Positions 1-28,990 of a DNA stretch of 28,990 nt are shown here, piece after piece. Numbering within the stretch: position 1 is the first letter of the stretch; each line of letters opens with the position of its first letter. The stretch is taken from the NCBI GenBank assembly GCA_016932375.1, contig JAFGDA010000114.1, positions 1 to 28,990 of the forward strand, read 5' to 3'. The notes beneath the pieces are model-generated. The model was not told where the DNA came from and searched no databases. It was given only the letters and a program-made list of their open reading frames with translations. Source of the DNA: Actinomycetota bacterium (GTDB taxonomy: Bacteria > Actinomycetota > Humimicrobiia > Humimicrobiales > Humimicrobiaceae). A program made the position numbers and the translations under genes.

Positions 1-464
1 AAAAAGTCGTAAACCATCTCTGCAGTAGCCGATTTATTACTATCAACCATGTTGATGTGACCAAAAAGGTTGTTGCTTCTGTGATGGTCTATATTTACAA
101 CTACCGATGCATTTTTTCTTACATAATCAAAGTCCAGGTTCATTCTTTCCTCGTCTGCACAATCAAGGCAAAAACAGGCGAATTTATTCCCATTAAATGC
201 GATATCACCAATATTCCTTTTTATATCATTAAAAAATGGAAGAAACTTATACTGATACGGCAAATCGCTGTTACAGATCATGAAAGATTTCCTGTTTATT
301 TTTTTTAAGAATACATGAAGCGCGCTAATTGAACCGAGCGCATCTCCATCAGGAAACACATGTGTTATTACCAGGAAATTTTTATTATCTTCTAATATGC
401 GGGCAATTTCACCGTAAATTTTTTTCTGGCCGGCTGCTTTAACTGTTGACTTTTTTTCTTTCAA
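1..464 (-). CDS. nrnA: DHH-family phosphoesterase (NrnA-like nanoRNase/pAp phosphatase), 3' part cut off by the window edge
   Basis: Not in the ORF track. Manual minus-strand translation from a probable TTG at 464 is open to the edge: LKEKKSTVKAAGQKKIYGEIARILEDNKNFLVITHVFPDGDALGSISAL...FCLDCADEER...VVNIDHHRSNNLFGHINMVDSNKSATAEMVYDF. It has the THxxPDGDALGS, LD, IDHH and SATAE motifs, and the position after rbfA is typical. The start codon is uncertain. Confidence 0.9.
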   Translation of the reverse strand, partial: MKEKKSTVKAAGQKKIYGEIARILEDNKNFLVITHVFPDGDALGSISALHVFLKKINRKSFMICNSDLPYQYKFLPFFNDIKRNIGDIAFNGNKFACFCLDCADEERMNLDFDYVRKNASVVVNIDHHRSNNLFGHINMVDSNKSATAEMVYDF

Positions 465-789
465 TTTCCTTTAGGATGCTTTCTATCTTCATTCCCCTGT
501 CAATGGAGCTGTCGTAAACAAATTTAATTTCAGGAATACTCCTGAGCCTGAATTTTCCCACCAGGTTTTTTTTTATAAATCCGCCGCATGAGTTCAGCGC
601 ATTCATGCTTTTTTCCCTGTTTTCTGCTGTTCCCATTATGCTTATATAGATAGTGAACCATTTATAATCAGAGGATAATTCTACATCGGTTACAGTAAGA
701 AAACCTATCCTTGGATCCTTTACTTTGTTATTTATTATAAAACTGATTTCCCTTTTGAGATCAGCAGCTATTTTCCTGACCCTGTCCAA
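439..789 (-). CDS. rbfA: Ribosome-binding factor A
   Basis: 116 aa, TTG start; KVKDPRIGFLTVTDVELSSD and LRSIPEIKFVYDSSIDRG motifs; follows infB. Confidence 0.97.
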   Translation of the reverse strand: MDRVRKIAADLKREISFIINNKVKDPRIGFLTVTDVELSSDYKWFTIYISIMGTAENREKSMNALNSCGGFIKKNLVGKFRLRSIPEIKFVYDSSIDRGMKIESILKEIERKKVNS

Positions 790-810
790 TTTGATTTTTC
801 CATATCAATA

Positions 811-3504
811 TTATTTTCTAATTTCAAAAAACTCCAGCATATCGCCCTGCCTGACATCCTGATAGTTTTCAAGCCTGACACCGCACTCATAACCTGCAGC
901 AACATTTTTTACATCTTCCTTGAATCTGTGAAGGCTGTCTACCTTCCCCTCATGAACTATTTCGCCATCCCTGATTAACCTTGCCATGTTGCCTCTCTCA
1001 ACCAAACCATTCAGTATATATGACCCTGCAACCAAACCTATCTTGCTTACCTTGAAAATTTCCCTTACTTCCGCCTTACCTTTTTCTATGATCTGGACTT
1101 CAGGTTCCAGGAGCCCTTCAAATGCAAGTTTTATATCATCTATAAGCTTATAAATAATATCATAAGTCCTTATCTCAACCTTCTCCTTCTTTGAAAGTAT
1201 CTCAGCATTCAATATTGGCTCAACTCCAAATCCTATGACAATGGCATTAGCTGCTGCTGCCAGCAGGATGTCACTTTCTGTAATGGCTCCAATTGCTTTG
1301 TGTATTATATTTATTTTAATCTTATCATGTTCAATTTTTTTAAGTGATTTTTCAACTGCATCAATTGAACCTTCAGATTCAGCTTTCAAAATTATTTTCA
1401 GTTTTTTTATTTCTTCTTCATGGGAAATGTCCACCAGGTTTTCAAGGGTGATCACTTTCCTGGATTCGGAAACCTGCATCATTTTCTTCGTATATTCCTT
1501 TTTGCTTAGCAATTCTTTTGCTGTCTTTTCATCCTTTACGATAAAAAGCTTGTCCCCTGCCTTCGGGACAGATGTAAAACCCGTGACTTCTATTGGCTGT
1601 GATAAAACACCTTCCTTGAGATTAATACTCCTGTAATCTTTAATTGTCCTTATCCTTCCATAAGAATCCCCTGTCACAAAAGAATCGCCTATTTTTATGC
1701 TGCCCCTTTTAACAATTACCGTGCCTATTGGACCCAGCCCTTTATCAAGTCTTGATTCTATAATAATCCCGATTCCTCCAGCACCCGGGTTTCCTTTTAT
1801 TTCATTCATATCTGCTACTAAAAGAATCATTTCAAGAAGTTCGTCAAGGTTTACATTATTTTTGGCAGATATTTCCACCACGACCGTATCTCCTCCCCAC
1901 TCCTCGGGAACAAGCCCATGTTCAGTAAGGCTCTTTTTTACTTTTTCAACATCTGCGTTTGGAAGGTCTATCTTGTTAATTGCCACTATTATTGGCACAC
2001 CTGCATCTTTTGCATGGTCTATGGCTTCTATCGATTGCGGCATTATTCCGTCATCTGCAGCAATTACAATTATCGCAATATCGGTTACCTGTGCACCCCT
2101 TGCCCTTATGGATGTAAATGCTTCATGGCCGGGGGTGTCTATAAAAGTTATATTTCTTCCATTATATTCTATTTGATAGGCACCTATGCGTTGTGTTATC
2201 CCCCCGGCTTCATCAACTGCAACTTTTGTTTTTCTTATGGAATCAAGAAGGGTGGTTTTACCATGATCTACATGGCCCATTATTGTTACAATAGGAGGCC
2301 GTAGCATAAGGTCTTCTTCTTTGTCCTGGTATACTTCCTCAAACTTTTCTTCAAATCCTATAATCCTGTACTTGAATTTGTATTCATTTGAAAGATACTC
2401 CAAAAGCTCTTTGCTGATGGCCTGGTTTATGGTATATGCTTCCCCAATACTGAAAAGAAAAGCAATGATTTCACTTGAAGATACATTAATTTTTTCCGAA
2501 ATCTGCTTGATTGTTATTCCTTCTGGAATTTCCAGTACTTTTTTAATTTCCGGTCTCTTTTTCTTTTCCTTTGAAGAAGTCTTCTCTTTGGATTTTAATA
2601 TGTCTTTAGACTTTAATCCACCTGCCCCTGTTTTTCTCTGGATGTATTTGGCTTTAAGGCGTCCCGTCTTCTCTTCCTTGTCAAGTTCCTTTGATAATAC
2701 GCTCTGTATCGAGATTTTTTTCTCTTCCTCCCAGCCCATTCTTTTTGGGTGCCCTTTTCTGCCTTTAAGGGAACCGTCTTCTCTTTCAAAAATAATCTCC
2801 GATACTTCTTCCTCTAATTCCTCCCTTTCCCTTGCTTCTATTTTCCGCTTTTTTTCCTTTACCACCACTCTTGCTGATTCTTTATCTTTTTCCTTTTTTT
2901 CAAGTTCCCTTGCCTTCTTTTCTTTTAATTCTGCTTCAGTAGTAATATCTTCTTCAGCCACTTTCAATATTTCCCTGGCCGGGGCAGTTTTATCATCCAT
3001 GGTTTTTTTAGCTGATGGTGCTGCACTTTCAACTACAGTTTTTTTGATAGTTCCCGCTTTCCCTTCTTTTTTCTGTCCTGCATCAGTAATCCCGGGTTCC
3101 TTTTTACTTTCCTTGAATTCTTTTATGCCTGTTGCTGCCTTGTTCTTTAAAGCTTCAGCTTCTTTCTTACTGGCTTCGGCTTCCCTTTTCCTGGCTTCCG
3201 CCTCTTTCTTTTTGGCCTCTGCTTCCTTTTTCCTGGCTTCCCTTGCTTTTTTTATTTCAGCTTCCTTCCTGGCTTCGGCCTCTTTTTTCGCTTTCTCTTC
3301 AGCTTCGGCTTTGGCTCTCTCTATTTCCGCAGCTTCATCCTTCTTTTTTTGCTCGAGACCTGCAAGGATCCTCTTTACATCCCTTGTATCCAGTATTGAA
3401 AGCGGGCTTTTTACCTGGATTCCAAGTTTCCTGCAGACAAATTTTAATTCCTTTATATCTAGTTTTTGTTCCTCTAATAGTTCAAAGACTTTTATATTTA
3501 CCAC
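811..3504 (-). CDS. infB: Translation initiation factor IF-2
   Basis: 897 aa, GTG start; G-domain motifs GHVDHGKTT, DTPGHEAF, NKID; C-terminal SLHRFKEDVKNVAAGYECG; long K/E-rich N-terminal region. Confidence 0.99.
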   Translation of the reverse strand: MVNIKVFELLEEQKLDIKELKFVCRKLGIQVKSPLSILDTRDVKRILAGLEQKKKDEAAEIERAKAEAEEKAKKEAEARKEAEIKKAREARKKEAEAKKKEAEARKREAEASKKEAEALKNKAATGIKEFKESKKEPGITDAGQKKEGKAGTIKKTVVESAAPSAKKTMDDKTAPAREILKVAEEDITTEAELKEKKARELEKKEKDKESARVVVKEKKRKIEAREREELEEEVSEIIFEREDGSLKGRKGHPKRMGWEEEKKISIQSVLSKELDKEEKTGRLKAKYIQRKTGAGGLKSKDILKSKEKTSSKEKKKRPEIKKVLEIPEGITIKQISEKINVSSSEIIAFLFSIGEAYTINQAISKELLEYLSNEYKFKYRIIGFEEKFEEVYQDKEEDLMLRPPIVTIMGHVDHGKTTLLDSIRKTKVAVDEAGGITQRIGAYQIEYNGRNITFIDTPGHEAFTSIRARGAQVTDIAIIVIAADDGIMPQSIEAIDHAKDAGVPIIVAINKIDLPNADVEKVKKSLTEHGLVPEEWGGDTVVVEISAKNNVNLDELLEMILLVADMNEIKGNPGAGGIGIIIESRLDKGLGPIGTVIVKRGSIKIGDSFVTGDSYGRIRTIKDYRSINLKEGVLSQPIEVTGFTSVPKAGDKLFIVKDEKTAKELLSKKEYTKKMMQVSESRKVITLENLVDISHEEEIKKLKIILKAESEGSIDAVEKSLKKIEHDKIKINIIHKAIGAITESDILLAAAANAIVIGFGVEPILNAEILSKKEKVEIRTYDIIYKLIDDIKLAFEGLLEPEVQIIEKGKAEVREIFKVSKIGLVAGSYILNGLVERGNMARLIRDGEIVHEGKVDSLHRFKEDVKNVAAGYECGVRLENYQDVRQGDMLEFFEIRK
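3148..3288 (-). repeat. Degenerate 21-bp (7-aa) coding tandem repeat in the IF-2 N-terminus
   Basis: Four adjacent units at 3148-3231 encode KKEAEAK, KKEAEAR, KREAEAS and KKEAEAL. Another KKEAEAR is at aa 73-79. DNA units differ at many synonymous positions. Confidence 0.8.
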
Positions 3505-3531
3505 TTCCCTTGTAAAAGCTGGAATTATAGA

Positions 3532-4590
3532 TCAGTTTTTAACCTCTTCGTTTTCTTCCCCCTGATCCATCATCCTCTTTTTCCGCGCTTCATCCAGCTC
3601 TTCTTCAAACTGTTTTTCGTTCTTAATATCTATTTTCCAGCCTGTCAGTTTTGCTGCAAGCCTTGCATTCTGCCCTTCCCTGCCAATAGCAAGTGATAAC
3701 TGGTCATTTGATACGACTATCAATGCAAATTTGTTTCCTTCATCGGTCAGGACTTTTACAACCCTTGCAGGGCTTAATGCGTTTTTAATAAATGTAACAA
3801 TATCTTCACTGTAATCCACTATATCTATTTTTTCACCACCCAGTTCATCAACCACCATTCTTACTCTCGAACCTTTTGGACCGACGCAGGCACCGACCGG
3901 GTCTACGTTCTTTTCGTTTGAAGTTACTGCTATCTTGGTCCTGTATCCAGCCTCCCTTGCTATATTCTTGATTTCAACAACATTCTCACTTATTTCGGGA
4001 ACCTCAAGCTCAAACAGCCTTCTTATCAAACCTGTATGGGACCTGGATACAATTACCTGTGGCCCCTTGGTGGTTTTCCTCACCTCTGAAATATAACACT
4101 TTATCCTCTCGCCATGTTTATACCTTTCCCTTGGGACCTGCTCATATGGAGGAAGCAGCGCCTCTACCTTGCCAAGATCCACAAGGGTGAACCTTGCATC
4201 GCTCTGCTGGATTATCCCGGTTACAAGTTCCCCGACGCGGTCCTTATAATCTTCATACATTATTTCGCGCTCCGCTTCCTTCATTCTCTGCCTTATCACC
4301 TGCTTTGCTGTCTGCGCTGCAATTCTCCCAAAATTATCGGGTGTAACTTCAATTTCTTTCCTCTCTGCATCTTCTTCTGTGCTTTCTTCATCCCCATCTT
4401 CTTCAAGAATCCTGAATACTTTAATTTCGCCAGTCTTTGTGTTTATGTCAATCCTGCAATCATAATCAACCTGGTAATTTTTCTTGTAGGCTGAAGCGAG
4501 GGCGACCTTTAAAGCGTCCAGTATGGTATCCATTTTTATACCTTTTTCTTTTTCAAGTTCAACAAGAGCTGCAATTAATTGTTTATTCAA
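3532..4590 (-). CDS. nusA: Transcription termination/antitermination factor NusA
   Basis: [14 protein letters not shown]1 domain, KH motifs [20 protein letters not shown] and [25 protein letters not shown]. The ORF is open to 4599 (GTG) and has an ATG at 4596. TTG at 4590 (MNKQLIAAL) is preferred because it is 6 nt from AGGTG and matches the usual N-terminus. Confidence 0.98.
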
Positions 4591-4623
4591 GCCCATCACC
4601 TACAATTTAATAAATTTTAAATT

Positions 4624-4651
4624 AAAAAATAGTGGGAAGGCCCACTATTTT
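4624..4651 (-). terminator. Intrinsic terminator/attenuator hairpin in the nusA leader
   Basis: Perfect 11-bp inverted repeat AAAATAGTGGG-(4-nt loop)-CCCACTATTTT at 4626-4651. On the minus strand the stem runs into a U6 tract (4629-4624). It lies between a promoter (4681-4708) and the nusA start. Confidence 0.8.
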
Positions 4652-4680
4652 CAAAACTGCAATCTTAAAATTTCGTTATG

Positions 4681-4708
4681 AGTATAACATAAAACATAAA
4701 AAATTCAA
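4681..4708 (-). promoter_or_regulatory. Sigma70/SigA-type promoter of nusA-infB-rbfA-nrnA
   Basis: TTGAAT (4708-4703), 16-nt spacer, TATACT (4686-4681), with a TG extended -10 at 4689-4688. Confidence 0.7.
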
Positions 4709-4768
4709 TTGTGCTGGGTATTTATGTTATCTGATATTCCTGGATGTTTCAAAAAAGACATCAAACTT

Positions 4769-6937
4769 TTAATAATTCTTAAGCATTTCCTTAAGGCCCG
4801 TGTACCTGTTCTCTGTCATATTCCTGTTTACGGCAATCCCTATCGCTTTTTTGCTACCAACCAGGACAGCCAGCTCGCGTGCCCTTGTAAGAGCGGTGTA
4901 AAGCAGGTTCCTCTGTAGAAGCAGGTAATGGGATGTTAACAGGGGGACTATTACGCACCTGAATTCTGAACCCTGTGCCTTATGGATGGATATTGCATAG
5001 GAGAGGTTTAACTCATCAAGCTCATAATAACCATAACTTACAATTCTTCCGTCAAAATCTACATATATTTCCTTAAGCTCGGGTTCTATGTCTTTTATGA
5101 AACCTATATCACCATTAAAGATATCTTTTTCATAGTTGTTTCTTAACTGGATTACCCTGTCATTAACCTTTAAATTTATTGAACCCCTTGGAATGCCCTT
5201 ATTTGCGGGGTTAATCATATCCTGTATTTTTTCATTAAGGCTATCCACCCCGCATATCCCTTTATTGGTGGGAACAAGGACCTGTATATCCTTCAGGGGA
5301 TCAAATCCAAACTTTTTTGGTATCTTTTCGTTTACCAGGTAGAGTATTATATTTACCGCACTACCAGGGTCATTTTTTTCAATAAAAAAGAAATCATGTT
5401 CATCATTTTTCCCAATGGCTGGATAAATCCCATCCCTTACTTTATGGGCATTCCTGATTATCATGCTCTGGCCTTCCTGGCGGTATATATTTTTTAATTC
5501 TACTACCGGGATAATCCCTGAATTGATTATATCCTTCAGGACATTTCCAGGCCCTACGGAAGGAAGCTGGTCAATATCTCCTACAAGTACAAGCTTTGTA
5601 TCACACTTTAATGCTTTCAGCAGGTTCTTTATTAATCTTATATCAAGCATGGATGCTTCATCTATTATTATTACACTGGCATCCAGCATGTTTTCTTCGT
5701 TTTTCATGAATTTATTAAGTTTGGGGTTATAGGAAAGAAGCCTGTGAATCGTCTTTGCCTCCCTGCCCGTGATCTCGGTTATTCTTTTGGATGCCCTGCC
5801 CGTTGGTGCACCAAGCAATACTTTTTTATTTTCCCTCTCGAATAAATTGATAATAAAATTGAGTATGGTGCTCTTTCCTGTTCCGGGACTTCCGGTTATT
5901 ACCAGGATCTTTTCGGTCAAAGCTTTAACTACAGCTTCAATCTGCAGATCATCAAGCATCATGCTGCCGGTTTCTGACATCTTCTTTATAATGTCTTTGT
6001 ATGCCTCTTTTTTATTCCTGAGTGCATTTATGTCATCTCCACTTTCCAGCATATCAAGTATTTTTCCACAGCAGTATTTCTCGGCTGCATAAAGGCTTTT
6101 ATGATATACTTTTTTAAAATCATCCTCTACTATTATTATTTTTTCTTCTTTTTCCAGTTCGCCAAGAGCTGAATTTATCAGTGAAAGATCCGACTCAAGA
6201 AACCCTGAAGATACTTCAAGAAGTTTTTCATAAGGCAGATAGCAATGCCCTTCTTCCTCGGCTTTTTTAAGAAGGTATATTATTCCAGACTGTATCCTGA
6301 AAAGGGAATCCTTACTGATACCTGCATTAATAGCGATCCTGTCAGCCATCTTAAATCCTATGCCAAAAACATCCTCGGCCAGCCTGTAAGGATTAAGCTT
6401 GATAACATTGATGGCATTGTCACCATAATTATTATAGATTTTTACTGCATATGCAGGTGATATGCCACATGATTGCAGGAACATCATGACTTCCCTGATT
6501 TTTTTGTATTTGTTCCATGAGTCTATGACAAGAGCAATCCTCTTTTTCCCAATACCTTCTATACGGCTCAGTTTTCCAGGTTCTTCATCCATCACCCTGA
6601 GAGTATCCAGCCCGAAACATGATACGATTTTTGCAGCCGTTACGGGTCCTATCCCTTTGATCAGTCCCGAACTTAGATAGTTTTCAATACCGGAAAGTGA
6701 CGAAGGTGCATAGGTTTTAACTCTTTCTATTTCAAATTGCCTGCCGTAATTTTTATTGAATACCCATCTGCCGGTTACTTCCAGCCTTTCTCCGCACTGG
6801 AGCTCAAAAACATTGCCTACTATTGTAACCTGGTCATTATTTTTTAGCCTCAGTCTTCCTACAATATAACCGGAATCAGGATTTTTAAATAAAATCTTTT
6901 CCAAGGTACCGGATATGCTGTTTGATTTTTCATCCAT
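4769..6937 (-). CDS. recD2: RecD2-like SF1B 5'-3' DNA helicase (RecD/TraA family)
   Basis: 722 aa; N-terminal OB-like and HhH region (YLSSGLIKGIGPVTAAKIV, IEGIGKKR); Walker A GSPGTGKS; IIIDEASM; VGDIDQLPSVG; YRQ; SIHKAQGSEF; LYTALTRAR. Confidence 0.95.
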   Translation of the reverse strand: MDEKSNSISGTLEKILFKNPDSGYIVGRLRLKNNDQVTIVGNVFELQCGERLEVTGRWVFNKNYGRQFEIERVKTYAPSSLSGIENYLSSGLIKGIGPVTAAKIVSCFGLDTLRVMDEEPGKLSRIEGIGKKRIALVIDSWNKYKKIREVMMFLQSCGISPAYAVKIYNNYGDNAINVIKLNPYRLAEDVFGIGFKMADRIAINAGISKDSLFRIQSGIIYLLKKAEEEGHCYLPYEKLLEVSSGFLESDLSLINSALGELEKEEKIIIVEDDFKKVYHKSLYAAEKYCCGKILDMLESGDDINALRNKKEAYKDIIKKMSETGSMMLDDLQIEAVVKALTEKILVITGSPGTGKSTILNFIINLFERENKKVLLGAPTGRASKRITEITGREAKTIHRLLSYNPKLNKFMKNEENMLDASVIIIDEASMLDIRLIKNLLKALKCDTKLVLVGDIDQLPSVGPGNVLKDIINSGIIPVVELKNIYRQEGQSMIIRNAHKVRDGIYPAIGKNDEHDFFFIEKNDPGSAVNIILYLVNEKIPKKFGFDPLKDIQVLVPTNKGICGVDSLNEKIQDMINPANKGIPRGSINLKVNDRVIQLRNNYEKDIFNGDIGFIKDIEPELKEIYVDFDGRIVSYGYYELDELNLSYAISIHKAQGSEFRCVIVPLLTSHYLLLQRNLLYTALTRARELAVLVGSKKAIGIAVNRNMTENRYTGLKEMLKNY

Positions 6938-6946
6938 CGGAAGATT

Positions 6947-8659
6947 TCAGATATTATTTCTGGATTTAAATTCTTTTATAAAACCGTTAATTGAATCAAC
7001 CGGTAATTCTGTTTTTGCCCTGTCCATCCTGGTCTCCACATCAATGACTTTTTTATCTATATATTTTTTACCGATGATAAACCTGACCGGTATTCCTATA
7101 AGGTCGGAATCCTTGAACTTTATTCCTGCACTCAGGTCGCGGTCGTCATAAAGTACTTCCACCCCCATTTTAAGGAGTTTAGAATATATATCTTCTGCTG
7201 CTTCGGAAAGATTGGGGTCTTTTGCAGTTGTTGTAATTATGTTTATATGATATGGCGCCACGGATACAGGCCAGGCTATTCCCTTATCATCATGATTCTG
7301 TTCTACAATCGCAGAGAGCATTCTTGTTACCCCTATTCCGTAGCAACCCATTACAAAGGGCCTGAGCTTGCCATCCTTATCCAGGAACCTGGCCCCAAAC
7401 TTTTCGCTGTATTTGGTCCCAAGTTTAAAGATATGGCCTATTTCTATTCCCTTTTCAAACTTCAGCTTCGCCCCGCATTCAATGCAGTTATCTCCATCAC
7501 AAGCATAGGAAAAATTACCCCATTGCCTTACCTTAAAATCCCTCCCGGTATTCACATTTATAAGATGCATATCCTCCCGGTTGGCTCCCGTCACAAAATT
7601 CTTCATATCACTTACTGAATGGTCTGCATATATCTCAATATCCTTTTCCAAGCCCACAGGACCGAGGAAACCAGCCTTAAGGTTTCTACCCGGTTCTTCA
7701 TCCCTGGATAGTTCAAGGTTTTTGCCTAAGGATTTTCCTGCTTTGGTAATATTTAATTCCCTGTCACCACTCATGATAAAGGCATATATTTTTTTCCTGT
7801 TATCCATTACTAAAATTGTCTTTAAGGTTTGCCCTTTCCCTGTATTTAAAAACTTTGACAGGCTATCGATGTCCCTTATGCCCGGGGTTGATACTTCTTT
7901 TATTTCTTTAAGTTCAGTATTTTCCTTATTTTTTTTCGCACAGGCAAAATCAGCCATTTCCATATTTGCCGAATAACCGCATTCCGGGCAATACACCAGC
8001 CTTTCTTCTCCATCACCTGCAAGTACTATAAATTCATGGGAAACATTTCCCCCAATAAGGCCGGTTTCCGCATTAACCACCTTATAGGAAAGACCGATTC
8101 TTTCCATTATTTTTATATATGCTGAATACATTTTATTATATACAAGATCAAGGTCCTGCACATTCGAACAGAAGCTGTAGGCATCTTTCATTATAAATTC
8201 CCTTGCCCTCAGCAGCCCGTAGCGGGGCCTTATTTCATCCCTGAATTTTACCTGTATCTGGTATAAATTTAATGGAAGTTCCTTATATGACTTTATATCC
8301 AGGTGTGCCATATATGTGATAAGCTCCTCGTGGGTTGGGCCAAGGCAGAAATCACGGTCATTCCTATCCCTTAACCTGAACATATCAGGTCCGTATTCAT
8401 CCCATCTTCCGGACTTCTTCCATAATTCAGAAGGCTGGATCACCGGCAGGATTACCTCAATACCCCCGGCATTGTTCATTTCCTCCCTTATTATGCGTTC
8501 AATTTTTTTTAGCACCCTTAACCCGAGAGGTAAAAATGAATATATACCTGAAGCAATCTTTCTAATCAGGCCTGCTCTAAGAGTAAGCGCATGACTTGGT
8601 ATTTCTGCTTCACCAGGGTCTTCTTTAAGAGTAGGTATAAACATCATGGAATACTTCAA
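6947..8659 (-). CDS. proS: Prolyl-tRNA synthetase (bacterial type with INS editing domain)
   Basis: 570 aa, TTG start with AAGGAG SD; LGPTHEE, FRDEIRPRYGLLRAREFIMKDAYSF, GIEIGHIFKLGTKYS, MGCYGIG. Confidence 0.99.
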   Translation of the reverse strand: MKYSMMFIPTLKEDPGEAEIPSHALTLRAGLIRKIASGIYSFLPLGLRVLKKIERIIREEMNNAGGIEVILPVIQPSELWKKSGRWDEYGPDMFRLRDRNDRDFCLGPTHEELITYMAHLDIKSYKELPLNLYQIQVKFRDEIRPRYGLLRAREFIMKDAYSFCSNVQDLDLVYNKMYSAYIKIMERIGLSYKVVNAETGLIGGNVSHEFIVLAGDGEERLVYCPECGYSANMEMADFACAKKNKENTELKEIKEVSTPGIRDIDSLSKFLNTGKGQTLKTILVMDNRKKIYAFIMSGDRELNITKAGKSLGKNLELSRDEEPGRNLKAGFLGPVGLEKDIEIYADHSVSDMKNFVTGANREDMHLINVNTGRDFKVRQWGNFSYACDGDNCIECGAKLKFEKGIEIGHIFKLGTKYSEKFGARFLDKDGKLRPFVMGCYGIGVTRMLSAIVEQNHDDKGIAWPVSVAPYHINIITTTAKDPNLSEAAEDIYSKLLKMGVEVLYDDRDLSAGIKFKDSDLIGIPVRFIIGKKYIDKKVIDVETRMDRAKTELPVDSINGFIKEFKSRNNI

Positions 8660-8673
8660 ATTTTCTCCTTATG

Positions 8674-9738
8674 TCATATAATCTTTTTTAATTCTTTTTC
8701 AAACTCCTTCAGTACTTCTTCTCTTGCAACCCTTTTTATAACCTTTCCCTTAAGGAACATTGCTGCCTTTTCCTTTCCAAATGCTATCCCAAGATCTGCA
8801 TCTTTTGCTTCTCCGGGCCCGTTTACTATGCAGCCCATCACTGCAAGTTTCAGGTCCTTCCTTATTCCATCTGTCATCTGGCAGACCCTGTCTATAACAT
8901 CATGGAATCCTTCAGCGGTTCTTCCGCATGTAGGGCATGAAACCAAATCAATTCCACCTTTCCTGAGATTAAGGCTCTTTAAAATCATATATCCTGCCTT
9001 AACTTCCTGTACCGATGAATCCGTCAGGGAAACCCTGATGGTGTCACCAATGCCGCTGTAAAGAATTATCCCTATTCCAACCGAAGATTTTACCGCTCCC
9101 TGGAATAGCGGGCCTGCCTCGGTAACACCTACATGAAGAGGATAATCCAGCTTTCCTGAAACAGCCTGGTACGCCTTGATGGTATCTGTGACAGAAGATG
9201 CCTTAACAGATATCTTAAAATTGTAAAACTTAAGGCTTTCAAAAAACCTGGCATTTTCAAGGGCGCTTTCAACCATTGAGTCGATAATGTTCCCCCTGTT
9301 TTTAACCAGTACCTTTTTGTCAAGGGAACCGGAATTAATCCCTATCCTTACTGCAGCATTTTTCTTTTTTGCCAACTCTATTACAATTCCTGTTTTATCT
9401 TTTCCTCCTATGTTCCCGGGATTTATCCTTATGCCGTCTACGCCTGCTTCCAGGCACCTGATTGCAAGCATGTGGTCAAACTGTATATCTGCCACGAGGG
9501 GTACTGAAAAAAGTCCTTCTTTTATAAGTGATTTTATTTTTAAAACAGAATCCATATCGGTTACAGCAATCCTTATTATTTCACAACCGCAATCAATAAG
9601 GCCGTTGACTTCCCTACGCAGTGCAACAGGGTTATTTATACCCGTCTTGATCATGGATTGAACCGTGATGGGATTTTCCCCTCCTATTTTTATTTTACCC
9701 AGTCTTATTTCCCTTGTCTTTTTTCTTTTTATATCCAT
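8674..9738 (-). CDS. ispG: 4-hydroxy-3-methylbut-2-en-1-yl diphosphate synthase (MEP pathway)
   Basis: 354 aa; IGGENPITVQSM, RINPGNI, YPLHVGVTEAG, GIGDTIRVSL; Fe-S ligands CPTCGRT and GCIVNGPGE. Confidence 0.98.
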   Translation of the reverse strand: MDIKRKKTREIRLGKIKIGGENPITVQSMIKTGINNPVALRREVNGLIDCGCEIIRIAVTDMDSVLKIKSLIKEGLFSVPLVADIQFDHMLAIRCLEAGVDGIRINPGNIGGKDKTGIVIELAKKKNAAVRIGINSGSLDKKVLVKNRGNIIDSMVESALENARFFESLKFYNFKISVKASSVTDTIKAYQAVSGKLDYPLHVGVTEAGPLFQGAVKSSVGIGIILYSGIGDTIRVSLTDSSVQEVKAGYMILKSLNLRKGGIDLVSCPTCGRTAEGFHDVIDRVCQMTDGIRKDLKLAVMGCIVNGPGEAKDADLGIAFGKEKAAMFLKGKVIKRVAREEVLKEFEKELKKII

Positions 9739-9823
9739 TTACAACTCATTTATGCACTAAATAATTTTCTTTTTCTTCCATAAATTCTTAAAAAAATATG
9801 GATTGGTTATAAAATAATGTTAC

Positions 9824-10876
9824 TCACATGTTATTTATATTAAAAGGACTTATGATATCAAAAACCAGCCCGATTATAAGGATGGATATCATTATAAATA
9901 TACCCACCGAATTTACAACCTCAAGAACTTTCCTGGGTACCGGTTTTCTCCTTATGGTTTCAATAACAAGAAGAACAATATTCCCTCCATCAAGAGGTAG
10001 CAGGGGTATCAGGTTGCCAAAACCTATTAAAATTGATACGAGGGCAACAAAAATTATAAAATCCTGGAGGCCCATTGAAACTGATTGCTGGAACATGCTT
10101 ATCACACCAATGGGAGATACCGGCCTTGCCTGGCTGAAGGGGATCTTCCCGGTAAACAGCATGCCGAAAAGTTTTATATATGTTACTATTATTTCCCATG
10201 TCATCCTGAAACTTTCTTTTATTAACTCATAGAAATCCAAAAACTTTTTTTCATAAGCGGGGCTTATTCCAAGATACCCCTCTCCGTCTACCTCATCAAG
10301 AATAGCTACAATATCCATCTCTTTTCCGTCCCTGATTATGGTATAGGTCACCCTGCGGCCCGGATTCTCTTTGGTCATCCCGGCAAATTCATCCCATGTT
10401 TCTATTTCCTTTTCATTCAAAGCTATGACCCTATCTCCGGGCTTAAATCCATACAGTGCAGCCGGTGCATCTTCCTGTACATAATCAATTACATTTGTCG
10501 GTGAATAAATTCCCATACCCAGGAAGATGCCGATAAGGATTACGGAAATTATTACATTGAAGCCAGGCCCCCCGGCAATTGCCAAAAATTTCTTAATAAA
10601 TGATTTCCTGTGATAGGACTTCTCCTCAAGTCCTTCCGGGACTGCCTCGTTGCGGTCCATGCCAAGTATTTTTACATACCCGCCTACGGGAATTGCTTTT
10701 AACCCGTATGTTGTTCCTGACCTGGATTGCCACTTAAAAACTGTCGGGCCGAAACCCATAAAAAATTCAAGGACATGCATACCGCTCAGTTTTGCAAAAA
10801 CGTAATGGCCGAACTCATGGATAATTATTATAAATGAAAGGCCAAGTACCGCAATTACATATTGTAGGATAACCAT
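9824..10876 (-). CDS. rseP: RIP/site-2 intramembrane metalloprotease with PDZ domain
   Basis: HEFGH zinc motif, PDZ (PAALYGFKPGDRVIALN), NLIPLLPLDGG. The ORF is open to 10918, but the ATG at 10876, 1 nt after the uppS stop, gives the typical N-terminus. Confidence 0.95.
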   Translation of the reverse strand: MVILQYVIAVLGLSFIIIIHEFGHYVFAKLSGMHVLEFFMGFGPTVFKWQSRSGTTYGLKAIPVGGYVKILGMDRNEAVPEGLEEKSYHRKSFIKKFLAIAGGPGFNVIISVILIGIFLGMGIYSPTNVIDYVQEDAPAALYGFKPGDRVIALNEKEIETWDEFAGMTKENPGRRVTYTIIRDGKEMDIVAILDEVDGEGYLGISPAYEKKFLDFYELIKESFRMTWEIIVTYIKLFGMLFTGKIPFSQARPVSPIGVISMFQQSVSMGLQDFIIFVALVSILIGFGNLIPLLPLDGGNIVLLVIETIRRKPVPRKVLEVVNSVGIFIMISILIIGLVFDIISPFNINNM

Positions 10877-10877
10877 A

Positions 10878-11639
10878 TTATAACTTTCCAAATCTGCGGT
10901 TTCTTTTCTGATAGTCAAAAACCGCTTTTAAAAGGTCATTTCTACCGAAATCCGGCCACAGGGTCCCGGTAAAATATAATTCCGTATATGCTATCTGCCA
11001 TAGAAGAAAATTGCTAACCCTGCGCTCACCGCTCGTCCTTATAAGAAGGTCAGGGTCAGGAAAATCACCGGTAAGAAGGTAATTTGAGAATTTTTTTTCA
11101 TCCAGGTCGTCCGGGTTGATATTGCCGTCCTTTAAATCTCCGGCAAGTTTTTTTGCCGATTTCAATATTTCCTGCCTGGACCCATAATTTAAGGCAATAT
11201 TGAAAAAAATCCTTTCGTTTTTTTCAGTAATCTTTTCTGCATTATTAAAGGCCTTTAGTGTCGGACCCGGTATTGTATCCCTGTCGCCGATTATCCTGAG
11301 CCTTACACCATTCTTGTTCATCTCCCCAAGATACCTGGATAGCGATTCTACAAAGAGATCCATCAGGAAGTTTACCTCCCCGGTTGGACGTTTCCAGTTC
11401 TCACTTGAAAAAGAATAAACAGTAAGATACCTGACCTTTAGCTCCAGGCACGTCCTTAACACTACCCTTAACGCTTTAACACCCTCCCTGTGGCCTGCAG
11501 AACGGGGCAGACCCCGTTTTTGGGCCCATCTTCCGTTTCCATCCATAATTATAGCTATATGAAGGGGTATATTTCCTGCTTTTAATTTCCTGGTGGGTGG
11601 TATCCTTATAGAAGAAAAAATAGAAGAAAATAAATTCAA
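10878..11639 (-). CDS. uppS: Undecaprenyl/isoprenyl diphosphate synthase
   Basis: HIAIIMDGNGRWA, YSFSSENWKRP, IALNYGSRQEI, PDPDLLIRTSGERRVSNFLLWQ. The TTG start at 11639 is approximate. Confidence 0.97.
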   Translation of the reverse strand: MNLFSSIFSSIRIPPTRKLKAGNIPLHIAIIMDGNGRWAQKRGLPRSAGHREGVKALRVVLRTCLELKVRYLTVYSFSSENWKRPTGEVNFLMDLFVESLSRYLGEMNKNGVRLRIIGDRDTIPGPTLKAFNNAEKITEKNERIFFNIALNYGSRQEILKSAKKLAGDLKDGNINPDDLDEKKFSNYLLTGDFPDPDLLIRTSGERRVSNFLLWQIAYTELYFTGTLWPDFGRNDLLKAVFDYQKRNRRFGKL

Positions 11640-11649
11640 AACTTTTTAC

Positions 11650-12207
11650 CTACACTTCCATGATTTCCTTTTCTTTCTGTTCAAGGATAACATTTATCCT
11701 TTCAATAAAATCATCGGTAAGTTCCTGGACTTCCTTCTGAAATTCTGCAAGATCATCTTTTGTTATTTCACCGTCGTTCTCCATTTTTTTGAATTCATCG
11801 TTTGATTCCCTTCTGATATTCCTTATGGAAACCCTTCCATCCTCTGCAATCTTTTTTACCAGTCTTACAAGTTCTTTTCTTCTTTCTTCATTAAGGGGCG
11901 GTATGCTAAGCCTTATGACCTTCCCGTCATTTGTAGGATTTATTCCAAGATCTGATTTTCTTATCTGCGTCTCTATCTCTTTTAAAAATTTAGGCTCATA
12001 TGGCGATATAACCATGATCCTTGCTTCAGGTACGCTTATGTTTGCAGCATGTTTTATAAGGGTCCTGGTTCCATAATAATCTATGTACAGGTTATCCAGC
12101 AAAGATACGGAAGCCCTTCCGGTCCTTATTGTGTTAAATTCATGCTGGGTATTTTCAATGGATTGCTGCATTCTTTTTCTTGATTCCATTAAAATTTTAT
12201 CTTTCAT
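11650..12207 (-). CDS. frr: Ribosome recycling factor
   Basis: IRTGRASVSLLD, LGINPTNDG, RVSIRNIRR. ATG at 12207 is 6 nt from AAGGAG; the ORF is open to GTG 12213. Confidence 0.98.
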   Translation of the reverse strand: MKDKILMESRKRMQQSIENTQHEFNTIRTGRASVSLLDNLYIDYYGTRTLIKHAANISVPEARIMVISPYEPKFLKEIETQIRKSDLGINPTNDGKVIRLSIPPLNEERRKELVRLVKKIAEDGRVSIRNIRRESNDEFKKMENDGEITKDDLAEFQKEVQELTDDFIERINVILEQKEKEIMEV

Positions 12208-12209
12208 TT

Positions 12210-13558
<1,349 letters not shown>

Positions 13559-13648
13559 AATTGATTTTCTCCTGTTTTAATACCTTTTAATTAGAGCCCC
13601 GTAAAATGCTTAAATCCTTCAGGTTAAATTATCCATACATATTATATA

Positions 13649-14437
13649 TTATACATATGCATCATCTTCAGGCTGTTCTTCAAGCATATCTTCAGGTATT
13701 TCTTTTTCCAGCTCTTTTGCTTCCTTTTCCTCAGGGCTTTTTTCCAATCTATCCTTTTCCTGCAATCCAGCCTTAATCCCATCTTTTATTACACCGGTTA
13801 TAAGAGCGCAGGAACGTATTGCATCATCATTTCCAGGTATAACATAGTCTATAAGATCAGGATCACAATTTGTATCAGTTATCGCTATTATGGGTATGCC
13901 GAGCTTCCTTGCTTCATTTACAGCAATTATTTCCTTGTTGGGATCGATTATATAAATTGTATCCGGGATTTTCTTCATATTTCTTATTCCACCAATGTTA
14001 TAAAGTAGCTTCCCATATTCATTTTTTATACCAAGCACTTCTTTTTTTGGAAGCTTTTCAAATATACCTGACTCTTCCATGCGCTCTATTTCTTCAAGCC
14101 TTTTTGCCCTTTTACTTATCGTTTCGAAATTTGTAAGTGTGCCCCCGAGCCATCTGTTCCTGACATAAGGCATCCCGCATTCAGTGGCATTATTCTCTAT
14201 TATATCCTGTATCTGCTTTTTTGTTCCTACAAACATTACAGAACCGCCTTCAGCGGCAAGCTGTTTGACATATTCATGTGCTTCTATAAGAAGCCTTAAG
14301 GTTTCCTGAAGGTCAATTATATATATACCGTTTTTTGCAGTATATATAAATTCCTTCATTTTTGGATTCCATTTGCGGGTTTGATGTCCGAAATGCACTC
14401 CTACTTCGAGGAGCTGCTTCATGTTTACAATACTCAA
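13649..14437 (-). CDS. rpsB: 30S ribosomal protein S2
   Basis: 262 aa, TTG start with AGGAGG SD; [45 protein letters not shown]. Confidence 0.99.
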
Positions 14438-14450
14438 CTGTATACCTCCT

Positions 14451-14520
14451 GTTATGGTTTTTCCTCCACCACTTTAACTTAAGGTAGAACACCATATTGC
14501 CGCAAGTGGTGTGTGTTTTT
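14451..14520 (-). ncRNA. rpsB 5' leader cis-regulatory RNA (t44/S2-operator-like)
   Basis: The minus strand reads ACACACACCACTTGCGGCAATATGGTGTTCTACCTTAAGTTAAAGTGGTGGAGGAAAAACCATAAC. CACCACTT (14511-14504) pairs perfectly with AAGTGGTG (14474-14467). Loop TATGGT (14496-14491) is complementary to ACCATA (14458-14453), giving a pseudoknot. The ACACAC 5' element and TGGAGG match the known S2 autoregulatory leader. Confidence 0.8.
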
Positions 14521-14530
14521 TCAAGCTACA

Positions 14531-14559
14531 AGTCTAACATAATATAAATTATTCATCAA
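14531..14559 (-). promoter_or_regulatory. Sigma70/SigA-type promoter of rpsB-tsf
   Basis: TTGATG (14559-14554), 17-nt spacer, TAGACT (14536-14531), with a TG extension at 14539-14538; directly precedes the leader RNA. Confidence 0.75.
14532..14559 (-). other. dif-like (Xer recombination site-like) 28-mer
   Basis: TTGATGAATAA-TTTATA-TTATGTTAGAC versus E. coli dif GGTGCGCATAA-TGTATA-TTATGTTAAAT: 5/11, 5/6 and 9/11 matches, with the inner ATAA-N6-TTAT palindrome intact. It lies 29 nt downstream of the xerC stop. It coincides with the rpsB promoter, so it may be coincidental. Confidence 0.35.
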
Positions 14560-14588
14560 ATAATCAACAGGTAATTAAACCCCGGGAA

Positions 14589-15500
14589 TTAACCTGCCCT
14601 TGGGTGGAACTTCCCGTAATCTTCTTTAAGCTTTTTTATATTTAAATGTGAATATATCTGTGTTGTCGATATGTTTTCATGACCAAGAAGCTCCTGTATC
14701 TCCCTTATACCGGCGCCTTCTGAAAGTAAATGGCTGGCAAAACTATGTCTTATGCTGTGGGGAGATGCCTTCCTGTTTATTCCTGCCCTTGCGCAGTATT
14801 TCTTCAGTATTACCCTTATGCTCCTGTCAGAAAGGCCTTTTCCGTACTTATTTAAAAAAAGATGGCTGTCCCTGATGTAGCTGCCTTCTCCCTTCATATG
14901 GTTGAGCCTGTTCCGTACTTTCAGGTATTTATCCAGCCAGTATAGTGCCGTGTTGTTTATGAATACGATCCTCTGCTTCCTGCCCTTACCGGTCACCTTT
15001 ATCTCACCTGCTTTTAAATTAATATCTTCAATTTCCATATTTTTTACTTCGCTGACTCTTGCTCCTGTGGAATAAAGTATTTCGAGGATAGCCCTGTCCC
15101 TTATCCCGTAATCATCTTCAGTATCCGGGGTTTCCAGTAATCTTGAAATTTCATCCTTCGTAAGAAACACGTATAACCTGATTCTATTTTTTGGCACTAT
15201 TATTGACTGGGCGATATCAGGTTCCATATCACCCCTGTCTTCATTAAACCTGAAAAAATTTATAATTGAGGAATATTTTCTTATAATAGTCCGGCTGGAG
15301 TACTTCTTCTGGTCTATTGACTTCATATAACCCCGGAAAACAGTCAAATTTATATCAGTTGTTTTTTTATTTTTAGTATTCCTGAGGTATTTTAAGAAAT
15401 CTTCAATATCCCTTTGGTATGCCCTGATCGAGTTGGGTGAAAGATTTTTTTCATATTTCAGGTATTTTAAATAAAGCTCTATGCTTCCATCTAACAGCAT
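14589..15500 (-). CDS. xerC: Site-specific tyrosine recombinase, XerC/XerD family (housekeeping position)
   Basis: 303 aa; SAM-like N-domain (LSPNSIRAYQRDI); catalytic residues R (RDRAILEILYSTGARVSE), K (VTGKGRKQR), HSIRH, LLGH and Y (STTQIY). The dprA..xerC..rpsB context supports a housekeeping role. XerC versus XerD cannot be decided by eye. Confidence 0.9.
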   Translation of the reverse strand: MLLDGSIELYLKYLKYEKNLSPNSIRAYQRDIEDFLKYLRNTKNKKTTDINLTVFRGYMKSIDQKKYSSRTIIRKYSSIINFFRFNEDRGDMEPDIAQSIIVPKNRIRLYVFLTKDEISRLLETPDTEDDYGIRDRAILEILYSTGARVSEVKNMEIEDINLKAGEIKVTGKGRKQRIVFINNTALYWLDKYLKVRNRLNHMKGEGSYIRDSHLFLNKYGKGLSDRSIRVILKKYCARAGINRKASPHSIRHSFASHLLSEGAGIREIQELLGHENISTTQIYSHLNIKKLKEDYGKFHPRAG

Positions 15501-15502
15501 AT

Positions 15503-15922
15503 CTAAATATAATCACTCTCGATATCTTTCATTTTTTTCTTTATCTCTTCCCGTATGTTTATGGACATCGCGAGTTCTTTAAAGTCACTTTCTTCCATAT
15601 TACCAGGATCGAAATCATTATTTTTTGCACCTTTAAAGAAATTTTTAATATTTTCAATCATATCGATTATCATGTACCTGATTTTATCAGAACGGTAATC
15701 TATTTTGAGGTTATCCTTGGAAAGGTCTTCAAGAATAAAATCAAGCCTGTAAAATGTCCTTTCCATCAGTGCATTTGTCCTTCGTGGACTAAGGGTTTTG
15801 CCGTTTTTAAGGGCATCGGACGGACTTTTTAAATCCTTATTAAAAATATTATCATACTCAAAAAGTGCAGAACCCAGTGGACTCTTTGGTTTTGTTATTT
15901 TTTTCCTTTTAAACAGGGGCAT
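15503..15922 (-). CDS. Hypothetical protein, 139 aa, probably alpha-helical, no recognised family
   Basis: Fills the dprA-xerC gap in the same orientation as all neighbours. Its stop is 2 nt before the xerC ATG. It has an upstream GGAG and a candidate promoter, and charged amphipathic helical composition. Confidence 0.8.
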   Translation of the reverse strand: MPLFKRKKITKPKSPLGSALFEYDNIFNKDLKSPSDALKNGKTLSPRRTNALMERTFYRLDFILEDLSKDNLKIDYRSDKIRYMIIDMIENIKNFFKGAKNNDFDPGNMEESDFKELAMSINIREEIKKKMKDIESDYI

Positions 15923-15978
15923 AATACATCTTGCTCCATTCAGTTGCCGGTTTAAAGAAATTTTGATATTTTTTTACT

Positions 15979-16007
15979 ATTTTAATAGATATTTGTTTCT
16001 AATACAA
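15979..16007 (-). promoter_or_regulatory. Candidate sigma70-type promoter for the orphan-xerC pair
   Basis: TTGTAT (16007-16002), 17-nt spacer, TAAAAT (15984-15979). The region is AT-rich, so a chance match is possible. Confidence 0.5.
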
Positions 16008-16061
16008 AGCATATTCAATTTTTACTGACAGCTTAAGCCCTGTTCCGTAAAAAGACTAAAA

Positions 16062-17291
16062 TTATTCCATATTATCCATCAGGCAATAACAATCCGTTCC
16101 ACAAACCCTAACCCTGTCCTTAAGCTCAAGTGCAGAAAGCGCCTGCATGACTTTAACCGGGTGCAAACCTGTTTCCCGTACAAGTCTTTCAAGGCTTACG
16201 GGCCTGTACCCAAGGCTATCCATAACTTTTTTTTCCGTGCTGTTTAACTCAGGTCCATCCCCTTCCGGTTTTTCTTCATGGGGAGCGCCCTTCATATTAT
16301 CTTGTTTTGCCGTAGCGGAGGATTCCCCAATATCCCCCAATTCTTTAGGGGCTTTGCCGGCTTCACCTGTACCGGACAAGCTACTTTTCTTAAAAATATA
16401 TGAAAATTCTTCAATTATATCATCTGTTTTATCAACAAGCTTTGCTCCCCTTTTTATCAGGCTATGACAGCCCATGCTGTGTTGACTGAAAATATTTCCC
16501 GGTACCGCAAATACATCGCGGTCCTGTTTCAGCGCAAGTTCACATGTTATGGAAGCACCACTCCTATTACCCGCTTCCACCATCACTACACCCATACATA
16601 ATCCACTTATGACCCTGTTTCTCTGGGGAAAATTATTTTTATAGGGAGGCGTTCCCGGAAAAAATTCAGACAGCACCAACCCCCTGTCAATAATATCCGA
16701 AAAAAGATCCCTGTTTTCCGGGGGATATACCCTGTCCATACCGCACCCCATAACTGCAATGGTTTTCCCCTTGCCTTCCAAAGCGGACATGTGTGCCTCA
16801 CTGTCTATACCAAGGGCCATTCCGCTTACAACTGTTATACCATTTTCAGAGAGCCCTCCTGCAATATATCTTGCAGCTTCCCTGCCGTATGACGTGCATT
16901 TCCTGCTCCCAACTACGGCTATACAAAAATTATTTATAAGTTCAAGATTCCCCATATAAAAAAGCACCGGCGGAGGGGCGTATATCTGCTTTAAAATATA
17001 AGGATAAACGGCATCTCCAATGGTAATTACCTTTATATTTTTTTCATTAAGAAAACTCATTATGGCTTCAGGTTCTATCACCGGATTGTTTTTTGTATCT
17101 GTATTGCTACCGGAATCCGGAAACAGCTTTTCATTTTCATGACCGCTGATTTTATTGAGGTATTCAAGCGTACGGCTCAGGTCATTATTATGCATTCTTA
17201 ATAAATCCATCACCTTAACCTGGCTGATTTTTTTTATAAAAAGATAATACAGCAGGTAAGGGATCCCGCCGTATTGCATGGTGTCATTCAT
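16062..17291 (-). CDS. dprA: DNA-processing protein DprA (Smf)
   Basis: AVVGSRKCTSYG, VVSGMALGIDSEAH, FPQRNRVISGL, VEAGNRSGASIT, VFAVPGNIF; C-terminal winged helix. The probable ATG at 17291 overlaps the comM stop; the ORF is open to 17327. Confidence 0.96.
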   Translation of the reverse strand: MNDTMQYGGIPYLLYYLFIKKISQVKVMDLLRMHNNDLSRTLEYLNKISGHENEKLFPDSGSNTDTKNNPVIEPEAIMSFLNEKNIKVITIGDAVYPYILKQIYAPPPVLFYMGNLELINNFCIAVVGSRKCTSYGREAARYIAGGLSENGITVVSGMALGIDSEAHMSALEGKGKTIAVMGCGMDRVYPPENRDLFSDIIDRGLVLSEFFPGTPPYKNNFPQRNRVISGLCMGVVMVEAGNRSGASITCELALKQDRDVFAVPGNIFSQHSMGCHSLIKRGAKLVDKTDDIIEEFSYIFKKSSLSGTGEAGKAPKELGDIGESSATAKQDNMKGAPHEEKPEGDGPELNSTEKKVMDSLGYRPVSLERLVRETGLHPVKVMQALSALELKDRVRVCGTDCYCLMDNME

Positions 17292-18810
17292 AAATACCAT
17301 TCCCTGTCCTGAACTGCAGTGCCTCAAGAAGGTCCTCCTGTCTTATTCCAGGATGCCCTTCAATGTCTGCTATTGTTCTCGATACCCTTATGATGCCTGC
17401 CATACCCCTTGCCGTAAGCATGCATTTTTTCCCTGCAAACATTACAAGTTTTTTCAGTTCACTGTCTTTTTTAATCCAGTCATTTACAATTCCCACATTA
17501 GCTTCTGAATTATACCTTATATTCATCCCGGCATACCTCTTTTTCTGGGTGGAAACCGCCGCCCTGGTCCTTTGCCTGATTGAAGCAGAACACTCCCCGG
17601 AAACATCCTCTACAAAATCCACTTCCTTTAGCCTTGCTACAGCGACCTTCATATCTATACGGTCCATTACAGGTCCGGAAAAATTTTTCCAGAATTTCTG
17701 TATTTCCCTCAGGCTGCAGGTGCATTTTTTTCCCCTGTCTCCATAATACCCGCAATAGCAGGGATTCGTAGCAGCTACAAGAATGAAGTTACAGGGAAAA
17801 CAATATGAATGCTGGTTTCTTGTTATAATAACCCTTTTATCTTCTAAGGGCTGGCGGAGGTCCTCAATCAGGCAGGACCTGAATTGTGAAAGTTCATCCA
17901 GGAACAATATGCCCCTGTGTGCAAGGCTAATATCACCTGGTTTTGGATTCATTCCTCCACCAATCAATCCTGCGCGGCTTATTGTATGATGGGGATTCCT
18001 GAAAGGCCTTTCCATCATCAGCCCCCTTAGATGATTCTCATAAAGGCTGTATATTTTTGTTACTTCAACACATTCTTCAAGAGTCATTTCCGGCATTATG
18101 GTGACCATTCTCCTTGCAAGCATACTTTTACCGCTCCCGGGTGGCCCTACCAGTAAAATGTTATGCATCCCTGCTGCAGCAATTTCAAGTCCCCGTTTAG
18201 CCTTAAGCTGTCCTTTCACTTCTGAAAAATCAATAATATATTTTCTTTTTCTTCCGGGACCCTTGAATTCCCCATGTAATATATAATCACCTATTTTTTT
18301 ATCACCGTTCAATATTTCTACAGTATGCGCTAAATTACTGCAGGGAATGATATTCAATCCCCTGAAAAAATTTAGCTGGCCTGCTATTTTCTCCGGTACA
18401 AAGAAATATTTCTTATTCAGGGATTTAGCTTTTTGCGCCATTGATATTATCCCTCCAACAGGATTTATACATCCATCGAGGGACAGTTCACCGATAAAAC
18501 ATGAATCTTCTGCCAGCCCGGTCTTTAGCTGTCCGCTTGCAGCGAGCAGGGCCAGTGCTATCGGAAGGTCATAGAATGATCCTTCCTTTCTAAGATCTGC
18601 AGGAGAAAGGTTTATGATTATTTTTTTGACCGGGAAATCATAACCGCAATTAAGTATTGCAGAGCGGACCCTCTGCCTCGATTCGTTTACTGCGGGACCC
18701 GGAAGGCCCACCATCATCAGCCCAGGAAGGCCTCTCGATAAGTGAACCTCTATGGATACTTTTAATGCATCTACTCCCAGCAGCGCAAAACTGTCCAGCC
18801 TGAAAAACAT
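17284..18810 (-). CDS. comM: YifB/ComM family AAA+ ATPase (Mg-chelatase-like hexameric helicase)
   Basis: 508 aa; VGLPGPAVNESRQRVRSA, NLSPADLRKEGSFYDLPIA, GELSLDG, Walker A GPPGSGKS, PFRNPHHT, SLAHRGILFLDE, Cys cluster CYCG...CTC. Confidence 0.96.
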   Translation of the reverse strand: MFFRLDSFALLGVDALKVSIEVHLSRGLPGLMMVGLPGPAVNESRQRVRSAILNCGYDFPVKKIIINLSPADLRKEGSFYDLPIALALLAASGQLKTGLAEDSCFIGELSLDGCINPVGGIISMAQKAKSLNKKYFFVPEKIAGQLNFFRGLNIIPCSNLAHTVEILNGDKKIGDYILHGEFKGPGRKRKYIIDFSEVKGQLKAKRGLEIAAAGMHNILLVGPPGSGKSMLARRMVTIMPEMTLEECVEVTKIYSLYENHLRGLMMERPFRNPHHTISRAGLIGGGMNPKPGDISLAHRGILFLDELSQFRSCLIEDLRQPLEDKRVIITRNQHSYCFPCNFILVAATNPCYCGYYGDRGKKCTCSLREIQKFWKNFSGPVMDRIDMKVAVARLKEVDFVEDVSGECSASIRQRTRAAVSTQKKRYAGMNIRYNSEANVGIVNDWIKKDSELKKLVMFAGKKCMLTARGMAGIIRVSRTIADIEGHPGIRQEDLLEALQFRTGNGIYE

Positions 18811-18816
18811 AAGGAT

Positions 18817-18845
18817 ATTATATGCTCATATGAATAAATGGTCAA
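18817..18845 (-). promoter_or_regulatory. Near-consensus sigma70 promoter, probably giving a leaderless comM mRNA
   Basis: TTGACC (18845-18840), 17 nt, TATAAT (18822-18817), then 6 nt (ATCCTT) to the ATG at 18810; no SD. Confidence 0.8.
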
Positions 18846-18905
18846 TTAAATAATAAGATTGTAAAATCACGGGATCAAATCCTGTACTTTTAATTTCCGG
18901 GCAGG

Positions 18906-19394
18906 TTAAAGAGCATTTTTGATATGATTAATTTTAATAAACTTCTGCAACCTGGATAATAATTGATTATTCCTGCAATAATCGAATTCAGGTACATTTT
19001 TAATTTCATAATGAACCCTCCCGGGACATGCATTAAGGTTTCTCATAATATCCACCGGAATCTTTTCTGCCAGTTCAAGACATACAAGGTCAAACCTGAT
19101 ACTATCAAAAAATATGCCGTCTACGGATCCGAGATAACAGGTTGCTGTCCTGCGGATTCTCATTATTTTTTCCCTGTCCACAGATTCCCCGGGATGTCCG
19201 TAAGAATCCGATGACCTTGATTTTACTTCTAAAAAAACAAGGTTACTGCCTTCACTGGCAATAATATCTATTTCGCCATATCTGCACCTGTAATTTCTTT
19301 CAATTATCCGGTAATTTTTACGTATCAGGTAATCCGCAGCCAGCAATTCACCAAGCATTCCAAAAGTTTTCTTATTTATTCCGTTAACACTCAA
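18906..19394 (-). CDS. yraN: YraN family (UPF0102) PD-(D/E)XK nuclease with a C-terminal insertion
   Basis: GMLGELLAADYL, ERNYRCRYGEIDII, VFLEVKSR, IRFDLV, terminal HIKNAL; 162 aa versus roughly 120 aa typical. Confidence 0.92.
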   Translation of the reverse strand: MSVNGINKKTFGMLGELLAADYLIRKNYRIIERNYRCRYGEIDIIASEGSNLVFLEVKSRSSDSYGHPGESVDREKIMRIRRTATCYLGSVDGIFFDSIRFDLVCLELAEKIPVDIMRNLNACPGRVHYEIKNVPEFDYCRNNQLLSRLQKFIKINHIKNAL

Positions 19395-19423
19395 TTAAAT
19401 CCTGAAGGTATTATACTGTTATA

Positions 19424-20053
19424 TTAAAAGGTAACCCTTCTGAAAGACATGCGATGTATTTCACAGGGTCCGTTCCTTTTAAGGCTTGACAGGTGTCTTC
19501 CCGTACCGTACCCCTTATTATCATCAAATCCATATTCCGGATAGGTTGAAGAAGCCTCTTTCATCATCCGGTCTCTTGTAACTTTTGCCACTATTGAAGC
19601 AGCCGCTACAGAAACACTGTTACTGTCTCCATTTTCGATCGGTATGAAAACCGGATCAAGGCCATCGGTACTTGTAATAAAATCAGTTATCACAATATCA
19701 GGCTTTACCTTAAGGTTGCACGCTGCACGCTTAAAAGCCAGTATATTTGCTTTTGTTATTGAAAGCCTGTCTATCTCCTGCGGGGATACAAGGGCTGTTG
19801 CCCAGCATATGCAACAATCTAAAATCCTTTCAAATATCAGGTCCCTCATTTTTTCGGTAAGTTTCTTTGAATCATTGATATTTTCTATAAGGATTTTCTT
19901 CCTGTCCAGAATCACTGCAGCTGCCACAAGAGGACCTGCAAGAGAGCCCCTGCCCACTTCATCAACTCCTGCAACAATTTCACAGCCCTCTGTATATAGC
20001 TGGTCTTCAAGCCTGCATAGATTTTGGAGCCTTTTTATTTCCCTGAATTCCAT
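19424..20053 (-). CDS. rnhB: Ribonuclease HII
   Basis: 209 aa; AGVDEVGRGSLAGP, DSKKL, SVAAASIVAKVTRD, YGFDDNKGYGT, HRMSF. Confidence 0.97.
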   Translation of the reverse strand: MEFREIKRLQNLCRLEDQLYTEGCEIVAGVDEVGRGSLAGPLVAAAVILDRKKILIENINDSKKLTEKMRDLIFERILDCCICWATALVSPQEIDRLSITKANILAFKRAACNLKVKPDIVITDFITSTDGLDPVFIPIENGDSNSVSVAAASIVAKVTRDRMMKEASSTYPEYGFDDNKGYGTGRHLSSLKRNGPCEIHRMSFRRVTF

Positions 20054-20197
20054 CGCTTTTAGATTATTACTTTAGCAGGCTTGTGTAAATATTTTATTAT
20101 ATGCAGGATTATGATAATTATTGTAATAATTTAAATCTACAATGGAAAAGTAGCTTTTATGAAAAATTAATCCGTTAAAAATTCAATTTAATTGGAA

Positions 20198-20743
20198 TTA
20201 CCACCTGGAAGGAGGCCAGTAAACTACCAGCATTTCCCCAAAAACATCTTCCCCGGAAATCGTACCAAAAAAGCGGCTGTCAAAACTATTATTGCGGTTA
20301 TCCCCCATTACAAATATTTCATCCCTTCCCACATCAATAACCTGGTTGATATAGGTTATGTCCTGACTGGGCTGAAGATAATCTTCTTCAATCTTTTCGT
20401 CATTAACATACAATTCCCCCTCGCTGGTAAGGGTTATTCTGTCCCCTTCGATGCCGATTGCCCTTTTTACAAGGTCCTTACCTTCTTCCAGGGGCGACCT
20501 GAACGCAATTATATCACCCCTTTTTACCGGTCCGAACCTGTATGAAAGCTTATTTATTATTACCTTATCCCCAACCATCAGGGTTGGTTCCATTGAAGGG
20601 GTCGGCACTATAAATGGCTCAAGGATAAAGACTCTTATCAAAACAGCAAGAATCACAGCGCAAATTACTGCTATAAGATACCCTATTATCTCCTGCGCTA
20701 TGTTTTTTGTACCGGATTTTTCTTTTTTATCAGTTGAAGGCAT
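20198..20743 (-). CDS. lepB: Signal peptidase I
   Basis: 181 aa; a single N-terminal TM helix, catalytic Ser (PSMEPTL) and Lys (LVKRAIG), GDNRNNSFDSR. Confidence 0.96.
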   Translation of the reverse strand: MPSTDKKEKSGTKNIAQEIIGYLIAVICAVILAVLIRVFILEPFIVPTPSMEPTLMVGDKVIINKLSYRFGPVKRGDIIAFRSPLEEGKDLVKRAIGIEGDRITLTSEGELYVNDEKIEEDYLQPSQDITYINQVIDVGRDEIFVMGDNRNNSFDSRFFGTISGEDVFGEMLVVYWPPSRW

Positions 20744-20766
20744 TAAAATAATAAAAGAGTGCTTGT

Positions 20767-21108
20767 TTATTTTACCTTTATCCGTGCTTTTTTACCTGCC
20801 CTGTCCCTCAAATAGTAGAGCTTTGATCTCCTTACGATACCTTCGTTAACTCTCTCTATTGACTGGACTACCGGTGAATTGATAAGGAAAGTTCTTTCCA
20901 CTCCCACATTGTTAAAGGATATTTTCCTTACAGTAAATGCTTTGTTTATCCCGGAACCTTTTATGCTTATTACGATTCCTTCGAAGGTCTGTATCCTGTC
21001 CTTGTTCTCTTCACTTATTTTTATCTTTACCCTTACCTTGTCGCCGGACTTAAAATCCGGAAGGTCGGTCTTAAGATACCTGCTTTCAACTTTATCTATT
21101 TTATTCAT
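20767..21108 (-). CDS. rplS: 50S ribosomal protein L19
   Basis: 113 aa; PDFKSGDKVRV, RIQTFEGIVI, FTVRKIS, GVERTF, VRRSKLYYLR. Confidence 0.99.
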   Translation of the reverse strand: MNKIDKVESRYLKTDLPDFKSGDKVRVKIKISEENKDRIQTFEGIVISIKGSGINKAFTVRKISFNNVGVERTFLINSPVVQSIERVNEGIVRRSKLYYLRDRAGKKARIKVK

Positions 21109-21164
21109 ATTATCTCTCCATAATAAACATTTTAACCGGACAAACCAAATAAATATATATTAAC

Positions 21165-21863
21165 TTATATGTGTTTGTCAAATAGATCGGGCCTTCTTTT
21201 TCTTGTTATGTTCAGGGACTTCTCATTGCGCCATTTTGAAATTTCTTCGTGATTGCCTGAAAGAAGTACCCGGGGTACCGGATGTCCCCTGAAAACAGGG
21301 GGCCTGGTAAATTGTGGAAAATCAAGAACACTTTTTTCAAAAGACTCCGATTCAAGAGACTCCTCCCTGCCTACCACTCCGGGAAGGAGCCTTGTTATCC
21401 CTTCTATAAGGACCATTGCAGGCAGCTCGCCTCCCGTAAGTATATAATCACCGATAGATAATTCCATTTCAACTTGCATATCGATTATCCTCTGGTCAAC
21501 TCCTTCATATCTTCCACATATAAGGATCAGGTTATTATATGTAACCAGCTCTTTTAATATGGGCTGCTTCAGTTTCTCACCCTGCGGTGTAAGGAGTATT
21601 GTTTTCTGTTTATCTATGCCCGCTTTCCTGTTCTTTCTTTTTATGAATCTTAATGCATCATACAGGGGCTGGGGCATTAAAACCATACCCGGGCCTCCGC
21701 CATAAGGCCTGTCATCGACCTTCCTGTGCTTATCTTTCGAAAAATCCCTGAGGTCATAAACATTAAGAATGCACTTTTCTTCCTTGAAAGCATTTTTGGT
21801 TACTCCAAACCCGGTAATATTCTCAAACATTTTTGGAAATATTGTTATGACATCTATTATCAT
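21165..21863 (-). CDS. trmD: tRNA (guanine-N1)-methyltransferase
   Basis: VDDRPYGGGPGMVL, LICGRYEGVDQR, SIGDYILTGGELPAM. Probable ATG at 21863 (MIIDVITIFP); the ORF is open to 21878. Confidence 0.98.
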   Translation of the reverse strand: MIIDVITIFPKMFENITGFGVTKNAFKEEKCILNVYDLRDFSKDKHRKVDDRPYGGGPGMVLMPQPLYDALRFIKRKNRKAGIDKQKTILLTPQGEKLKQPILKELVTYNNLILICGRYEGVDQRIIDMQVEMELSIGDYILTGGELPAMVLIEGITRLLPGVVGREESLESESFEKSVLDFPQFTRPPVFRGHPVPRVLLSGNHEEISKWRNEKSLNITRKRRPDLFDKHI

Positions 21864-21945
21864 GTTTTTAACAGGCAAGGTTGTTTCAAATAACTATTTA
21901 TATAGCCGGATCCAGCTTTTTAAAGGACCCCCTCTAATTATGCTT

Positions 21946-22500
21946 TTAAATGAATTCGGGAATCCTTGAAAGTATTATTTTTTTTTCATCCGTATCTATA
22001 TGTTTTATATAATCAGATATAAGTGGAACAAAAAAAATATCCCCGCTTACCCCTTTTATATCAATATCGCTGGTGATTTTTTTTACTTTTATATTTGAAT
22101 TTGATGCAAGGTTTTCTAATCCAATTACTTTTCCAAGCGCTATTCCTTCGCTGCTGTACACCATGCAGCCCTCAAGATCGTCTGACCAGTACTGCCCTTT
22201 TTCAAGAGGAGGAACATCTTCCGGTTTTCTGTAAAGATAACGGCCCTTAAGGGATTCTGCCTGGGTTCTGGTGATTGTTCCAATAAATTTTATGATGGCT
22301 GTTTTCCTGTTGCCACTTCCACTGTAACGTATGCTCTCTACATGCAGCTCGCTCGTGCAACCTTCATCCATGAAAAGACTGCTGCCCCTGTAAATAGTTT
22401 TGGGATAATCCGTAAGCAGCCTGACAATCAATTCACCCTTTATGCCGTGCGCCTTACAGATTATCCCAACCAATCTTGCATCTACATTTTCAACAGACAT
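21946..22500 (-). CDS. rimM: Ribosome maturation factor RimM
   Basis: 184 aa; GIICKAHGIKGEL, AESLKG, YWSDDLEGCMV, PRC-barrel C-terminus; rpsP-KH-rimM-trmD-rplS order. Confidence 0.93.
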   Translation of the reverse strand: MSVENVDARLVGIICKAHGIKGELIVRLLTDYPKTIYRGSSLFMDEGCTSELHVESIRYSGSGNRKTAIIKFIGTITRTQAESLKGRYLYRKPEDVPPLEKGQYWSDDLEGCMVYSSEGIALGKVIGLENLASNSNIKVKKITSDIDIKGVSGDIFFVPLISDYIKHIDTDEKKIILSRIPEFI

Positions 22501-22561
22501 TTGCTTAAATTATTTCAACAAAACCCGTCTCTGGACGATCAAAGACTCCATTATATAAAAA

Positions 22562-22795
22562 CTAATCCATAATCTTTACTATCGAAGATTTACCCCTTTT
22601 AGCAGATGCGGCCCTCATAACAACCCTTAAAGCATTTGCAGTCCGGCCCTTTTTACCAATAACCTTACCCAGATCCTCCTCGGCAACTTTCAGCTTGAAA
22701 ATTACAGTTTTTTCATCTTCTTCTTCTTCGGTAATTTCTACATTATCCGGACTGTCAACCAGTTCCTTCACCATATACTCGAGCAGTTCTTTCAC
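22562..22795 (-). CDS. khpA: KH-domain RNA-binding protein (KhpA/YlqC)
   Basis: KELLEYMVKELVDSPDNV, EDLGKVIGKKGRTANALR (GxxG loop). GTG at 22795 is preferred because GGAGGT abuts the ATG at 22801. Confidence 0.95.
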   Translation of the reverse strand: MKELLEYMVKELVDSPDNVEITEEEEDEKTVIFKLKVAEEDLGKVIGKKGRTANALRVVMRAASAKRGKSSIVKIMD

Positions 22796-22825
22796 TTCCA
22801 TACCTCCAGGTTTAATTTGTTATAA

Positions 22826-23071
22826 CTACACCTTTAATTCAACAATATCAAATAATTTCTGTACCGTATTTGTAGGTTTGGCCCCTTTTTTAACCCATTC
22901 AACAGCTCTTTCCTTATCGATTACGATTTTCGAAGGATCCGTCTTGGGATCATATGTTCCTATTTTGTCAATGAACTTTCCGTCTCTTGGTGACCTGCTG
23001 TCCGCTACTACAATTCTGTAATAGGGCTGCTTCCTGGAACCTATTCTGGTCAATCTTATCTTTACGCTCAA
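22826..23071 (-). CDS. rpsP: 30S ribosomal protein S16
   Basis: [44 protein letters not shown] at 23071 follows a GGAGG SD; the ORF is open to 23101. Confidence 0.99.
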
Positions 23072-23115
23072 TCCAGTAACCTCCAACTCCAAAATATTCA
23101 TTTTATGTTCTAAAT

Positions 23116-23143
23116 ATTATATATGTTTATGGAAAACTTGCAA
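23116..23143 (-). promoter_or_regulatory. Sigma70-type promoter of the rpsP operon
   Basis: TTGCAA (23143-23138), 16 nt, TATAAT (23121-23116). Confidence 0.65.
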
Positions 23144-23212
23144 AATTTTTTTTACAAACAGTTCCCAACCAGATTATTTATAAATTTATTTTCCCTGACA
23201 TTTTTATCAAAT

Positions 23213-24544
23213 CTACCAGAATTTACCAAACGGCAGGCTGGCCTTACCTTTCATTGAAGAGAATTGCCTGAGCATCTGCCTGGTTTTTGAAAACTGCTGT
23301 AGCAGTTTATTTATTTCCGATACCGGATTCCCGCTGCCTTTTGCGATCCTCTTTTTTCGGCTCCCGTTTATAATATGGGGTTTTTTCCTTTCCGCCGGGG
23401 TCATCGAATTTATGATAGCTTCCATCCTGTCCAGGTATGATTCGTCAAAATTGATATTCTTGAGTATCCTGCCTTTATTTGGTATGGGCAGCATTGAAAA
23501 TATTTTTTCCATGGAACCCATTTTCCTCAGGCCCCTCAACTGTTCTATAAAATCATCAAGGTTGATTTCATCACGGTATATTTTCTCTTCAAGCTCCATT
23601 GCCCTTTTTTCGTCGATTACCTTCTGCGCTTTTTCTATAAGTGTTAATGTATCCCCCTGGCCAAGTATCCTTGAAGCAATCCTTTCCGGGTGGAATATAT
23701 CGAAATCTTCTATCTTTTCACCGCTTGAAACAAACTTAATGGGCTTTTTAACAACATAATATACCGAGAGGGCCGCGCCGCCCCTCGTGTCGCTGTCAAG
23801 CTTTGTTAGTATCAACCCGTCACATTCAACCCTTTTATTGAAAGCCGATGCAATATTGACTGCCTCCTGTCCTGTCATGGCATCAAGCACGAGATATACC
23901 TGATGGGGCTTTACCGCTTTCCTGATATTTTCCACCTCAAGCATCATATTTTCATCTATATGCAGCCTGCCCGCAGTGTCGATTATTATTGCATCCCTGC
24001 CATCCCGCGTGAATTTTTCTACACCTTTCCTGGATATTGAAACAGGATCCATGCTTTTTTCGGAATATACATCCACACCTATTTTTCCCGCCATATCCAT
24101 AAGCTGGAGTACCGCAGCCGGCCTGTACACATCAGCTGCAACAAGCGCTACTGATTTACCAAACCTGCTTTTAATAAAATTTGCCAGTTTTATTACTGAC
24201 GATGTCTTGCCTGTGCCCTGAAGTCCTACCATCATAAATATCGTGGGCCCCCCTGATGAAAAATTTACACTTCCTTCGCTGCTCCCCAGCATCCTTGTCA
24301 TCTCATCATTCACGATCTTTATAACCTGCTGGTAAGGCGTCAGGCTTTCCATCACTTCTTTTCCAAGGGCCCTCTCTTTTAAATTTCCCAGGAATTCCTT
24401 TACAACCTTGAAGTTTACGTCTGCTTCAAGAAGTGCAAGTTTTATTTCCCTTAAGGCAGCATCAAGGTCTGAAGGACTCAGTTTTCCCTTGTTTCTTATC
24501 CTGAAAAAAAGATCTTCAAATTTTCCTGTCAACTGTTCAAACAT
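23213..24544 (-). CDS. ffh: Signal recognition particle protein Ffh
   Basis: 443 aa; ALLEADVNF, GLQGTGKT, DVYRPAA, DTAGRLH, TKLDSDTRGGAALS, M domain with INGSRKKRIAKGSG. Confidence 0.99.
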   Translation of the reverse strand: MFEQLTGKFEDLFFRIRNKGKLSPSDLDAALREIKLALLEADVNFKVVKEFLGNLKERALGKEVMESLTPYQQVIKIVNDEMTRMLGSSEGSVNFSSGGPTIFMMVGLQGTGKTSSVIKLANFIKSRFGKSVALVAADVYRPAAVLQLMDMAGKIGVDVYSEKSMDPVSISRKGVEKFTRDGRDAIIIDTAGRLHIDENMMLEVENIRKAVKPHQVYLVLDAMTGQEAVNIASAFNKRVECDGLILTKLDSDTRGGAALSVYYVVKKPIKFVSSGEKIEDFDIFHPERIASRILGQGDTLTLIEKAQKVIDEKRAMELEEKIYRDEINLDDFIEQLRGLRKMGSMEKIFSMLPIPNKGRILKNINFDESYLDRMEAIINSMTPAERKKPHIINGSRKKRIAKGSGNPVSEINKLLQQFSKTRQMLRQFSSMKGKASLPFGKFW

Positions 24545-24564
24545 CTGTTATCCTTCTTTTTTTG

Positions 24565-25431
24565 TCAGGTAAAAATTGCACCTGTATATTTTTCCGGATC
24601 AAATAAATCAATATTTTCAATTTTTTCACCATTTGTCACCAGTTTTACGGGTATCTGGAGTTCGTTTTTTATAGTGAGGACTATCCCTCCCTTTGAGGTT
24701 CCGTCAGTCTTCGTCAGTATTACCCCTGTAAGGCCTATGGCCCTGTGAAACACCTCCGCCTGATGCCTGGCATTCTGTCCGGTAGTTGAATCTATGACTA
24801 TCAATATTTCATCGGGGTCCCTGTCAAGTTTTTTAAATACCACCCTTTTTATCTTTTTAAGTTCCTCCATCAGGTTAAAGGAAGTCTGCATCCGTCCGGC
24901 AGTATCAATTATTAATACATCCGACCTTCTGGCAAGAGCCTTATCAAGGGAATCGTATACTACCGCGCCCGGATCCGAAAGCTTCTGGTGATGTACCACC
25001 TCTATCCCTAATCTTTCACCGTAATGTTGCAACTGTTCCGTAGCTGCTGACCTGTAGGTGTCAGCGGCTGCCATGACCACATTTTTACCCTGCTTTTTTA
25101 GCATTGCTGCAAGTTTTGCTATCGCAGATGTCTTTCCAACTCCATTCACCCCGACTATCAGGTAAACAGAAGGGGGATTCCCGGAAAATTTGAGCTTTTC
25201 ATTTATTCCGCAATTAAGTATTTTTATAATTTCTTTCTTCAAGAGGTCCCTTATTATTCCGGTATCATTAATATTGTTGCTGTAAGCATACTCCCGTATG
25301 TTGCTGATTATCATATCCGCAGTATCCACGCTTACATCACTCGATATCAGCTGCTCCTCCAGCTCTTCCCAGAACTGGCTATTGCTTTTTTTGAATTTGT
25401 TCCATAAAAGGTTCAGGTTTTTAAACAACAT
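24565..25431 (-). CDS. ftsY: SRP receptor FtsY (NG domain only)
   Basis: GVNGVGKT, AAADTYRSAA, DTAGRMQ, DSTTGQNA, TKTDGTSKGG. Probable ATG at 25431 overlaps the smc end; the ORF is open to 25440. Confidence 0.97.
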   Translation of the reverse strand: MLFKNLNLLWNKFKKSNSQFWEELEEQLISSDVSVDTADMIISNIREYAYSNNINDTGIIRDLLKKEIIKILNCGINEKLKFSGNPPSVYLIVGVNGVGKTSAIAKLAAMLKKQGKNVVMAAADTYRSAATEQLQHYGERLGIEVVHHQKLSDPGAVVYDSLDKALARRSDVLIIDTAGRMQTSFNLMEELKKIKRVVFKKLDRDPDEILIVIDSTTGQNARHQAEVFHRAIGLTGVILTKTDGTSKGGIVLTIKNELQIPVKLVTNGEKIENIDLFDPEKYTGAIFT

Positions 25432-27808
25432 CTGCATCACTTATCCGTTCCATAATATCATTATTGCCCTGGCCTCCTGTCTTTACTGAGCCATTTGCGC
25501 CTATCTTCTCGGACACCACCTTGGAAATACCATCAGACTGCATTGATACCCCGTAGATTGTATCCGCAATCTCCATTGTCCTTTTCTGGTGGGTGATTAT
25601 TATAATCTGTTGTTTTTCCGAAAACTTTTTTACGAGGCTTAAAAACCTGTTTATATTCGCATCATCGAGTGCTGCATCGACCTCATCAAAAACATAAAAG
25701 GGGGAAGTTTTTGTTGAAAATACCGAGAAAAGGAACGCGAGGGAAACAAGTGATTTCTCCCCACCTGAAAGCAGTGAAAGCGGCACCAGCTTGCTGTTTC
25801 CAATATCAGCTTTAAGTTCCACTCCCAGGTCTTCATCATCATCATGGTTGCTGTTTGTCCTGTCCAGGTACATCTCACCTTCTCCAAAAGGAAAAAGAAT
25901 CTTGAAGTACTGCCTGAAACTTTCATTTATAACATCAAAATTTTTCAGGAATATATCGCTTATCTTTTTATTCATCTCCATTATCAGTTCCTGGAGCCCT
26001 TTCCTGCTTTCCACCAGGTCCAACTTCTGGCTATCAAGAAAATCATACCGTTGCCTGATTTTCTTATATTCCTGGGCAGCGTTCGGGTTTACTGCGCCCA
26101 GATTCCTCAACCTTACTTTTAGCTGTCTTGCCTTTTCCTCGGATTCCGCCATATTGATACTTGGTTTATAAATTTTCCCCGCATACTCTATTGAAATATT
26201 ATAATTGTCTATAATATTTGCAGTAATTTCCCTGACCTTTTCCCTGATCTGCTCTCTCTGGAGGTCCGATTTGTACAAATTGCCTTCAAGTCCTGTTTTT
26301 TCAAGGTTAAGCTGGTTCAATTTATCATTGCAGCTGTCTATCATCTCACGGTCACCCGATATAAGATTTTTTCTTCTTTCAAATTCAGGATCCAGCCTTG
26401 TTTTAATTCTTCCTGAAAAGTTATAATAAATTTTCAATATTTCAACTGCCCGTTTTGAATGCTTCAGGTTTGTTTTACATAGCTCCCTCAATATCCCGGT
26501 TTTTTCAATCCTTCTTCTATATCTTTCCTTCTTGTCTTCGGCCAGTCTCAAAGCTTTCGCCCTAACTTCTTTTAGTTTTTCAGCCCCGTTTATTTTTTCC
26601 CTGTTATCTATATCTACAAACAGTTCCCTTATTCTTGATGTAATTACCGATGCATCATCCTCCAGCTCCCCTACCTGTTCCTGCTGGATTGGCAGTTTTT
26701 TTATCTTTAAAATGAATTTAAGGAATAATTCCTCAACTGCTGAAAGCTTTTCGAGTAATCCGGCCAGGAATGAATGGCTAAATTTTGCTACATTTTCCAG
26801 ATTGCTTCCCGGATCTTCTTCGTCCCGTGAACTGTTCCTTATTTCCAGATCGAACATGTTGTATAAAGTTGAAAAAACATTCCTCTTGCTATCAATTAAA
26901 GCGATAATATTTTCCAGCCTGTTCCGGTCGCCCTCAAACATCTCAATCCTGCTGCGCCATAATTCAAAATCCGCCTGCTTGCTCCCGATATTTTTTATGA
27001 TGTCGCTTTTTTCTTTTTCAACTTCAACTATCCTGTCGCTTACTTCCTGAAGCCTGGATTTGTACTTTCCATAATTTTCCTTATGCCTGTCCCATTCATT
27101 GTTGAGCATATTAAGTCTTGCAAGAGCAAGTGAAACTTCATGGTTTTTGAGTTCATTTGCAGCGTCTGCATACCTGCGGGCTTTTTCAGCCTCTATTTTC
27201 AGGGGATCCATGGTCCGCTTTATTTCACCCATAAGATCTTCAAGCCGGAATATATCTTCTTTAACCTTTTCAAGTTTTGAAAGTGTTCTTTTCCTGCGGT
27301 CCTTGTGTTTCGATATACCCAGCACCTCGTCAATGACTATCTTTCTTTCTTCCGGCTTTAACAGCGCAATCTCGTTTATCTGCCCCTGGTTTATTATTAC
27401 ATGAAGACCCTTGCCTATTCCGCTGTCAGCTATAAGTTCCTGCAGGTCCATAAGCCTGCACGGGGAAGAATTTATAAAATAATCACTTCCTCCTTCACTG
27501 TAAACCCTCCTGGTTATACGGACATCCTTAAATTCGAGATCGAACAGGCGGTCCGAATTATCAAAAAGCAGTGATACCTCGGCAATCCCCATTTCCTCTT
27601 TTTTACTCCTGAATATGACATCCCCCATGGTATTGCCCCTTAAGGATTTAGGGCTCTGTTCTCCAAGTACCCAGGATATGGCATCTGCTACATTGCTCTT
27701 ACCACTTCCGTTGGGACCAACTATGACACTTATCCCGGGCTCAAATATGAGCTGGCATTTGTTTGCAAATGATTTAAAACCCCGGAGAGTTATATTTTTT
27801 AGGTACAA
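25421..27808 (-). CDS. smc: Chromosome segregation SMC-family ATPase, short (795 aa), no recognisable hinge
   Basis: GFKSFA, Walker A GPNGSGKS (aa31-38), KSLRG, Q-loop (Q141), LGAVN joint motif (aa570-574), signature LSGGE (aa680-684), Walker B/D-loop FDEVDAALD, H-loop ITH; located between rnc and ftsY. Confidence 0.93.
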   Translation of the reverse strand: MYLKNITLRGFKSFANKCQLIFEPGISVIVGPNGSGKSNVADAISWVLGEQSPKSLRGNTMGDVIFRSKKEEMGIAEVSLLFDNSDRLFDLEFKDVRITRRVYSEGGSDYFINSSPCRLMDLQELIADSGIGKGLHVIINQGQINEIALLKPEERKIVIDEVLGISKHKDRRKRTLSKLEKVKEDIFRLEDLMGEIKRTMDPLKIEAEKARRYADAANELKNHEVSLALARLNMLNNEWDRHKENYGKYKSRLQEVSDRIVEVEKEKSDIIKNIGSKQADFELWRSRIEMFEGDRNRLENIIALIDSKRNVFSTLYNMFDLEIRNSSRDEEDPGSNLENVAKFSHSFLAGLLEKLSAVEELFLKFILKIKKLPIQQEQVGELEDDASVITSRIRELFVDIDNREKINGAEKLKEVRAKALRLAEDKKERYRRRIEKTGILRELCKTNLKHSKRAVEILKIYYNFSGRIKTRLDPEFERRKNLISGDREMIDSCNDKLNQLNLEKTGLEGNLYKSDLQREQIREKVREITANIIDNYNISIEYAGKIYKPSINMAESEEKARQLKVRLRNLGAVNPNAAQEYKKIRQRYDFLDSQKLDLVESRKGLQELIMEMNKKISDIFLKNFDVINESFRQYFKILFPFGEGEMYLDRTNSNHDDDEDLGVELKADIGNSKLVPLSLLSGGEKSLVSLAFLFSVFSTKTSPFYVFDEVDAALDDANINRFLSLVKKFSEKQQIIIITHQKRTMEIADTIYGVSMQSDGISKVVSEKIGANGSVKTGGQGNNDIMERISDADVV

Positions 27809-27832
27809 TTTAACTACCAGTCCTGAAAAAAA

Positions 27833-28549
27833 TCATAAATCAAGATTATAAAGAGACTTTAAAGTATCTTTTGCGGCTTTTTGTTCAGACTCCTTCTTGC
27901 TGGAGCCCTTTCCCCTTCCTGCAATCTTATCATCTATCATGACTACCGAATGAAAAGTCCTGTCATGATCGGGTCCCTCCACTTTTACCACCTTATAGTG
28001 GGCCAGCTTGGAAAAGTCAGCCTGTATTGATTCCTGTAGATAGGTCTTGTAATCGGATATCCGGGGGGTGCTAACATTTTTTTCAATTTTTTCTTCATAG
28101 TGTTTTAGTACCCAGGCTGTCGTAAATTTTATGCCCATATCTATGTATATGGCTCCTATAAAGGCTTCCATGCCATCTGCAAGGATCGAATCCTTCTCCC
28201 TTCCATCACAGGCCTCTTCATTTTCACTTAACAGTATTTCAAGGTTCAGTCCGATATTCCTTGCTATTTTAGAAAGGGTGTCCCTGTTTACAAGTATTGC
28301 CCTTATCTTGGCCAACCTTCCTTCAGTAAAATGGCTGAAATTTTTATAGAGATAGGAAGTTATTATAAAAGATAGTACGCTATCCCCAAGAAACTCCAGT
28401 TGTTCATTTCCACGGGATTGCACATTTATCTGGCGGGCAAATGAACGATGGGTCAGCGCCTGGATATATGTTTTGAGGTCATTAGCCTCGATACCCAGTC
28501 CGGAAAGCCATTCCCTTACCCGTCTCCTGAGTACTCCCTCATCACTCAT
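27833..28549 (-). CDS. rnc: Ribonuclease III
   Basis: 238 aa; ALTHRSF, signature NEQLEFLGDSVL, ADGMEAFIGAIY, dsRBD (DYKTYLQE...GKGSSKKESEQKAA). Confidence 0.98.
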   Translation of the reverse strand: MSDEGVLRRRVREWLSGLGIEANDLKTYIQALTHRSFARQINVQSRGNEQLEFLGDSVLSFIITSYLYKNFSHFTEGRLAKIRAILVNRDTLSKIARNIGLNLEILLSENEEACDGREKDSILADGMEAFIGAIYIDMGIKFTTAWVLKHYEEKIEKNVSTPRISDYKTYLQESIQADFSKLAHYKVVKVEGPDHDRTFHSVVMIDDKIAGRGKGSSKKESEQKAAKDTLKSLYNLDL

Positions 28550-28710
28550 CTGTAAAAACCGCCACCCTGTATTCCCTGTTTATAAACAAATACCATCAAT
28601 AAGCCATGGCCAGCCAGAAAAAACCTAACCAGATTTTACGTTTTTTAATTATCTGCCTGCTGATTATATTTCTTCCATTCAAATCAAGCAGCAACAGAAA
28701 TTATTATAAA

Positions 28711-28947
28711 CTATGCAGTATGGGAATCTATATAGTCAAGTGCATCTTTAACAGTTACCATTTTTTCTGCATCTTCGTCGCTTATTTCCATTCCAAACTT
28801 GTCTTCAAAAGCCATAATAAGTTCTACCAGATCAAGAGAGTCTGCACCAAGGTCGTCAACAAACTTGCTTTCCGGTTTAATATCATCTTCGTTTACCCCA
28901 AGAACTTCTACAAGTACTTCTTTTAACTTATCAAAATTTTCCATCAT
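28711..28947 (-). CDS. acpP: Acyl carrier protein
   Basis: 78 aa, acidic; [13 protein letters not shown] phosphopantetheine site; upstream of rnc. Confidence 0.98.
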
Positions 28948-28990
28948 CTCCCCTATCCTGTCCTTACTTTGTTTTTAGTTGGTTATATTA

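Follow-up and report, generated by a model that had tools for sequence, protein, structure and literature searches.

Can a bacterial Smc protein that has no hinge still serve as the Smc subunit of a condensin and, if so, what would hold the far ends of its two copies together? This question is raised by a short Smc encoded in the window (i.e., the whole stretch of 28,990 nucleotides analyzed here), whose host is a not yet cultured actinobacterium from sediment, placed in the class Candidatus Humimicrobiia and related to Ca. Hydromicrobium. The hinge is regarded as the constitutive dimerization site of every SMC, and also as a DNA-binding or gate element. In addition, it is considered indispensable for closing the ring.

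The smc gene had been read in the earlier note as an uninterrupted open reading frame tightly flanked by rnc and ftsY, and both the reading frame (0 internal stops) and the profile matches of its neighbors bear this out (Table 1). The gap between the end of rnc and smc is 24 nt, the start of ftsY falls within the final 17-20 nt of smc, and ffh comes next after ftsY. The order rnc-smc-ftsY is kept in this window and in all 13 of the 13 family loci. As regards the protein, the Pfam domain SMC_N matches aa 2-762 (E 3e-69), and an NCBIfam search gives 634 bits with TIGR02168 (SMC_prok_B) against a cut-off of 567.35, the match being made of two stretches with the middle of the profile left out. The set of head ATPase motifs is intact, and a motif search located each of them, as well as the LGxVN joint motif, at the place originally reported: (i) Walker A, GPNGSGKS, at aa 31-38; (ii) KSLRG at aa 54; (iii) the Q-loop, NQGQ, at aa 140; (iv) the joint motif LGAVN at aa 570 (LGAVNPNA); (v) the signature LSGGE at aa 680; (vi) the Walker B and D-loop, FYVFDEVDAALD, at aa 704-715, with DEVDAALD at aa 708; and (vii) the H-loop, THQ, at aa 739. 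The protein has four cysteines, at positions 18, 117, 444, and 493.

Table 1. Features of the smc locus and of its product, with positions in the window.
Feature	Position (nt)	Strand	Evidence
rnc (RNase III), upstream of smc	27833..28549	-	TIGR02191, 236 bits
smc, hinge-less short-armed Smc, 795 aa, TTG start	25421..27808	-	ORF list, Pfam, NCBIfam
N-terminal head half, aa 1-164 (Walker A, KSLRG, Q-loop)	27317..27808	-	Motifs, AF2, Foldseek
N-terminal arm helix, aa 165-326	26831..27316	-	AF2, single helix H165-326, pLDDT 80-92
Arm motif ALIxSKxNVFSTLxNMFD, aa 301-322	26843-26908	-	Distal arm end, family-conserved (alignment)
Tip in place of the hinge, aa 327-410	26579..26830	-	AF2, helices, no strands
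C-terminal arm helix, aa 411-536	26201..26578	-	AF2, H411-536
LKxLCxxNLxRS motif, aa 437-462	26423-26500	-	Conserved in C-terminal arm helix (alignment)
Joint, aa 537-576, and head-proximal neck helix, aa 577-638	25895..26200	-	AF2, Foldseek, BLASTP
C-terminal head half, aa 639-769 (LSGGE, Walker B/D-loop, H-loop)	25502..25894	-	Motifs, AF2, BLASTP
C-terminal tail, aa 770-795, predicted disordered	25424..25501	-	pLDDT, alignment
ftsY, downstream, overlaps the end of smc	24565..25440	-	TIGR00064, 331 bits

How much of a canonical Smc is left can be judged from a BLASTP alignment to a 1179-aa actinobacterial Smc, in which aa 1-275 correspond to residues 1-287 and aa 515-770 to residues 921-1172. 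On the basis of this alignment, ~394 aa are missing, in agreement with the ~400 aa estimated from the open reading frame. The non-homologous stretch is aa 276-514 (239 aa vs. 633 aa in the canonical Smc), with the tip inside it; the center had formerly been placed at about aa 320-480, and its position had to be redrawn. Between aa 165 and 640 the AF2 model contains helices only, those of the joint and neck being H540-546, H553-570, and H577-638. The arm has ~160 residues per strand (~195 when the tip helices are counted) and the joint is present; from helix geometry, an antiparallel coiled coil of ~160 residues is calculated to be ~24 nm long. The best Foldseek match is to the head, coiled coil and joint of Smc (5xei, E 2e-27). 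The tip is divided into a loop (327-337), a helix (338-370), a turn (371-375, KLPIQ), a second helix (376-405) and another loop (406-410), the two helices being predicted to form a ~70-aa amphipathic hairpin (aa 338-405; pLDDT of the tip only 56-78), which matches the helical apex suggested earlier. At the C-terminal end, pLDDT drops below 50 over aa 750-795, and the tail exceeds those of all aligned relatives, whose ends come ~10-25 residues earlier.

The lack of a hinge was approached in several ways. The Pfam SMC_hinge profile gave no match in this Smc even at E<=10; our own 175-position hinge HMM, which recovers 130 of 131 canonical SMCs, matched neither this protein nor any of 121 family proteins; hhalign of the center against a hinge profile returned a probability of 0.07%; and Foldseek on the tip fragment retrieved only coiled-coil hairpins and no hinge (best E 0.076). 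Likewise, six-frame searches yielded no PF06470 in the whole genome, and no stand-alone hinge gene in this genome and 30 family genomes. The CxxC motif is absent from the protein, from the 121 family proteins and from the 29 hinge-less loci checked. The early reading of a protein with neither hinge nor CxxC hook is, then, upheld, and the modeled center is all-helical and, by these comparisons, unrelated to hinges.

In any case, extreme divergence can escape profile searches, and the hinge of MukB is small and undetected by PF06470; the center might, in principle, be a cryptic hinge, too diverged or miniaturized for such searches. This possibility is highly improbable, given that every one of the above searches is negative, that the AF2 model shows four helices and no strand whereas the hinges of SMC and MukB have beta-sheets, and that the arm ends are separated by only ~70 residues. 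Designed antiparallel coiled-coil bundles, the sole profile matches in the PDB, are read as compositional similarity. Cys444, nearly invariant in the family alignment, was rejected as a hook based on a metal or disulfide bridge, since it contributes just one Cys from each chain and one lineage has Ala at this position.

Judging by score, synteny and the head tree, the protein is the Smc ortholog. The search of the genome for partners found scpA (G000:C29:5026-5679), scpB (G000:C29:4437-4913) and parB (G000:C181), and neither a second SMC nor, as stated above, a stand-alone hinge gene; scpA and scpB are present in 23 of 24 family genomes, and parB in 18 of 18. In this genome, which is 84% complete, the searches turned up no further condensin of the SMC type, and SbcC_Walker_B and DUF3584 had no match in it either. 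The interpretation as an Smc of condensin descent, with its arms greatly shortened and its gene in the canonical locus, is supported, as seen in the TIGR02168 score, the synteny, and the retention of ScpA, ScpB, and ParB.

RecN, which dimerizes through its coiled-coil tips, likewise lacks a hinge and joins an SMC_N head to a short antiparallel coiled coil, and there are weak NCBIfam matches to both RecN and Rad50. A change of job, from condensin to a RecN- or Rad50-like tether in DNA repair, could hence be proposed. It is, nevertheless, very unlikely: the scores with RecN TIGR00634 (76 bits, cut-off 408) and Rad50 (72 bits, cut-off 700) are far under their cut-offs while that of SMC_prok_B is above its own; a bona fide RecN (482 bits) is encoded elsewhere in the genome, RecN and RecF (326 bits) being separate genes; and the smc locus and the three partners are kept with no other condensin found. 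Moreover, RecN belongs to a different family, one without kleisin or kite partners, and the CxxC zinc hook that Rad50/SbcC carries mid-coil is absent here.

The source of the sequence is a fragmented metagenome-assembled genome (220 contigs), which invites the suspicion that the assembly collapsed here, that the contig is chimeric or that the gene is a dying pseudogene. Yet intact reading frames of 736-816 aa, with 44-60% identity, occur in ~17 genera, and the same architecture and length recur across hundreds of metagenomic proteins and dozens of genomes assembled independently of one another. A public sediment-metagenome run contains 95% of the sampled smc words; the contigs obtained from it, with ~56% of the run read, are fragments, none of which spans smc. 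With regard to selection, dN/dS is 0.02-0.10 in the heads and 0.05-0.26 in the arms, and reaches its highest values in the tip (0.36-0.53, up to 0.53-0.75), which in the alignment is also the least conserved part and carries indels; the reading frame is intact and dN/dS stays far below 1 throughout. The short Smc is under purifying selection lineage-wide. Since the short form is family-wide and under purifying selection, it results from no assembly error and is no allele in decay, and there is practically no chance left for such an artifact; these two grounds for dismissing the observation, raised at the outset, are excluded by ~30 independent genomes and by dN/dS values well below 1.

Significant hinge matches were found in 0/24 genomes of the protein's own family (f1), in 0/2 and 0/5 genomes of its sister families (f2 and f3, respectively), and in 8/9 genomes of other classes; in a second sample, 0/30 genomes of the own family had a hinge. 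Hinge-less Smc proteins measure 736-816 aa in the own family and ~1020 aa in another hinge-less family, with the sister families in between (~850 and ~890 aa). The head tree places this Smc in a clade with the sister families, among actinobacterial Smc, and hinge loss is repeated in unrelated lineages. A second hinge-less actinobacterial family (f4) stands apart from f1-f3 in the free head tree, but an AU test did not reject the tree that holds f4 together with f1-f3 (p=0.395) and, for this reason, an independent hinge loss in f4 is not claimed. Close homologs are labeled Actinomycetota and Ca. Hydromicrobium.

Compared with the bacterial Smc (TIGR02168; 5xei, 5xg3, 3zgx), the head motifs, neck, joint, rnc-smc-ftsY order and ScpA/ScpB/ParB are common to both. 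The canonical protein has a hinge at the apex and arms of ~330 residues, whereas the one described here has a helical hairpin at the apex and arms of ~160-195 residues, with ~394 residues fewer in total. As no hinge is present, it is classified as a hinge-less derivative and not as the canonical architecture.

The earlier note had presented the locus as the best candidate for an undescribed system, a claim that is not supported. A recent report describes a monophyletic "hinge-less" SMC cluster from marine Actinobacteria, for which AlphaFold models are given; the cluster lacks CXXC, comes from open-ocean metagenomes (OM-RGC), has no lineage assigned and is not a paralog of a regular SMC (Environ Microbiome 2025;20:65, PMC12153180). 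Furthermore, metagenomic collections commonly contain hinge-less SMC_N proteins of 720-1080 aa. The present protein fits the features of that cluster (SMC head, coiled coil, no hinge or CXXC, actinobacterial, no regular SMC alongside), so that a hinge-less Smc of this type has, in part, already been described. The differences are that the marine cluster is oceanic while this Smc is from sediment/subsurface Ca. Humimicrobiia, the two being compared by description, and that PMC12153180 makes no mention of ScpA or kleisin and has no synteny or selection analysis in its SMC section. The phenomenon is already published, although in silico only, and it recurs in several phyla; what the window contributes is therefore a characterized lineage with its context, and not a system of a new kind.

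As to how the apex might work, the model as a whole, which is likely to be right, is that of an Smc subunit of Smc-ScpAB condensin whose hinge was replaced by a helical hairpin, with the tips pairing at the apex. The ancestor of the class would have lost the hinge, and the own family would also have lost ~110 outer-arm residues per strand, while the normal ABC-type head, the neck, the joint and an antiparallel coiled coil of ~160 residues would have been kept. Each arm would then end in two facing loops (aa 327-337 and 406-410), followed by the fast-evolving hairpin (aa 338-405), with the turn at 371-375 as the apex. The protein would still be a ParB-loaded, ATP-driven chromosome organizer, and ScpA would connect the two Smc, binding one at its neck and its partner at the cap. 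We infer that apex dimerization takes place through a four-helix bundle of the two hairpin tips, similar to that of Rop or of chemoreceptors, which would join the far ends of the Smc pair; the two loops, in turn, may give the flexibility that usually comes from the hinge.

The hydrophobic residues of the tip recur every 3.5-3.6 residues and include doublet (a/d/e-like) positions, and this pattern is kept family-wide despite sequence turnover, which suggests that the tip is structured. A least-conserved tip with indels is, on the other hand, unlike a precise constitutive interface and speaks against a tip dimer. That another dimerization module can replace the hinge is known from a functional Bacillus subtilis Smc that carries the Rad50 zinc hook in place of its hinge (Bürmann et al., 2017; PMC5344682). 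The engineered Mini-Smc and Smc(Zh) proteins of that study, some of which support growth, likewise have shortened arms and a minimal apex module instead of a hinge; they are, however, laboratory constructs with a proven dimerizer, whereas this Smc is natural and has no known dimerization motif at its apex.

A different reading is a motor with an open apex, in which the Smc pair is held only at the head end (through the ATP-dependent engagement of the heads, the bridge formed by ScpA and, perhaps, contacts between arms lying side by side), the hairpin tip merely caps each coiled coil, and DNA is held in the kleisin compartment only, with no closed Smc ring. The fast evolution of the tip, with its indels and the top dN/dS of the protein, would fit such a motor, as would an apex with no conserved polar or metal-binding motif (CxxC included) and the repeated loss of the hinge in unrelated lineages, which is easier if apex closure is dispensable. 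But the conserved hydrophobic heptad pattern of the tip helices is, given its doublet positions, broader than a hairpin of two helices would require, and B. subtilis does need an apex dimerizer, as the zinc hook that replaced its hinge itself dimerizes (PMC5344682). An open apex is an unlikely alternative, though one to be taken seriously, to the pairing of hairpin tips. The stronger proposition, that Smc-ScpAB works without any apex closure and that the chromosome is organized by the heads and the kleisin compartment alone, is slightly less probable still. If it were true, the closed ring and the hinge-dependent steps of the models of DNA entrapment and loop extrusion would not be required.

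The 795-aa Smc is a small and probably tractable protein for structural and single-molecule studies. Besides, the hinge-less families provide a natural series of arm lengths, from 736-816 to ~1020 aa, comparable with the engineered Mini-Smc series. For the class Ca. Humimicrobiia, arms of half the usual length ending in a helical tip of 70 residues, found class-wide with ScpA, ScpB, and ParB kept, amount to a natural experiment on the need for a hinge and for a given arm length.

The query protein scores 634 bits against TIGR02168 (SMC_prok_B, the NCBIfam equivalog for bacterial Smc; cut-off 567), and Pfam SMC_N spans its aa 2-762 (E 3e-69). All the SMC head motifs listed in the earlier note are located at their expected positions. 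In a BLASTP comparison with a canonical 1179-aa actinobacterial Smc, two stretches are aligned: (i) query aa 1-275 with residues 1-287 (45% identity); and (ii) query aa 515-770 with residues 921-1172 (44% identity). Therefore, 239 query residues (the non-homologous centre, aa 276-514) replace 633 canonical ones. The query's genome, a MAG of 1.65 Mb in 220 contigs (84% complete), encodes as other SMC_N proteins RecF (326 bits), RecN (482 bits) and ABC transporters, and has no match to the SbcC/JetC-type Walker B family or to DUF3584. A search for scpA, scpB and parB, as proposed in the earlier note, located all three in this genome: scpA and scpB are adjacent on contig 29, and parB is on contig 181. 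From the TIGR02168 score, the BLASTP alignment, this SMC inventory and the presence of the ScpA, ScpB and ParB genes, the query is the Smc subunit of a ParB/Smc-ScpAB set whose other members are all encoded. As for other identities, RecN (76 bits versus a cut-off of 408) and Rad50 (72 bits versus 700) were rejected, both scores being far under the cut-off.

The start call of smc is right, since every homologue has its residue 1 aligned with the query's N-terminus, MYLKNITLRGFKSF. In the window, ffh is the next gene after ftsY, and acpP lies upstream of rnc; the resulting acpP-rnc-smc-ftsY-ffh string (23213-28947) is tightly packed, all on the minus strand, and its order is Firmicute-like in an actinobacterium. 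The rnc-smc-ftsY synteny is kept in all 13 family loci examined. The C-terminal tail of the query, ANGSVKTGGQGNNDIMERISDADVV, exceeds in length that of every aligned relative.

Coordinates of the genes, protein segments and short hinge-negative SMCs (window positions, query residues or positions in fetched loci)
Feature	Position	Strand	Description
smc	25421-27808	-	uninterrupted ORF, 795 aa, TTG start
rnc (RNase III)	end 24 nt upstream of smc	-	TIGR02191, 236 bits
ftsY	start inside last 17-20 nt of smc ORF	-	TIGR00064, 331 bits
C-terminal tail	25424-25501 (aa 770-795)	-	26 residues, predicted disordered
N-terminal arm helix	aa 165-326	-	AlphaFold2
loop	aa 327-337	-	AlphaFold2
tip helix 1	aa 338-370	-	AlphaFold2
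turn	aa 371-375	-	AlphaFold2
tip helix 2	aa 376-405	-	AlphaFold2
loop	aa 406-410	-	AlphaFold2
C-terminal arm helix	aa 411-536	-	AlphaFold2
joint	aa 537-576	-	AlphaFold2
helix	aa 577-638	-	AlphaFold2
short hinge-negative SMC	L054:76-2385		head tree, Pfam
short hinge-negative SMC	L055:2501-4930		head tree, Pfam
short hinge-negative SMC	L062:2258-4651		head tree, Pfam

The hinge is absent from the query, not hidden, as follows from Pfam, a custom HMM, profile-profile comparison, AlphaFold2 and Foldseek. As anticipated in the earlier note, PF06470 (SMC_hinge) has no match in the query even at E<=10, nor does a stand-alone hinge occur in any frame of the 84% complete genome. Significant PF06470 matches are found in 0/24 genomes of the query's family and 0/2 and 0/5 of two sister families of the same class (Candidatus Humimicrobiia), versus 8/9 in other classes; among 400 genomes sampled from the phylum, the query's family (0/30) and the second of these sister families (0/3) are again negative. 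A custom hinge HMM (175 positions, built from 41 canonical SMCs), which among proteins of 1100 aa or longer recovers 130 of 131, detects none of 121 family proteins and none of 20 class loci. Profile-profile comparison of the family centre (aa 270-470) with a hinge alignment gives a probability of 0.07%; the AlphaFold2 model has no strand between the two head halves; and Foldseek with the aa 270-470 fragment (best E 0.076) retrieves no hinge, its nearest structures being chemoreceptor hairpins and fragments of Smc arms. A CxxC is likewise missing throughout the query, as had been claimed, its four Cys being at 18, 117, 444 and 493.

The short form is found throughout the relatives surveyed. 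In the 24 family genomes sampled first, every smc gene that is neither truncated by a contig end nor split consists of one ORF (736-816 aa) that aligns with the query over its full length at 44-60% identity, across ~17 genera. The 120 best matches in a collection of 5.8 billion proteins measure 770-795 aa (median 772), and a hinge is annotated in none of them. Several bear the name "Candidatus Hydromicrobium sp." or "Actinomycetota bacterium"; NCBI assigns the former genus to Candidatus Humimicrobiia. In addition, 95% of the sampled words of the smc gene are present in one public sediment-metagenome run. For the two pairs with unsaturated synonymous sites, dN/dS is 0.02-0.10 in the heads, 0.05-0.26 in the arms and 0.36-0.53 in the centre; purifying selection acts over the whole gene, most weakly at the tip (aa 327-410). 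A decaying allele, for which the earlier note had looked to full-length relatives and relaxed selection, finds neither here: the family Smc is short and dN/dS is below 1. The query Smc is real and conserved, neither artefact nor decay. In one family genus, the smc frame is apparently split (G003:C1:12889-15353, with 673-aa and 217-aa ORFs; a 664-aa ORF in locus L052), which may reflect a frameshift or an error in sequencing; the congener G019 has an intact 777-aa smc.

In a head-domain tree of 76 proteins, the three Humimicrobiia families form one clade (SH-aLRT 96), which fits the hinge having been lost once, at the root of the class; their Smc lengths are 736-816 aa in the query's family and ~850 and ~890 aa in the sister families. 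A family of another actinobacterial class (high G+C, genomes of 2-3.8 Mb; loci L045-L050, from genomes G419, G364, G181, G386, G424 and G131) has an Smc of ~1020 aa, its arms of roughly full length and its centre all-helical and rich in A/E/R, and PF06470 matches in 0/27 genomes; four genomes of this family, G032 and G076 included, are unpublished. It lies apart from the Humimicrobiia in the free tree, and a topology uniting the two is compatible with the AU test (p=0.395). Thirteen further hinge-negative representatives (763-1082 aa) are dispersed among canonical SMCs, and well-supported branches force at least 8 changes of hinge state. Three short SMCs (~715-810 aa; loci L054, L055 and L062), hinge-negative by Pfam, come from MAGs of Bdellovibrionales and Patescibacteria and from an unclassified bacterium; they form one well-supported clade in the head tree, with rnc upstream in two. 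The ESM Atlas holds several SMC_N clusters (722-1018 aa) that lack PF06470, one of them comprising 417 members. Conversely, two short-armed proteins keep the hinge (P0162, 822 aa; locus L034 of G033:C2, 963 aa), which shows that in nature the arm can shorten separately from loss of the hinge.

AlphaFold2 on a 40-sequence alignment (mean pLDDT 77.9) gives a model whose best Foldseek matches are Smc head-plus-joint structures (5xei, E 2e-27); aa 270-470 folded alone yield the same four helices (pLDDT 79.4). The query arm measures ~160 residues per strand, a calculated ~24 nm, or ~195 with the tip helices, versus ~330 in a canonical arm. Two family motifs were found: (i) ALIxSKxNVFSTLxNMFD (aa 301-322), at the distal end of the N-terminal arm, with F312 and T314 invariant; and (ii) LKxLCxxNLxRS (aa 437-462), where the C-terminal arm begins. 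Between the two motifs, a stretch of 70-110 residues differs among family members in both sequence and length. Cys444 (window 26477-26479), the sole Cys of the second motif, is nearly invariant (Ala in one lineage) and probably serves as a small residue of the core rather than as a hook. The tip helices keep family-wide a strong 3.5-3.6-residue hydrophobic periodicity with recurrent hydrophobic doublets (a/d/e-like), and their hydrophobic face is wider than a two-helix hairpin requires; the tip is hence a structured, amphipathic hairpin, with two loops facing each other between it and the arm.

Conservation extends over heads, neck and joint, and ScpA, ScpB and ParB are encoded in the genome. 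Read most simply, this would be an ATP-hydrolysing, ParB-loaded Smc-ScpAB, bridged as usual by ScpA. In family ScpA (G000:C29:5026-5679 and homologues), PF02616 scores are 65-91 bits versus 100-166 bits in hinge-bearing relatives, and ScpB scores do not shift; ScpA may thus have co-evolved with its shorter Smc. At the far end, two tips would associate into a four-helix bundle, the loops flanking the tip acting as a flexible joint. The main rival, to which we give perhaps one chance in five, is an open apex, with the Smc dimer held only by heads, ScpA and arm contacts: it gains some plausibility from how fast the tip evolves and from hinges having been lost repeatedly in nature, but sits poorly with the conserved, wide hydrophobic faces of the tip helices and with the B. 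subtilis Smc that still functions with a Rad50 zinc hook in place of its hinge (Bürmann et al., 2017; PMC5344682), which shows that a minimal dimeriser can stand in for the hinge. On these two grounds, tip-tip association is favoured.

The claim of an undescribed system is not supported, as "hinge-less" SMCs annotated as actinobacterial have been reported from ocean metagenomes as a monophyletic, abundant cluster, with AlphaFold models, no CXXC and no regular SMC co-occurring (Environ Microbiome 20:65, 2025; PMC12153180). The description of that cluster mentions neither ScpA nor a kleisin, and its SMC section names no lineage and offers no synteny or selection analysis. The query Smc is a further, better-contextualised case of a kind already reported, and a mechanistically intriguing one.
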